A DNA stretch of 64,000 nucleotides from Alphaproteobacteria bacterium (lineage in GTDB: Bacteria > Pseudomonadota > Alphaproteobacteria > Bin95), in the NCBI GenBank assembly GCA_963665325.3, contig CAXXWS020000004.1:96001-160000 (forward strand), read 5' to 3'. The notes beneath the pieces are model-generated. The model made no database searches. It saw nothing but the letters and a program-made list of their open reading frames with translations, and was not told the origin of the DNA. Below, one piece after another: positions 1 through 64,000 of this stretch. Position 1 is the first letter of the stretch. The number at the start of each line of letters is the position of its first letter. The translations under genes and the position numbers were made by a program.

Positions 1-1557
1 GCTCACCTGCGCACCGTCCTGAGGCGGTCGCGGCGCCAGAAGAAAACGATCAAGACCCTGTCGAGGGAGAACGCCCGGTTGCGCAGAACCGTGAAGGGCG
101 CGCGGAACCGGATCGAGGCGCTGGAAGCCGAGACCACGAAGCTCCGTGCAACCGGGAAGGTGCTGTCGAAGAGGCTCTATGGGCGCAAGAGCGAGCAGCA
201 GAACAAGCCGCGCTCGGACCGCAAGCGCGGCCAGCAGCGCGGCGCGCCCGGTCACGGCCGCACTCGGCGGCCCGGGCTCGAGGAGCGCCCTGAAGTCCAC
301 GCCCCGCCGCCGGAGGCGTGCGTGTGCGCGCAATGCGGGGAGCCTTACGCCGCGAACGGCGTCGAGGAATCCACCCTCGTCGAGATCGAGGTCAAGGCCC
401 ACAAGCGCGTGATCCAGCGCCCACGCATGCGCCGGACCTGCGAGTGCGCGTCCTCGCCGATGGAAGTGTCCGCGCCCCCGGTGGCGCGGCTGTTCCGCGG
501 CACGCCCTACGGAATCACCTTCTGGGCGCGCTTCCTCTTCGAACTCAGTGTCGGGCTGCGCCCGCTGAGCCGGACCGCGGCATGGATGTCGGCCCAGGGG
601 CTGGCGGTGTCGCCGGGGACGCTGGCCGACAGCCTGAAGCGCTTCGTGCCGCTGTTCCTGCCGCTGTTCGAGGCGATTCTCGCGCACCAGAACGAGGCGG
701 TGGTGCGCCATGCCGACGAGACCTCCTGGCGTGTGCAGGAGCTGCGCGGGGAAGATCGGTCGAACCGGGCCTGGCTGTGGACCTCGGTCAGCCACGACGC
801 GGTCTGCTTCCACATCGACCCGAGCCGCAGCGCCGAGGCGGCGCTCAAGCTGTTCGCCGAAGCCCTGCCCCACACGATCGTCGTCTGCGACCGCTACAGC
901 GCATACAAGCGGCTCGTGCGCCTTCTCGGGGGCAAGGTGATCCTCGCCTTCTGCTGGTCCCATGTGCGCCGCGACTACATCGAGGCCGCGGCCGGCCAGG
1001 AACGGCTGACGCAATGGTGCCAGGAATGGATCGAGCGGATCGCGGAGATCTTCCGGCTGAACGATGCGCGGCTGGAACATTACAAGCCCGGCCGCAAACG
1101 CCAGACTGCGGCGTTCAGGAAAGCGACGCGCAAACTGAAGAAGGCGCTCGACCGCCTGTTCGCGCACGCCGAGGCGGAGCTGGCCGCTCTGCCGGAGCAC
1201 GCGCGCGAAGGCAAGGCGCTGCGTTCGCTTCTCAACCATCGCGAGGGGCTGTGCGTCTTCGTCGACCACCCGCAAGTGCCCCTCACGAATAATGTCGCCG
1301 AAAGAATCTTGCGTGCTCCGGCAATCGGACGGGGGCTGAGCTTCGGTTCCAACAGCGCGGACGGCGCGGAGTTCACCGCGATCATGTACTCGGTCGTCGG
1401 CACGCTCTCGATGAACGGCATCGACGTGCTGCGCTGGCTGGAAGCGTGGCTGGCGGCGTGTGCGGAAAATGGCCGCCAGCCGCCGGACGACTTGTCGGCC
1501 TGGCTGCCCTGGTCGATGAGCGAGGAGCGCAGGCTCAAGTTCACGGCCCCGGGATGA
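1..1557 (+). CDS. tnpC: IS66-family DDE transposase TnpC (5' end outside window)
   Basis: Frame open from base 1. Coiled-coil N-terminus, LYGRKSE, CxCxxCG zinc finger, HADETSW, VCDRYSAY, CWSHVRR, TNNVAERILR, WLPW C-terminus. Confidence 0.93.
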   Translation, partial: AHLRTVLRRSRRQKKTIKTLSRENARLRRTVKGARNRIEALEAETTKLRATGKVLSKRLYGRKSEQQNKPRSDRKRGQQRGAPGHGRTRRPGLEERPEVHAPPPEACVCAQCGEPYAANGVEESTLVEIEVKAHKRVIQRPRMRRTCECASSPMEVSAPPVARLFRGTPYGITFWARFLFELSVGLRPLSRTAAWMSAQGLAVSPGTLADSLKRFVPLFLPLFEAILAHQNEAVVRHADETSWRVQELRGEDRSNRAWLWTSVSHDAVCFHIDPSRSAEAALKLFAEALPHTIVVCDRYSAYKRLVRLLGGKVILAFCWSHVRRDYIEAAAGQERLTQWCQEWIERIAEIFRLNDARLEHYKPGRKRQTAAFRKATRKLKKALDRLFAHAEAELAALPEHAREGKALRSLLNHREGLCVFVDHPQVPLTNNVAERILRAPAIGRGLSFGSNSADGAEFTAIMYSVVGTLSMNGIDVLRWLEAWLAACAENGRQPPDDLSAWLPWSMSEERRLKFTAPG

Positions 1558-2435
1558 CCGGCGCCATCGAGTGCCGCTACTACGGTCGCGACTTCACCGC
1601 CGATGAAATGGCGCTGCTGCGCTCCCTGATCGCCGGGCCTCCGGCGTTCAACCGCCATGCCCTGTCGAAGGAGTTCTGCCGGCGCATCGGCTGGCTCAAG
1701 CCCGACGGCGGCCTCAAGGACATGATGGCCCGCGTCACCATGCTCGCCATGCACCGCGACGGGGTGATCGCCCTGCCGCCGCCGAAGGGTAAGCAGGGCC
1801 GGCCCAAGCCCATGGTCTTCGGACCGGAGACCGAGCCGCCGCTGTTCCCCGCACCGACGACGCTTGACGAGGTGCGCCCGCTCGACTTCCGCACCGTCGT
1901 GCGCGAGACTCGCGAGGGCAGGCTGTGGAACGAGTTCGTCGCCCGCTACCACTACCTCGGATACAAGACCCTGGTCGGCGCCCAGATGCGCTACGCCGTC
2001 CACGACCGCAACGGCTGGCCCATCGCCATGCTCGGCTTCTCCACCGCCGCCTGGAAGCTCGCCCCGCGCGACCGCTTCATCGGCTGGGCGCCCGAGCTGC
2101 GCGAGAAGAACCTGCCGCTGGTGGTGGACAACCCCAGGTTCCTGATATTGCCGTGGATCGCGATTCCCAACCTCGGCTCGCACATCCTCGCCATCGTGCG
2201 CCGCCGCCTGCCCGGGGACTGGACCGAACGCTACAACACCAACCCCGTGCTCATCGAGACCTTCGTCGAGACCCCGCGCTACACCGGCGCTGTCTACCGG
2301 GCGTCGGGCTGGATCCATGTCGGAACCACCCAGGGCCGGGGACGCTACGACCGCGACAAGCTCTACGAAAAGCCCCGCAAGGATGTCTGGCTCCGACCCC
2401 TCCGACGCGATTGGCGGCGAACCCTCAATCGCTGA
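1554..2435 (+). CDS. DUF4338 (Druantia DruA-like) domain protein
   Basis: ATGA overlap with the tnpC stop. Motifs YHYLGY..LVGAQMRY, AWKLAPRDRFIGW, NPRFLILPW..IPNLGSHIL, ETFVE...G..YRASGW..VG.TQGRGR. Confidence 0.88.
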   Translation: MTGAIECRYYGRDFTADEMALLRSLIAGPPAFNRHALSKEFCRRIGWLKPDGGLKDMMARVTMLAMHRDGVIALPPPKGKQGRPKPMVFGPETEPPLFPAPTTLDEVRPLDFRTVVRETREGRLWNEFVARYHYLGYKTLVGAQMRYAVHDRNGWPIAMLGFSTAAWKLAPRDRFIGWAPELREKNLPLVVDNPRFLILPWIAIPNLGSHILAIVRRRLPGDWTERYNTNPVLIETFVETPRYTGAVYRASGWIHVGTTQGRGRYDRDKLYEKPRKDVWLRPLRRDWRRTLNR

Positions 2436-2472
2436 TATCGTCGTCCTCTCCACGGCTCGCCCGAAGGCTTAC

Positions 2473-2684
2473 AGCTGGACGCGGTCGGTCCCGTGCTCGG
2501 GTTCTCGTTCAATGACGTGACCGCAGCGGACGGCTGGGCGGCGATGAACCCGGCCAACTGGCAGGCGCAGATCGACACCTATGCGGGGCTCAAGCAGTTC
2601 AAGGGAGACACGCCCACCGTGGACGATGTCATGACCACGGATATCCTGGCGGCGACGGAAGCGCTGAGGAAGCAGATTGGATGA
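2473..2684 (+). pseudogene. 3' remnant of an NMT1/SsuA-type ABC substrate-binding protein, cut by IS66
   Basis: Frame LDAVGPVLGFSFN...GWAAMNPANWQAQIDTY...VDDVMTTDIL starts at the IS66 end, and its stop overlaps the ATPase start. Confidence 0.7.
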
Positions 2685-3493
2685 CGGCTGCCACTGCCGC
2701 GGCGACGGGAACTGACGTCACCGCCGCCGCGGCAATCTCGGTGCGCGGGCTGTCGGTCCGTTTCGATGGAGACGCCGGCAGCATCACCGCGCTGGACAAG
2801 GTCGGCTTCGAGGTGCCGGAGGGCGGCTTCGTCACCATGCTGGGGCCGTCGGGATGCGGCAAGTCGACATTGCTGCGCGCCATTGCCGATCTGGTTCCGA
2901 TCGGGGACGGCGCAATCAGCGTCTTCGGCCGCACGCCGGAGCAGGCCCGCCGGGCGCGCGACTTCGCCTTTGTCTTCCAGGACGCGACGCTGCTGCCCTG
3001 GCGCAGCGCCATCGACAATGTCCGCCTGCCGCTGGAGGTCGGCCGGCAAAGCGGCGTCGTCGAGCAGCATGCCGAACCCGAAGCGCTGCTGGCGCTCGTC
3101 GGCCTGGACGGGCGCGAGAACGCCCTGCCGCACGAACTCTCGGGCGGCATGCGCCAGCGCGTGTCCATCGCCCGGGCACTGGTCCACCGGCCGCGCGTGC
3201 TGCTGATGGACGAGCCCTTCGGCGCGCTCGACGAGATCACCCGCGACAAGCTCAACGAAGAACTCCTGCGTATCTGGCGCGAGACCGGCACCACCATCAT
3301 GTTCGTCACCCACTCGGTGCCCGAGGCGGCCTTCCTCGGCCAGAAGTGCCTGGTGCTGTCGGCCCAGCCCGGCCGGGTCCGTGAACTCGTGAGCATCGAC
3401 TTCGCCGAGCCGAGGGCTCTGGCCATGCGCGACACGCTTGAGTTCGTGCAGGTCACTGCGCATCTGCGCAGCCTGCTGGAGGAGGCGCGATGA
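2681..3493 (+). CDS. NitT/TauT-family ABC transporter ATP-binding protein
   Basis: [42 protein letters not shown]. Confidence 0.95.
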   Translation: MTAATAAATGTDVTAAAAISVRGLSVRFDGDAGSITALDKVGFEVPEGGFVTMLGPSGCGKSTLLRAIADLVPIGDGAISVFGRTPEQARRARDFAFVFQDATLLPWRSAIDNVRLPLEVGRQSGVVEQHAEPEALLALVGLDGRENALPHELSGGMRQRVSIARALVHRPRVLLMDEPFGALDEITRDKLNEELLRIWRETGTTIMFVTHSVPEAAFLGQKCLVLSAQPGRVRELVSIDFAEPRALAMRDTLEFVQVTAHLRSLLEEAR

Positions 3494-4337
3494 CCACGGC
3501 GAGCGTCGGCGGCAAAGGTGCCGGGACGACGCCGGCCGACACCCGCGGGATCGCCCGGGAAACCCGCACCCGCCCCCGGCCGCCCGGCGGTTCCGTCATG
3601 CTCCGCCGATCGTTGCCGCCGCCGGGATGCTGGCGCTCTGGCAACTGATCGTCAGCGGATTCGGCGTGCCGAGCTACATCGCGCCAAGCCCGGTCCAGGT
3701 TCTCCGGGTGTTCTTCGAACAGGGCGAGATCCTCTGGATCAACTTCTGGCCGACGCTGCTCGAAGCGGCGGCCGGGTTTGCGCTCGGCAACTCGATCGCG
3801 GTGATGCTGGCGGTGTGGTTCGTCCACAGCCGGCTGGCGGAGCGCGCCTTCTACCCGATCGCGGTCTTCATCAACACCATCCCGATCATCGCCGTGGCGC
3901 CGATCCTGGTGCTGATACTGGGCAACGGTTATGCGCCGAAGATCGTCATCGCCGCGCTCATCTGCTTCTTCCCCACCCTGGTCAACATGGTGCGCGGCCT
4001 GAAGGCGGTCAGCCCGCAGATGCTGGAGCTGATGCGGGTGCTGTCGGCCAGCGACCGGGAAATCCTGTGGAAGATCAGGCTGCAAAGCTCCCTGCCGTTC
4101 CTGTTCGCGGCGTTGAAGATCGCATCGACCACCTGCGTCATCGGCGCCATCGTCGGCGAGTGGATCGGCTCCAACTACGGCCTGGGCTCCCTCATCATCG
4201 AGGCCACCTACAACTTCCGCGCCCCGCTGCTCTACGCCACCGTGATTCTGGGGGCAGGCCTGGCGGTGGCGTTCTTCGTGACCACGACCCTCATCGAACG
4301 GCGGATTCTGAAATGGAAGCCGGGCGCGGTCTTCTGA
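3490..4337 (+). pseudogene. NitT/TauT ABC permease, probably frameshifted near its 5' end
   Basis: The ATGA-coupled start at 3490 runs to a stop near 3648, while the permease body (PSYIAPSP, EWIGSNYGLG) is in another frame. A shorter product from ATG 3628 is an alternative. Confidence 0.6.
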
Positions 4338-4406
4338 ACGGAAAGACCGGGATCGTGCCGGCCGGCGCCCGGCACTCGACAGTGAACAGACGACGGAGAC
4401 GAGCAC

Positions 4407-5768
4407 ATGGCATCCCCGGAAATACTGACCCGGCCCCAGGCCGACGTGCCGGTCGTCGCCACCGCCGGCGTGGCGGTCGTGGGCGGCGGACCGGCCGGCA
4501 TCGCAGCCGCGGTATCGGCCGCCCGCAACGGCGCGCCGACGGTGCTGGTCGAGCGCTATCCCTATCTCGGCGGTCTTGCCACGGGCGGCATGGTGCTGGT
4601 GCTGGACGACATGCACAACGATCTGGAGATCTCGGTGCGCGGCCTGGCGATGGAGATCATCGAGCGCATGCACGCCAGGGGGCTGTGCGTATATCCGCCG
4701 GAGGCCGACCGCGATCCCGCAATCCGGGCGACCGAGGCGCTCTAGCGCAAGTGGTCCCGGTGGGGCGTGTTCGACTTCCATACCCGCACCAAACCCCATC
4801 CGGTCATCTTCGCCGCGGCCTTCGACCCGGACGGCTTCAAGCAGGCTTCGCTCGACATGGTGCGCGAGGCCGGCGTCAATCTGCGCCTGCACAGCTGGTT
4901 CCAGTCCACGATCGTCGAGGACGGGCGGGCCGCCGGGGTGATCGTCGAGACCAAGGAAGGCCCGCAGGCCATCCGCGCCGAGGTGGTCATCGACGCCACC
5001 GGGGACCTCGATGTCGCGGCGAGCGCCGGTGCCCCCTTCGCCGAGGGCGCGTTCATCGTAACCACCGTGTCGCGCATGGGCGGCGTCGATACGGACACGG
5101 CCGAGCGGTTCCAGTTCGAGGAGCCGGAACGGTTCGCGGAGCTCGACAAGCAGGCGAAGAGCCTGATCGGCGGCTGCTGGCAGTACTGGTGGCTGAAGAC
5201 GCCGCTCCCCGGCGTGGTGTGGTGCAATTGTCCGCACATGACCGGCTTCGACGGCATGAAGGTGGCGGACCTGACGGCCGCGGAGTTCGAGGGCCGGCGG
5301 CGCATGCAGGCCTTGCTGGAGTTTGCGCGCACGCACATTCCGGGCTTCGAGCGCGCCTATTTCGTGGATTTCGCGCCCCAGACCGGGGTGCGCCAGACGC
5401 GCCTGCTCGAAGGCGAGTATGTGGTCACCAGGCGCGACGTGATGGACCGCGTGCATTTTCACGACTCCGTCTGCCGCGGCCGGGACTACTACACCCCTTA
5501 CCGTGCCTTGCTCCCGGTGGGCGTGGAGCAGGTTCTCGTGGCCGGCCGCCACTACTCGGCAACGCCGCAGGCCCAGAAGGTGAGCCGGGAGATTCCGCCC
5601 TGCATGGCCATGGGTGAAGCCGTCGGCATCGCCGCCGCGCAATCACTGGACAGCGGCACGCTGGTTCGCAATGTGGACGTGCGCGCCATCCAGAGGCAGA
5701 TGCGCGCCCAGGGCGCGGACCCGGGCGACATACCGGCCGACAATGCCCGGTTGCCGGAGGCTGCCTGA
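4407..5768 (+). pseudogene. FAD-dependent oxidoreductase interrupted by an in-frame TAG at 4743-4745
   Basis: VVGGGPAGIAAA, VIDATGDLD, PYRALLP, CMAMGEAVG. ORFs 4407-4745 and 4767-5768 share one frame. Confidence 0.85.
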
Positions 5769-6542
5769 TGTCGCCGGATTCGAATGCCGGTGCCGCCGCC
5801 GGGCTTCCTCTCGAAGGCGTGCGGGTGCTCGACTTCACCCAGGTGATGATGGGCCCGTGCTGCACGCAGATGCTGGCCGACTACGGCGCCGACGTCATCA
5901 AGATCGAGCGGGCCGGATGGGGCGACCTTTCCCGCTGGAGCGTCGGCGAAGACCCTGACGGCGGCAACAATCCGGTATTCGCGAGCCTCAACCGCAACAA
6001 GCGCAGCGTCGCAATCGACCTGAAGACGGAGGAAGACCGGGCCGCAGTGCTGCGCCTCGTCGAGACCTCCGACGTGGTGGTGAACAATTTTCGCCCCGGC
6101 GTCATGGATCGGATGGGCTTCGGATACGACGATCTGCGCCGTATCAATCCCCGGATCGTTTACGCGGTTGGCACCGGCTTCGGCCTGGACGGCCCCTATG
6201 TGCACAAGGGCGGCCAGGACGTGCTCGCCCAGGCGATGAGCGGCGCGATGCACCGCCGCTCGGACCCGTCGGTCCCGCTTACCGTCTATCCGACGGCGCT
6301 CGCCGACTACGCGGCCGGCATGCACATGGTCCAGGGCATCCTGCTGGCGTTGCTGCAGCGCGGGAAAACCGGCGAGGGGCAGCAGATTGCCGTATCGCTC
6401 TTCAACTCCATGCTGGCGATGCAGATGCAGGAAGCGGCGGTGTGGATGATGCGCGGGCGGGAGCTCAACTGGGCGGCCATGCCGCTGTCCGGCGTGTTCG
6501 AGACCCTGGACGGCGCCGTCGTCATGGTCGGAGCGTTCAAGC
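5768..6542 (+). pseudogene. CaiB/BaiF (family III) CoA-transferase truncated by IS21
   Basis: LEGVRVLDFTQ..GP...LADYGADVIKIE, NRNKRS, NFRPG. Only about 258 codons precede the IS21 left end at 6543. Confidence 0.88.
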
Positions 6543-6652
6543 TGTTAACGGCGGCGGAATAATGCTCCACAGGAAGCGCCCGGTTGGTCGGGTCGCGGCG
6601 GCGCAAAATTGCGCCAGTGATGCCCCCTTGTCCGTTTGGTCGGGGGCGGGGG

Positions 6653-8155
6653 ATGTATGGGGTGGAGCTTTACGCAGCGGTACGACTTGCGGTTGTCGAG
6701 GAGGGTCTGAGCCATCATGAGGCCGGTCGGCGGTTCGGGATCGACCGTCGCACGGTGAAGAAGATGCTGAGCTATTCGGCGCCGCCGGGCTATCGGCGCC
6801 GGAAGCCGGTGCGTCGTCCGAAGCTGGACGGGTTCACCGGGATCGTCGATGCGATCCTGGAGGGGGACCGGGCGCCGGACGTGCCGGTCAAGCAGCGGCA
6901 CACGGCGCACCGGATTTTCGAACGGCTGCGTGACGAGCACGGGTTCACGGGCGGCTACACCATCGTGAAGGACTATGTGCGCTCGCGGCGGCAGTCGTCG
7001 CGCGAGGCCTTCGTGCCGCTGCATCATCCGCCGGGCCATGCGCAGGTCGACTTCGGCGAGGCGGTGGTCGAGGTCGGCGGGCGGCGCGAGAAGGTGGCTG
7101 TCTTCTGCCTGATCCTGCCGCATAGCGACCTGTGGTTCGTGAAGGCCTATCCGAAGGAGACGACGGAGGCGTTCCTGGACGGCCATGTCAGCGCCTTCGC
7201 CTTCCTCGGCGGGGTTCCGCTTTCGGTGCTTTACGACAACACGACCCTGGCAGTGGCGCGGATCCTGGGCGACGGCACGCGTCAGCGCACGCGGGCGTTC
7301 ACGCCTCTGCAGTCGCACTACCTGTTCCGCGACCGCTTCGGTCGTCCCGGCAAGGGCAACGACAAGGGCAAGGTGGAGGCGCTGGTGAAGACGGCGCGGC
7401 GCAAGTTCATGGTGCCGATCCCAAAGGTGCCCGATCTGGATGTTCTGAACGAGCGGCTTCTGGCGCGCTGCCTGGAGCGTCTCGACGCGCTGCAGCAGAG
7501 CGCGCAGGCGGCGGCGTTGCTCGCCGATCTCGACACCCTGCGCGATCTTCCGGGCGCGCCCTTCGAGGCGTGCGAGCATGTGCCGGGCCGCGTGTCCTCG
7601 ACGGCGCTGGTGCGCTACCGGTCGGTGGACTACTCGGCCCCGGCGGTGCACGCCCACAAGAAGGTGACGATCAAGGGCTATGTCGACCGGGTCGAGATCG
7701 CGCTCGGCGCCGGGATCGTCGCCCGCCACCGGCGTTCCTATGTCCGCGGCGACGTCGTTTACGACCCGCTGCACTATCTCTCGCTGCTGGAGAAGAAGCC
7801 GGGGGCGCTGGACCAGGCGGCGCCGTTGCGCGGCTGGAAGCTCGATCCAGCCTTCGACGCGTTGCGCCGCCTGCTCGAGGCGCGCTTCGGGCCGCGCGGC
7901 AAGCGGGACTACATCCAGACCCTGCGCCTGCTGGAGGACTTTCCGGAGCGCCAGGTGACGGCCGCGGTGCGGGACGCGGTGGCGCGCCGGCTGGTCGGCT
8001 TCGATGCCGTCAAGCACCTGCTGCTGGCGCGCATCGAGAAGCGTCCGGCCCATCTCGACCTGACGCGCTACCCGCACCTGCCGCAGCCCCTCGTCGCCGC
8101 CACCCGGGCCGGCGACTATGCCTCCCTGCTGGCCGGAGGGGGCAGTCGTGGCTGA
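6653..8155 (+). CDS. istA: IS21 transposase IstA
   Basis: N-terminal HTH, AQVDFGE, YDNT, GNDKGKVE, YSAP beta-barrel tail. Confidence 0.95.
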   Translation: MYGVELYAAVRLAVVEEGLSHHEAGRRFGIDRRTVKKMLSYSAPPGYRRRKPVRRPKLDGFTGIVDAILEGDRAPDVPVKQRHTAHRIFERLRDEHGFTGGYTIVKDYVRSRRQSSREAFVPLHHPPGHAQVDFGEAVVEVGGRREKVAVFCLILPHSDLWFVKAYPKETTEAFLDGHVSAFAFLGGVPLSVLYDNTTLAVARILGDGTRQRTRAFTPLQSHYLFRDRFGRPGKGNDKGKVEALVKTARRKFMVPIPKVPDLDVLNERLLARCLERLDALQQSAQAAALLADLDTLRDLPGAPFEACEHVPGRVSSTALVRYRSVDYSAPAVHAHKKVTIKGYVDRVEIALGAGIVARHRRSYVRGDVVYDPLHYLSLLEKKPGALDQAAPLRGWKLDPAFDALRRLLEARFGPRGKRDYIQTLRLLEDFPERQVTAAVRDAVARRLVGFDAVKHLLLARIEKRPAHLDLTRYPHLPQPLVAATRAGDYASLLAGGGSRG

Positions 8156-8912
8156 GGCGCCCCGCATCCTGCTCGAACACCACCTGAAGAAGCTCAAGCT
8201 GCCGACCGTCCTGCGGGAATACGAGAAGCTGGCCCGCCAGTGCGCGGCCGAGGGGCTGGATCATGTGCAGTTCCTCGCCCGGCTGGTGGAGATGGAGACG
8301 ATCGACCGCGAGCGCCGCCTGGTCGAGCGCCGCATCCGGCAGGCCAGGTTCCCGGTCGTCAAGCAGCTCGAGAGCTTCGACTTCAAGGCCATCCCCAGCC
8401 TCAACAAGATGCTGGTGCTCGACCTCGCGCGCGGCGATTACATCGAGCGGCGCGAGAACGCGATCCTGCTCGGCCCGAGCGGTGTGGGGAAGACGCACAT
8501 CGCTCTGGCCCTCGGCCTCGCCGCCTGCCAGAAGGGCCTCGCCGTGCGCTTCACCACCGCCTCCCAGCTGGTCCACGAGATGATCGAGGCGCGCGACGAG
8601 AAGAGGCTGCTCCGCCTCCAGGACCAGCTCGCCAGGGTCAGTCTGCTGATCGTCGACGAACTCGGATACGTGCCCCTCTCGCAGAGCGGAAGCGAGCTGC
8701 TGTTCGACATCTTCAGCCGCCGCTACGAAAACGGCGCCACAATCGTCACCTCGAACCTGCCCTTCCAGGAATGGACCTCGGTCTTCGCCAGCGAGCGGCT
8801 CACCGGCGCGCTGCTCGACCGCATCACCCACCATGTCCACATCCTGGAGATGAACGGCGAAAGCTACAGGCTCAAGCAAAGCCGGTCGCGACGACGGCCC
8901 CCCTCCGAATAA
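8148..8912 (+). CDS. istB: IS21 helper AAA+ ATPase IstB
   Basis: GPSGVGKTH, LLIVDELGY, TSNLPF.EW, ALLDRITHH, GESYR. Confidence 0.96.
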   Translation: MAEAPRILLEHHLKKLKLPTVLREYEKLARQCAAEGLDHVQFLARLVEMETIDRERRLVERRIRQARFPVVKQLESFDFKAIPSLNKMLVLDLARGDYIERRENAILLGPSGVGKTHIALALGLAACQKGLAVRFTTASQLVHEMIEARDEKRLLRLQDQLARVSLLIVDELGYVPLSQSGSELLFDIFSRRYENGATIVTSNLPFQEWTSVFASERLTGALLDRITHHVHILEMNGESYRLKQSRSRRRPPSE

Positions 8913-9088
8913 CCCGCTTGCTCCCATAGACCACAGGTCCCTCCCACGCGCGGGTCGACGCCAGCCACATGGAGGGCGCGCCGCCCCGCGCGCGGGGCCC
9001 TCCCATGGACTATGGGGACAAGCTACCGCCAAGCCCGTGGTACATCTTTACGCCGCCCCGCCGGTACATTTTTGCTCCGCCGTTGACA

Positions 9089-9397
9089 CATCGACGATCC
9101 CGGTGAACCCGTCCAGCTTCGGACGACGCACCGGCTTCCGGCGCCGATAGCCCGGCGGCGCCGAATAGCTCAGCATCTTCTTCACCGTGCGACGGTCGAT
9201 CCCGAACCGCCGACCGGCCTCATGATGGCTCAGACCCTCCTCGACAACCGCAAGTCGTACCGCTGCGTAAAGCTCCACCCCATACATCCCCCGCCCCCGA
9301 CCAAACGGACAAGGGGGCATCACTGGCGCAATTTTGCGCCGCCGCGACCCGACCAACCGGGCGCTTCCTGTGGAGCATTATTCCGCCGCCGTTAACA
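9089..9397 (-). mobile_element. Inverted 309-bp copy of the IS21 left end (IRL plus istA 5')
   Basis: Reverse complement of 6543-6851, abutting the IRR of the complete copy. Confidence 0.95.
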
Positions 9398-9717
9398 GGT
9401 AGGCCCTACCGCGGCCAGGCCGGTTACGCCCGCGTCCACCGACCCTACCCCTCAAGGGCAGGCTCAGCCGTCAGTGGGCGAGCATCGAACTTTTGAACCA
9501 GTCGGTGGAAGCTCATCTCGCTCCCTGGCGTTTCTGACGGCCCCCTTTGCGGTGCCTCCCTCGGCGCCTTGACGGCGCGATCCTGCACATGTCCGCGCCC
9601 CTTCACCCGAGGCGGTAGCGCGCACGTTCACGCGGTCAATATTGGCCGGCGAAAAGGAGTACCAACGCCAGACGGCTACGAATTGCCGGCCGCTTGAGGC
9701 AGGATCCGCCGAAGGAT

Positions 9718-10791
<1,074 letters not shown>

Positions 10792-10793
10792 CG

Positions 10794-11654
10794 TCAGCCC
10801 TTCACTGCCCCCATTGTCATCCCCTTGATGAAGTAGCGCTGGAAGAACAGGAACACCACGAGCGTCGGCAGGCTCGCGATCAGCGACAGCGATCCCTGAA
10901 CCCCCCAGGCCACCGAATACTGGCCCTTCAGGTTCACGATCCCCAGCATGATGGTCCGCTTCTCGTCAGACTGGGTGAAGATGAGCGGCCACAGGAAGTC
11001 GTTCCAGACCCAGGTGAACTGGAGCGTCGCCAACACCGCCAGCGCCGGCAGGCTCAGCGGCAGCGCCACCCGGGTCAGCACCTGCCACTCGTTCGCGCCT
11101 TCCAAGATGGCCGCCTCGCGCAGCGCAGTCGGGACGGTAGCGAAGAAGTTGCGCATCAGGAGGGTGCAGATGGGGATGCCCATCGCGATGTGAATGATGA
11201 CGATGGGGTACAGCGTGTCGATCAGATCCATAGCGTTGAAGAGCCGGAACAGCGGGATCAGGATTGCCTGCGGCGGGAAGAACATGCCGGAGACGACGAC
11301 GAGAAAAAGCAGGTTGCTGCCTCGGAACGGCAGTTTGGCGAACACGTAGCCGGCCAGCGACCCCAGCGCGATCGAGGCCACGGTCGCAGGAGCGGTGACG
11401 AGAAGCGTGTTGGCGAAGTACCGGTGCACGGCCGGATTGCCAAGCACCTCGGCGAAGTTGCCCCAGTAGAGCTCGGACGGGACCGTCCACAGCGCGCCGA
11501 GCGCGATATCGCGGTTGGTCTTGATCGAGGACAGCAACACGCCGGCGGTGGGGGCCAGGAACAGCACCGCCAAGACCGCGAGCACGATGAAGATTACCGC
11601 AGGCCAGGGATTGAACCGCCTGCGCGCCGCCGGGACGAACACCGCGTCAGCCAT
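10794..11654 (-). CDS. Carbohydrate ABC permease (MalG type)
   Basis: EAAILEGA loop, WNDFLWPL, FFQRYFIKG. Confidence 0.95.
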   Translation of the reverse strand: MADAVFVPAARRRFNPWPAVIFIVLAVLAVLFLAPTAGVLLSSIKTNRDIALGALWTVPSELYWGNFAEVLGNPAVHRYFANTLLVTAPATVASIALGSLAGYVFAKLPFRGSNLLFLVVVSGMFFPPQAILIPLFRLFNAMDLIDTLYPIVIIHIAMGIPICTLLMRNFFATVPTALREAAILEGANEWQVLTRVALPLSLPALAVLATLQFTWVWNDFLWPLIFTQSDEKRTIMLGIVNLKGQYSVAWGVQGSLSLIASLPTLVVFLFFQRYFIKGMTMGAVKG

Positions 11655-12528
11655 GGAGTTCGTCGACCTTGCGCAGCTGGCGGAAGTAGAGGCGGATGAT
11701 GGTCAGCGCGATCAGGAACAGGACCACCGAAATGGCGCTGCCGTAACCCATCAGGTACTTCTTGAACGACTCGTTGTACATGTGCATGGCCAGCGTGTCG
11801 GAGCTGTTGAACGGCCCGCCGCCAGTCATGGTGTAGAGGATGTCGAACCCCTTGAGCGAGTTGATGACGTTGAGCGCGATCACCACCACGGTGGCTGGGG
11901 CGAGTAGAGGGATGACCACCAGGCGGATGCGCTGCTCAATGCGCGCGCCCTCGATCTCGCACACCTCCAGCAGCTCCTCGGGGATGGTGGTCAGCCCGGC
12001 CAGGAAGATCACCATCGAAAGGCCGGTCTGCTGCCACGACCAGGCGACGATCACCGACCACAACGCGCTGTCCGGCTTCGCCAGCCATGCGTAGTTGAAC
12101 CGCTCGCCGCTCACCGCCTCCACCATGGTGTTCAGCAGGCCCCAGTCCGGCTGGTAGATCCACACCCAGATCTGCCCGACCACAACGGCCGAGAGGCAGA
12201 TCGGGAGGTAGAAAATCGACTTGAACACCGACCCGCCGGGAATGCCGCTGTCGATCAGGAGCGCGAGCGCAAGCCCGAATACGGTCGGCACGACGATCGC
12301 TGCAACTATCCACAGCGCCGTGTTGATCGCGGCGTTGAGGAACAGCTTGTCGGTGTAGATCTTTATGAAGTTGTCGAAGCCGACGTAGTCGTAGTCGGGG
12401 TTGAAACCGTTCCAGTCGGTGAAGCTGTAGTAGAAGGAGCTTGCAAGCGGCCAGATCACGAACGCCGCGAAAACCGCAAGCGGCAACGCCAACAGAAGCG
12501 CCCTCCAGAAACGGTTCTCCCGTTCCAT
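11647..12528 (-). CDS. Carbohydrate ABC permease (MalF type)
   Basis: YSFTDWNG, VGFDNF, FLAGL..IP, MTGGGP. Confidence 0.95.
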   Translation of the reverse strand: MERENRFWRALLLALPLAVFAAFVIWPLASSFYYSFTDWNGFNPDYDYVGFDNFIKIYTDKLFLNAAINTALWIVAAIVVPTVFGLALALLIDSGIPGGSVFKSIFYLPICLSAVVVGQIWVWIYQPDWGLLNTMVEAVSGERFNYAWLAKPDSALWSVIVAWSWQQTGLSMVIFLAGLTTIPEELLEVCEIEGARIEQRIRLVVIPLLAPATVVVIALNVINSLKGFDILYTMTGGGPFNSSDTLAMHMYNESFKKYLMGYGSAISVVLFLIALTIIRLYFRQLRKVDELHG

Positions 12529-12605
12529 CCGTCACCGCTCATGCCGAAAGGTAGACGGGCCGCCGGGCGAATGCCGCCCGGCGCCCCCTCCACACAGGAC
12601 CGCGT

Positions 12606-13877
12606 TTACTCCGTGAATGCCTTGGCGGCATCCGCGGCGACCTGCGCCAGGATGTCGTCCAACTGGCTCGGGTCGTCCATGAAGCGCGAAAACATGGAGA
12701 GCCCGACCTCCGCCACCGGCGGCGGCGTCGCGAGGTCGTAGTTGAACGCAAAGTTGTCGGCCCCGGCCACGACGGCGGAGACCCGCTGCATGACCTCGCT
12801 GTAATTCGCCGGATCGACGTTCACATTGGCTGACAGCGCCCCGTATGCGGCGGTCCAGCTCGCCTGGACATCGGCGTTCGACATCATGTAGCTCAGGAAC
12901 GCCTCGGCGCCGGCGCGGTTCTCCCCGTCATTGGAGATGACCAGGCCGTCCACGGGTCCCACCACCGACGCAGGGACGCCGTCTGCGATGGACGGGAACG
13001 GGAAGAAGTCGTAGTCCTCGCCGGCCTTGAGCCCGTTCCCGTTCCAGTAGCCGGTGATCCAGGTGCCCATCAGGGTCATCGCCGCGTCGCCGCGGGCCAC
13101 CTTGTCCGACGCATCCGTCCACGAATCGGCATTGGCGTTCGGCGCGAAGTAGCCCTTGTCGGCTAGCTCCTTCCACATCGCCATGGCGGCCTTGACCTCC
13201 GCGTCGTCATAGGCGGCGGAGCCGTTCATCAGGCTCGCGCGGTAGTCGGGGCCGGCGGTGCCGAGCAGCAGGTAGTCGAACCAGAACTGGGCGGGCCAGC
13301 GATTCTTCGAGCCGAGCGCGATCGGCGTCACGCCCTTGCCCTTCAGCGTCTCGCAAAGCGCCAGGAACCCGTCCCAGGTCGTGGGCATGTCGGTGACGCC
13401 TGCGTCCGCGAGCACCTTGGTGTTATAGAACATGCCCGCGTAGTGGTAGTTGAAGGGCACCAAATAGCGCTTGCCGTTGTACATGGTGGCGCTGTCGGCT
13501 ACTGACTTTGCGACGACATTCTCGAGGCCGTCCCGGGCCCACATGTCGTCGATCGGGTGGAGGCCTCCGGAATCGACGACGAACTGCGTCCGCGCGCCAG
13601 CCCAGTAGCTGAAGACGTCCGGCAGGCTGTCGCCGGCCGCACGCACCAGGATATCGGTCTTGAAGTCCTCGTGACCGATGGGGCTGTTCTTGATCGTGTG
13701 GTCCGTAGCGGATTCGAACTTCGCGACCTGCTCGTTGAATATCTTGAGTCCGAACTCACCGGTGAAATAGTGGGTCAGGGTGACGTCGCCGCCTTGCGCA
13801 AAGGCGGGCGCCCCGAGAACCAGGGCCGGCACGACCCCCACGGCGGCCAGCAGACCGCGCCTGTTGAGCCAAATCAT
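12606..13877 (-). CDS. Sugar ABC substrate-binding protein
   Basis: Signal peptide, PDVF, GKRYLVP, FYN..L...GV, PTTWD, AAMTLMGTW. Confidence 0.93.
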   Translation of the reverse strand: MIWLNRRGLLAAVGVVPALVLGAPAFAQGGDVTLTHYFTGEFGLKIFNEQVAKFESATDHTIKNSPIGHEDFKTDILVRAAGDSLPDVFSYWAGARTQFVVDSGGLHPIDDMWARDGLENVVAKSVADSATMYNGKRYLVPFNYHYAGMFYNTKVLADAGVTDMPTTWDGFLALCETLKGKGVTPIALGSKNRWPAQFWFDYLLLGTAGPDYRASLMNGSAAYDDAEVKAAMAMWKELADKGYFAPNANADSWTDASDKVARGDAAMTLMGTWITGYWNGNGLKAGEDYDFFPFPSIADGVPASVVGPVDGLVISNDGENRAGAEAFLSYMMSNADVQASWTAAYGALSANVNVDPANYSEVMQRVSAVVAGADNFAFNYDLATPPPVAEVGLSMFSRFMDDPSQLDDILAQVAADAAKAFTE

Positions 13878-14128
13878 GGAATTTCTCCCGTGCGGTTGAC
13901 ATGCCAGCGCTCTCGGTGAGCGCCTCGGCAGTGAAGCGCATCGCTCCGAGCAGTGTCAACGAAAACGGGGCAAATGCACCAGGCGGTTATCGCACGCGAG
14001 CATATCGAACACCGCCCGCATGTGTTGCACGAGGGCGCGGAGTCCGCCTACTTTCGCAGCGTATCGGCACCGCGAGACGACCCAGCATGGCCAGTGCGTC
14101 TACTCGCTGCAGCGACGGGAGTTGACGA

Positions 14129-15226
14129 GTGATGTCCAGCGGTCCTATCGGAGTCGGCATCGTAGGCGCAGGCCGCATCTCCGATCTGCACGCCATCGAG
14201 TATCTGGCCAACCCGCAAGCGCGGATCGTGGCGCTTTGCGATGTCGACGCGGCGCGCGCGGCGGAGCGGGCGGCGGCCTGGGGCCTTAATGACGTCGCCA
14301 TCGACGATGACATGGACTCCCTGCTAGCCCGTCCGGACGTGGATCTTGTCGAGATCCTGCTGCCCCATCATCTGCATCTGGGATCGGCGCTGAAGGCCGT
14401 CGATGCCGGTAAGATCGTCTCGCTCCAGAAGCCCATGTGCATTTCGCTTGAGGAGGCCGACCGGCTTGTCGCCGCCGCCGAAGCCTCGGACCGCCCGTTC
14501 AAGGTGTTCGAAAACTTCCTGTTCTACCCCCCTGTCGTCCGGGCTCGGGAGTTGATCGCCGAGGGCGCGATCGGCACACCCCTCGCCATCCGCATCAAGA
14601 GCAATCCGGGGCGGAGCGCCACCGCCTGGGACGTGCCGGAAAGCGCCATCGCGTGGCGCCAGCGGCCCGAGCAGTCCGGCGGCGGGCCGCTGGTGTTCGA
14701 CGACGGCCACCACAAGTTCGCCCTCGCCTGGCACTTCATGGGCGAGCCCGAGGAGGTCCACGCCTTCATCGGGCAGACCGAAACGACGAACCGCCGGGAG
14801 CTGTTGGATGCGCCATCGATCGTGTCGTTCCGCTTTCCCTGCAATCGCATCGGCAACCTGGAGATCGTCTATTCGCAGGAACTGGAAATCGCAACCCGGC
14901 ACTATGCTCAGGACGACCGCGTGGAGATCACCGGCAGCAAGGGCGTGATCTGGTTGAACGGCGGCCATGGGCGCCTGGGCGACGCGGCACCGCTGGCGTT
15001 ATACCGGGACGGCACTCTCACCGAGTTCCGCGACCTGGAGACCGGCTGGGAGCAGAGCTTTGTGCTGTCCACCCGCCACTTTCTGGAGGTCGTGTTCGAG
15101 GGTGGGCGTCCGGTGCTGACCGCGCGCGAGGGCCGGCAGGTCCTGCGCTTCGCACTCGCCGCCTTGGAGTCTGCCCGGAAGGGCAGGCCGGTGCCGGTCG
15201 GGGCGGATGGAGGATCGAGCGCATGA
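14129..15226 (+). CDS. Gfo/Idh/MocA oxidoreductase
   Basis: VGIVGAGRI Rossmann motif, QKPM, GGG...DDGHH. Confidence 0.9.
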   Translation: MMSSGPIGVGIVGAGRISDLHAIEYLANPQARIVALCDVDAARAAERAAAWGLNDVAIDDDMDSLLARPDVDLVEILLPHHLHLGSALKAVDAGKIVSLQKPMCISLEEADRLVAAAEASDRPFKVFENFLFYPPVVRARELIAEGAIGTPLAIRIKSNPGRSATAWDVPESAIAWRQRPEQSGGGPLVFDDGHHKFALAWHFMGEPEEVHAFIGQTETTNRRELLDAPSIVSFRFPCNRIGNLEIVYSQELEIATRHYAQDDRVEITGSKGVIWLNGGHGRLGDAAPLALYRDGTLTEFRDLETGWEQSFVLSTRHFLEVVFEGGRPVLTAREGRQVLRFALAALESARKGRPVPVGADGGSSA

Positions 15227-17124
15227 GGAACGCCACTGGCGTGTCCGGATCGCTGCCGTCGTCGATGGACGGGAGAGCGGCCTGGCTTGCCGCGGCCGGC
15301 GGCCTGAACGCGGCCATCGATGCCGGGGGGCTTGGCGAACCGGTTGCCCTCCCTCTTGCCGAGGCGTTGGTGCTGGGCCTGATGCGTCAGGGGGTGACGA
15401 AGTATCTCGCGATCTTCGGACACGGCTCAACCGCGATCGGGGAGGTGTTGCGGGTTTACCAAGCCCACGGTCTGGTCCGATGCTGGCAGTTCCGCAACGA
15501 GGTCGCGATGGCGCACGCCGGAACTGCACTCCGCTGGGTGTACGGAGAGCCGTCCGCAGTGGTCACGTCCATCGGGCCGGGAGCGATGCAGGCCATGGCC
15601 GGATCGCTGGCGGCGGCTTCCAACGGCGTCGGCGTCTATCACCTCTACGGCGACGAGACCACTCACGGCGAAGGCTACAACATGCAGCAGGTGCCCAAGC
15701 CGGCACAGGGGCTTTTCGGGCAGATAACCGCGCTGATGGGCGAGTCCTGGACCCTGCATAGTCCCGGCGGGCTGCGGGCCGCGTTGCGCCGGGGCGCGAT
15801 GACCGTGTTCCACCCGTGGAAGGCCGGTCCGTTCTACCTGAACCTGCCGCTCAACACCCAGCCCGCAAAGACCTTGATCCGGCTCGATACCCTGCCGGTA
15901 GCTCCCGTGTTCTCCCCTGCCGCACCCGCCGGCGAGGATGCATACGCCGAGGGCGCAGCGCTCATCGCCGGCGCCCGGCGTGTCGCGGTCAAGGTCGGCG
16001 GAGGGGCGCGGTCCTTTGCCCGCGCGATCCGGGAGTTCGCGGAGTTGGCGGGCGCAGCGGTGGTGCTCAGCCCCGGCTCGACCGGGGTGATGCCCGACGA
16101 CCACCCGCAGAACCTGCACGTCGGTGGCTCCAAGGGAACCATCAGCGGCAATTTCGCGATGGAGGAGGCGGACCTGCTGGTGGTCATCGGCAGCCGGGCG
16201 GTGTGCCAGAGCGATTGCTCGGGGACGGGATGGCCGAAGGTCTGCCACGTCGTCAACATCAACGCCGATCCGGAGGACGTCCAGCACTACAACCGCACCT
16301 CTGCGCTGTGCGGTGATGCCGGAGCGGTACTGGAACGCCTGAACGACGTGCTGCGCCGCAATTATCCGCAGGCGCCCGCGAGCAAGCGGGAGTGGCTCGA
16401 CGCCTGCGCCGCAAAAAAAGCCGAGTGGCGGGCGTTCAGGGTCACGCAGCTCGATGCCGCCCCTCCCGTTGACACGGTCTGGCAGCGGGCGGTGTTGACC
16501 CAGCCCCAGGCGATCACGGTCACCGCAGCGTTCTGCAAGGCGCGGGGCGCCGTCAAGTTCTTCGACGCCGGCGACGTGCAGGCCAATGGCTTCCAGATCA
16601 TCGAGGACGACTCGCCATTCGAGACCTTTACCGAAGCCGGTGCGTCCTACATGGGGTTCTCGGTCTCGGCCCTGCTCGCCGGTGCGCTGGCCGAGAACGG
16701 GCGCTATGCCGTCGCCTTCACCGGCGACGGTTCGTTCACGATGAACCCTCAGGTCCTGATCGACGGCGTGGAGCACGGCGCTCGGGGCGCCATTGTCCTG
16801 TTCGACAACCGCCGCATGGGCGCGATCAGCCAGTTGCAGCAAGTGCAGTACGGAGCGGACTTCCGCACCTCGGACTCCGTGTCGGTGGACTACGTGCAAA
16901 TGGCGGCATCGGTCGCGGGAGTGAAGGCGCTGTCGGGAGGTTTCGATCCGTCCTCCCTGACCGCAGCGCTAGAAGAAGCGTTTGATTACGATGGCCTCAG
17001 CCTCATCCATGTCCCAGTCTATTTCGGGGACGACCAGCAGGGTGGCATGGGCGCCTACGGGCGTTGGAATGTCGGGAACTGGTGTGACGACGTACAGGAC
17101 CGCTACGTGCGTACATTGATTTGA
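15223..17124 (+). CDS. Thiamine-diphosphate-dependent enzyme, IolD-like
   Basis: ATGA coupling, IFGHG, RNE..MAH, TSIGPG, SYMGF, TGDGSF..N, DNRRMGAI TPP motif. Confidence 0.85.
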   Translation: MRNATGVSGSLPSSMDGRAAWLAAAGGLNAAIDAGGLGEPVALPLAEALVLGLMRQGVTKYLAIFGHGSTAIGEVLRVYQAHGLVRCWQFRNEVAMAHAGTALRWVYGEPSAVVTSIGPGAMQAMAGSLAAASNGVGVYHLYGDETTHGEGYNMQQVPKPAQGLFGQITALMGESWTLHSPGGLRAALRRGAMTVFHPWKAGPFYLNLPLNTQPAKTLIRLDTLPVAPVFSPAAPAGEDAYAEGAALIAGARRVAVKVGGGARSFARAIREFAELAGAAVVLSPGSTGVMPDDHPQNLHVGGSKGTISGNFAMEEADLLVVIGSRAVCQSDCSGTGWPKVCHVVNINADPEDVQHYNRTSALCGDAGAVLERLNDVLRRNYPQAPASKREWLDACAAKKAEWRAFRVTQLDAAPPVDTVWQRAVLTQPQAITVTAAFCKARGAVKFFDAGDVQANGFQIIEDDSPFETFTEAGASYMGFSVSALLAGALAENGRYAVAFTGDGSFTMNPQVLIDGVEHGARGAIVLFDNRRMGAISQLQQVQYGADFRTSDSVSVDYVQMAASVAGVKALSGGFDPSSLTAALEEAFDYDGLSLIHVPVYFGDDQQGGMGAYGRWNVGNWCDDVQDRYVRTLI

Positions 17125-17151
17125 CCTTGCCCGCAAAAGTGGAGCGAGCCC

Positions 17152-17342
17152 GGCTTCCGCCACCGGTAGCCCGGCGGCGCCGAATAGCTCAGCATCTTCT
17201 TCACCGTCCGGCGGTCGATCCCGAACCGCCGCATATAGCTCCACGCCATACATCTCCCGCCCCGCGCCGATACCGACAAGGAGCTACAGATGGCGCAATT
17301 TCGCACCGCCGCGACCGGACCGCCCGGTCGCTACTCGTGGAG
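17152..17342 (-). mobile_element. Degenerate IS21 left-end remnant (diverged isoform, internal deletion); continues at 18747-18766
   Basis: Similar to 9133-9375 (MYGVELYAA, IDRRTVKKMLSYSAPPGYR). The IRL is split by the IS110 element. Confidence 0.88.
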
Positions 17343-17359
17343 GATCTGTGGACGCCTCC

Positions 17360-17639
17360 ATTGGTGCAAGCCTTTACTTCGGACAGTTCGGGTCATGCGG
17401 TCAGGTGCAGTCATCTGTCCGGCCTCGTGGTGCGGCTGGATTGACGCCGCAGGCCTGTATGGAGATGCGCGGACCGGATCCAAGATCATTATTGCGGGCT
17501 TGAGTGGCCCTTTATTGCGGGCTTGAGTGGCCCTTGCTCCACGACTGGTTTTTCCGGTCCCGTCTCGATTGACCGTTTGCCCTTACTCGTCCTCCGACCT
17601 GCTCACACCCCCGACGGCTTCCTGCTGTTCGCCTCTTGC
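17360..17639 (-). ncRNA. Predicted bridge RNA / seekRNA of the IS1111-type element (boundaries approximate)
   Basis: Segments match both halves of the insertion target (17535-17544, 17487-17493) and both halves of the circle junction (17459-17464, 17412-17418). Each pair is separated by a hairpin, with closing stem GGACCGGA/TCCGGTCC. Confidence 0.8.
17489..17534. repeat. Perfect 23-bp tandem duplication TTATTGCGGGCTTGAGTGGCCCT x2
   Basis: 17489-17511 equals 17512-17534. Confidence 0.95.
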
Positions 17640-18662
17640 TCAGGCTGCAGCAGGAGCCCGGTAGTCCTCCTTCTTCGTTGTCAGCGCCCAGATGATGCGC
17701 GCAATCCGGTTGGCCAGCGCCACGGCGACCAGCTTGCGCGGCTTGCGCGCCAGCATCCGGGCCAGCCAGGGGTCCGTCGTCCGGCCACGCCGTACGGCCC
17801 AGCTGACGACAGCCATGGCGCCCGAGATCAGCAATCGTCTCAGATCGCGCTGGCCCATCTTCGATATCCTGCCGAGCCGCGGTTTGCCGCCGGTCGTGTG
17901 CTGGCGCGGCACCAGTCCAAGCCAGGCGGCAAAGTCGCGGCCGCGACGGAAGCTCTCCATCGGCGGCGCGAAGGCCTGGACCGCCATCGCGCCGATCGGC
18001 CCGATCCCCGGGATCGTCATCAGACGCGCCGCCTCTTCGTCCTGACGCGCGCTGGCGCGGATCTCCTTTTCCAACCCGCCAATCTTCTCATCGAGATCGG
18101 CGATCCGGTCGAGTAAAAGGCCGCCCAACCTGCGCACCGCGCCCGGCAGGCTCAATCCCGGATCATCGAGGGCTGATGCCAGCCGACCGACATGAGCCGG
18201 ACCCTGCGGCGCCACGACACCGAACTCCGACAAATGGCCGCGTAGCGCATTGATCGTCTGCGTGCGCTGGCGCACCAGGAGGTCGCGCGTATGAAACAAC
18301 ATTGCCCTGGCCTGCTGCTCTTCCGTCTTCACTGCCACAAAGCGCATGGTCGGGCGCTGCGCCGCCTCGCAGATCGCCTCCGCGTCCGCAGCGTCGTTCT
18401 TGTGCCGCTTCACATACGGCTTCACGTAAACCGGCGGGACCAGCCTCACGTCGTGGCCGAACCGCATCATCTCCCGGCCCCAATTGTGAGCGCTCGCGCA
18501 AGCCTCCATCGCCACCGTGCAGCGCGGCTGCGAGGCGACGAAGTCGAGCAGCTTTCCCCGGCTCAACTTCCGGCGAAACGCCACCGATCCATCCGACCGA
18601 GCTCCATGAACCTGAAAGCTGCGCTTCGCCAGATCGATCCCGATGATGCTAACCTCTTCCAT
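17640..18662 (-). CDS. IS110-family DEDD recombinase/transposase
   Basis: GIDLAK, AMEAC, KNDAADAEAI, TIPGIG, WLGLVPRQHTTGGK..LGRISKMG...LR, AVALANR. Strong RBS GAAGGAGGAGG. Confidence 0.95.
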   Translation of the reverse strand: MEEVSIIGIDLAKRSFQVHGARSDGSVAFRRKLSRGKLLDFVASQPRCTVAMEACASAHNWGREMMRFGHDVRLVPPVYVKPYVKRHKNDAADAEAICEAAQRPTMRFVAVKTEEQQARAMLFHTRDLLVRQRTQTINALRGHLSEFGVVAPQGPAHVGRLASALDDPGLSLPGAVRRLGGLLLDRIADLDEKIGGLEKEIRASARQDEEAARLMTIPGIGPIGAMAVQAFAPPMESFRRGRDFAAWLGLVPRQHTTGGKPRLGRISKMGQRDLRRLLISGAMAVVSWAVRRGRTTDPWLARMLARKPRKLVAVALANRIARIIWALTTKKEDYRAPAAA

Positions 18663-18746
18663 GGATGCCTCCTCCTTCAGGGGGTTCGAATGCACCACCA
18701 CCTTGGCACATCGCGATGCCGGCGGGAGGAGGCGTCCACTCCATCA

Positions 18747-18766
18747 TTATTCCGCCGCCGTTAACA
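18747..18766 (-). mobile_element. Outer tip of the interrupted IS21 IRL
   Basis: rc is TGTTAACGGCGGCGGAATAA, identical to 6543-6562. Confidence 0.9.
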
Positions 18767-18800
18767 CCATGATCCCGCGCTTCATTCATGCCACCTCACG

Positions 18801-19152
18801 CCGCCGGCAACACCGGTATGGTTCAGTTGCGTTGCGCCAAGGCTTCAGACAGCGGCAATCTCGACCTCGACGCTGTGGACGCAGGTGCTCTCGCCCATGT
18901 CCGACTTGATGCTGGGGTTGAGGACATTGACGTTGGCGCGCGTGCCTTCCTGACGCGGCCAGCGGCCCTTGGGGCTGAGCGCAACGCCTTGCGGGATGGA
19001 CCCGGCAACCGCCAGCGCAAGCTCCAGGCTGCCGGTCTCGTTGCTGAGCCGCACCTGCTGCCCTTCGGTCAAGCCGCGAGCCGCCGCGTCCTCCGGATGC
19101 AGCGCCACCGTCGCTTCGCCCATGAGTTCGCCGACGCGCCGATCGTTGGCAT
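18801..19152 (-). pseudogene. Duplicated 3' end of the molybdopterin oxidoreductase gene
   Basis: Colinear with 45873-46224, no indels, about 15 substitutions in 352 bp by eye. Confidence 0.92.
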
Positions 19153-19272
19153 GTCCGGCGTAGCTGCGGGTTGTGGTAGCTCGCCAGCGATGACAGTTGG
19201 GTTAGATGTATCTGGTTGTGCCGTCCGATTGTGTTGCCGGTCGTCCTGCCAGTTCCATGGCAGGAGTTCGTC
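19153..19272 (-). mobile_element. IS66 tnpC 3' remnant
   Basis: Minus frame reads DELLPWNW, the typical TnpC terminal motif. Confidence 0.55.
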
Positions 19273-19466
19273 GCCGAAGCCGTACGGCGGTGGGTCGCCG
19301 CCGCGGGAAGCCGGAGCGCCTTCATCGAGCCGGGTTCGCCTTGGGAGAATGGCTACATCGAGAATTTCAATGCGCGGCTGTGCGACGAGTTCCTGAACGG
19401 GGAGATCTTCTACACCCTCAAGAAAGCCCAGGTTCTCGTCGAAGCCTGGCGACACCATTACAATGC
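19264..19466 (+). mobile_element. IS3-family transposase (integrase core) remnant
   Basis: EFVAEAVRRW..FIEPGSPWENGYIENFNARLCDEFLNGEIFYTL..A...VEAWRHHYN. Confidence 0.85.
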
Positions 19467-19485
19467 CGCGGGCCGTACCGGCCGC

Positions 19486-20280
19486 TCATGCGAGCGTCAC
19501 CTGCACCGGTGGCAGCTCCGCGAAGCGGCCTTCGAAGGTCTGGCCGGGGGCGACCTCGGTGATGCCGGTGCAGGAGCCAGTGAAGACGATCTCACCCGCG
19601 CGGAGACGGCCGCCCGCGATCGACAACGCCTCGGCCAGCCACAGGAGCGCCACAAGCGGATGCCCTAGCACTTTCGCCCCGGTTCCGCTCGCCGCCATTG
19701 CCCCATCGCACGCGGCGACGACCGATAACGCGGAGAGGTTCCGCCGTCGCCAATCGGGAATCGGGCCGCCCCGGACGACGGCGACGTTGAGACCGTAATC
19801 CGCGACCGAGCTCATCTCGTTCAGCGGAATGTCTTCCGTAACACGTCGACCGACGATCTCGAGCGCCGTGAAACAATCGGCGATCGCCGACCCCAGCTGT
19901 TCGAGAGTCACGGACTCGCCATCGGCAGGAAAGTCCCGCGCCATCTCGAAGCCGAACTCGCATTCGACGCCGAGGAGCCCGGCGGGAACCGAAAAGGTCG
20001 CTCCGCTCGCGAGCACGTGCTCCCCCAGGACCGGTGCGTGTATCGGCCCCGTACACTTCAGCAGCCTTTGCACCTCTTCGCTTGTCGACCCGATCTTGTA
20101 ACCGCAGGTCTCGCCGTCGAGCGCCGCCACAGCGGCCGCCAAGAATGCCTCCGCGTCGCCGCGATCAGCAATGGTATGCAGTGGTAGCCGCTCGACAGTA
20201 CCGCGCCGGCGGCAATCGGCGAGTCGAGCCGCCGCTGCCGGATCCGCTGACCCCACCGCCTCAGACAAGTGTCGTCGCAT
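19486..20280 (-). CDS. 2-keto-4-pentenoate hydratase / FAH-superfamily protein
   Basis: GYKIGSTS, VECEF, ALEIV, VLGHPL.AL.WL, GEIVFTGS.TG. Confidence 0.85.
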   Translation of the reverse strand: MRRHLSEAVGSADPAAAARLADCRRRGTVERLPLHTIADRGDAEAFLAAAVAALDGETCGYKIGSTSEEVQRLLKCTGPIHAPVLGEHVLASGATFSVPAGLLGVECEFGFEMARDFPADGESVTLEQLGSAIADCFTALEIVGRRVTEDIPLNEMSSVADYGLNVAVVRGGPIPDWRRRNLSALSVVAACDGAMAASGTGAKVLGHPLVALLWLAEALSIAGGRLRAGEIVFTGSCTGITEVAPGQTFEGRFAELPPVQVTLA

Positions 20281-20293
20281 GGTGCATCCTCAG

Positions 20294-21700
20294 CTACGCC
20301 GCCAAAGGCGCTAGCGCCGGCCAATCCGCGTCGGCTTGGTAGGCCTTGCCGGCCTGGAACAGCCGGCCTTCCTCCAGGTGCCGCCCGACCAGTTGAAATC
20401 CGACCGGCACGCCCGACGCATCGAGGCCGCCGGGCAGGATCAAGGCCGGGCAGCCGGTCAGGTCTTCCGGACTGGTGTATTGGACGATGCGGGGGACGCC
20501 GTCCGGTTCCGCGCACAACGCCACAAACTCGGCGGCCGTCGGCACCGGCTTGCACATGATCGGTGCGATGTAGAGGTCGACCGACGCGAACAGTGCGGCC
20601 ATAGCGCCGCTGAATTCGTGGCGCACTATGGTCGCCCGGGCATAGTCGACGCCACTCAGCGCCAGCCCGCCGTCCAGGAACTCTGCGTAGCCGGCGCTGT
20701 AGTCGCGCTTGCGCTCCGGATAGGTGGGGCCGTGGGCGAGCGCCGCCTCGACGGCACAAAGCGCGCCCCAATGGGCCACCGCCTCGCGGGTGTCCGGCAG
20801 GGTAACCGGCACGATACTCGCCCCCCGTCCTTTTAGTAGGTCGAGACCGCGGGTGATGGCCTGGAAAACCTGCGTGTCGATTCCTTCCGAGCAATACCGC
20901 TCGTCGTAACCGATCCTGAGCCCGGCGACGCCGTCATCGATCGACGCCAGGTAGTCGGGCACGGCACCGGGCAGGCTGGTCGGATCCAGCTCGTCTCGGC
21001 CGGCGATCGCGCCCAACATGGCCGCGGCGTCCTCGACGCGCCGGGTCATAGGACCGACGTGGTCCAGGGTGTCGGAGAGCGGGAACACGCCATGGCGGCT
21101 GACTCGGCCCCAGGTCGGCTTCAGGCCGATAAGGTGATTGGCATAGCACGGGAACCGGATCGATCCGCCGGTATCCGAGCCGAGCGAGCCGAAGCAGAGG
21201 CCCGCGGCCGTCGCGGCGCCGGAGCCGCTCGACGAGGCGCCGGACCAAAGCTCCGCGCCCCAGGGGTTGACCGGCGCCACTACGTCGGGATGGTGCAGTG
21301 CAAACGCGCCTTCGGTGAGCTGCAGCTTGCCGAGCAAGACGGCTCCAGCGTCCCGAAGACGCCTTACCACCGTCGAATCCGACCGGGCGACGCGGTCCTC
21401 GAAGCCGGGAAAGCCGGCCATCGTCGGTACCCCGGTGGCATCGCAAAGGTCCTTGACCGCGATCGGCACGCCATGCAAGGTGCCGCGCGAGTTGCCGGCG
21501 GCGAGCTCGCTCTCCGCCTGCTTCGCTTCGGCCAGTGCCTGATCCGCCATCATCGTGGCGTAGCTGTGGAGGACGCCGTCGAGTTCGCCGATGCGCTCCA
21601 GCATCGCTTCGGTCAGCGCCACCGAAGAGAGCTCCCCGGCGGCCAGTTTCCGCCCAGTCGCGACGAGCCCCGCCAGAGCCAACTCCGTGTGCTTTGCCAT
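20294..21700 (-). CDS. Amidase (amidase signature family)
   Basis: LHGVPIAVKD, SGASSSGSG, LGSDTGGSIRFP, GLKPTWGRVS. Confidence 0.95.
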   Translation of the reverse strand: MAKHTELALAGLVATGRKLAAGELSSVALTEAMLERIGELDGVLHSYATMMADQALAEAKQAESELAAGNSRGTLHGVPIAVKDLCDATGVPTMAGFPGFEDRVARSDSTVVRRLRDAGAVLLGKLQLTEGAFALHHPDVVAPVNPWGAELWSGASSSGSGAATAAGLCFGSLGSDTGGSIRFPCYANHLIGLKPTWGRVSRHGVFPLSDTLDHVGPMTRRVEDAAAMLGAIAGRDELDPTSLPGAVPDYLASIDDGVAGLRIGYDERYCSEGIDTQVFQAITRGLDLLKGRGASIVPVTLPDTREAVAHWGALCAVEAALAHGPTYPERKRDYSAGYAEFLDGGLALSGVDYARATIVRHEFSGAMAALFASVDLYIAPIMCKPVPTAAEFVALCAEPDGVPRIVQYTSPEDLTGCPALILPGGLDASGVPVGFQLVGRHLEEGRLFQAGKAYQADADWPALAPLAA

Positions 21701-21927
21701 TTCTCCCTCCCTCGCCGAACCGGCGTGCCGCGGTGCTCCCCGAAACCGAAACCTTCCCGCCAAGGCCAGGTACTGTCAATCGAAGGCCCTTGGCGGAGGC
21801 TTGTTGGCCGGCCAGCCGCTGACATTGACTCGAAATCATCGGTAAGTGTAGCATTTTGTCGCAGTTCGTGATGCACTGCGGTCGTTGCGGGCTGGGTGAG
21901 AACATCGCCCAAAGGGAGGAAAGCGGC

Positions 21928-23169
21928 ATGCAGGCAACTCTGAACAGGGGCGCGCGCGCGCTTCTTGGCGCGGCAGCGATCGCGTCGTTCATGATCGCGT
22001 CGGCGCAGGCACAGCAGGATCCGATCAAGATCGGTCTGCTGGAGGACCAAACCGGTGAGATCGCCATATTCACATTGCCCAAGGTCCGCGGGACCATCCT
22101 GGCGGTGGAGGAGATCAATGCCGCCGGCGGGATACTGGGCCGGCAGATCGAACTGATCGACTACGACCCGCAGTTCGACAACGCCAAGTTCCAGGAGTTC
22201 GCGCGCCGACTGCTGCAAAAAGACAAGGTCGACGTCTTGTTCGCCGGTGCGACCAGCGCTTCTCGGGAGGCGGTTCGGCCGATCGCCAACCGCTTCGACG
22301 CGCTCTATTTCTATACCAATCAATACGAAGGCGGCGTCTGCGACGCCAACGTCATCGCCACCGGCGCGGTGCCGGAACAACAATTCTCGCCGCTGATCCC
22401 CTGGATGATGGAACGTTTCGGCGGCCGGGTGTACACGATCGCCGCAGACTACAATTTCGGCCAGATATCGGCCGAATGGACCCGAGTGTTGGTGGAGGAA
22501 GGCGGCGGCGAGATCGTCGGCGAGGAGCTCATTCCGCTCGGGGTGTCACAGTTCGGCCAGACCATCCAGAACATGCAGAAAGCGAAGCCCGACTGGATCA
22601 TGGCTCTGACCGTCGGCGCGTCCCAGGACTCGTTCTTCGAGCAGGCGCATGCGGCCAAGCTCGGCATCCCCATGGCCAGCTCAATAAGGATCGCACTCGG
22701 CTTCGAGCACAAGCGCTTCGCGCCGCCAGCCCTGCAAAACATGTATGTAACCGCGAACTGGTACGAGGAGATCGACCGCGAGGACGCCAATGCGTTCAAG
22801 GCGCGTTGGCGCAAGCGTTGGCCGGACGAGACCTACATCAACCAGATGGGCCACAATGCCTATGCCGGCATCTACCTGTACAAGAAACTTGCGGAAACCG
22901 CCGGCACCACCGACAAGGACGCGATTCGCAAGGTCATCGCAAGCGGCGATGCGTGCATCGACGCGCCGGAGGGTCGGATGTGCGTCGACCCGAAGAGTCA
23001 GCACCTCTCGCACACAATCACGCTGCTCAGCGTCAATGAGGATCACTCGATCAAGACCCACGAGAAGTGGGACAAGATCGAGCCATACTGGCTGGCCAGC
23101 GTCGGATGCGATCTGACGGTCAAGGACCACAACGATCAATACACTCCGAGCTATCTGCCCGAGAAGTGA
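21928..23169 (+). CDS. urtA: Urea/short-chain amide ABC substrate-binding protein
   Basis: EEINAAGGILGRQIE, SASREAVRP, YTNQYEGG, TGAVPEQQ, ADYNFG. Confidence 0.85.
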   Translation: MQATLNRGARALLGAAAIASFMIASAQAQQDPIKIGLLEDQTGEIAIFTLPKVRGTILAVEEINAAGGILGRQIELIDYDPQFDNAKFQEFARRLLQKDKVDVLFAGATSASREAVRPIANRFDALYFYTNQYEGGVCDANVIATGAVPEQQFSPLIPWMMERFGGRVYTIAADYNFGQISAEWTRVLVEEGGGEIVGEELIPLGVSQFGQTIQNMQKAKPDWIMALTVGASQDSFFEQAHAAKLGIPMASSIRIALGFEHKRFAPPALQNMYVTANWYEEIDREDANAFKARWRKRWPDETYINQMGHNAYAGIYLYKKLAETAGTTDKDAIRKVIASGDACIDAPEGRMCVDPKSQHLSHTITLLSVNEDHSIKTHEKWDKIEPYWLASVGCDLTVKDHNDQYTPSYLPEK

Positions 23170-23198
23170 TGGCGGAGGTGAGCGGCGCGACGCGCGGC

Positions 23199-23233
23199 GC
23201 GATGTGGTCGCCGGCCTCCGGCGGCCACATCGC
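23199..23233 (+). terminator. 16-bp stem-loop after the binding-protein gene (attenuating or stabilising hairpin)
   Basis: GCGATGTGGTCGCCGG-CCT-CCGGCGGCCACATCGC; no U-tail. Confidence 0.55.
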
Positions 23234-23262
23234 CTTGCCTTGCAGCTGATGCGGGACTGTCA

Positions 23263-24138
23263 GTGATGGACCTCTTAGCCGAGGTCTTTTCGTTCGTCTT
23301 TCAGGCCGCCGACGTGTTCGCCTTTCTGGTGCTGGCGGCGAGCGGGCTGGCGATCATCTTCGGGATGATGGGGATAATCAACCTGGCGCACGGCGAGTTC
23401 ATCATGTGCGGGGCCTACGTGACGGTGATCACCGTTCAGACCGGCATGCCCCTGCCGGTGGCCATTCTCTGCGGCGCGCTCGCCGCAGGCCTGATCGGGA
23501 TCGCGCTGGAACGCACGATCATCCACCGCCTCTATGCAAGGCCGCTCGACTCGATTGTCGCGACCTGGGGCATCAGCCTGATCGTCACGCAAGGTACGCT
23601 GCTCGCGCTCGGATCGACCTGGCCCGGGATCGGCACACCGGCGGGTACCTTCTTGGTCGGCGAGTACACCTACGCCAGCTATCGCCTAGTGCTGATCGGC
23701 TCCGCCATCGCGGTTTTGGTGTTGATCTACTGGGTGTTCATGAAGACGCGGTATGGCGTCTTCGCCCGGGCGACGATGCAGCAGCCCGCAATGGCCCGGG
23801 CGCTCGGCGTCCGCACGCCGATGGTCTACAGCGTAACCTTCGGCATCGGTGCCGCGCTGGCGGGACTAACCGGCGGGTTGTTTGCGCCGACGATGACGCT
23901 GATACCGATGATGGGGATGACCTTTATCGTCGAGGCCTTCGTCACCGTCGTCGTCGGCGGTGCCGACGTGCTGCTCGGCACCGCGCCGGCGGCAATAGTA
24001 CTCGGTGTCATCAAGGCCGCGTTGACGGCCTGGTATGGCCAACTGTTCGGACAAATCGGCCTGCTTATCACCGTGGTGATCGTCATTCGCGTTCTGCCGG
24101 AAGGCATTACCGGTTGGCTCACCCGACGCAGGGCCTGA
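23263..24138 (+). CDS. urtB: Urea/branched-chain-type ABC permease
   Basis: GLAIIFGMMGIINLAHGEFIM, LDSIVATWGISL, AFVTVVVGG. Confidence 0.88.
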   Translation: MMDLLAEVFSFVFQAADVFAFLVLAASGLAIIFGMMGIINLAHGEFIMCGAYVTVITVQTGMPLPVAILCGALAAGLIGIALERTIIHRLYARPLDSIVATWGISLIVTQGTLLALGSTWPGIGTPAGTFLVGEYTYASYRLVLIGSAIAVLVLIYWVFMKTRYGVFARATMQQPAMARALGVRTPMVYSVTFGIGAALAGLTGGLFAPTMTLIPMMGMTFIVEAFVTVVVGGADVLLGTAPAAIVLGVIKAALTAWYGQLFGQIGLLITVVIVIRVLPEGITGWLTRRRA

Positions 24139-24153
24139 AGGTCCGCGTCGATC

Positions 24154-25242
24154 ATGCCGCGGTTCCTGAAGCTGCTGCACGGCGATCAGACAATCGGCCG
24201 CGGGCCGGCGTTCTGGGTCGGCTTTTGCGTTGTCCTGCTGGGGGCGCTGCTCTATCCGCTCGGTGCCGACGACTACTACGTCGGCAACACCGCTTATTTC
24301 TTCATCTGGATCTTCATGGCCCTCGGACTATCGCTAATCTGGGGCTACACCGGCATGCTGAGCTTCGGTCAGACGGCGTTCTTCGGTCTCGCCGGTTATG
24401 GCTACGGGGTAATCTCGATCAATCTCGGATCCGCCTACGGCCTGACCTTTTTCGCCCTGGTCTCTGCCGTTCTGCTGGCGGCACTGCTGGCGTTGCTGCT
24501 CGGCTATTTCATGATCTACGGGCGCATCGGCGGCGTCTTTTTCGGCATCGTGACCCTGTCTGTGACCTTCGCCTTCTCCCAGTTCCTGGCGCAGACGGCC
24601 GGCCCGCAATGGCGGATCGGCGCAGCCCGGTTAAACGGCTACAACGGCATGGGTGGTATCCTGCCGCTCAGCCTGCCCTGGTTCGGCGAGGAGATCTATA
24701 TCGAGGGCAGCATCCTCTATTACCTGCTGCTGGTGATGCTGGTCGTTTGCTACCTGGCATTGAGAATTCTGGTCAATTCCCGGTTCGGCAATGTTCTGGT
24801 GGCGATCCGCGAGAATCCCGAACGGGCCGAGATGCTGGGCTACGACATCCGAAAGTATCAGCTGGCGATCTTCGTGATCGGAGGTGCTCTGGCCGGTATC
24901 AGCGGTGCGATGTATACTTCTTGGGGTCAGTTCATCACGCCCGCCACCATGGCGCTACCGGCCGTGGCGATGCCGATCATCTGGGTCGCCGTCGGCGGCC
25001 GTAAAGACCTGACGGCGACCCTGGTCGGGACCTTTGTGCTGCTCTACGTCTTCCAGACAGTGACCGTCTACAGTCAGCAGTACGCCCTGATTTTGATGGG
25101 AGCGCTGTTGCTGCTCACCGTCCTGTTTGCGCCGTCGGGCTACGTGGTCGCGTTCGCCGAGCTGTTGCGGCGCCTGACCGGGGCGAAACCAAGGGACAAT
25201 GCGGTATCCCGGCGCGTGATACGCCGGGCCACCGATGATTGA
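24154..25242 (+). CDS. urtC: Urea/branched-chain-type ABC permease
   Basis: [37 protein letters not shown]. Confidence 0.88.
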
Positions 25243-25251
25243 GGCGAGACG

Positions 25252-25974
25252 GTGGCATCGATCCTAGAAACCAGAAGCTTACAAAAACGATTCGGCGGCC
25301 TGCAGGCGGTCGCCAACGTCGACTTCGAGATCGACGACGGCGAACTGCATTGCCTGATCGGGCCGAACGGTGCCGGCAAAAGCACGTTGTTCAAGCTTAT
25401 TCTCGGTCGCTACCCGCCGACCGCCGGGACAATCCGCTTTCGCGGCGAGGATATAACCCACTTGCGTTCCTACGAGCGCGTCCGTCGTGGCATGAGCATC
25501 AAAATGCAGGTCCCGGGGATTTTCAAGGACCTGAGCGTCCGCCAGAATTTGGCGATTGCGCTGCAGGATCATTGCCGGCCGGCACGGCTCGCCGCCGAGA
25601 TCGACCGTCTGGCGGAGTTCGTCGATCTGACAGAACAGGCTTCGCAGCTCGCCGGCAATCTCTCGCACGGCCAACAGCAATGGCTCGAGATCGGTATGGC
25701 CGTCGCGATCAAGCCCTCGCTGTTGCTGCTTGACGAGCCGACTGCCGGCATGTCGCCGGAGGAGACCTTCAAGACCGGCGAGATGGTGCATCGGCTGAAC
25801 GCGGAGCGCATGACCATCCTGGTCGTCGAGCACGACATGACCTTCATCCGCCAGATGGCCCGCCGAATCACGGTCATGCATTTGGGGACAATCTTCGCGC
25901 AGGGCACGATGGACGAGATCACCCGACACGAGGGCGTCAGCCGAATCTATCTGGGGGAATCCCATGACGGCTGA
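25252..25974 (+). CDS. urtD: ABC ATP-binding protein (UrtD/LivG type)
   Basis: [36 protein letters not shown]. Confidence 0.9.
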
Positions 25975-26677
25975 GGTGTTGCTGCTGGTGACCGGCCTGG
26001 ACGCCGGCTACGACGGTTCACAGGTTCTGCAGGGCATCGACATGACCGTCAATACAGGCGAGATCGTGGCAGTGATCGGCCGGAACGGTGTCGGCAAGAC
26101 CACTCTGATGCGTAGCCTGATCGGTTTGATCCGGGGCTCCGCCGGCAGCATCGTGTTCGAGGACGTAACTATATCCGGGATGACGGCGGACGCCCGCGCG
26201 CATCTGGGCATCGGCTACATCCCGCAAGGCCGGGATGTGTTTCCGCGGATGAGTGTCGAGGAAAACCTTCAGGTCGGCGAACTCATCAACGGCAGTCGGG
26301 CCGGCAAGCTCTACGACCTCGTCTACGACCTGTTTCCGTTGCTCAAGGAGCGGCGAAACCAGCAGGCGGGAACCATGAGCGGCGGCGAACAGCAGCAACT
26401 GGTGATCGGCCGGGCATTGATCGGCAATCCGAGCCTGATGTTGCTGGACGAGCCCTCCGAGGGCATTCAGCCGTCGATCGTCGACGACATCTGTCGGGCG
26501 ATGACGACGATCAACAAGGAACTCGGCACGACCATCCTGTTCGTCGAGCAGAACCTCAACATGATCATTCGGTTGAGCCAACGCTGCTACGTGATGGAGA
26601 AGGGCCGTATCATCGCCGAGATCTCGTCCGACGATCTTCGCGAACCGGCGGTGGTACGCAGTTACCTGCAAGTGTGA
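25964..26677 (+). CDS. urtE: ABC ATP-binding protein (UrtE/LivF type)
   Basis: GRNGVGKTT, YIPQGR, SGGEQQQL, DEPSEGIQP, VEQN. Confidence 0.9.
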   Translation: MTAEVLLLVTGLDAGYDGSQVLQGIDMTVNTGEIVAVIGRNGVGKTTLMRSLIGLIRGSAGSIVFEDVTISGMTADARAHLGIGYIPQGRDVFPRMSVEENLQVGELINGSRAGKLYDLVYDLFPLLKERRNQQAGTMSGGEQQQLVIGRALIGNPSLMLLDEPSEGIQPSIVDDICRAMTTINKELGTTILFVEQNLNMIIRLSQRCYVMEKGRIIAEISSDDLREPAVVRSYLQV

Positions 26678-26767
26678 TCGACTGCGGCGGCCCGGCCGCA
26701 TGCTTGGCCGGCGCGTAGTAGCAGGTTATATGTTTCTGAAATGTTCCATATTTCGTGAGAAGCCGCC

Positions 26768-26935
26768 ATGCGCAAGGAAGACAGCCTTCCGGCGCCGCGC
26801 GACGAAGTGCTCTTCGATATCGAGATGGCGCTCAGCAAGGAAGAGAAGCTGTGGCCGAAGCGCTACAGGCCCGGCGACCACAACCACGGTAGCCTGCTCA
26901 ACCAGCAATGCCTGCTGCACAAATTTCAAGGGTAG
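26768..26935 (+). pseudogene. Truncated paralogue of the small ORF at 34723-34977
   Basis: Shares EVLFDIEMALSKEEKLWPKR.RPGDH and about 70 bp of upstream sequence, then diverges. Confidence 0.75.
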
Positions 26936-27035
26936 GCGGGACATCCCCGGGCGGGCGCTTGACTTTCTGTTGCCTGCGACCGATTATCGCACTTGTGAGC
27001 GTTGTTTGGTCCACGAAATTTGGAGGAAAGGAAAA

Positions 27036-28046
27036 ATGAAAAAGTACCATCAACGGCTTAGGGTTATTGTCGGTCTCGTCACGGGGTTGGGACTATTCGG
27101 AACGTCGCAGGCCCAACAGGTTTGGGACATGCCGTCGATCTACCCAGCGACGAGCTTCCATGTTGTCAACTCCATGACCCCGTTCGCCGAGGAGGTGAAG
27201 AAGGTCACCAACGGCGAACTCGAACTCAAGATTCAGCCGGGCGGCACGCTGGGAATCAAGGGTTCGGAGATGCTCGTCGCGATTCGCGACGGTATTGTGA
27301 AAATTGCCGACGTTTCCCTAAACCTGTCCGCCGGGCACGAGCCTCTGTTCCGGCTCGAGGGGCTTCCCAGGATCGTGAATGGCTACTCCGAACTTGCGCT
27401 TCTGGAATTGTATTTCATCCCGAAAGTGCAGGAAATTCTCGAAAAGAAATACAATCAAAAAATTCTTACCATGGTTCCCTGGCCGGCCCAGTACCTGCAC
27501 CTGAAGAACCCGGTCAGCAACCTCAGCGAATTGCGCGGCGTGAAGATCCGGTGCGGAGCAAGGTCCGAAGCTGAGTTGTTCGGCGCCGTGGGACTGGCGG
27601 CGCTGGTGCTCCCGTGGGGAGAGGTAGTACCGTCCTTGGCCGCCGGCACCATTGAAGGAGTTGTGACCTCGACCAGCTCCGGTGTTGATGGCAAGTTCTG
27701 GGAGTTCATGAAGGTTGCCTATCCCACTGGTCACGTCTGGAACTCCCAGGCCATCAGCGTCAACCTGGACGCTTGGAAGTCGCTGAAGCCGGAGCACCGT
27801 GAGGCCATTTCATCGGCTTCCCGCAGGCTTCAACCCCAGTTCTGGGAGCGGAGCAGGCAAGAGGATCTGGCGAGGTCGGAAATACTCCGGAAGAACGGCT
27901 ACACGGTCGCTACGGAACTGCCGGCGGGGCTGGCTGAAGCGCTGGATCGGGAGGCCGCGCCGCTGATCAAGGACTACATGAGCAAGACGCCGGGCGCGAA
28001 AGAGATCATCGAGCCGTATCTCAAGGTCCTCGGCAGAAAGCTGTAA
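27036..28046 (+). CDS. dctP: TRAP transporter substrate-binding protein
   Basis: RBS GGAGGAAAGG, signal peptide, TNGELELKIQPGG.LG, LRGVKIR, PWGEV..L..G.IEG. Confidence 0.9.
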   Translation: MKKYHQRLRVIVGLVTGLGLFGTSQAQQVWDMPSIYPATSFHVVNSMTPFAEEVKKVTNGELELKIQPGGTLGIKGSEMLVAIRDGIVKIADVSLNLSAGHEPLFRLEGLPRIVNGYSELALLELYFIPKVQEILEKKYNQKILTMVPWPAQYLHLKNPVSNLSELRGVKIRCGARSEAELFGAVGLAALVLPWGEVVPSLAAGTIEGVVTSTSSGVDGKFWEFMKVAYPTGHVWNSQAISVNLDAWKSLKPEHREAISSASRRLQPQFWERSRQEDLARSEILRKNGYTVATELPAGLAEALDREAAPLIKDYMSKTPGAKEIIEPYLKVLGRKL

Positions 28047-28145
28047 CCTCCTTCCCGTGTTGACGGGACCAGGGACCAAGGCCCGGGGGGTGTATCGCCA
28101 CTCCCCGGGATTCCTCGGCCCATTGTCCTGTTTGAAAGACATGCC

Positions 28146-28676
28146 ATGGTTTCCGTGGGCGTGAGGCGCGTCCTGGCGGTCATCGATTGGTTGTCACTGG
28201 CGGGCGCCGTGATCGCCGCCATCATGATCTTCGCCATTGCGGTCTTGATCTTGGGAGAGGTCGCCATTCGGGTATTTCGCCACACCATGCCTTTTGCCTG
28301 GGAATATGGAGGCTATCTGAATGGCGCGGTCTTTTTCCTTGCCGCCGCCTATACGATCCGCACTGGTGGCCACATCCGCGTGACCCTCGTACAGGGAAGA
28401 GTTTCTTCGACGACGAGCCGATCACTGGAAATTCTTGTCACGATTTTCGGTTTGTGCGTCGCCGGGCTACTGTCGGTTAGCTTGAGCCAATACGCCTACG
28501 AAAGCTACGTCGCCGGTGTGACCTCGGATACCATCATGGCAACTCCCCTGGTCTTTCCGAAATCGGCGCTGGCCGTGGGAGCGATCCTCCTCACCCTGCA
28601 GATGGCCGCCAGGCTGGTGCGCCTGTTGTTGGGAGATGCGCCGGATGCGGACGCGGCCGACGAACTCGGAGTCTAG
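28146..28676 (+). CDS. dctQ: TRAP small permease
   Basis: Four hydrophobic segments, WEYGGY, GGHIRVT. Confidence 0.9.
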   Translation: MVSVGVRRVLAVIDWLSLAGAVIAAIMIFAIAVLILGEVAIRVFRHTMPFAWEYGGYLNGAVFFLAAAYTIRTGGHIRVTLVQGRVSSTTSRSLEILVTIFGLCVAGLLSVSLSQYAYESYVAGVTSDTIMATPLVFPKSALAVGAILLTLQMAARLVRLLLGDAPDADAADELGV

Positions 28677-28679
28677 TTC

Positions 28680-29984
28680 GTGACGGTTATTACCCTGTCA
28701 ACGCTCGGTCTGCTTGTTTTGTTTCTCGGCGCCAGCCTTTGGATATGGCTGGCGCTCTATTCGGTGGGTATCGGCAGCCTGTTCATTTTTCGCGACCTAC
28801 CCATCGACAAGCTCATACCGCAGGTAACTTACAAAATCGCCATCACACCGGAGCTCATGGCCCTTACCCTTTTCATTCTCATGGCGGAAATCCTTTTCAG
28901 AACCCGAATGTCGGAATCGCTCTTCAAGGGTTTGTCGCCGTGGGCCGCCTTGATGCCCGGACGCCTTCTCCACGTGACCGTCCTCGGGTGCACGTTGTTC
29001 GCCGCGGTTTCCGGGTCGTCGGCGGCGACGACGGCAGTGGTCGGACGCATCACATCGACGGAGCTGTTGAACAGGGGTTACGATCGCGACCTCGTCATCG
29101 GTTCACTTGCCGGAGCGGGCACCTTTGGACTGCTGATCCCGCCCAGTGGAATCATGATCATCTATGGGGTCCTCGCCGAGGAGTCGATTCTGAAGCTCTT
29201 TATCGCCGGCGTCATACCCGGCCTTGTCTTGGCAATGAGTTTCATGGCTTACTTGGGCATTCGGGCGGTGATGAACCCCGCTCTCGTTGCACGCGATGTC
29301 GATCCCGCCATGTCGTGGGGGCAGCGCTTGCGATCGCTCATCGATATCGCGCCAGTGATTCTGCTTGTCCTTTTCGTTATGGGCTCCATGTACGGAGGCT
29401 TCGCAACGCCATCCGAGGCGGCGGCCGTGGGCTGTCTCGGCGCGGTAATCGTTAGCGCCCTCCAAAAGACGCTCACGCCGAGAAGTTTGGCGGCAGCCTT
29501 CCTCGGCGCCGCTCGCACGATGAGCATGATCGGGCTCATCATCACGGGGGCCGTCTTCCTTTCCGTGGCACTGGGCTTCCTGGGGGTTCCCGACGCCATT
29601 GCGAAAGCCATCGCGCGGCTTGATCTTTCGCCGTTCATGCTCATCCTTCTCCTGATCGTTTTCTACGCCGTCCTGGGAATGGTGCTCGAAGGCAACTCAG
29701 CCATCATTATGACGCTGCCAATTACCCTGCCGCTGGTCTTGGCCGCCGGATTCGACAAGATTTGGTTCGGCGTTTTCCTGGTCGTGGTCGTGGAGATGGC
29801 GCAGATAACGCCGCCCGTCGGGTTCAACCTGTTCGTCATTCAAGGTCTCACGGGTGACCGGGTCGGCCGGATCGCCTATGCCGCGCTGCCGTTTTTCCTG
29901 CTCATGGCCGGCCTGTGCGTCTTGATCGTCATATTTCCGGAGATCGTCCTGTATCTCCCGGAGAGTATTCAGCTGAGGGGCTAG
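28680..29984 (+). CDS. dctM: TRAP large permease
   Basis: FAAVSGSSAAT, GLLIPPS, TPSEAAA, ITPPVGFNLFV. Confidence 0.95.
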   Translation: MTVITLSTLGLLVLFLGASLWIWLALYSVGIGSLFIFRDLPIDKLIPQVTYKIAITPELMALTLFILMAEILFRTRMSESLFKGLSPWAALMPGRLLHVTVLGCTLFAAVSGSSAATTAVVGRITSTELLNRGYDRDLVIGSLAGAGTFGLLIPPSGIMIIYGVLAEESILKLFIAGVIPGLVLAMSFMAYLGIRAVMNPALVARDVDPAMSWGQRLRSLIDIAPVILLVLFVMGSMYGGFATPSEAAAVGCLGAVIVSALQKTLTPRSLAAAFLGAARTMSMIGLIITGAVFLSVALGFLGVPDAIAKAIARLDLSPFMLILLLIVFYAVLGMVLEGNSAIIMTLPITLPLVLAAGFDKIWFGVFLVVVVEMAQITPPVGFNLFVIQGLTGDRVGRIAYAALPFFLLMAGLCVLIVIFPEIVLYLPESIQLRG

Positions 29985-29990
29985 AAGCCG

Positions 29991-30872
29991 ATGGCGGAAG
30001 CATTGGAACTTGCGGAACACATTGGGGCCGCGACGGCGGCAACCGCGGTGAGAGACCTGGACAAGGAAGGGCATCGCGACGCTGGGTTCGATCAGCGGCA
30101 CCCCGTCACGGTTCGACATGCCGCCCGTCGCGGCCTGTTGACCGGATACACCGCGCAATGTGCGCCGGGGTATGTGCAGGCCAACCTTGTCATTCTTGAC
30201 GCCTCCCATGCCGACGGGTTCACAAGGTTCTGCCAGAGAAACCCCAAGCCGTGTCCCCTGCTCGACGTTTCCGAGGTGGGGGACTTCCGGTTGCCGCGTT
30301 TGGGAAACGATCTGGACGTGCGGACCGACCTTCCAAGCTACAGGATTTGGCGGGAGGGAGAGCTGGTGGAAGAGGTCGCCGACGTGTCAGCGCTCTGGCG
30401 GGACGACCTTGTCGCCTTTGCTTTGGGGTGCGGGTTCTCCACGGACCAGGCACTGCTGAATGCGGGCATTCCGGTTCGCCATGTCGAGAGGAACGAATCC
30501 GCCGGGATGTATGTAACCAACATCGAGACGGTTGCCGCCGGTCAGTTCAAGGGCCCCATGGTCGTCACCATGAGGCCCTTGATGCCGTCGGCCGCAATTC
30601 GGGCGATCCAGGTCACAACGCGGTTTCCCCACTGCCATGGCGCGCCCATTCACATCGGGCGGCCGGAGCAGATCGGTATCAAGGATCTCCTCCGGCCCGA
30701 TTTCGGACCCAAGACGATCAAGATCCAAGACGACGAGATTCCGGTGTTCTGGGCTTGTGGCGTGACGCCCCAGGCGGTCCTGCGGTACGCCAAGCCGCCG
30801 CTGTGCATCACCCACACGCCGGGGCACATGCTGGTTACCGATCTGACCAATGATAGCCTCGCTCTCTTTTGA
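29991..30872 (+). CDS. Putative hydro-lyase / D-glutamate cyclase family (DUF1445)
   Basis: [58 protein letters not shown]. Confidence 0.9.
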
Positions 30873-31075
30873 GACATCACGCAAGGCAATACGTCATGGG
30901 GGGCGTGAACACACCGATCAACGGCCGTGAGCAAGGCGGAAGGTGGCGGGTCCGGAGTTGCGATTCCGCCGCCGCCAACGCAACGTCGTGCGGAGCGGCT
31001 ACGCTGACGGGATCATGAGGGGGAGGACAACGTGTCCGGCGAACCGGCGAAGATGACGGCGGCACAACTATTGGG

Positions 31076-31387
31076 TCAGACGAGTTCGCGATCGCCGGTA
31101 TTCCTGATGGTGCGTGTCGTTTCCGGCGGGACGGCAAGTGTCGTGCCCCTCTCGATCTCCTGCCACGGCCCGGCGCCGATCCGGGCCTCGCCCTCTCCGG
31201 CGAGCACGACGAAGACCTCGGTGGCCTGGTGCCGATGCGGTGGGATCGCTTCGCCGCCCTCAGGGAACACTTCCAGGCAGGCCACGACCCGTGCATCGCC
31301 GATGGTCAGATTCAGGAGAGGCGTGAAGCTGTTCGGGCTCTCATCCGGGCGGTAGGTCGGAAGGCCCTCCGGCGGCAACCTGAGCAT
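31076..31387 (-). CDS. Cupin-domain protein (possibly 3'-truncated)
   Basis: IPPHRH..TEVFVVLAGEG, VPP....IRNTG. Confidence 0.7.
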   Translation of the reverse strand: MLRLPPEGLPTYRPDESPNSFTPLLNLTIGDARVVACLEVFPEGGEAIPPHRHQATEVFVVLAGEGEARIGAGPWQEIERGTTLAVPPETTRTIRNTGDRELV

Positions 31388-31530
31388 TGGCTTTCTCCCC
31401 CGGCCGCTGATGTATGAGCCACTGCGGTCGGCCCTAACCGGGCCACCGGGATGACCGCCGCGTCTGCTCTCTGCTACGATCCTAGCATGGCGGTATCCAG
31501 ATCAAGCGCGCCGATCCGCAACGGGGAGAG

Positions 31531-32646
31531 ATGACCATGCACGCGATCCGCATCGACCGCAGCAAACCCTTGGCGGAGGAGCCGCACGTCGGCCACAACC
31601 GCTTCCATCCCGACATCCCTCCCGTGCTCGAGGTGGGCGAGGGGGAGGAGGTTTTCATGGAGACGCGTGACGCGCTCGACGGCCAGATCCGGCCCGATTC
31701 CACCGAGGCGGACTTCAACAGCCTCGACGCGGGCGCAGTGCACGCCCTGACAGGGCCGATCTACGTCAAGGGGGCCGCGCCCGGCGATGCCCTGGAGATC
31801 GAGTTCCTGGATATCGAGCCGCAGCCCATCGCCTTCAGCGCCATCCTCCCCGGCCTCGGCTTCCTGCGCGATGTCATGACCACGCCCTTCCTGGTGCACT
31901 GGCGGATCGCCGACGGCTGGGCGACCTCCGAACAAATCCCCGGCGTGCGCATTCCGGGCGCGCCTTTTATGGGCGTTTCGGGCGTTGCGCCCTCGCCCGA
32001 GGCGCTCGCCGCATGGACGGCGCGGGAGCAGCGGCTGCTCGACAAGGGCGGCCTCGTCTTCCCGCCGGACCCGGCGGGCGCGGTTCCCGGCGGGTCGTGC
32101 GGCCTGCACGGCTTGCGGACCCTGCCGCCGCGCGAGAACGGCGGCAACTTCGACGTCAAGCAACTGACCAGGGGCTCGAAACTGGTGCTGCCGGTGTTTG
32201 CCGAAGGCGCCCTCTTCTCGACCGGCGACGGCCACTTCGCGCAGGGCGACGGAGAGGTCTGCGTGACCGCGGTTGAGATGGGCGCCTCGCTTGCGGTGCG
32301 CTTCAAGCTGCACAAGGGCCTCGCGGCGTCGCGCAGGTTCCAGGCGCCGGTGTTCTCGCAAGAGCAGTACTTCGCGCCGCCGGAAATCGCCGTTCCGCAA
32401 CGCTTTCTCGGGGTCATGGGCATGCCGATCACCGAGGACGGAGAGAACGAGGGCGAGAACCTGACGCTGGCCTGCCGCAACGCTGTCCTGAACATGATCG
32501 AACTGCTGCAGGAACGCGGATACAGCCGCGAGCAGGCCTACGTGATCTGCAGCGTCGCCGTCGACCTCCGGGTCAGCAACGTCGTCGATGCGCCGAACTT
32601 CGTGATCTCGGCGCTCTTGCCCGAGATGATCTTCGACGGCGATTGA
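31531..32646 (+). CDS. Acetamidase/formamidase
   Basis: HNRFHPDIPP, HALTGPIYV.GA.PGD, PPRENGGNFD, GDGHFAQGDGEVC.TAVE, EQAY.ICSVAVD. Confidence 0.93.
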   Translation: MTMHAIRIDRSKPLAEEPHVGHNRFHPDIPPVLEVGEGEEVFMETRDALDGQIRPDSTEADFNSLDAGAVHALTGPIYVKGAAPGDALEIEFLDIEPQPIAFSAILPGLGFLRDVMTTPFLVHWRIADGWATSEQIPGVRIPGAPFMGVSGVAPSPEALAAWTAREQRLLDKGGLVFPPDPAGAVPGGSCGLHGLRTLPPRENGGNFDVKQLTRGSKLVLPVFAEGALFSTGDGHFAQGDGEVCVTAVEMGASLAVRFKLHKGLAASRRFQAPVFSQEQYFAPPEIAVPQRFLGVMGMPITEDGENEGENLTLACRNAVLNMIELLQERGYSREQAYVICSVAVDLRVSNVVDAPNFVISALLPEMIFDGD

Positions 32647-33068
32647 GCGCGCCACGGTCCCGCGGCCCCGCGGGTCATCGCGTGCGTCATGACATGCGGC
32701 TCTTCGAGGATGCCCTCTTCGGCGACGAAGAGGTCCTGTTCGAAGATCCCGCGCCGCGGGCGCTCTACGTCTCGGCCGGCACTATCTCCGTGAATGGAGA
32801 GGATGTTCCCCTGGATGGAGGAGTCGTCCTGACGGAGGCGGCGACAGTGCGCGCCGGCGCTGGCGGCGCCACGCTCTGGCGCTGGGAGGTCGGGTCTGCC
32901 GGTGCCGACGCTACCGGATGCGGTCATCGGACGACCCATCGCCTTGCCGGCCGCATCGATCCGGCCGCGATCGCCGACGAACTCCTGATCCAGCTCGACA
33001 GCGTCGCCTTCCCGACGGGGGGAAGGGCTCTTCTGCACACGCACCAGGGTCCCGGTGACTTGAACTGA
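32643..33068 (+). pseudogene. Cupin-like hypothetical protein, apparently truncated after HTHQGPG
   Basis: LDSVAFP.GG.A.LHTHQGPG cupin motif 1 followed almost at once by a stop. Confidence 0.5.
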
Positions 33069-33080
33069 AACTGTCGCACA

Positions 33081-33383
33081 TCAGGCACGCCGGAATTCGA
33101 GATAAGCGACAACTGCATCCTTGATGGAAGCCGTTCCAGTAACTGGATTCGCCCCGCGACGGAAGGAAATCCGGTGGCGCGGTTCCCCAGAAGGCGAGCA
33201 ACATAGAACTTCCACCAAAGGTTCAATGCGACCGTGGTCGAACAGTTCATCCAAATCGCCGTAATAGCGTTCAACCCGCCGGCACCTGCTGATTTTGTCT
33301 CGTATCGCCGGATCGCCGATCCGACGGGTCCTTTTCAGCCAAAGACGGAATGCGCTTTCCGTAGCCTCTTTCAACAGCTTCAA
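33081..33383 (-). CDS. Hypothetical protein, possibly a fragment
   Basis: 100-codon frame in a lower-GC patch; no family recognised. Confidence 0.4.
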   Translation of the reverse strand: MKLLKEATESAFRLWLKRTRRIGDPAIRDKISRCRRVERYYGDLDELFDHGRIEPLVEVLCCSPSGEPRHRISFRRGANPVTGTASIKDAVVAYLEFRRA

Positions 33384-33397
33384 TCCGGCCGGTGCTT

Positions 33398-33601
33398 TCA
33401 GTTGACCGACACGGGCCGCAGCGCCGCGCGGGCCAGTTCCTCCGGCGTTGGTAGCGTCCCGTCGGGTCGCGTCATGTCCATCGGCTCCTCCAGCTCGGCC
33501 TTGCTCGGCTGATACTCCGAGCGCGCCAGATTCACCGGGACCGGTTCCGGCATCTGCCGCTCCACAGGGTGGTCTCTTGGTAGCTTCGGCTTGTCTATCA
33601 T
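33398..33601 (-). CDS. Small hypothetical protein (YQPSKAELEE...TPEELARA)
   Basis: RBS GGAGG before ATG 33601; resembles small mobile-element-associated ORFs. Confidence 0.5.
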   Translation of the reverse strand: MIDKPKLPRDHPVERQMPEPVPVNLARSEYQPSKAELEEPMDMTRPDGTLPTPEELARAALRPVSVN

Positions 33602-33918
33602 CGCTTCCTCCATTTTAGGGCCATAATGAGCGGACCGTCTCTGCCAAAATGGCACGGCTGGCGATGCGCTTGCATGCGCCATGCTAGTCCTTTAATAGAA
33701 TGATTTCAATATGATAGTCTGGGAGGGTGTCAACAGCGATATCGAATGTGCCACAAAATGCCGAGCGTCTCTCGGCGGTGGGCGCGGTCTCTCCCGGCTG
33801 AACGACATAACCCTCGGTGCAACCCAGCAAGCCGACATTGTGGGCAATTGAAAGGGGATTATGTAGGAAAGTGCCGAAGGCCGCTTACCGTGGCCGATCG
33901 CAAACGAGGAGCACCGAT

Positions 33919-34275
33919 ATGCCCGTCAGCACCCGCTACGTCTTCATCGCAAGCATGGATGTGAACCCGGAGAAGGAGGATCTGTTCAACGAAGTCTACG
34001 ACACCGAGCATGTGCCCTACCTGCTGGAGGTGCCGGGTGTGATAGCGGTCACGCGCCTGAAGGCACTGGACTTCGAGGTGTCGATGGGCGGCGAGCTCAA
34101 GTCCGTTGCACGCGGCGAGACCCCGACATGGCACGCCATCTACGAGATCGAAAGCCCCGACGTCATGAAGAGCGCGGCGTGGGCGGAGGCGGTCGAGCGC
34201 GGGCGCTGGCCCGGCGAGGTGCGCCCGCACACCCGCAACCGGCGCCATTCGCTCCAGCGGGTGATGGGGGCGTAG
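33919..34275 (+). CDS. EthD/DUF4286-like dimeric alpha-beta barrel protein
   Basis: RBS GAGGAG, MDV.PEKE..FNEVYDTEHVP.L.EVPGV, AIYEIESP. Confidence 0.75.
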   Translation: MPVSTRYVFIASMDVNPEKEDLFNEVYDTEHVPYLLEVPGVIAVTRLKALDFEVSMGGELKSVARGETPTWHAIYEIESPDVMKSAAWAEAVERGRWPGEVRPHTRNRRHSLQRVMGA

Positions 34276-34289
34276 CAGCCCATGTACAG

Positions 34290-34500
34290 GATCCTCGACA
34301 GGTTCCGTGCAGACTCAGCAAGTCGCGTCTCTCTCAGACATTACGGAATACGATTGCAGAGCCGTCACGTCTGCGATGACGAAATGCTCACGATGGCTGC
34401 GGGGACACGATGACGCTCCGGCTGCGCGGACCGAAGTGCTCGAACCTGCGGAGCTAAGGCAGGACATCGAGAAGCTGAGTAACCCTCCGAGGAGGACGCT
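34290..34500 (+). pseudogene. Eroded C-terminal fragment resembling an AAA-family ATPase
   Basis: DITE.DC.AV..AMTKCS.WL.GHD.AP....P.EL.QDI; recognised from memory only. Confidence 0.4.
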
Positions 34501-34687
34501 GAACAGCGCCATAAGTAGCTGATCGCGTTGGATCCCGAAGGGTCAGGACCCGGCGCTTAACAACAGCGGCAATCCGGTAACGCGGGCCGACGTGGCCCGG
34601 GCGGCCGACGAGACGATCGGGTAGCGGCGCATATCGGGCCTGCCGGCCCTGCCGCATGCTTGGCCGGCGCATGGCGGCAGGTTATAT

Positions 34688-34702
34688 GTTTCTATAATGT
34701 TC
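34688..34702 (+). promoter_or_regulatory. Putative alphaproteobacterial LexA box (GTTC-N7-GTTC-like)
   Basis: GTTT-CTATAAT-GTTC, overlapping a TATAAT. Conserved as GTTT-CTGAAAT-GTTC at 26732-26746. Confidence 0.45.
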
Positions 34703-34722
34703 CACACTCTGCGAGATTCCAC

Positions 34723-34977
34723 ATGCACAGCGAAGACAGCCACCCGGCGCCGAGAGAGGAGGTTCTCTTCGATATCGAGATGGCGCTCAGCAAGGAAGAG
34801 AAGCTGTGGCCGAAGCGGTTCAGGCCCGGCGATCACGATCGCCTCAAGCCCATGGCGCGGGCGATCCTCGAGCATCTCGAACACTGCGGTCTGCAGTTCT
34901 TCCGCAAACCGCCCGCGCCGAGACACAGCACGCCGGATCCCTGGGGCGGCGCCGGAACAGGGAAGGAAAGCGGCTGA
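34723..34977 (+). CDS. Small hypothetical protein (84 aa)
   Basis: Paralogous fragment at 26768; ARAILEHLEHCGLQFFRKPP. Confidence 0.7.
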   Translation: MHSEDSHPAPREEVLFDIEMALSKEEKLWPKRFRPGDHDRLKPMARAILEHLEHCGLQFFRKPPAPRHSTPDPWGGAGTGKESG

Positions 34978-35095
34978 AGGGGGCGATTTCGCCCCTCCTG
35001 GAGCGAGCCGAGACCCAGGGCCTTGCCACCGGGATTGCCGAGGTGTCGCCGCGGGCGTCCAGGCGTTTCGGGAACCGCACCATCGTCGGGGGAGG

Positions 35096-35572
35096 TCAGC
35101 GCTCGAAGTGGTAGGCGATCTCGTCGAAGCGGTCGCGGGGAAAGGCGAACACGAACACGAGCGGCTCCGCTCCGGTGCAGCGCAGCGCGTGCCGGACGTC
35201 AGGCGGGATGTAGATCGCACAGCCGGGACCCACCGGCTGCGACCGGTCCCCGATGTCCACCTCGCCCCGGCCGCTGACGATGAAATAGATCTCGGCAGGC
35301 TCATGGCGGTGACCCGTTAGCTCCGCGCCCGGCGCCACCTCGGCAATCCCGGTGGCAAGGCCCCGGGTCTCCGTCCGCTCGCCGGCGATCAGCACCTTCC
35401 AACGAATCCCCTCTCCCGCGGCAAGGCTGGCGTCTTCGCCGCCTTCCCACTCGAGATCGGCCTGGTCGACAATCGCAGGTCTCGGAGCGAACAACGGAAA
35501 ACCCGTCGACCCGCCGCCGGGCCAGCGGACCTCTGGATCCGGTTCGTCATGCATGATCGCGTAAGCGTCCAT
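35096..35572 (-). CDS. Cupin protein, DddW (DMSP lyase)-like
   Basis: WK.LI.GERT.TRGLATGIAE..PG..L..HRH.PAEIYF...G.G, YIP....H, F..I.Y.F C-terminus. Confidence 0.75.
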   Translation of the reverse strand: MDAYAIMHDEPDPEVRWPGGGSTGFPLFAPRPAIVDQADLEWEGGEDASLAAGEGIRWKVLIAGERTETRGLATGIAEVAPGAELTGHRHEPAEIYFIVSGRGEVDIGDRSQPVGPGCAIYIPPDVRHALRCTGAEPLVFVFAFPRDRFDEIAYHFER

Positions 35573-35997
35573 GGGGATCAGGCCTCGGTTCGCGCCGGTG
35601 CGCCGTTGTCGGGACGAAGGGGCGGCACGACCCGGACATGACAGGCTGAAGGGCGACGGGAACCGACGAGCAGCGACATGACGATCCCATCTCCCGGAAC
35701 AGCCCGGCCGCCTGACATCGGCGCCGGTTTCCTGTGCCGCGAAGAGAATCCTCGCTGCCGGGGACCCACACTTGTCGCGATGCGACCGGCAAGAAACCCG
35801 AATGCGACCTTCAGACAAGAAAACGCCAACGGGAGCGGGAAGCCTACCTTGTCGGGCTATGCCGCCCGCCCTGTTTCGGTCAGGCGGATGTCTAACGTCA
35901 GCGCCTATAGGACAAGCTGAGGCATTTCGAAAGGCATTCGGTTCCCGTGCCATCGACTTCGCCCTGCTGACGGGAGCCGAGAGGCTTCTGTATGAGG

Positions 35998-36032
35998 TGT
36001 CAACGGCGGAGCAAAACTGTACCGGCGCGGCG
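35998..36032. mobile_element. Solo IS21 right-end remnant
   Basis: TGTCAACGGCGGAGCAAAACTGTACCGGCG, near-identical to the IRR ending at 9088. Confidence 0.85.
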
Positions 36033-36200
36033 TCTCGGACGTGCCTGGGCTCTGCTTCCCAGGGTTGCCGTGGCTATCGAATCGATCTTCTTCCTTCATT
36101 CGGGGCGTCTGGCACGATACCAGATACTTGGCGGAGCACATCGCCAGGCGACAGCAATCTCGGGCCGCTTGACCACGCGAACGCTCGAACGCATAGACGA
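36033..36200 (+). pseudogene. 3' remnant of a flavin-containing monooxygenase
   Basis: SDVPGLCFPGLPWLSNRSSSFIRGVWHD.RYLAEHIA. Fits the recurrent FMO-RidA-DUF1028 gene order. Confidence 0.65.
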
Positions 36201-36235
36201 CGGTCAGGCGCTATCAGACGGGATCGAAAACACCA

Positions 36236-36649
36236 ATGGCTCATGAGCGAATCCGAAAATTCAATACGGCGGACACCTACCCGGAGCAGAACCTCGACAA
36301 CGATCTCTGTCAGGCCGTTGTCGCTCGAGGGAGCATGGTCTTCCTGCGCGGCCAATGTCCGCAGAGTCTCGAGGACGGTGCGAGCATCGACAGCCATGAT
36401 CCGGTGGAGCAAACGCACCAGGTCATGCGGAATATAGGGCAGTTGATCGAGGAGGCCGGCGGCTCGATGGAACATCTGGTCAAGATCGTCGTCTATCTGA
36501 CCGACATTCGTCACCGCGAGCCGGTCTATCGGACCATGGGCCTGTACATCAAGGGTGTTTATCCGGTGTCCACCGGGCTCGTGGTCCAGGCGCTGGCGCG
36601 GCCCGAATGGCTTGTCGAAATCGACGCCACCGCCGTTATTCCGGACTGA
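36236..36649 (+). CDS. RidA/YjgF family protein
   Basis: VFLRGQ, Q..QVM.NI..L, VK..VYLTD, STG.VV.ALARPEWLVEID. Confidence 0.92.
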   Translation: MAHERIRKFNTADTYPEQNLDNDLCQAVVARGSMVFLRGQCPQSLEDGASIDSHDPVEQTHQVMRNIGQLIEEAGGSMEHLVKIVVYLTDIRHREPVYRTMGLYIKGVYPVSTGLVVQALARPEWLVEIDATAVIPD

Positions 36650-36660
36650 GGAGGAGATTC

Positions 36661-36996
36661 ATGGTGAGGTTGCGCAGCGAACAGATTGCGCAGTATCGCC
36701 GGGACGGCGTTCCGGTGGTCGAGGACGCTACCTCCTCCGATGGCAGCCCCCGGTTTGTCCTTCGACCGCCATCAAGCACCCGGCCTGCCTCGCCGCGAGC
36801 CCTCTTCATCTCTGTTTACGGCGCAGGCGACGCTGTGCCCTGCTCAACCCGCCCGTTACCGGGCATGCATGAGGACCGGTTTGAGCGCGGCGGCAACCCC
36901 CATCGGGTCCGCGCCGAGGATTATGAGATCGAAGTGCCGGAGTTCCCGAAGACCCCGTTCTTCACTCAACAGTCGGAACAGGAGCGCCTCGCGTGA
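36661..36996 (+). pseudogene. Phytanoyl-CoA dioxygenase (PhyH) family remnant with the centre deleted
   Basis: L.SEQIAQYRRDG...VE N-terminus joined to an SPRALFISVY.A.DA.P C-terminus; iron-binding core absent. Confidence 0.6.
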
Positions 36997-37667
36997 CATT
37001 CTCCATTGCTGCCCGCTGCGCCGACACAGGCATGTTCGGCGTTGCCGTCTCATCATCCTCCCCGGCGGTCGCCGCCCGCTGTGCCTACGTGCGCAATGGA
37101 GTCGGCGCAGCACTTAGCCAGAACGTCACGGACCCACGCTTGGGCGACCGGATCCTTGACCTGATGGCGCTAGGCGCGAGTGCCGCGAATGCAGTCAAGG
37201 TAGTGTCCGAGACAAGCCCGGACATTCAGTATCGACAATTGCTCGCGGTTGACGGCGCTGGCCGGGCGGCGGTTTTCTCCGGCTCGAACGCACTTGGAAG
37301 CGTGGGGGAGGCATCGGGACCGGATGTCGCGAGCGGCGGTAATCTGCTGGCGGTCGACACGATTCCACGAACCATCGTCGAGGCGTTTCTCGCGAGCAGG
37401 GGACACCTTGCCGATCGCCTGCTTGCCGCCATGCAAGCCGCGGTCGATGCCGGGGGCGAAGCAGGCCCTATCCACTCCGCCGGCATGAAGCTCGCGGGCG
37501 ACGTCACCTGGCCGATCGTCGATCTACGAGTGGATTGGACCGAAGGCTGTCCGATCCGGGAACTCGCGCATGTCTGGAAGGTCTACGCCCCGCAACTTGA
37601 CGACTACGTGACCCGTGCTCTCGACCCCTCCAAGGCCCCCAGCTACGGCGTGCCCGGCAACCGATAG
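36993..37667 (+). CDS. DUF1028 (Ntn-hydrolase-like) protein
   Basis: TFSIAARC..TG.FGVAVSSSSPAV, GGNLL, AGGEAGP.HSA, DLRVDW. Confidence 0.9.
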   Translation: MTFSIAARCADTGMFGVAVSSSSPAVAARCAYVRNGVGAALSQNVTDPRLGDRILDLMALGASAANAVKVVSETSPDIQYRQLLAVDGAGRAAVFSGSNALGSVGEASGPDVASGGNLLAVDTIPRTIVEAFLASRGHLADRLLAAMQAAVDAGGEAGPIHSAGMKLAGDVTWPIVDLRVDWTEGCPIRELAHVWKVYAPQLDDYVTRALDPSKAPSYGVPGNR

Positions 37668-37822
37668 ACCGACCTTGACAGCTTTTCTGCAACCGCGATC
37701 TTGGCCCATCGGCAATTCGAATATTTCGTGGCCGTGTGTGACGCCGGAAGCACTGCTCCGTCCTCGCCCTCAATATCTTCGAGGGGGTACAGGAGGTCAG
37801 AGCCCAATTGACGGCGATCGCC

Positions 37823-39466
37823 TCATTCCCCGGCGCGCTCGATCAGGTGATAGTGGCCGATCCCGGAGGAAGTCACGCCCGGAAACTGCCAGCCAGAAAC
37901 CACCTCCGGATTCACGGCGACCTGGGTGAACACCTGGAACAGAGGGATGTCGTTGTATTGCTCAAAGAGATAGTTGAAGACCTGGCGGGCAACCCGGTCC
38001 CGCTCTTCACCGTTGAATGAGCCGAGCATCTCGCTCACTCGTGCGCTGGTCCAGTCGTCCTCCCATCCCTGGTAGGGGCCGCCGGGATTCGAATAGAACG
38101 CGCGGAATGCGACCTCTGTCGGCCGCGGCGGCGCATTGCGGATAGGGTTGAGATAATACAGTTCCCGGGCCCGGCCCAGGGCGCCGACTCGGGCGTGTTC
38201 GATCTCCACGATCTCGGCCTTGAACCCAACTGCGGTCAGGTACTGGTGCACCAATTCCATCTGTACCGGGATTTCCGGCTGTCCGCCGACCGCCGTCAAG
38301 ATGAGGGGAATCGTGGGATCCTCGAATGCATCCGGATAGCCGGCATGCCACATCAACTGCTTGGCCAGCTCCGGATCGTAGCCGTACTCGGCGTCGAACC
38401 GCTCCACGAGCATCGGATCGAAGCCCTCGTGGCGCTCGACCATAGCGAAGCGCGGCAGAAGGTCGGCGCCGCCGCCGGGGAAGAGGACTTCCAGCATCTC
38501 CTCGCGATTGATGGCGCGGTTTATCGCCTCGCGTATCCGAACGTCGAACCACGGCACGTCCCTGCGGCACGCCGGGTCGTCGGATTCGCAATACAGGCCG
38601 TTGAATACGATGTCCGTCTGCATCGTCGCCCGAGCGGACTGCACCGTACTCATCCCCGCACCTGTCGCATCGGGAATCAGCTCGCGCGGCAGGTCGGCGA
38701 GATGCGCCTCGCCGGCCAGCAGCATCGCCAGCTTTGTGGCCGCCTCGTCCACGAACCGCAACTCCAACTCCGCGAAATCCGGAGTCAATCCCGAATAGTG
38801 ATTCTCGACGCGCTCATAGAGGATACGGCCAGGCGAACGGGAAACGAGCCGGTAGTGGCCCGTTCCTGCGAACCGCTTGTCGTAGCCTTCGAGGCCCTCC
38901 TCGTCGAACTGCTTCTTGCTGTAGATCTTCATGACGGTGCGGCCGCCGTGAAGAAACAGCTTCTCGACGCGCGGGCTGTCATAGACGAAACGCACCGTGT
39001 GGTCGTCCAGTGCCTCGACCTTGGCGCCGCGCAGCTGCGCCACGCCGGGCACAACAGCGTCTTCTCCGGTGTGCAGCGCGTAGCTGTGCACCACGTCAGC
39101 GGCCGTGAACTCACCGTAGCCGAAATGAAACTGCACGCCTTCCCTCAGCTTGAAGGTCCACTCCGTGAAATTCGGGCTGTGTTCCCACGAGACGGCCAAT
39201 CCGTCGCCGGTGTATGCGCCGGTTACCGGGTCTTGGGCTACGAGGCCCTCCAGCGACGGGTCGAGCGCATGCCAACTCAAGGAGGCCGACCAGAACCGGT
39301 TGGACTCGGAGCCGGGCGAGATCAGCGCGGCGACTACGCGCTCGGCTGCCGCCACCGCCGAAACCGGTCCGGCGACGAATGCGAGCATCAGTACAACAGC
39401 AAGAGGGGACGCCGGCCGGGCAAGCAATTTCCATGCGGTTCCGAATGAGCAATCATGTGCTCTCAT
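37823..39466 (-). CDS. Peptide/nickel ABC substrate-binding protein (family 5)
   Basis: LAVSWE, WTFKLREGVQFH, FTAADV, GTG.Y, DVRIREAIN.AINR, YDPELAKQL. Confidence 0.92.
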   Translation of the reverse strand: MRAHDCSFGTAWKLLARPASPLAVVLMLAFVAGPVSAVAAAERVVAALISPGSESNRFWSASLSWHALDPSLEGLVAQDPVTGAYTGDGLAVSWEHSPNFTEWTFKLREGVQFHFGYGEFTAADVVHSYALHTGEDAVVPGVAQLRGAKVEALDDHTVRFVYDSPRVEKLFLHGGRTVMKIYSKKQFDEEGLEGYDKRFAGTGHYRLVSRSPGRILYERVENHYSGLTPDFAELELRFVDEAATKLAMLLAGEAHLADLPRELIPDATGAGMSTVQSARATMQTDIVFNGLYCESDDPACRRDVPWFDVRIREAINRAINREEMLEVLFPGGGADLLPRFAMVERHEGFDPMLVERFDAEYGYDPELAKQLMWHAGYPDAFEDPTIPLILTAVGGQPEIPVQMELVHQYLTAVGFKAEIVEIEHARVGALGRARELYYLNPIRNAPPRPTEVAFRAFYSNPGGPYQGWEDDWTSARVSEMLGSFNGEERDRVARQVFNYLFEQYNDIPLFQVFTQVAVNPEVVSGWQFPGVTSSGIGHYHLIERAGE

Positions 39467-39650
39467 GGCCTCTTCTCCCCTTGAACGTCGCCTCGATGAA
39501 AGTCGCCCCGTTGGCTTTAACTCATCGTTGGCTTCTAACATGGCGGCCGGACCGCGGCAATTGAGCCTCGCACGATGCTCGGCGGTCGCAGCGGCACCGA
39601 TGATCGAGGACGCGGCGCGCCGGTTGGAGTATCCGATCCGGCACCGCGCG

Positions 39651-40616
39651 CTAATACAGATGACAAGCCACCCAGTGGTCTTTCACCTGCGGCACGGGCT
39701 TGAGTTCCGGCGTCACCTCGGCGCAGACCCGGCCGACCTTGAACGGGCAGCGGGGATGAAAGCTGCACCCCGAGGGTGGATCGATGGGTGAAGGGACTTC
39801 GCCCGACAGGATGATCTCCTCGCGTGCGAGGTCCGGATGGCCGGGAAGAGCGGCGGAAAAGAGCGCCTTGGTGTACGGATTCCGAGGCTCCCGGAAGAGC
39901 GACTCCTTTTCCGCATACTCAACGATCCGCCCGAGATACATCACCGCCAGCCAATCCGCCATGTAGCGTGTTGTGCCGAGGTCGTGGGCCACGAGCAGGT
40001 ACGACATTCCATATTGTTTCTGCAGGTCCTTCAGCAGATTCAAGATCTGCGAACGGATGGATACATCCAGCGCGGAGACAGGCTCGTCCAGTATCAACAG
40101 GCTCGGCTCGGAAACGAGGGCGCTCGCGATTGCAATGCGTTGACGTTGGCCGCCGCTGAACTCGTGGGGGAAGTTGCGGGCCTGTTCCGGCTGCAAACCC
40201 ACATCGACGAGTCCCTTCGCGACGCGCTCGTCGATCTCCCGGCTGGACCATCGCTCGTTCACGACCAGCGTCTCGGCAATGATGTCGCGCACTCGCATCC
40301 GCGGATTCAGCGAGCTCCAGGGATCCTGGAACACCGCCTGCACGCGGGTTCGGAAGCGTTTGAGCGCGGCGCCTTCGAGCCCGTGGACGTCTTCGCCCTC
40401 CACCAGGACGCGTCCTTCGGTCGGGGTCTCGAGTCTGAGCACCAGGCGTGCGGTGGTGGTCTTGCCGCATCCCGACTCTCCGACCAAGGCGAGTGTTTCC
40501 CCGGTTGCGCATGAGAGGTCGACTCCGTCCACCGCATGCACCCGGCCCAACTTCTTCGAGAACAGCAGTCCTCTCGTCACCGGGAAGTGCTTCTTCAGGC
40601 CTTCGGTCTTCAGCAT
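39651..40616 (-). CDS. Oligopeptide ABC ATP-binding protein (OppF type)
   Basis: GESGCGKTT, FSGGQRQRI, DEPVSALD, C.FHPRC. Confidence 0.95.
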   Translation of the reverse strand: MLKTEGLKKHFPVTRGLLFSKKLGRVHAVDGVDLSCATGETLALVGESGCGKTTTARLVLRLETPTEGRVLVEGEDVHGLEGAALKRFRTRVQAVFQDPWSSLNPRMRVRDIIAETLVVNERWSSREIDERVAKGLVDVGLQPEQARNFPHEFSGGQRQRIAIASALVSEPSLLILDEPVSALDVSIRSQILNLLKDLQKQYGMSYLLVAHDLGTTRYMADWLAVMYLGRIVEYAEKESLFREPRNPYTKALFSAALPGHPDLAREEIILSGEVPSPIDPPSGCSFHPRCPFKVGRVCAEVTPELKPVPQVKDHWVACHLY

Positions 40617-41632
40617 GCGATGTTGTTCCACTCGAAGTCTTCGAGCTTCCAGCAGCTTGCCGTGTGTAACTCCTGTTCGGTGCCGCGACCGGGAAGCGTC
40701 GGCGGGTAGTTGTCGAGACAGCGCGGCTCTGCCCACCTGCATCTAGGTGCGAACCTGCACCCCGAAGGCAGGTTCCAGAGCGGCGGGGGATGGCCGGGAA
40801 TCGAGTAGAGGCGGTCGACCGTCCGGTCGAGGGCCGGCACGGAATCCAGCAGTGCCCGCGTGTAGGGGTGCGCCGGGGTGTTGAAGATGGCCCGCACCGG
40901 TCCGTGCTCGACGATGCGTCCGCCATACATCACCGCGACCCGGTCGCACATGGTCGCCACGATGCCGAAATCATGCGTGATGAAAATAATCGACAGACCG
41001 GACTCTCGTTGAATGTCCTTCAGCAAGCGCAAGTACTGAGCCTGGATGGTGGCGTCCAGGGCCGTCGTCGGCTCGTCGGCGATCAGGATCTGCGGCTCGC
41101 ACGAATTCGCGATCGCGCCCACGACACGCTGCTTCATCCCGCCGCTCAATTGGTGCGGATGCTCATGCACCCGCTGCTCGGGCGCTGCGACACGTACCTT
41201 TCTAAGCGCGTCAACGGTGTGCTCGAGGAGATTCGAGCGCGAAACCTTGCGATGCATTGCGATCGCTTCGGTAATCTGTCCGCCCACGGTGTAAACGGGA
41301 TTGAGCGAGGTCTGGGGATCCTGCAGCACCATCGAGATGCGCCGTCCTCGCACCCGCCTCATCTGTTCGGCGCCGTAGCGCAGGAGGTCCTCGCCATTGA
41401 GCAGAACGCGGCCGCCCACGATGCGCGCCGCCGGTCGCGGCACCAGGCGCAGGATACTAAGCGCAGTCATCGACTTGCCGCTTCCCGATTCACCGACGAT
41501 GCCCAGGGTCTCGCCCTGATGCAATGAGAACGAGACGCCGTCGACGGCTTTCACCAGCCCCATCTTGGTGTCGAGGTGGGTCTGCAGGTTCTCGACCTCC
41601 AGAATAGGAGCTCCGGAAAAGATGTCAGTCAC
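40610..41632 (-). CDS. Oligopeptide ABC ATP-binding protein (OppD type)
   Basis: GESGSGKS, LSGGMKQR, DEPTTALD, HPYT, GCRFAPRC. Confidence 0.95.
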   Translation of the reverse strand: MTDIFSGAPILEVENLQTHLDTKMGLVKAVDGVSFSLHQGETLGIVGESGSGKSMTALSILRLVPRPAARIVGGRVLLNGEDLLRYGAEQMRRVRGRRISMVLQDPQTSLNPVYTVGGQITEAIAMHRKVSRSNLLEHTVDALRKVRVAAPEQRVHEHPHQLSGGMKQRVVGAIANSCEPQILIADEPTTALDATIQAQYLRLLKDIQRESGLSIIFITHDFGIVATMCDRVAVMYGGRIVEHGPVRAIFNTPAHPYTRALLDSVPALDRTVDRLYSIPGHPPPLWNLPSGCRFAPRCRWAEPRCLDNYPPTLPGRGTEQELHTASCWKLEDFEWNNIAC

Positions 41633-42525
41633 AGCTGGGTGACCTTTGGATCCAGCCGGTCACGAACCCAATCTCCCAGCAGGTTCAGCGCGAACACCGT
41701 CAATGTGATCGCCAAGCCGGGGAAAAAGGCGATCCACCAGGCGCTCACGATGAGTTGGCGGCCGTCTGCGACCATCAGGCCCCATGCGGGCGTCGGCCGT
41801 GGAATCCCGACCCCGAGAAAGCTCAGTGCCGCCTCGAGAATTATCACCGAGCCGACCTGCAGTGTGGCCAGAACCACGATCGTGTTCGCGACGTTTGGCA
41901 GGATGTGGCGCACGATAATTCGAGCGTGCGAACTGCCGCTCACCCGAGCGCGTGCAACGAAGTCCCGTTCGCGGATGCTCAGAACTTCACCGCGAACCTG
42001 CCGGGCATAGAACGCCCAAAGAACGAAAACCACCACCAGGATGACAGTCTGAAAACTGGGGCCGATCACGATTGCAAGCACGAGCGCCAACAGGATGCTC
42101 GGAAGCGCCAGCGAAATGTCGACGAGCCTCATGATGACAGCGTCGATCCAGCCGCGGAAGTAACCGCCGATTAGGCCGAGCACGGTTCCGAGGATCCCGC
42201 CGAAGAAGATGCCGACGAGGGAAATGGAGAGCGAGACCTTTGCTCCGTGCATGATGCGGCTGAGAATATCCCGGCCGATACGGTCTGTGCCAAGGGGATG
42301 CTCCCAGTCGCCCCCGAAGAACACGGGCGGCTGTCGGCGGTCGGGAACGGAGCCGTGGATGGGATCGTGAGGCGCCAGCCAGTCGGCTGTGATGGCCGGG
42401 AAGATGAGCAGCGCGACAAGGATGAAGATGGAAACGATGGGAAAGCGCCGCAGCGCCAGGCGCAGTCGCCTGCTCGCAGACGGTCGGGCGAGGACTGACA
42501 CGGTGTTCGGGTCGGGGGGGCCCAT
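41629..42525 (-). CDS. Oligopeptide ABC permease (OppC type)
   Basis: HPLGTD..GRDILSR, EAALSFLG.G, NLLGD..RD.LDP. Confidence 0.95.
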   Translation of the reverse strand: MGPPDPNTVSVLARPSASRRLRLALRRFPIVSIFILVALLIFPAITADWLAPHDPIHGSVPDRRQPPVFFGGDWEHPLGTDRIGRDILSRIMHGAKVSLSISLVGIFFGGILGTVLGLIGGYFRGWIDAVIMRLVDISLALPSILLALVLAIVIGPSFQTVILVVVFVLWAFYARQVRGEVLSIRERDFVARARVSGSSHARIIVRHILPNVANTIVVLATLQVGSVIILEAALSFLGVGIPRPTPAWGLMVADGRQLIVSAWWIAFFPGLAITLTVFALNLLGDWVRDRLDPKVTQL

Positions 42526-42545
42526 CCTTTGCCGATCCGCCGGGC

Positions 42546-43466
42546 TCAGCCGTAACGAATTCGCGGATCTACGTAGGCGTACAGCGTGTCCACGATCAGG
42601 TTGGCCAGAATAAACACCGATGCGAAGGTCAGTACCACTGCCTGAACAACCGGATAGTCCCGCCCGCGTATCGCTTCAATTGCCAACTGTCCCGTGCCGG
42701 GCCAGGCGAAAACGGTCTCGATGACGACCGACCCGGTGAGAATCACGCCGGCGATGACGCCAAAATAGGTGAGCGGCGCGATGGCCGCGTTTCGGAGCGC
42801 ATGCACCCAGATGACCCGCCACTCCGGCACGCCCTTGATTCGGGCAAGCTTGATGTACTCGCTGTCCAGAACCTCCAGCATTGCGGAACGGGTGAGCCGC
42901 ATAAGGGCAGCCACCTGGAACCACCCCATGGCAATCGCCGGCAGCACCATGTGGGAGAATCCGCCGCGGCCCGAGGTCGGGAACCAGCCGAGCTTGACCG
43001 CGAAAATCCAGATGAGCACGATTCCTAGCCAGAAATTGGGCATTGCCTGGCCGAGCAGTGCTACGAGCTTACCCGCGGAATCGAAGGGGGTATCCTTGTA
43101 GACTCCGGCTAGCACTCCGATTGGTATTGCGATGATCGTGCTGACCAGGACCGCGAACCCCCCGAGTTGAATGGTCGCCGGCAACCGCTCCATGACCACT
43201 TCCAGGGCCGTGTAGCCGCGCCACTTCAGCGAGTCGCCCAGATTGCCCTGTAGCGCGTTCCCGAGAAACGTGAAGTATTGGACGTGAATCGGCCGATCCA
43301 GCCCCCATTCGCGGGTCAGCCGTTCAGCCTCCTCGGGCCCCGCATCGTCCGGCAGCATCGAGTCGACAGGGCTGCCGCTCAGGTGCGACAGGCCGAAAGT
43401 GATAATGCTGATTGCCAGCAGCGCCATCAGGCTCTGTGCGATTCGAAGGAGGAGGTAGCGGCGCAT
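42546..43466 (-). CDS. Oligopeptide ABC permease (OppB type)
   Basis: GLD.P...QY, HALRNA, IETVFAWPG, RDYPVVQ, DPRIR. Confidence 0.95.
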   Translation of the reverse strand: MRRYLLLRIAQSLMALLAISIITFGLSHLSGSPVDSMLPDDAGPEEAERLTREWGLDRPIHVQYFTFLGNALQGNLGDSLKWRGYTALEVVMERLPATIQLGGFAVLVSTIIAIPIGVLAGVYKDTPFDSAGKLVALLGQAMPNFWLGIVLIWIFAVKLGWFPTSGRGGFSHMVLPAIAMGWFQVAALMRLTRSAMLEVLDSEYIKLARIKGVPEWRVIWVHALRNAAIAPLTYFGVIAGVILTGSVVIETVFAWPGTGQLAIEAIRGRDYPVVQAVVLTFASVFILANLIVDTLYAYVDPRIRYG

Positions 43467-43472
43467 CCCGGA

Positions 43473-44270
43473 TTACAACTGCCGTCGCAAGAGACTGAAC
43501 GATTGCGCTGTCGGCCCGGGATTCGGCTGACAGGCGAGGAAAAGCGCTAGCGACACGACGTCCTCGGGCTGCTTGACCCATTCGTTCGGGATCGAAGCCA
43601 CCGCCCAGCCGGTAGTCTCGTGCTCCTGCACCGTTGCCGGCGTCCAGACCGGACCGGGGATGATTTCGTTGACCGTGATGTCGTGTTCAACCAGTTCCTC
43701 GGCCAGCACTCGCGTAAGCATCCAGAGACCTGCCTTGCTTACCGCATATGCGCTGGCGCCGGGAGCTGCGCGGTGTCCTATTCCGCTCCCCATCAGCAGA
43801 ATACGGCCGCCGTCGCGCGCCCTCATGTGAGGAACCGCCTCGCGCGCTGTGTAGTAGGCTCCGACAAGGTTGAGCTGGAGGGTTGCGACCCAGTTGTCCG
43901 GATCGTCCTCGCCGACGACATTGCGTTCCAGATTGCCCCCCGCATTGATCAACAGAATGTCGAGCCCACCGAATTCTGACGTCGTCTGCGCGATCATCCG
44001 CTCTACTTCGGAACGGTCGGTCACGTCGGTGCGGACCGCGAGGGCCGTACCGCCAAACCCTTCGATTTCGGCGACGGTATCGGCGAGGCCGTCGACGGAA
44101 CGCGCCGCACAACCGACCATCGCTCCCGCTCGGGCCCAGGCAACCGCGATAGCCCGGCCGATTCCGCTGCTCGCCCCTGTGATCAGGGCCACCTTGTCCT
44201 TTAAGGGCAGGTCGGGCGCATTCACTCTCGTCTCCTCCTCGCCGCTGACGCGGCCAACCTTATCGGCCAC
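43473..44270 (-). CDS. Short-chain dehydrogenase/reductase
   Basis: TGASSGIG, NAG, YAVSK; start uncertain. Confidence 0.92.
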   Translation of the reverse strand: MADKVGRVSGEEETRVNAPDLPLKDKVALITGASSGIGRAIAVAWARAGAMVGCAARSVDGLADTVAEIEGFGGTALAVRTDVTDRSEVERMIAQTTSEFGGLDILLINAGGNLERNVVGEDDPDNWVATLQLNLVGAYYTAREAVPHMRARDGGRILLMGSGIGHRAAPGASAYAVSKAGLWMLTRVLAEELVEHDITVNEIIPGPVWTPATVQEHETTGWAVASIPNEWVKQPEDVVSLALFLACQPNPGPTAQSFSLLRRQL

Positions 44271-44580
44271 CGTGGCCCGATCCGGTATTCCGTTCCCATC
44301 ATCGTCGCCGTCCTATCCCTTGCGCAGGATGACGGCGAACGGAATCCACTCTCTTCAGTTGACGATACAGTGTCGCCGGCCAACTGCTGGGGGACTTTGC
44401 GACTATCGAAGTTCGCCCGACCACGGTTCAAGAAGCATGGCCAAGTGTCAAGGGCGACCCTATGGGGCAGGGCAATCGCCTTTGGATATTTCATGCAACG
44501 GCGCGGATCGAGTTTAGGAGGAATTCATCGTTCCAGGCGACGCGTTTGAGCTTGCCCCGCATGGCGTCCTTTGTCGGTTC

Positions 44581-45630
44581 TAGAGCGGGATGATTTAATT
44601 GAGAATCGCAAGGGGATTCCGGTTTCAGGCTTGAGCTGATTCACTGTTGTTTTTCCGACAGTGGAGGCTTGGGCGATGAGCCGTGCAATTTCGATGGACT
44701 TGCGCGAACGCGCGATGGTCCGGTTGGCCGAGGGACAGAGCGTCCGTCAGGTGGCGTCGGCGCTCTCTGTGGCGCCGTCGAGTATCGTGAAGTGGTCGCA
44801 GCGTCTGCGGGCGACCGGCAGTTGCGCGCCGGCGAAGATCGGCGGGCGGCGTCCGCGCAAGATCGTCGGGGCGTATGAGGACTGGCTTCTGGAGCGGATC
44901 GAAACCCCGTTCACCCTGCGTGGTCTGGTGAGCGAGTTGGCCGCGCGCGGCCTCCGGGTGGATTACCGCACGGTCTGGTCGGCGGTGCATCGGGCGGGCT
45001 ACTCGTTCAAAAAAAACCGCGCTGGCCAGCGAGCAATGCCGCCCGGACGTCGCGCGCCGACGGACGCGCTGGAAACGCCACCAGAAACGGGTTGATCCGC
45101 GCCGGCTGGTCTTCATCGACGAGACCTGGGCCAAAACCAACATGGCTCCGCTGCGCGGCTGGGCGCCGAAGGGCAAACGCCTGATCGGGCGCGCGCCGCA
45201 CGGCCACTGGCGTACCATGACCTTCATCGCCGCACTGCGCGTCGACCGGATCGACGCGCCTTGCGTCCTCGACGGACCGGTCAACGCCAAGGCCTTCCAA
45301 ACCTATGTCGAACACTTCCTCGTCCCCACGCTGGCCCCAAGCGATGTGGTCGTTATGGACAATCTTGCCAGCCACAAAAACGCAACCGTCAGAAAGGCCA
45401 TCCGAAATGCCGGCGCCCACTTGCTGTTCCTGCCGCCATACAGTCCCGACCTGAACCCGATCGAGCAGGTCTTCGCCAAACTCAAACATCTGTTGCGAGA
45501 CGCCGCCGAACGAACCACCGAAACCACATGGCAGCGTATCGGCACCCTCCTCGAACGCTTCTCACCCCGTGAATGCGCCAACTACCTACAAAACGCTGGA
45601 TATGCTTCCGTATGAAATCATCACGCTCTA
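44581..45630 (+). mobile_element. IS630-family element with TA target duplication
   Basis: TAGAGCGGGATGATTT ... AAATCATCACGCTCTA terminal IRs. Confidence 0.93.
44676..45615 (+). CDS. IS630 transposase split in two frames at an A8 run (45009-45016)
   Basis: HTH ORF (SMDLRER) plus DDE ORF (VFIDET, VMDNL..HK, LPPYSPDLNPIE); frames join as YSFKK/TALASE. Confidence 0.9.
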
Positions 45631-45916
45631 GCCTTGCGATGTTGCGGGTGAGGCGCCGCAGCATGGCGAGGTTTTCGGGGCCGTGTTCCTGTCGGTTTCG
45701 CTGGCGGTCCTCGTTCATGGTCACGTCGAGGACCCAGTGCAGGCAGTTCTAGATGGCCCAATGGGCGCGCACGGCATTCTGGAGGCGTTCGGGCGAGAGC
45801 GGCGCGCTCATGATGTAGTAGCGTGTTTCGGTTGTTGCGCGCTTGGCGGTTTCGCGCCTCGCGTCGATCTTTCCGCCGGCAACACCGGTATGGGCCAAGT
45901 GCGTTGCGCCCAGGCT

Positions 45917-47938
45917 TCAGACAGCGGCAATCTCGACCTCGATGCTGTGGACGCAGGTGCTCTCGCCCATATCCGACTTGATGCCGGGGTTGAGGACATT
46001 GACGTTGGCGCGCGCGCCTTCCTGACGCGGCCAGCGGCCTTTGGGGCTGAGCGCGACGCCTTGCGGGATGGACCCGGCAACCGCCAGCGCAAGCTCCAGG
46101 CTGCCGGTCTCGTTGCTGAGCCGCACCTGCTGCCCTTCGGTCAGGCCGCGGGCCGCCGCGTCCTCCGGATGCAGCGTCACCGTCGCTTCGCCCATGAGCT
46201 CGCCGACGCGCCGATCGTTGGCATAGGAGCCGTTCATCAGCCAGGGCGAGGCCGGCGTCAGCAGGCGCAGTCGCCCGTTCCGGGGTTTCGGGTCGGCGTC
46301 GGCGAGCGGCAGGCGGGGATGGCCGTCGGCCTCGGCGCGGGCCGAGGCGATCTCGATCTTGCCGCTCGGGGTCGGGAAGGCGAGGTCGGAGAACTGGATG
46401 ATCGGTTGGGTGGTGGGAAACACCGTCCCGGACTTCTTGAACTCTTCGAAGGAGCCCTCGACACCCACCTGGCCCATGATCCGCTCAATGATCGTTGCGT
46501 CGTCCTCGTAGAGCTCGGGTTCCGCGAAGCCCATGGCGCGTGAGAGGCGGCGGAAAATCTCCTGGTTGGGCAGGGAGTCGCCCAGCGGCTCCTGAAGCTT
46601 GGCCTGGGCGGAGAAGGAGAGGTTGAAGTAGCTTGAGACCAGATCGTCGAACTCCATGAACGACGCCGCCGGCAGCACATAGTCGGCATAGTCTGCGGTG
46701 TCGGTCTGGAAAATGTCGACGACCACGGTGAAGAGGTCTTCCCGCATCAGCGCGCGGCGCAGCCGCGCCTGCTCCGGGCTTGAGGCAGCCGGATTGATGT
46801 TCCAGCAAAGGAAGGCCTGGATGTCCGCCGGATCTTCGAGCCTCGCCGCGAGTTCCATCTGGCTGAAGCTCGGCGGGCTCCGGTCTATTGCCGCGCCCGA
46901 CAGATAGTCGCCGTCAACGCCCCTCCGCCCGCTGCCATTGAGGTAAAGCATCCCCGCGCCGGGCTTGCCGAAATTGCCTGTGACTGCCGGCAGCAGCGCA
47001 CAGGCGCGCATCACGTTGCCGCCCATCGCCTGGCGTTGCAGTCCCTGGCCGAGCCAGAGCAATGCGGGCCCCGCACCGTAGATCCGCGCCGCTTCCTCGA
47101 TCTGCGCCGCCGGCACGCCGGTGCGGGCCTCGCCCCAGGCCGGCGTACAGGGGGCGATGGCGGGCTCCAGCTCGTCCCAGCCGAGCGCGTGGGCAGCGAG
47201 GAAGGCGCGATCGATCAGCCCGTCGCGCACCAGCACGTGGACCATGGCGAAGGCCAGGGACGCATCGCTGCCGGGAAAGGGCTGCAGATGCATGTCGGCC
47301 TGCTCGGCGGTCGGGTGGCGCACCGGGTCGACCACGATCACCGTGCCCGGCGCCTCCTTCAGCCAGTGCTTGTGCTGGTGCGGCGCGGAGGCGGAGGGGT
47401 TCGCGCCCCAGACGACGATGCAGTGCGAGTCTTTGGCGGTGCGCGGGTCGAAACCGATCGCGGACGTGCCGATCGCGTAGTCGAGTGCGACGTGGCCGGC
47501 CATGTTGCACACCGTGTCGGGCTCGACCTCGCGGGCGCCCAGGCGGCCCAGGAAGCGCATTGGGAAGTTGTTGGCGATCAGCGAGCAGGTGCCGGTGTAG
47601 TGCGCGTGCACGATCCTGTCCGCGCCGACGCCCTCGGCAATCCGGGTGAAGCGCGCGGCGATGTCCCCGATGGCCTCGTCCCACGAGACCGGCTCGAAGC
47701 GCCCTTCGCCCTTGGCGCCGGTGCGCTTGAGCGGCGTCTGCAGCCGTATCTCGGGATCGCGGAAGACGCCGTTGTAGGCAAGCGCACACTTGCCGCAGAG
47801 CGCACCTCGGCTCACCGGGTGGTCCGGGTCGCCGAGCACGCGGGTGATCGCGCCGTCGCGCTTGATCGCGACGATGCCGCAGGCGTCGTAGCAGTCGCGC
47901 GGGCAGGTGGTCTTGAGGACTTCCTTCTCGCCTGTCAT
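45917..47938 (-). CDS. Molybdopterin-dependent oxidoreductase (DMSO reductase superfamily)
   Basis: TCPRDCYDAC Fe-S motif, LCGKC, R..PLKR.G.KGEG.F..VSWDEA, TA.YADYVLPA, TPSGKIE, LHPEDAAARG. Confidence 0.93.
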   Translation of the reverse strand: MTGEKEVLKTTCPRDCYDACGIVAIKRDGAITRVLGDPDHPVSRGALCGKCALAYNGVFRDPEIRLQTPLKRTGAKGEGRFEPVSWDEAIGDIAARFTRIAEGVGADRIVHAHYTGTCSLIANNFPMRFLGRLGAREVEPDTVCNMAGHVALDYAIGTSAIGFDPRTAKDSHCIVVWGANPSASAPHQHKHWLKEAPGTVIVVDPVRHPTAEQADMHLQPFPGSDASLAFAMVHVLVRDGLIDRAFLAAHALGWDELEPAIAPCTPAWGEARTGVPAAQIEEAARIYGAGPALLWLGQGLQRQAMGGNVMRACALLPAVTGNFGKPGAGMLYLNGSGRRGVDGDYLSGAAIDRSPPSFSQMELAARLEDPADIQAFLCWNINPAASSPEQARLRRALMREDLFTVVVDIFQTDTADYADYVLPAASFMEFDDLVSSYFNLSFSAQAKLQEPLGDSLPNQEIFRRLSRAMGFAEPELYEDDATIIERIMGQVGVEGSFEEFKKSGTVFPTTQPIIQFSDLAFPTPSGKIEIASARAEADGHPRLPLADADPKPRNGRLRLLTPASPWLMNGSYANDRRVGELMGEATVTLHPEDAAARGLTEGQQVRLSNETGSLELALAVAGSIPQGVALSPKGRWPRQEGARANVNVLNPGIKSDMGESTCVHSIEVEIAAV

Positions 47939-47948
47939 TGCTGTCTCC

Positions 47949-47970
47949 GGGGTGCGGGTGCGGGTGCGGG
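47949..47970 (+). repeat. (GGGTGC)n hexamer repeat / canonical G-quadruplex motif
   Basis: GGGG-TGC-GGG-TGC-GGG-TGC-GGG. Confidence 0.8.
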
Positions 47971-48047
47971 TCGCAACCTATCCCTGCGCGTTCCGATCCG
48001 GAAGCCCGTGCTAGGTTCGCGGCCATGACGGGAGGGGGAGCGCGACG

Positions 48048-48881
48048 ATGCGGACGGTCAGACTACCGGGCGGCGACGAAGTCGTGGCCCTCGGCCAGGG
48101 CACGTGGCGCATGGGCGAGCGCCGGGCGGCGCGCAAGGACGAGGTAGCGGCGCTCCGGCACGGCATCGCCTGCGGCATGACGCTGATCGACACGGCGGAG
48201 ATGTACGGTTCCGGCGGTGCCGAACGGGTCGTCGGCGAGGCGATCCGCGGACAGCGCGACAGGGTCTATCTGGTGAGCAAGGTGCTGCCGTCGAACGCCG
48301 GGCGAAAGCGCATGAAGCGCGCCTGCGAGACGAGCCTGAAGCGCCTCGGCACCGATTATCTCGACCTCTACCTGTTGCACTGGCGCGGCGGCGTCTCCCT
48401 CGACGAGACCATCGAAGGCTTCCTCGCGCTGAAGGAGGACGGCAAGATTCGCCGTTTCGGGGTCAGCAACTTCGACACCGGCGACATGGAGGAGCTGTGG
48501 GAGACCTCAGGCGGCCCGGGCTGCCAGACCAACCAGATCCTCTACAACCTCAAGCGGCGCTGGCCCGAGGCATCGCTGATGCCGTGGTCCCGGCACAACC
48601 GCCAGCCGCTCATGATCTATTCGCCGCTGGAGCAGGGCAGATTGCCGGCGGGCGGTGCGCTTGGCGCTATCGCCGCCGCCCGCGGCGTGACGACGATGCA
48701 GGTGGCGCTCGCCTGGGTGCTCCGGCACGAGGACGTTTTCGTCGTGCCCAAGGCGAGCCTTGTCGTCCACGTCGATGCCAACCTGGGCGCACTCGATATC
48801 ACGCTCAGCGATGACGAGCTTGCGGCCCTGGACAAGGACTTCCCGCCACCCGAGGGCGGCGCACCCCTGGAGCTTCTGTAG
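48048..48881 (+). CDS. Aldo/keto reductase
   Basis: LGQGTW, IDTAEMYG, SL.RLGTDYLDLYLLHW, GVSNF, YSPL. Confidence 0.95.
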   Translation: MRTVRLPGGDEVVALGQGTWRMGERRAARKDEVAALRHGIACGMTLIDTAEMYGSGGAERVVGEAIRGQRDRVYLVSKVLPSNAGRKRMKRACETSLKRLGTDYLDLYLLHWRGGVSLDETIEGFLALKEDGKIRRFGVSNFDTGDMEELWETSGGPGCQTNQILYNLKRRWPEASLMPWSRHNRQPLMIYSPLEQGRLPAGGALGAIAAARGVTTMQVALAWVLRHEDVFVVPKASLVVHVDANLGALDITLSDDELAALDKDFPPPEGGAPLELL

Positions 48882-49006
48882 GGCGCACTGCAGGGAGCGT
48901 CAGTCTCCCGGGCCGACCATCCTCATGATGCCGGAGCCAAGAGCCACCGGGTGGCGCGCGCTTGCCGCAGTCGCCATCCGCGGTCCAAGCCCTGCTATCC
49001 GTCGGT

Positions 49007-49087
49007 GCGCCGCCCCGCGCGCGGGGCCCTCCCATGGATCTACGAGGACAAGCTACCGCCAAGCCCGTGGTACGCCGCCGTTGACAT
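49007..49087 (+). mobile_element. Eroded IS21 right end
   Basis: Matches about 8977-9088 with deletion between the subterminal repeats; ends CCGTTGACA. Confidence 0.85.
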
Positions 49088-49282
49088 AAGGCATAACGCT
49101 CCCGGACCGCATTCGGGAACGGGGCTCGCCGGACCTGAATCTTGACCCACTCCCGGACCTCAAGTTACGCATGCAACGGGCACGACGCATGCGGCCCTTG
49201 TTTCGTACCTCGATATTGCGCATTCGACAGCGGAAGCCGATGTCTTGCAGGCCGGTGAATGGAACCCGAGAATCTGACCTTG

Positions 49283-50749
49283 ATGCGACTCTCCAACGCC
49301 ACGTTGAACGACCTGCCGACGTCCATTGCGCGGCCTGTCTACGACCGGGCGGCCCTGACGCCGGGCATCCTCCACATCGGGCTCGGCAATTTCCACCGCG
49401 CGCACCAGGCGTGGTACCTGCATCGACTATTTCAGCGTGGCCATAACAGCGATTGGGCGATCGTCGGCGCCGGGGTCCGTGCGAACGATGCGATCCAACG
49501 CGAGAAGCTCTTGAGACAGGATTGTCTGTCGACGCTGATCGAACTCGACCCGGCCGGCCGGTCGGCGGAAGTAAGCGGTGCGATGATCGACTACGCGCCC
49601 GTTGCGGAAGGCAACGCCGCCCTCATTCGCCGGATGGTAGATCCTGCAATTCGGATCGTCTCGCTCACGGTGACCGAGGGCGGATACTATGTCGATCCCC
49701 CGACGAACGGCTTCGACGCAGCACATCCCGACATCCGGCATGACATCGCATATCCGGACCGTCCGCGCACTGCATTCGGCGCGATGGTGGCGGCGCTCAA
49801 GTTCAGGCGGGACCGGCGGATAGGCCCGTTCACCGGCCAGAGCTGCGACAATCTTGTCGGCAACGGCGCCTTGTTGCGCCAGACCGTGGTCTCGCTTGCC
49901 CGGGCCTCCGACCCGGACCTCGCCGAGTGGATCGACGAGAACTGCTCGTTCCCGAACTCGATGGTCGATTGCATCGTTCCTGCGACCGGCCCGAACGAGC
50001 TGGCTCTGGCGCGGTCATTCGGCGTCGAGGACGCAGTTCCGGTCACGCACGAAAACTTCCGCCAGTGGGTCATCGAGGACGATTTCTGCTCCGGGCGGCC
50101 GGACTGGGAACGCGTCGGCGCCACTTTCTCGGACAGGGTCCACGACTACGAGGCGATGAAGATTCGTATCCTCAACGCCGGGCACCAGATCATCGCCAAT
50201 GCAGGCGAGCTTCTCTCGATCGAGACTATCGCGGAGTGCATGGCGCGGCCTCCGGTCGCCGCTCTCTTCCGCAAGGTGCAACGCGAGGAAATTGTGCCCC
50301 ACGTCAGGACAGTCCCGGACTTGACTCCGGACGAGTACGTGGACCTGATCGCCCGCCGCTTCTCCAACCCCGCCATCGGAGACACCACACGGCGCGTCGC
50401 TTTCGACGGATCGTCGCGCCATGCGGGCTTTGTCCTGCCGAGTCTCCGGGATGGCCTCGAAACCGGCGTACCGGTCGAGGGGCTTGCGCTGGTGGAGGCG
50501 CTCTGGGCGCGCATGTGCGAGGGCCGACGCGAAGACGGCTCCATCATCGAGCCGAACGACCCTCAGTGGGACAGGCTTTCAGCCGTCGCGAAAGCGGCGC
50601 GGAACAATCCGCGCGCCTGGCTGGAGCAGCGCCAGATCTATGGCGACCTCGTGGAGGCGCCGCGTTTCGCGGCAGCTTTCGAGCGTTGGCTCAACAAGAT
50701 TCTGTCAGACGGTTGCGAGGCGTCGTTACAGGCCTACGTGAGCTCTTAG
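49283..50749 (+). CDS. mtlK: Mannitol 2-dehydrogenase family protein
   Basis: HIGLGNFHRAHQA, SLTVTEGGY, SCDNL, FPNSMVD.I.P, QWVIED.F, K.RILNAGH, RFSNP. Confidence 0.92.
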   Translation: MRLSNATLNDLPTSIARPVYDRAALTPGILHIGLGNFHRAHQAWYLHRLFQRGHNSDWAIVGAGVRANDAIQREKLLRQDCLSTLIELDPAGRSAEVSGAMIDYAPVAEGNAALIRRMVDPAIRIVSLTVTEGGYYVDPPTNGFDAAHPDIRHDIAYPDRPRTAFGAMVAALKFRRDRRIGPFTGQSCDNLVGNGALLRQTVVSLARASDPDLAEWIDENCSFPNSMVDCIVPATGPNELALARSFGVEDAVPVTHENFRQWVIEDDFCSGRPDWERVGATFSDRVHDYEAMKIRILNAGHQIIANAGELLSIETIAECMARPPVAALFRKVQREEIVPHVRTVPDLTPDEYVDLIARRFSNPAIGDTTRRVAFDGSSRHAGFVLPSLRDGLETGVPVEGLALVEALWARMCEGRREDGSIIEPNDPQWDRLSAVAKAARNNPRAWLEQRQIYGDLVEAPRFAAAFERWLNKILSDGCEASLQAYVSS

Positions 50750-50803
50750 CCGGGCTTCGGCGACATTTCCAGCGGCGCGAACATCCCCCAATCCCGGGCC
50801 CCC

Positions 50804-51808
<1,005 letters not shown>

Positions 51809-51818
51809 TTCCTTGTCC

Positions 51819-52649
51819 TCACTTCACGGCGCCGAAGGTCAGGCCGCGCACGAGTTGTTTCTGGCTGAACCACCCAAGGATCAGGATCGGCGCGATGGCC
51901 ATGGTCGAGGCTGCGCTCAGCTTGGCGTAGAACAGGCCCTCGGGGCTCGAATAGCTGGCGATGAAGGCGGTCAGCGGGCCGGCCTTCGCCGCGGTCAGGT
52001 TCAGCGTCCAGAACGCCTCGTTCCACGCCAGGATGAAATTCAGAAGGACGGTCGAGGCGATTCCCGGGACGGCCATGGGCGTCAGTACGTGGATGATTTC
52101 GTTCCTCAGCGACGCGCCGTCCATCCGGGCCGCTTCCAGGATCTCGCCGGGAATTTCCCTGAAATAGGTGTAGAGCATCCAGACGATGATCGGCAGATTG
52201 ATCAGCATCATCACGATGACGAGACCGGTGCGCGTGTCGAGGAGTCCCAGCTCGATGAAGACCAGGTAGATCGGGTAGAGAACGCCGACCGCCGGCAGCA
52301 TCTTGGTCGAGAGCATCCAGAGCAGCACGTCCTTGGTCCGCTTCGACGGTACGAATGCCATCGACCATGCGGCGGGAACCGCGACGACGATGCCGACAAG
52401 CGTCGAGCAGCCGGCGATGATCACCGAGTTCCACAGGTAGCGCATATAGTCCGAACGCTCCTGCACGACGGAGTAATTCTCCAAAGTCCAGTTGAAGAAG
52501 AAAAAGACCGGCGGGTCGGCGATCGCCTCCGCCTCGGTCTTGAAACTCGTCAGCACGGTCCAGAGGACCGGGAAGAAGATCAGCAGGCCGATCGCCCATG
52601 CGACGGCGGTGTTGAAGGTCTTTCGCTGGTTCGTGACGGCGCGGGCCAT
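51819..52649 (-). CDS. smoG: Polyol ABC permease
   Basis: [31 protein letters not shown]. Confidence 0.9.
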
Positions 52650-52661
52650 GGCTCTACTTCC

Positions 52662-53528
52662 TCACGCGTCCAGGTTCTTGCCGACGATGCGCATCAGGAA
52701 CAGCGCCACGATATTAGCGAGGATGATCGCGTAAACGCCGCCTGCGGACCCGAGACCCACATTCTGGCTCTCCAGCACGCGCTGGAAGATCAGGTAGGTC
52801 AGCGTCCGGGTGCCGAACGAGCCCTGCGTGGTGACGAAGATCTCGGCAAAGATCGAAAGCAGGAAAATCGTCTGGATCAGAATGACGATGGTGATCGCCT
52901 GCCCGAGATGCGGAAGGACGATGTGGCCGAACCGCGCGAGAGGAGAGGCGCCGTCCATCTCCGCCGCCTCCAGCTGCTCGCTGTCGAGCGATTGCATCGC
53001 CGTCAGCAATATCAGCGTTGCAAAGGGCAGCCATTGCCACGAGACGATCAGCACAATGGAGAAGATCGGGGCCTGGCTGAGCCACTCCACCGGCGCCAGC
53101 CCGAAGAACTTCCAGAGATGCGCGAAGAGCCCGTTCACCGGGTCCATGAGCATGTTCTTCCAGACCAGTGCGGACACCGTCGGCATCACGAAGAACGGCG
53201 CAATCACCAGGATCCGGACGATACCCTGCCCCCACATCGGCTGGTCCAGCAGGAGCGCCAGAAGCACCCCCAGGACCACAGTTATCAGGAGCACGCCGCC
53301 GACGATGACGAGCGTGGTCTGGACGCTCGGCCAGAACGAGCTCGAGGTGACGAAGCGGACGTAATTGTCGAGCCCGACCCATCCCAGGTCGCCGCCTCGC
53401 AGCGGCAGGTAGCGCTTGAGGGAGAAGTAGAGCGTCATGGTCAGCGGCACGAGCATCCAGACGAGGAGCAGGAACACCGCAGGCGCCATCATCAGGCGGG
53501 CGGCGGACCTGGAATGCTCGGTGGCCAT
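52662..53528 (-). CDS. smoF: Polyol ABC permease
   Basis: IAPFFVMPTVSALVWKN, WQWLPFA, EAAEMDGA. Confidence 0.9.
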   Translation of the reverse strand: MATEHSRSAARLMMAPAVFLLLVWMLVPLTMTLYFSLKRYLPLRGGDLGWVGLDNYVRFVTSSSFWPSVQTTLVIVGGVLLITVVLGVLLALLLDQPMWGQGIVRILVIAPFFVMPTVSALVWKNMLMDPVNGLFAHLWKFFGLAPVEWLSQAPIFSIVLIVSWQWLPFATLILLTAMQSLDSEQLEAAEMDGASPLARFGHIVLPHLGQAITIVILIQTIFLLSIFAEIFVTTQGSFGTRTLTYLIFQRVLESQNVGLGSAGGVYAIILANIVALFLMRIVGKNLDA

Positions 53529-53694
53529 GACGCATCTCCTTTCGTGCCGGAGACGATTGCCGCTGCGGACGGAGGACGGCGAATGCCGCCCTCCGCTGCA
53601 GTTGGGGCTTTGGCTAGAACGACCTGTTCATTCGGTTCGTCAGCCCTTCGGTTCGAGGAGAGGTTGAGACCTTTCGGTTATCCGGCCTGACTCC

Positions 53695-55014
53695 CTAGTA
53701 GCCGGCGGCTTCCATTTCGTCTGCCGTGAGCGCCTGGGCCTTCTCAAGCGCCTCCGCAACGGTCTGCTGACCGGCGAGCGCGGCCGAGAACTCTTGCCCC
53801 ACCAGCGTCGCGATGCCCGCAAATTCCGGGATCGCGACGAACTGCACGCCGGTATAGGGCACGGGATCGACGGTCGGCTGCGTCGGGTCCGCGGCGTTGA
53901 TCGAGTTCAGCGTCATCCGGGCGAAGGGCGCCGCCTCGAGATAGGCCGCGTTCTGGTAAAGCGATGTCCGCGTGCCTGGCGGGACATTGGCCCAGCCTTC
54001 CTTCGACGCCACCAGCTCGGTGTAGCCCTTGCCGGTCGCCCAGGTGATGAACTTCTTCGCCGCATCCGTGGCATCGGAACCCGCCGGGATCGCCAGCGAC
54101 CAAGCCCAGAGCCAGTTTCCGCGCTTGCCAAGCCCATTGTCCGGAGCGAGAGCGAACCCGACGCTGTCGGCCACAGTCGAATCCTTCGGATTGGTCACGA
54201 ACGAGGCCGCCACGGTCGCGTCGATCCACATGCCGCACTTGCCCTGCTGGAACAGCGACAGGTTTTCGTTGAACCCGTTGGTCGAGGCGCCCGGAGGACC
54301 GTACTCGGTCATAAGGTCCATGTAGAAGTTGAGCGTGTCGGACCATGCCTTGCTGTCGAACTGGGGCTTCCAGTCCTCGTCGAACCAGCGCGCGCCGAAG
54401 GAGTTCGAGGTGGCGGTCAGGAACGCCATGTTCTCGCCCCAGCCGGCCTTGCCGCGCAGGCACACCCCGTAGATTTCCCCATCCTTGTCGGTCATTGCCG
54501 CGGCGGCTTCCTTGATGAAGGCCCAGGTCGGCGCTTCCGGCATCTCAAGGCCGGCCTTTTCCATCAGGTCGGTCCGGTACATCACCATGGAGCTCTCACC
54601 GTAGAACGGCGCGGCGTAGAGCTCGCCGTCAACGGTCAGACCGGAGCGGATTGCAGGCAGGAGGTCGTCCGCATCCCACTCGGAGGGCAGATCGTTCAGC
54701 GACACGAGCCAGCCGTTCTTCCCCCAGATCGGAACCTCGTAGGTGCCGATGGTCAGAACGTCGAACTGGCCGCCCTTTGCGGCGATATCCTGGGTCACGC
54801 GCTGGCGCAGAACGTTTTCTTCCAGCGTCACCCATTCGAGAGCGATGTCGGGATGCCGGGACGTGAAGTCTTCCGTCAGCCCCTGCATCCGGATCATGTC
54901 TCCGTTGTTCACGGTCGCAATGGTGACGGTCGTAGTGTGCGAGTCGGCGTAAGCGCCCGTCGCCGCGAAGAGCGCAAGCGCGCCGGCCGCACAGATTGTG
55001 GTCTTCAACCGCAT
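53695..55014 (-). CDS. smoE: Sorbitol/mannitol ABC substrate-binding protein
   Basis: TIATVNNGDMIRMQ, LEENVLRQRVT.DIA..GGQFD, CLRGKAGWGEN, PVPYTGVQF. Confidence 0.93.
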   Translation of the reverse strand: MRLKTTICAAGALALFAATGAYADSHTTTVTIATVNNGDMIRMQGLTEDFTSRHPDIALEWVTLEENVLRQRVTQDIAAKGGQFDVLTIGTYEVPIWGKNGWLVSLNDLPSEWDADDLLPAIRSGLTVDGELYAAPFYGESSMVMYRTDLMEKAGLEMPEAPTWAFIKEAAAAMTDKDGEIYGVCLRGKAGWGENMAFLTATSNSFGARWFDEDWKPQFDSKAWSDTLNFYMDLMTEYGPPGASTNGFNENLSLFQQGKCGMWIDATVAASFVTNPKDSTVADSVGFALAPDNGLGKRGNWLWAWSLAIPAGSDATDAAKKFITWATGKGYTELVASKEGWANVPPGTRTSLYQNAAYLEAAPFARMTLNSINAADPTQPTVDPVPYTGVQFVAIPEFAGIATLVGQEFSAALAGQQTVAEALEKAQALTADEMEAAGY

Positions 55015-55150
55015 CCGGTTTCACTCCCGTGTATTTCCAAAGTTTCCCAACTAGATTGACTTAATTGGCCGCCCGTTCGCGAGTCAAGCAATAAATGGCA
55101 TTGGCACCGGCAATTTCGGGAGATCGGTCCCGCCGGGCCGGCCACGGCGT

Positions 55151-56407
55151 TCAGGTCATATCCCTGGCCGCAGGCACTGCCCCCGACCTGCCCGGGTCGT
55201 TTGCGGGCTGCCGATTGACCGATTGGGAAATCCTTGCCGTTTTCACCAGCAGGTCCGTGTCCGGTGAGAACCGTCCGATGAGGGGCAGCAGCGCTGCGCC
55301 TAGGACACGCGCCGGCGGCCCGATGGAGCCCGTCGCAATCTCGATGGGCGAGAGGCCCGCGCAATCGAACCGGCCGTAGGCGCCGGCTACGCCCTCGACC
55401 ACGCGGCGGCGCCAGTCGGGGCGGAGGAGACCGTCGATCACCACCTCCTCGAAATCCACCACGCTCATCGCCGTCACCACGGCACGGGAGAGAGCGGCGA
55501 CGGCACGTTGCAACCAGGCGTCGAAGATGGCGTCGGCCTCCGGCGCGCCCTCAGGACTCAGCATCTCCGACACGTCGAAACCGCCCGCAGCCAGCGCCCG
55601 TTCCAGGTCGATCACCGAGGCCTGATGGATAAGCTGGTGTGGGCGCCCGCCGCTGCCCGCCTCGTCCATCGGCATCGAGCCGAGAGCGCCCGCATTGAGT
55701 TGCTTGCCCCGATAGAGGCGGCCGTCGATGACCACCCCGCCGCCTACAAATGTGCCGAGATAGATATAGAGAGCGCTGGTCCGGTCGATCCGGTCGCCGG
55801 CGATCATCTCCGCGGCGCAGGCCGCGGTAGCGTCGTTGTAGAGCGACACCGGAAGGCCGGTTGCGGCCTCGAGGTCGGCGGCGACATCGATCTCGCGCCA
55901 TGCCGCGATCGCCTCGCGCTCCAGGCCGAGCACGTCCGACCATTCGTACATGACCCAGGGCATGGCGACGCCGAGTCCGACGATTCGGTCGCGCAGGCAG
56001 GGTTTCAGGGAGCCGGCAAGCTCCAGGGCCGATTCCTTGGCGAGCACCATCGTCTCCGACGGAAGCGGGGCGGGATAGGGTGTGGACCGGGACACGACGA
56101 CGGCGCCGCTGAAATCGACGAGGAGGACCTCAAGACTGCGACGTCCGATCTTGACGCCCAGGGAAAACGCGCCTTCGGGATTGAGCGCGACCGGCGTAAA
56201 GGGTTTGCCGATCCGCCCGCGCACCTTCTCGCGTTTGACGAGAAGCCCGTCGTCCAGCAGGGAGTTGACGATCACGGTGGCGGCCTGGCCGCTGAGGCCG
56301 GTGGTCCGCGCAATTTCCGCCTTCGACAACGCGCCCGCCTGCCTTATGGCAGCGATCATCAAGCGCTCGTTGTAGGCCCTGAGCCCGGTCGATTCTCCGC
56401 CTCGCAT
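55151..56407 (-). CDS. ROK-family transcriptional regulator (SmoC-like)
   Basis: wHTH SKAEIAR.TGLS, NDATAACAAE, GTFVGGG. Confidence 0.92.
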   Translation of the reverse strand: MRGGESTGLRAYNERLMIAAIRQAGALSKAEIARTTGLSGQAATVIVNSLLDDGLLVKREKVRGRIGKPFTPVALNPEGAFSLGVKIGRRSLEVLLVDFSGAVVVSRSTPYPAPLPSETMVLAKESALELAGSLKPCLRDRIVGLGVAMPWVMYEWSDVLGLEREAIAAWREIDVAADLEAATGLPVSLYNDATAACAAEMIAGDRIDRTSALYIYLGTFVGGGVVIDGRLYRGKQLNAGALGSMPMDEAGSGGRPHQLIHQASVIDLERALAAGGFDVSEMLSPEGAPEADAIFDAWLQRAVAALSRAVVTAMSVVDFEEVVIDGLLRPDWRRRVVEGVAGAYGRFDCAGLSPIEIATGSIGPPARVLGAALLPLIGRFSPDTDLLVKTARISQSVNRQPANDPGRSGAVPAARDMT

Positions 56408-56538
56408 CCCGTATTCGTTCCCTCGCGAGTATGCGGTCGTGTCGATGCAGCTGCGAATTCAAGCATAGTCCGGAACGTTCACATAGCGACATGAGCGCCG
56501 GATTTCGCGCCTTCGCAAGGCGGGGAAAGTATCCGCGG

Positions 56539-57471
56539 CTAGACTCCGGGCAAGTCGGGCCGGCGAGGCATATCGGCGCCGCGCCGCGTGCAGGTCATGG
56601 CCGCTGCCGCCATGGCGAAGGCGACGACCCGGCGGCATTCGTCCAGCGAAACCTGCGACAGTCCCGATTTCGTCGCCTTGCCGAGCTCGTCCAGACCGCA
56701 GAGCAGCGCCGCCTGAAAGCTGTCGCCCGCCCCCACCGTATCCACAACCTCGACCGCGCGGCCCGAGGCTTCGAAAACCTCGCCGCGCAGGGATACCACG
56801 GCCCCGTCGTCGCCGCGCGTGACCACGACAAGCTGCACGCCCCGGGCGCTCCAATGCGCGACCGCGCTGTCGATGCCGCTGCCGGGAAACAGCACTTCCA
56901 GGTCCTCGTCGCTCACCTTGATGAGGTCCGCGACCTCCGAGAAAGCCTCGACCTGGCGGCGCCAACGGCCCACATCCGGTTCGACGTTCAGGCGCAGGTT
57001 GGGGTCTAGGGAGATGAGCTTCCCGTCGCGATGGCGCCGGGCGAGCCGAAGCAGGGAGGAGCCGGTCGGCTCGACGACCAGCGAATAGGAGCCGAAATGC
57101 ATGGCCGTCACCGAAGGCGGTAGATCGGGCAGGTCCGTTTCGCTGACCGAGCGGTCGGCCGCCTCGCGGCCGTAGAAGCTGTATCGGGGAACGCCGCTCG
57201 GCTCCAGACCCACAAGCGCCAGCGTCGTCGGGTTCCGCTTGCTGACCAGATAGGCGGTTTCCACTCCCTCTTCCTGCAGCGTGCGTTCCAGTCGGCGACC
57301 CAGGGGATCGGTGGACAGTCCGGTGAACAGCGCGGCTTCGCGCCCGAGGCGCGAGAGTCCGACAGCAACATTGAAGGGCGAGCCGCCGATGCGCGCATCG
57401 AAGATGAAACCGGTATTCGTCTCGGCCGAAGGGAAAAGATCGAAGAGCGCTTCGCCGCAGCTGAGGAACAT
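56539..57471 (-). CDS. PfkB-family carbohydrate kinase (fructokinase-like)
   Basis: GGSPFNVAVGL.RLG, DPNLR, KVSDED, VDTVGAGDSF. Confidence 0.93.
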   Translation of the reverse strand: MFLSCGEALFDLFPSAETNTGFIFDARIGGSPFNVAVGLSRLGREAALFTGLSTDPLGRRLERTLQEEGVETAYLVSKRNPTTLALVGLEPSGVPRYSFYGREAADRSVSETDLPDLPPSVTAMHFGSYSLVVEPTGSSLLRLARRHRDGKLISLDPNLRLNVEPDVGRWRRQVEAFSEVADLIKVSDEDLEVLFPGSGIDSAVAHWSARGVQLVVVTRGDDGAVVSLRGEVFEASGRAVEVVDTVGAGDSFQAALLCGLDELGKATKSGLSQVSLDECRRVVAFAMAAAAMTCTRRGADMPRRPDLPGV

Positions 57472-57717
57472 GCCAATCCACCGTATTTCATTACCGACGG
57501 AGCCTCAGCATACAGAACCGGCGAGTATGACGGCTGAAGCACCGGCCGGGCCTGCCTTGCCTGGCGTCTCGTTATGGAGCCCCAATATAGCCCGCCGCCC
57601 CAGTGGCCTGTGTGTAGCATAGCCCGCTTCAACCCGGTTGCGGTTCGCGAGTTCCGGATTGCCCGGAGACAGCCCCGGCCCATGCCCGCCGACGTTGGAC
57701 ATAAGGAGACAGACCTC

Positions 57718-57906
57718 ATGCAGCAAAAGATCCGGATTGAGCGTGTGAAACTGTTCTAGATGCTCCCGGCCGCGGAAGCGGCGGCGGACAGGATCGGCGA
57801 GGCCCGCGCCTGTCCGCTGGTGGACACGGACCGGGAGCCGGTCGGCTGGATCGTCGAGCACCGGAGCGGCGCGGCGCGCTTGTCCGTGGCCGGCGAGTGG
57901 ATCTGA
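57718..57906 (+). pseudogene. Possible small gene with an in-frame TAG (57757-57759)
   Basis: AAGGAG RBS and ATG; frame continues past the TAG to TGA 57906; no family recognised. Confidence 0.3.
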
Positions 57907-58615
57907 CCGATCGCTGACGACGGCCGCCCTTGTCTACCGGCAAGGGCGGGACGGGGAAGACGGCGCTTTCCGTCCCGCTTGCCGCCGAAGATGAGAAGCA
58001 GACCTCGCCGCGGATGGACGAGCTGGGCCGGCAGGACCCGGACGCGCCGATCCGGAACTTTGCGGCTTCCGCGCGTCCGGGTCTGGGGGTCCTCCGGTGG
58101 TAGGCCGAAGGCCAGAAGGTGGAGCCGGCGTCCGCCATCGCGCCTTCAGTGCCGCGCCGGGCGGCTGGCCAGCTCCTCGGCCCGGTCCAGCATCCGGATC
58201 ACGTCCCGCAGGCTGAGGCGCGCACGCTCGCTGTCCGACGCCCGATCGATGTTCTCGATCACCGCGTCCATGGCCGGCGCGTCCAGGCCCTATAGCGCGA
58301 CAATCTGGATGAGAAGTCTCAAGGTAATTGCCGCGCCGCGAAGCCCTTGAGCTGTGGCCGTTGACACGCTGCCGAAAACCTCGATATGGCCGCATGACTC
58401 AAACCAAACTGGCTTGCCGGATGCTCACACAGAGTCCGATGACGTACCGTCTTCTCCACCACCGACACAGGACTCTGTGTCCCGGACTCCGGACTGGAGT
58501 TGCCCCGGCTTCTTGGATGGTCATGGATTCGGTCGAGCGGGGGGGTAGTTTGCTCCGTTCGCAGTAAGACCGAGGCTTGGCCCTTGCAGATTGTCTGCGA
58601 AGCCTGCGCCCGCAA

Positions 58616-61600
58616 TCACCAGCGCAGGGTCGCCCGTATCGCGGCCTGGTCGTCGACGTCGTTGTCGTTGGCGCTCACCCTGCGTTCTAACTCCGCGCCA
58701 AGTTGGAATGCGATGCGACCGCCTTCGACAAATCCGAACCCGTAACCAAGCCGATAATCGCGGTCGTACTCGGATTGCCCGTACTCGATCCCGAATTCGG
58801 CCCGGTTGATACTCAGGCGGTAGCCGAACCGGTAATCTCCCGCCTCTTCCGCGAGCCCGACACGGGCCCACGGCGTGCCGGTAGCCCGGCCGCCAAGAGC
58901 CGGCAGTCCGTACCCGATTTCGGCGTCCAAACGGCCGTCCGGGCTGTCGGCTCCGCCGAAATTGTCGAAGCTCCCGAGGGCCGCACCGGCACCTGGAGCG
59001 GTCTCCCACATGCTCTCGACACCGCGCTGTCCCGCGCCCCAAAACGGCGACACAATCAACGACAACCCGAGGTCCGAATAGGGTTGCGGGTCGTAGCGCA
59101 GCGATCCCGACACGCCATGGTCCCGGAACGTGTTCTCCTCGTGCATGAGCAAGCCGTGCCCGCTGATCTCCGCCGACAACCCCAGCACCGGATCGGTGAG
59201 GGCCAGTCCGCCGCCGAACTCAAGTCCGAAGCCTGTCTCGGCGTCGCCGCCATCGTGGCGCATGCCCACCTCGAAGGTCGGCCGCAACGAGGAGTCGGTT
59301 CCGAGGCTCGTCTCCCAGGACCCTTCCAGGGCGAGGCGCAAGCGCGTCACGTCGGCAGTCGTGGCCTCGAGGCGACCGCCCGAACCCTCCACAGCCTCCG
59401 AGCTGGTCTGCACGCCGAGCGCATCCGTCTTCAGGGCCAGGTCGAAGCTGTCACCCTCCTCTGACGAGAGCAGCGCTCCGCGCGCCCCGGCAGCCGCCAT
59501 CCGCAGCGCGAGCCCGGCTTCGAGCGGCTCATGGCCTTCGGGTGAAACCGTCAGGGTGCCGCTGCCGTAACCCACCGTCCCCCAAAGGGAGAAGCGCTTG
59601 CCGATGCCGTAGGCGGCGTAGGGATAAAGGCCCGTCACATCGGATTCGATGGCGCCGCCAGCATCGCCGTCGCGCCAGCTTCCTTCGCCGCGGCTCTGCG
59701 AAAGGGCCAGACCGGCGATCCAGCCGCCGGCCGCATAGTCCGCGCCGAGCGTCGCCGTCGAGACGTCGCCCTCGATAGCCATGCCCGCGTCCTGTCCCGA
59801 GAAGCTCGTGTAGGCGCCCCGGCCCCAGAATGACGCGAGACCTCCCCCTGACGTCTCCGAGCCGAATTGCAACGATGTCCCCGCCAGCACTTCCCTGCCC
59901 GTCATGCCGCGCGACAGTGTGTTGTCTCCGCCCAACGACGCGTCGTTCCCACGGTAGGCCTCGTCCAGCGAGCCACTCGTCGTGTTGTCGGCGCGGCCGC
60001 TCGCCATGCCCTCCAACAACACACCCAGAGCCTCGCCCATCTCTGCCCCACCCGTGGTGGGGTCAGCGCCGTCGATGCCGGGCGACGTTTCGCTGCCAAT
60101 CACGTGCCCGGCGATCGCGATCCGCGTCCCCTCTTCGCGCGTTGCGGTCAATCTCTCCTCCACGCCTTCGAGCACATGCTCTGCGGCGGTCCTGCCGAAG
60201 CGTGCGAGCCAGGCTCGCGGAATAGGCCCGGTGTTGACGATCGTGCCCGTGGCCTGCGCATCGGAGAGCTGGGCGCCAAAGGGGCGCGACAGCGTGAGCG
60301 TCAGTGTCTCCGAGCCCTCGTCATGGGTGTCGTTCAGAACCGGCACCCTGACCGTCTTCCGCGTCTGGCCGGCCTCGAAGTGCAGCGCACCCGACACCGC
60401 CTCGTAGTCCGCGCCCGCGGCGGCCGTGCCGTCAGACGTCGCATAGCGCACCGAGACGGCAGAGGTTTGCGCCGCGCCCAGCGTCACTCGGAAGGAAAGC
60501 GCCGCCCCCTCCGCCTCCTGGACCCGCGCATCGGCAACCGCGATGCCGGGCGGCGTCGCTACCGTCCCGTCCGGATCCTCGCGTGTGAGCTTGACGGCAA
60601 CCTCCTGCCCGTCCTGCCAGCCGGGATCTTCGACCGTCCAGACGAAAAAGTTCAGCCCCTCGACATCGTCCAACCGCAATTGCAGATCGTCGAGGTGCAG
60701 CGTCAATTGCCCGGGCTCGGGGGGAGCAGAAGCCGTCGCGAACGCCAGCTCCGAACTACCGGGGAAGAAATAGAGATTGCCGGCGCTGTAGCGAACCCCG
60801 TCTTCGGTCCAGCCGTCGGGCGACAGAGAGCCGCCCAGACCATCGTGGCGGCCGATGATGATGCCGCGGAAATCGGTTACCGTCAGCGTCGAGGTCCATA
60901 GCGTCTCGACCGCTGTCTCCGCTGTGGCCTGGTCGTTGTCGAACACCGCGACACTGGCGGAGGCCGCATCGGTGTCCACGATGTAACCGGATCCAGCCAC
61001 GAGTGACGCCGTCACCCGCCCGTCCGCTTCGGCCACCCCGTCGTCTTCAGTCGCCACGCCGAGCGTCGCCGTGCCCGAGCCCGCCACGAACGTCACCGTC
61101 GAGGCCGGCGTGCCCGCCACCGTCTCGCCGGTCTCGCTCACGCTTACCGCGACCGTGAGCGCATCCGTCGTGTCGCCCGTCCGACTCAGCGTGAAGGAGG
61201 CTGAAGTCCCCTCCGTCGCGGTGCTCGTCGCCGCCGCTATCGAGACCTCGGGCGGTGCCGCCGCAACCGTCGCCGTCGCGGCGCTGACCAGCATCTCCTC
61301 CGTGCCGCGGTCGTCGGTATAGGTGAGGCGTACCTTCACCGTCTTGCCCGCTTCCGCAGACGTCAGCGTGTAGGTGGACCCGGTTGCGTCCGCGATGTCC
61401 GTGTCTGACGTGTCGTCGTTCGCGAGCCACTGCCAGGCGAAGACCGCGTTCGTGAGCCCGTCGGCATCCGATACCTCAGAGGCCGAAGCCGTCACCGTCT
61501 CGCCCTCCTGCGCCACACCCGATATCGCCGGAAGACCCACAGGCGCCGTGTTGATCGGCGCAGGCGTGTCGTTGGTCACGGCCTGGGCCGAGAAGCCCGC

Positions 61601-62106
61601 CGCAGGATTGCCTGCCAGGTCGCGGAGCGGGTTCGCATTCGCACCCGTCGGGGCTGCATACCCGACCGTCACCGTCTCCCCGGCGACAACAGCCGAGGCC
61701 AGTGTCAGCGTTACCGCGCTGCCGCCCATGGCAACGCCCGAAACGTCGCGCGCCGCACCATCGACCGATACGGAGAAGGCGTTTGAGGCGGGCGCGGCGC
61801 TCTCGTCCAATGCCTCGCTGAAGGTCAGCGTGAGCGTGGCGCCATCTACGCGCGCATCCGACACGGTGGGCGCAATGTCGTCCATATCCGTAAGCTGCAC
61901 CGTCAGGTCCGCGAGGGTCTCGTTGGCGCCGTCGCTCACCTCAACGGTCACCTCGTAGGTGCCGTCCTGATCCGCGTCGTCCGGCGCCTCGAAATCCTTC
62001 GCCGCCGTGAAGGACAACTCGCCGGCCGCCGTCAGCGCGAACGCACTCGCGTCTACGCCCCCGACCGCCCCTTGCGGGATCGACCACACAAGATCCGCCG
62101 CCGCCG
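58616..62106 (-). pseudogene. 5'-truncated autotransporter-like adhesin (cadherin, SwmB-like, Calx-beta repeats, C-terminal beta-barrel)
   Basis: DFEAP.DADQDGTYEVTV.VSDG, LTLTFSEALD, VRYATSDGTA..GADY, ND..DEG.ETLTL.LS, AWLARFGRT, RLRL.LEGS, RHDGGDAETG.G, terminal Trp. Confidence 0.85.
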
Positions 62107-62256
62107 TGTTGAGCGGGCGCAGGCTTTCAGCGGCGATCAGGGGCTGATCGGCTCGGATTAATCGAGGTTTTGGATTGGGTGCCCCCCGGCGATCTTGCAA
62201 GAAGGCCGCCGGAGGGCTTGTCTCGGTGACAGTGACATCAACCTGAGACGGCCCCA

Positions 62257-62871
62257 ATGTCGCACAAGCTGTTCCGGCACTCCAATCTCTCCAACGCCCG
62301 GGTTTGGGATTTTCTGAAGCAGGTCGACGCGGCCGAGGCGGAGGCGTGCCGGGCGGCGGGTTGCCCGCGCTGCGGCGGCGCGCTTCACAGCGCGAGCTAC
62401 CCGCGCAAGCCGCACGGTCTGGCGGCGAATCTTCGGAACGACGTTCGGCGCTTCAGCCTGTGCTGTTCGGTGTGCCGACGCCGCGTGAAGCCGCCGTCGG
62501 TGCGTTTCTTCGGCAGGCGCTTTTACGTCGGGGCGCTGTTCCTTGTGGTGAGTGCGCTGGCTGTGGCCGGCGGCGCGCGGTTGCAGACGATCGCGCGGCG
62601 GTGCGGGGTTCCGGCCTCGACGCTGAAGCGCTGGCGGCGCTGGTGGCTGGAAGCCTTCCCGCTGACCCGGGAGTGGCAGGCGAGACGGGGCGAGCTGGCG
62701 GCGCCGCCCGAAGAGGCGCCGCTGCGCCGGCTGCTGCGCATCATGCGGGGCCGTGGCTTCCGCTCGCGGCTGCTGCGGAGCCTGGTCTGGCTGATGCCGT
62801 GGACCGGCTTTTGCGCGCTCGGCGCAGGTCCGGCTTCGCCCGCAGAAAGCGTTTCTATGATGCACGGATAG
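62257..62871 (+). CDS. Zinc-ribbon/HTH accessory protein (DUF6431-like)
   Basis: CPRCGG.LH...YPRK, CC..CRRR..P.S..F, VP.STL.RWR.WW. Confidence 0.75.
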   Translation: MSHKLFRHSNLSNARVWDFLKQVDAAEAEACRAAGCPRCGGALHSASYPRKPHGLAANLRNDVRRFSLCCSVCRRRVKPPSVRFFGRRFYVGALFLVVSALAVAGGARLQTIARRCGVPASTLKRWRRWWLEAFPLTREWQARRGELAAPPEEAPLRRLLRIMRGRGFRSRLLRSLVWLMPWTGFCALGAGPASPAESVSMMHG

Positions 62872-62919
62872 GGCACCGCATCATCGGCACCTCCACGAAG
62901 CAGCGAGGGGGATGCCGGA

Positions 62920-64000
62920 ATGAACAGCAACGACGGGAGCGAGCGTCGCGACCGGTGGGCGCGGTTGCGCTTCGCGGTGGTCGGGCCGCTTCTGGCCTCG
63001 CCGCCGCCGGCGGGGCGGCTGCACGCCGAGCTTGAGCGGCTTGCCGAACGCGAGTGGGATCACCCGTCCGGCAAGGGCCGGGTGCGCTTCGCGGTGTCCA
63101 CGATCGAGCGCTGGTACTACCAGGCGCGGGCGGCGGACAACGATCCGGTGGGGGCGCTCAAGCGGCGCCCGCGCGCCGATGCCGGGCGCCCGCGCGCGAT
63201 GTCGCCGACGCTGATCGAGGCGCTGCACGAGCAGTACCGGGCGCATCCGTCGTGGTCGGCGCAGCTTCATCACGAGAATCTGGCCGCGCGGGTCGAGGCC
63301 GATCCCGAGCTCGGCCCGATACCGTCCTACGCGACGCTGACCCGGGCGATGCGGGCTCGCGGGCTGGTACGCAAGCGCCGGCGCAAGTGGCATGAGAGCG
63401 AGGCCAGGCCGGCGGTCGAAGCCCGCGAGGTATTGAGCTACGAGGTCTCGCGCTCTCACGCCCTGTGGCACGCCGACATGCACAGCGCCAAGCGTCGCGT
63501 GCTGACCGCCTCGGGCGAGTGGAAGACGCCGATCCTGCTCGGCTTCCTCGACGACCACTCGCGCCTCGGCTGCCACCTTCAGTGGTACCTCGCCGAGACC
63601 GCCGAGGTGTTCGTCCACGGCCTTTGCCAGGCCTTCATGAAGCGCGGTCTGCCGAGGTCCCTGCTGACCGACAACGGCGCGGCGATGACCGCGGGCGAGG
63701 TCGAGGAGGGGTTGCACCGGCTCGGCATCGCGGGGGTCACGACGCTCGCTTACAGCCCCCATCAGAACGGCAAGATCGAGTCGTTCTGGGGCACGGTCGA
63801 ATCGCGCCTGATGGCTCAGCTCGAAGGCGTCGACGCGCTTACCTTGAAGATGCTCAACGACGCCACCATCGCCTGGCTGGAGCAGGACTATCACCGCCGC
63901 AAGCACCGCGAGCTCGGCATGACGCCGCATCAACGCCTGGCCGGGAGCGTCGACGCGTCGAGATCCTGCCCCGGCTCGGCCGAGCTCAAGGCGGCCTTCC
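62920..64000 (+). CDS. DDE integrase/transposase (rve core), runs off the window
   Basis: STIERWY, LWHADMH, FLDDHSR, RGLPR.L.TDNG, YSP.QNGKIE.FW, W.E.DYH...H.EL..TP. Confidence 0.9.
   Translation, partial: MNSNDGSERRDRWARLRFAVVGPLLASPPPAGRLHAELERLAEREWDHPSGKGRVRFAVSTIERWYYQARAADNDPVGALKRRPRADAGRPRAMSPTLIEALHEQYRAHPSWSAQLHHENLAARVEADPELGPIPSYATLTRAMRARGLVRKRRRKWHESEARPAVEAREVLSYEVSRSHALWHADMHSAKRRVLTASGEWKTPILLGFLDDHSRLGCHLQWYLAETAEVFVHGLCQAFMKRGLPRSLLTDNGAAMTAGEVEEGLHRLGIAGVTTLAYSPHQNGKIESFWGTVESRLMAQLEGVDALTLKMLNDATIAWLEQDYHRRKHRELGMTPHQRLAGSVDASRSCPGSAELKAAF

Follow-up and report, generated by a model that had tools for sequence, protein, structure and literature searches.

An IS1111-Group Element With a Putative Right-End Bridge RNA Set in the Terminal Repeats of IS21-Family Insertion Sequences

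Introduction

Mobile elements of the IS110 family do not always settle in chromosomal sites, and the terminal repeats of other mobile elements are among their recorded targets. Partridge and Hall reportedly described in 2003 that the IS1111-family elements IS4321 and IS5075 occupy one position and one orientation inside Tn21-family terminal inverted repeats, and Muller, Lauf and Herrmann are said to have found in 2001 that IS1383 targets the inverted repeats of IS1384. The latter is listed as a member of the IS5 family (PMC5141477).

Guide RNAs of these elements have been described more recently. An IS1111 seekRNA has been demonstrated for ISEc11, ISPa11, ISKpn4 and ISPst6, and in the guide order given for IS1111 seekRNAs the match to the top strand lies 5' of the match to the bottom strand, the two overlapping in the target (Siddiquee et al., 2024, PMC11187229). 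The bridge RNA system of IS621 was described in the same year (Durrant et al., 2024, PMC11208160; Hiraizumi et al., 2024, PMC11208158). According to these accounts, IS1111 elements encode their RNA downstream of the transposase gene (PMC11187229; PMC11208160), carry subterminal inverted repeats 7-17 bp long (PMC11208160) and share the motif GL-P----S/TG in the C-terminal domain of the transposase (PMC11187229). Here we describe an element of this kind that lies inside the end of an IS21-type insertion sequence.

Anatomy of the Element and Its IS21 Host

In the window, by which we mean the whole 64-kb stretch of DNA that was analysed, positions 17335-18766 comprise an insertion sequence and both halves of the IS21-type terminal repeat that it splits, with the tip of the repeat at 18766 (Table 1). 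The ends of the element proper (17345-18744, the sole full copy genome-wide) were set from its subterminal repeats and from comparison with 73 related copies. Its transposase frame is unbroken and full-length relative to those of its relatives, and the translation contains both an N-terminal DEDD (RuvC-like) domain (PF01548, DEDD_Tnp_IS110, E 2.4e-15) and a C-terminal Transposase_20 domain (PF02371, E 4.3e-23). The NCBIfam model NF033542, "IS110 family RNA-guided transposase," is matched at E 1e-97 with 327 bits against a cut-off of 140. Structurally solved homologues are the transposases of ISCro4 and IS621, the homology to the IS621 recombinase (E 1e-9) spanning the C-terminal half, and the stretch GLVPRQHTTG is an instance of the GL-P----S/TG motif. 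The 11-bp subterminal repeats, with extensions of 6 and 4 nt, fall inside the range given for the IS1111 group, and non-coding ends of 82 nt (left) and 295 nt (right) fit the published rule that the RNA lies downstream of the transposase gene. These features support the placing of the element in the IS1111 group of the IS110 family, as the preliminary description, read from the sequence, had it. A search of a plasmid collection returned four partial matches of 73-77% identity, each covering less than 80% of the query, and no close named relative.

A -35-like hexamer near the right end was recognised by eye, and CTTGCA is kept among the relatives. Circle formation would place this hexamer 17 nt from a -10-like hexamer across the junction, where a candidate promoter may form on the excised circle; a promoter scan of the linear form of the element found none.

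Table 1. Features of the element, its predicted RNA and the IS21-type sequences around it; positions are those of the window.
Feature	Position	Strand	Details
IS1111-type insertion sequence proper	17345..18744	(-)	1400 bp + one 2-bp core
Transposase gene	17640..18662	(-)	340 aa + stop, intact
Left subterminal inverted repeat	18728..18738	(-)	TGGACGCCTCC, 11 bp; preceded by 6-nt extension ATGGAG (18744-18739)
Right subterminal inverted repeat	17349..17359	(-)	GGAGGCGTCCA, 11 bp; followed by 4-nt extension CAGA (17348-17345)
-35-like hexamer	17364..17369	(-)	TTGCAC; role inferred
Non-coding right end, putative bridge/seekRNA gene	17345..17639	(-)	295 nt; target loop and donor loop
Target guide 1	17535..17544	(-)	10-mer TCGTGGAGCA; complementary to core + right target half (top strand)
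Target guide 2	17485..17493	(-)	AATAATG (17493-17487), extended AATAATGAT; 9/9
Target-loop closing stem	17553..17560 (5' arm) / 17471..17478 (3' arm)	(-)	8 perfect pairs
Donor guide for left end	17459..17464	(-)	CTCCAT; complementary to ATGGAG
Donor guide for right end + core	17411..17418	(-)	ACAGATG (17418-17412), then A
Donor-loop hairpin	17421..17455	(-)	GGCC/GGCC and GCGGC/GCCGC; between CTCCAT and ACAGATG
Tandem duplication in target loop	17489..17535	(-)	perfect, 23 nt; TRF: period 23, 2.0 copies, 100%
Left core dinucleotide	18745..18746	(-)	TG; AATAA before, element end ATGGAG (18744-18739) after
Right core copy	17343..17344	(-)	TC in place of TG; element end ACAGA (17349-17345) before
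Outer part of split IS21-type terminal repeat	18747..18766	(-)	20 bp; tip TG 18766-18765; identical to left end of full copies
Inner part of split IS21 end + decayed istA 5' remnant	17141..17342	(-)	ATG at 17253
Full IS21-family element	6543..9088	(+)	unoccupied target at 6558-6572, CACAG form

The host can be compared with a full IS21-family element in the same window (6543-9088), whose extent was drawn from four further full copies and which encodes IstA (NF033546, E 4e-75, 253 bits against a cut-off of 160) and IstB (PF01695, E 1.2e-76) in tandem. The inner part of the split end is 94% identical to the full copy over 82 nt and 91% over 93 nt and, with the identical 20-bp tip on the other side, bears out the claim that the element splits the left inverted repeat of an IS21. 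The istA remnant has an internal deletion and is truncated near 17141, and a Pfam search of its open reading frame gave no match. The occupied host is a truncated relic of the same IS21 kind as the full copies. The insertion point lies 20 bp inside the terminal repeat, with the right end of the element toward the IS21 interior. Across the genome, the full 20-bp tip is kept in seven IS21 left ends and nearly so in one variant, and all of them are unoccupied.

At the left junction the proposed TG core is read directly, and the relatives share the same layout, a core followed by ATGGrr. On the right side TC stands for TG, which accounts for the one mismatch to the restored core that had been noted there, and the flank beyond it is CTCCACGA (17342-17335). 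The TC is identical in the contigs of the sequencing runs X1 and X2. In the relatives the cores are CG/CG or TG/TG at most loci, and mismatched right cores are found at L026/L027, L065/L067 and L096 too. The contigs of X1 and X2 contain both occupied and element-free forms of the locus, which suggests a recent gain or loss. The element-free allele is not a precise empty site, as three element bases are retained in these contigs; we found no way to obtain it by exact insertion or excision at the TG core. This allele might have arisen through a direct repeat of 4 bases, through a shifted pseudo-core, or through staggered exchange if the target was 3 nt longer.

The Predicted Right-End RNA

The non-coding right end has an MFE z-score of -3.25, and its scaffold is conserved across 38 aligned relatives. 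The whole fold of 27 pairs is paired in 92.6% of alignment cells against 23-44% in slid controls, and nine pairs have changed on both sides, a number reached by one of 500 shuffles. For the stem that closes the target loop (helix 2), 99.7% of cells are paired and four of the eight pairs show compensatory changes, while the two helices of the donor hairpin (helices 4 and 5) are paired in 98.0 and 99.5% of cells, with one compensatory pair. When each minus-strand coordinate was re-read, the four guide segments, the closing stem and the donor hairpin were all in the places that the preliminary description gives them, and the structure analysis agrees with its view that the right end holds a target loop and a donor loop.

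Some further pairings were seen. RNAalifold offers an alternative helix of GGGC (columns 18-21) with GCCC (columns 148-151), a rival to the GGCC/GGCC stem in the donor hairpin; covariation makes no choice between them because both are almost invariant. A possible long-range GGUCA/UGACC pairing joins 17574-17570 with 17403-17399, two of its six pairs having changed on both sides. Visual inspection brought up no convincing outer stem that would close the donor loop. No RNA family was found when 16500-19500 was scanned with Rfam 15 at E up to 1, a collection that may hold no IS1111-type model, and the single match was a chance microRNA match within the coding region.

Target guide 1 matches the rebuilt target in 10 of 10 positions and, as had been claimed, carries the CACGA form of the occupied end, the intact copy at 6543-9088 having the CACAG form. 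Against this guide the unoccupied IS21 left ends would score 8/11, and their left half is perfect. Target guide 2 equals the left target half, the core and the first two bases of the element. The guide-1 10-mer has one copy in the 64-kb window (0.16 expected), and AATAATGAT has two, namely guide 2 itself and the left junction at 18751-18743 (0.05 expected).

The donor loop appears, from the alignment, to match the joined ends of the element. The guide for the right end follows end and core in all six classes of relatives (CAGATG, CACACG, CATACG, TAGACG, TACACG, and TACATG), and the guide for the left end is consistent with this. Since the left end hardly changes across the family, the CTCCAT guide hardly changes either, and for that reason it carries little independent evidence; TTCCAT variants accompany ATGGAA or ATGGGA ends. 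A sister element of the same genome fits this third guide only with one mismatch and wobble pairs.

Covariation of Guides and Target Sites

The fit between target guides and flanks was scored out of 11, with guides extracted by alignment columns and with each element's own guides compared with same-core guides of other elements. At 61 unique genome sites, own guides averaged 7.74 (guide 1) and 8.93 (guide 2) against 5.17 and 5.79 for foreign guides (n = 1912). A replicate of 45 metagenome sites gave 8.00 and 8.78 against 5.67 and 5.90 (n = 1222), the guide-1 window having been widened equally for own and foreign guides in this set since one subgroup was off register. The guide 1 position covaries with the right flanks and the guide 2 position with the left flanks. 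The genome of the window also has three copies of another element, 73% identical, whose flanks differ and whose guides differ to match. The covariation that had been proposed as a check across homologues is present in both site collections, and the far better fit of guides to their own flanks at the 61 and 45 related sites backs the proposed reading of the target guides. Were the target chosen instead by protein-DNA contacts, the RNA matches would be coincidental. We regard this as very improbable, given that in each of two independent sets the guides vary with the flanks and that the RNA of IS1111 relatives is described as essential and re-programmable by experiment (PMC11187229).

A Lineage on IS21-Type Ends

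In the nearest lineage, each of the 12 insertions is inside an IS21-type terminal repeat, so that the phrase "parasite of IS21," coined for the single copy, holds at the level of the lineage. Besides the one full copy there is a second, truncated one, which occupies the tip of another IS21-type end, again at the 20-bp position. The sister loci (83-85% amino acid identity) are in IS21 left or right ends in nine cases of nine. For L090 (93% amino acid identity) the host is of the same IS21 type as in the window, and the inner repeat of its right end is the one entered; an IstB at 94% identity adjoins it, and the guides of L090 are altered to match. The distance from the tip is 20 bp plus the core in the window copy, L005, L011 and L016, and the equivalent place in inner repeats is occupied in L010, L012-L015, L017 and L090; the right end faces the IS21 interior at every one of these insertions. 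The targets of the lineage therefore span left and right ends, outer and inner repeats and three IS21 types, with a constant position within the repeat unit. They come from four MAGs, one metagenome contig and the genome of the window, five of the nine sister loci being from one MAG. In one genome the same passenger is found at the corresponding inner repeat of four IS21 copies, a pattern that hitch-hiking would fit as well.

An element that merely recognises a short motif present in the IS21 repeat would need no specialisation on IS21. The wider family lends this some colour, as its other clades occupy unrelated sites such as REP-like palindromes and IstA or IstB is nearby at just 13 of 160 loci. 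Within the nearest lineage, however, every insertion is in an IS21-type repeat, and guides and targets differ while the position in the repeat unit stays the same; we consider the short-motif explanation improbable. Two other loci, L129 and L152, have a TGT-like flank start and were rejected as insertion sequence ends, since the neighbouring open reading frame encodes a DUF900 hydrolase and no transposase.

With the anatomy, family membership, guide/flank covariation, stem covariation and IS21 context all observed, we think it highly probable that this is an IS1111-group element whose right-end bridge RNA guides its recombinase, that it inserted at a TG core in an IS21 repeat and that its lineage is specialised on IS21. 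The predicted RNA would be made from the 295-nt right end as a bridge RNA (seekRNA), bound by the DEDD/serine recombinase and direct it. In the target loop, guide 1 would pair with the top strand of the core and right half and, after the hairpin, guide 2 would supply the left half, the core and two element bases; in the donor loop, two guides of the same kinds would serve the ends that are joined in the excised circle. The element would have entered by recombination at the TG core, 20 bp inside the IS21 terminal repeat and with its right end to the interior, and the lineage would follow the repeat sequence of IS21-family ends by altering its guides. The occupied IS21 end is putatively impaired. 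It is plausible, though we hold this with a little less than even confidence, that the lineage is a dedicated hyperparasite of IS21 that rewrites two short guides to keep up with the IstA-binding terminal repeats of several IS21 types and, by splitting these repeats, lowers IS21 transposition to a measurable degree, a putative natural RNA-programmed brake.

The Duplicated Target Loop and the Question of Mobility

The perfect 23-nt duplication in the target loop covers the hairpin and most of guide 2. It is present in the contigs of X1 and X2, and is absent from L090 and from the 45 other distinct sequences among the 46 aligned ncRNAs. In the MFE fold of the isolated target loop the guide bases pair with each other, and the duplication can also fold as one longer hairpin that leaves guides 1 and 2 at the two sides of the loop.

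We lean against, but give real weight to, the possibility that the guide reading is historically right and the copy no longer moves because of its mutated right core, its target-loop duplication and its decayed host. One full copy stands against seven full and one near-full IS21 left ends that are unoccupied, the duplication is unique among the aligned ncRNAs, the right core is TC, the host IS21 has an internal deletion besides its truncation, and L090, which is the nearest relative, is truncated, as is the fragment L005. On the other hand, the transposase frame is intact and full-length, the longer hairpin would keep both guides in place, mismatched right cores occur at the relatives' loci named above, and the two forms of the locus in X1 and X2 suggest recent gain or loss.

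Significance and Comparison With Known Systems

The mechanism proposed here is already known from 2024, and papers of 2001 and 2003 had already reported IS110-family elements that target other mobile elements' repeats. As a target class for these elements, IS21 ends look new: no report of IS21-end targeting was found in the main texts of the literature searched, and PMC11187229 contains no mention of IS21. Such targets may already be present among the target logos of Siddiquee et al. or in the bridge RNA tables of Durrant et al. The IS21 family would join a short list of mobile elements colonised through their terminal repeats by IS110-family elements. The lineage also provides a case of natural guide re-programming, in which transposases that are 83-93% identical go with different guide pairs, each matching a different IS21-end repeat. 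The roughly 100 guide/target pairs form a ready table of natural specificity rules for the sub-family, including the match of two further bases, beyond the core, to the end of the element itself, and the loop duplication, the odd right core and the three-base element-free allele could bear on the tolerance of the system and on faulty excision.

The element resembles ISEc11, ISPa11, ISKpn4 and ISPst6 in its DEDD transposase of the 330-350 aa class with the GL-P----S/TG motif, its subterminal repeats, its long downstream non-coding region, the same guide order with overlap in the target, and an apparent lack of target duplication beyond the core, which in this copy reads TG on the left and TC on the right. 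It differs from them in its target, an IS21 terminal repeat rather than a REP or attC site, in its 23-nt target-loop duplication and in being known from sequence alone. Its predicted RNA resembles that of IS621 in having two loops, with guides for target and donor about a 2-nt core, and the recombinases are homologous, whereas IS621, of the IS110 group, has its RNA in the left end, very short subterminal repeats and the reversed guide order. Like IS4321 and IS5075, it enters the terminal inverted repeat of a different mobile element at one place and in one direction, although their hosts are Tn21-family transposons and the host here is an IS21-family insertion sequence. Like IS1383, it is an IS110-family element that has the inverted repeat of another insertion sequence as its specific target; IS1384 belongs to the IS5 family, whereas the host here is of the IS21 family, with multiple-repeat ends of which both the outer and the inner repeats are used.

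An IS1111-type element within an IS21 end

The insertion encodes a 340-residue protein in which a Pfam profile search finds both domains typical of IS110-family transposases, and which scores 327 bits on the NCBIfam profile NF033542 'IS110 family RNA-guided transposase' (cut-off 140). The solved ISCro4 and IS621 transposases are homologues, and the segment GLVPRQHTTG corresponds to the GL-P----S/TG motif given for IS1111 transposases by Siddiquee et al. (PMC11187229). The non-coding ends measure 82 nt on the left and 295 nt on the right. Ends and gene arrangement are those of the IS1111 group, whose guide RNA is described as lying downstream of the transposase gene (PMC11187229, PMC11208160). 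The preliminary description had assigned the element to 17335-18766, a range that does contain it but also takes in both halves of the split host repeat.

Coordinates of the element, its host and a second element in the same genome
Feature	Position	Strand	Remarks
Element proper, with one 2-bp core	17345-18744	minus	narrower than the preliminary range
Transposase gene, intact	17640-18662	minus	340 aa, from translation
Left subterminal inverted repeat, 11 bp	18738-18728	minus	6-nt extension outside
Right subterminal inverted repeat, 11 bp	17359-17349	minus	4-nt extension outside
Perfect 23-nt tandem duplication	17489-17535	minus	copies target-loop hairpin and most of guide 2; absent from the preliminary description
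Full IS21-family element	6543-9088		IstA and IstB profile matches
Tip of occupied IS21 copy, 20 bp	18766-18747	minus	same as in the full copy
Second IS1111-type element	C4:1062044-1063423		this genome (G000)
Second IS1111-type element	C3:1297239-1298618		this genome (G000)
Second IS1111-type element	C1:1479244-1480623		this genome (G000)

Read on the minus strand, the four guide segments, their closing stem and both junctions all lie where they had first been placed, and the right junction indeed reads TC, where TG would be expected from the left junction and the guides; a few relatives likewise have an unusual right core. In the 64-kb window, the 10-mer of guide 1, which reads the right target half and core, has a single copy (0.16 expected), while the 9-mer of guide 2, which reads the left half and core, is confined to the guide itself and the left junction (0.05 expected).

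The full IS21 element carries an IstA scoring 253 bits on NF033546 (cut-off 160) and an IstB matching PF01695 (E 1e-76), and four further full copies all lie on contig C1. Its left end starts with TG, and the target follows after 20 bp: left half, TG core, and a right half in its CACAG version. The occupied copy, whose inner part is 91-94% identical to the full one, is a relic, since its istA is internally deleted and it ends near 17141. Seven IS21 left ends whose 20-bp tip is complete, plus one near-full variant, are unoccupied in this genome, and the element is present as a single full copy although these near-cognate sites stand free. A second, truncated copy (L005, C3:188166-188283; 94% identical) follows base 20 and TG of a different IS21-type tip.

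Several repeats were recorded alongside. The IS21 left end recurs as a 310-bp inverted copy (9089-9398; 100% identical, with the first 200 nt of istA) that adjoins the right end of the full element at 9088, so that the region looks like an IS21 element with two left ends; a second free target lies inside it at 9368-9382. A diverged IS21-type left end at C1:1415028 (minus strand) has TT at the core position and a CACG-kind right half, which shows that the bases read by the guides differ among IS21 ends of this genome. A 300-nt direct repeat (18801-19100 and 45873-46172; 96% identical) begins 35 nt outside the IS21 tip, and ORFs over its first copy have no Pfam match. Two adjoining blocks of 73 and 115 nt recur 8 kb apart (26688-26881 and 34644-34836; 84-89% identical), hold an AT-rich stretch amid GC-rich DNA; a regulatory region common to both places is one possible reading.

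Agreement of guides and flanks across relatives

A transposase protein search yielded 80 related loci from genomes and 80 from metagenomes. With six genome loci lacking a repeat pair and five mis-paired ones left out, 73 copies remained whose two ends were both locatable (69 loci and four copies in this genome). All 73 follow a common plan, in which left flank, core (CG or TG), ATGGrr and left subterminal repeat are followed, after the body, by the right subterminal repeat, four bases, core and right flank. Four copies without extractable guides were removed, and 61 unique sites were scored; in the metagenome set, both ends were found in 57 of 80 loci, and 45 sites were scored once four mis-paired loci, and any with less than 8 nt of flank, had been removed. 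Targets and guides covary across these homologues, as an element's own guides outscored same-core guides of other elements in both sets. On a scale of 11, guide 1 averaged 7.74 against 5.17 for foreign guides and guide 2 averaged 8.93 against 5.79 in genomes (1912 foreign pairs); the metagenome values were 8.00 against 5.67 and 8.78 against 5.90 (1222 foreign pairs). The window copy scores 10 with each guide. Guide 2 always takes in two further bases, which lie past the core and belong to the element's own end. The right-end donor guide follows six different classes of end and core; the left-end donor guide is nearly invariant because the left end itself barely varies, so it fits and adds little.

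The second IS1111-type element of this genome, 73% identical and present as three identical copies with a CG core, each in a REP-like palindrome, acts as an internal control, differing from the window copy in flanks and in target guides alike. Its left end is ATAGGG, and its closest relatives have ATGGGG.

Two further arrangements were seen among the relatives. At L079, a related element is followed (3169-5002) by at least 13 tandem repeats of a 131-nt module of donor loop plus right end, 100% identical and with some 161-nt units, which the recombinase may have amplified or long-read assembly may have produced as an artefact; the array resembles the tandem ssr9 copies of ISPpu9 (PMC12288879). 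Three other loci (L066, L097, L147) have short extra right-end termini of about 10-15 nt directly after the right junction, which resemble what tandem or repeated insertion at a single site would leave behind.

Predicted RNA structure and the duplication in the target loop

In 38 aligned right ends, 92.6% of cells pair in a five-helix structure, compared with 23-44% when partners are slid, and changes on both sides occur in 9 of 27 pairs, a number reached by only 1 of 500 shuffles. The closing stem proposed at the outset (17471-17478/17553-17560) holds well, with 99.7% of cells paired and four compensatory pairs, one of which splits into GC 20 and AU 18; the inner and donor hairpins are likewise supported. 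No Rfam family matched 16500-19500 at E up to 1, apart from a chance microRNA match in the coding region.

The 23-nt duplication is found in none of 45 other distinct aligned right ends, nor in the closest relative (L090). It is no error confined to this assembly, because contigs of two sequencing runs, X1 (17313-17764) and X2 (17313-17600), agree with the window across it without difference; these runs may, however, be the assembly's source. When the target loop is folded alone by MFE, weak evidence where RNA is protein-bound, the closing stem stays and the two units fuse into one long hairpin, so in this model the duplication need not ruin the guide layout.

Element-free forms of the locus

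Runs X1 and X2 contain the occupied form together with a contig joining 17342 directly to 18742 (shorter side 30 letters), and their flank contigs stop exactly at these positions. On the minus strand, this form keeps the element's first three bases between the target halves, which lengthens the repeat by 3 nt relative to all other IS21 ends of this genome. It was not found elsewhere in the assembly, and none of the simple models tried for its origin yields it. It looks like an imprecise loss, while joints at this stringency can also stem from other organisms. A further run, X4, contains an uninterrupted CACGA-kind repeat (17341/18745) with one base changed beside the core.

IS21 ends as the target of a lineage

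IS21-family ends house all nine of the nearest genome loci (83-85% amino acid identity, four MAGs). Six occupy the outer or inner repeat of a left end, upstream of istA, and three are in right ends, adjoining istB and istA on the opposite strand. The metagenome locus L090 (93% amino acid and 91% nucleotide identity), which has lost its left end, has its right junction in the inner repeat of a right end whose IS21 type is that of the window, next to an IstB at 94% identity, and its target guides depart from those of the window copy as right-end repeats require. With L005 and the window copy added, 12 of 12 insertions of this lineage are in IS21-type ends. Judged from neighboring genes, the habit is a trait of the nearest lineage and not of the whole sub-family, because IstA or IstB lies nearby in only 13 of 160 loci. 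In one MAG, four IS21 copies at different places share one passenger, inserted each time at the same inner repeat, which could reflect four site-specific insertions or one insertion copied by IS21 itself. The disabling of the entered IS21 end proposed at the outset is accordingly only a possibility.

Comparison with known systems

Publications of 2024 reported RNA guidance for IS110 and IS1111 elements (PMC11187229, PMC11208160, PMC11208158). The observation of an IS1111-type element whose guide segments match an IS21 repeat is confirmed here, and its reading as RNA-guided is supported. Among the articles available in full text, searches pairing IS110 or IS1111 with IS21 turned up none that describes IS21 ends as a target. 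IS4321 and IS5075 reportedly insert into Tn21-family terminal repeats, and IS1383 is said to insert into those of IS1384. The latter is listed in the IS5 family in a table of PMC5141477. The window copy likewise sits in the terminal repeat of another mobile element, here with IS21 as host. IS21 ends are probably a new host class for a known kind of element, and the window copy adds some informative oddities to a known kind of system.
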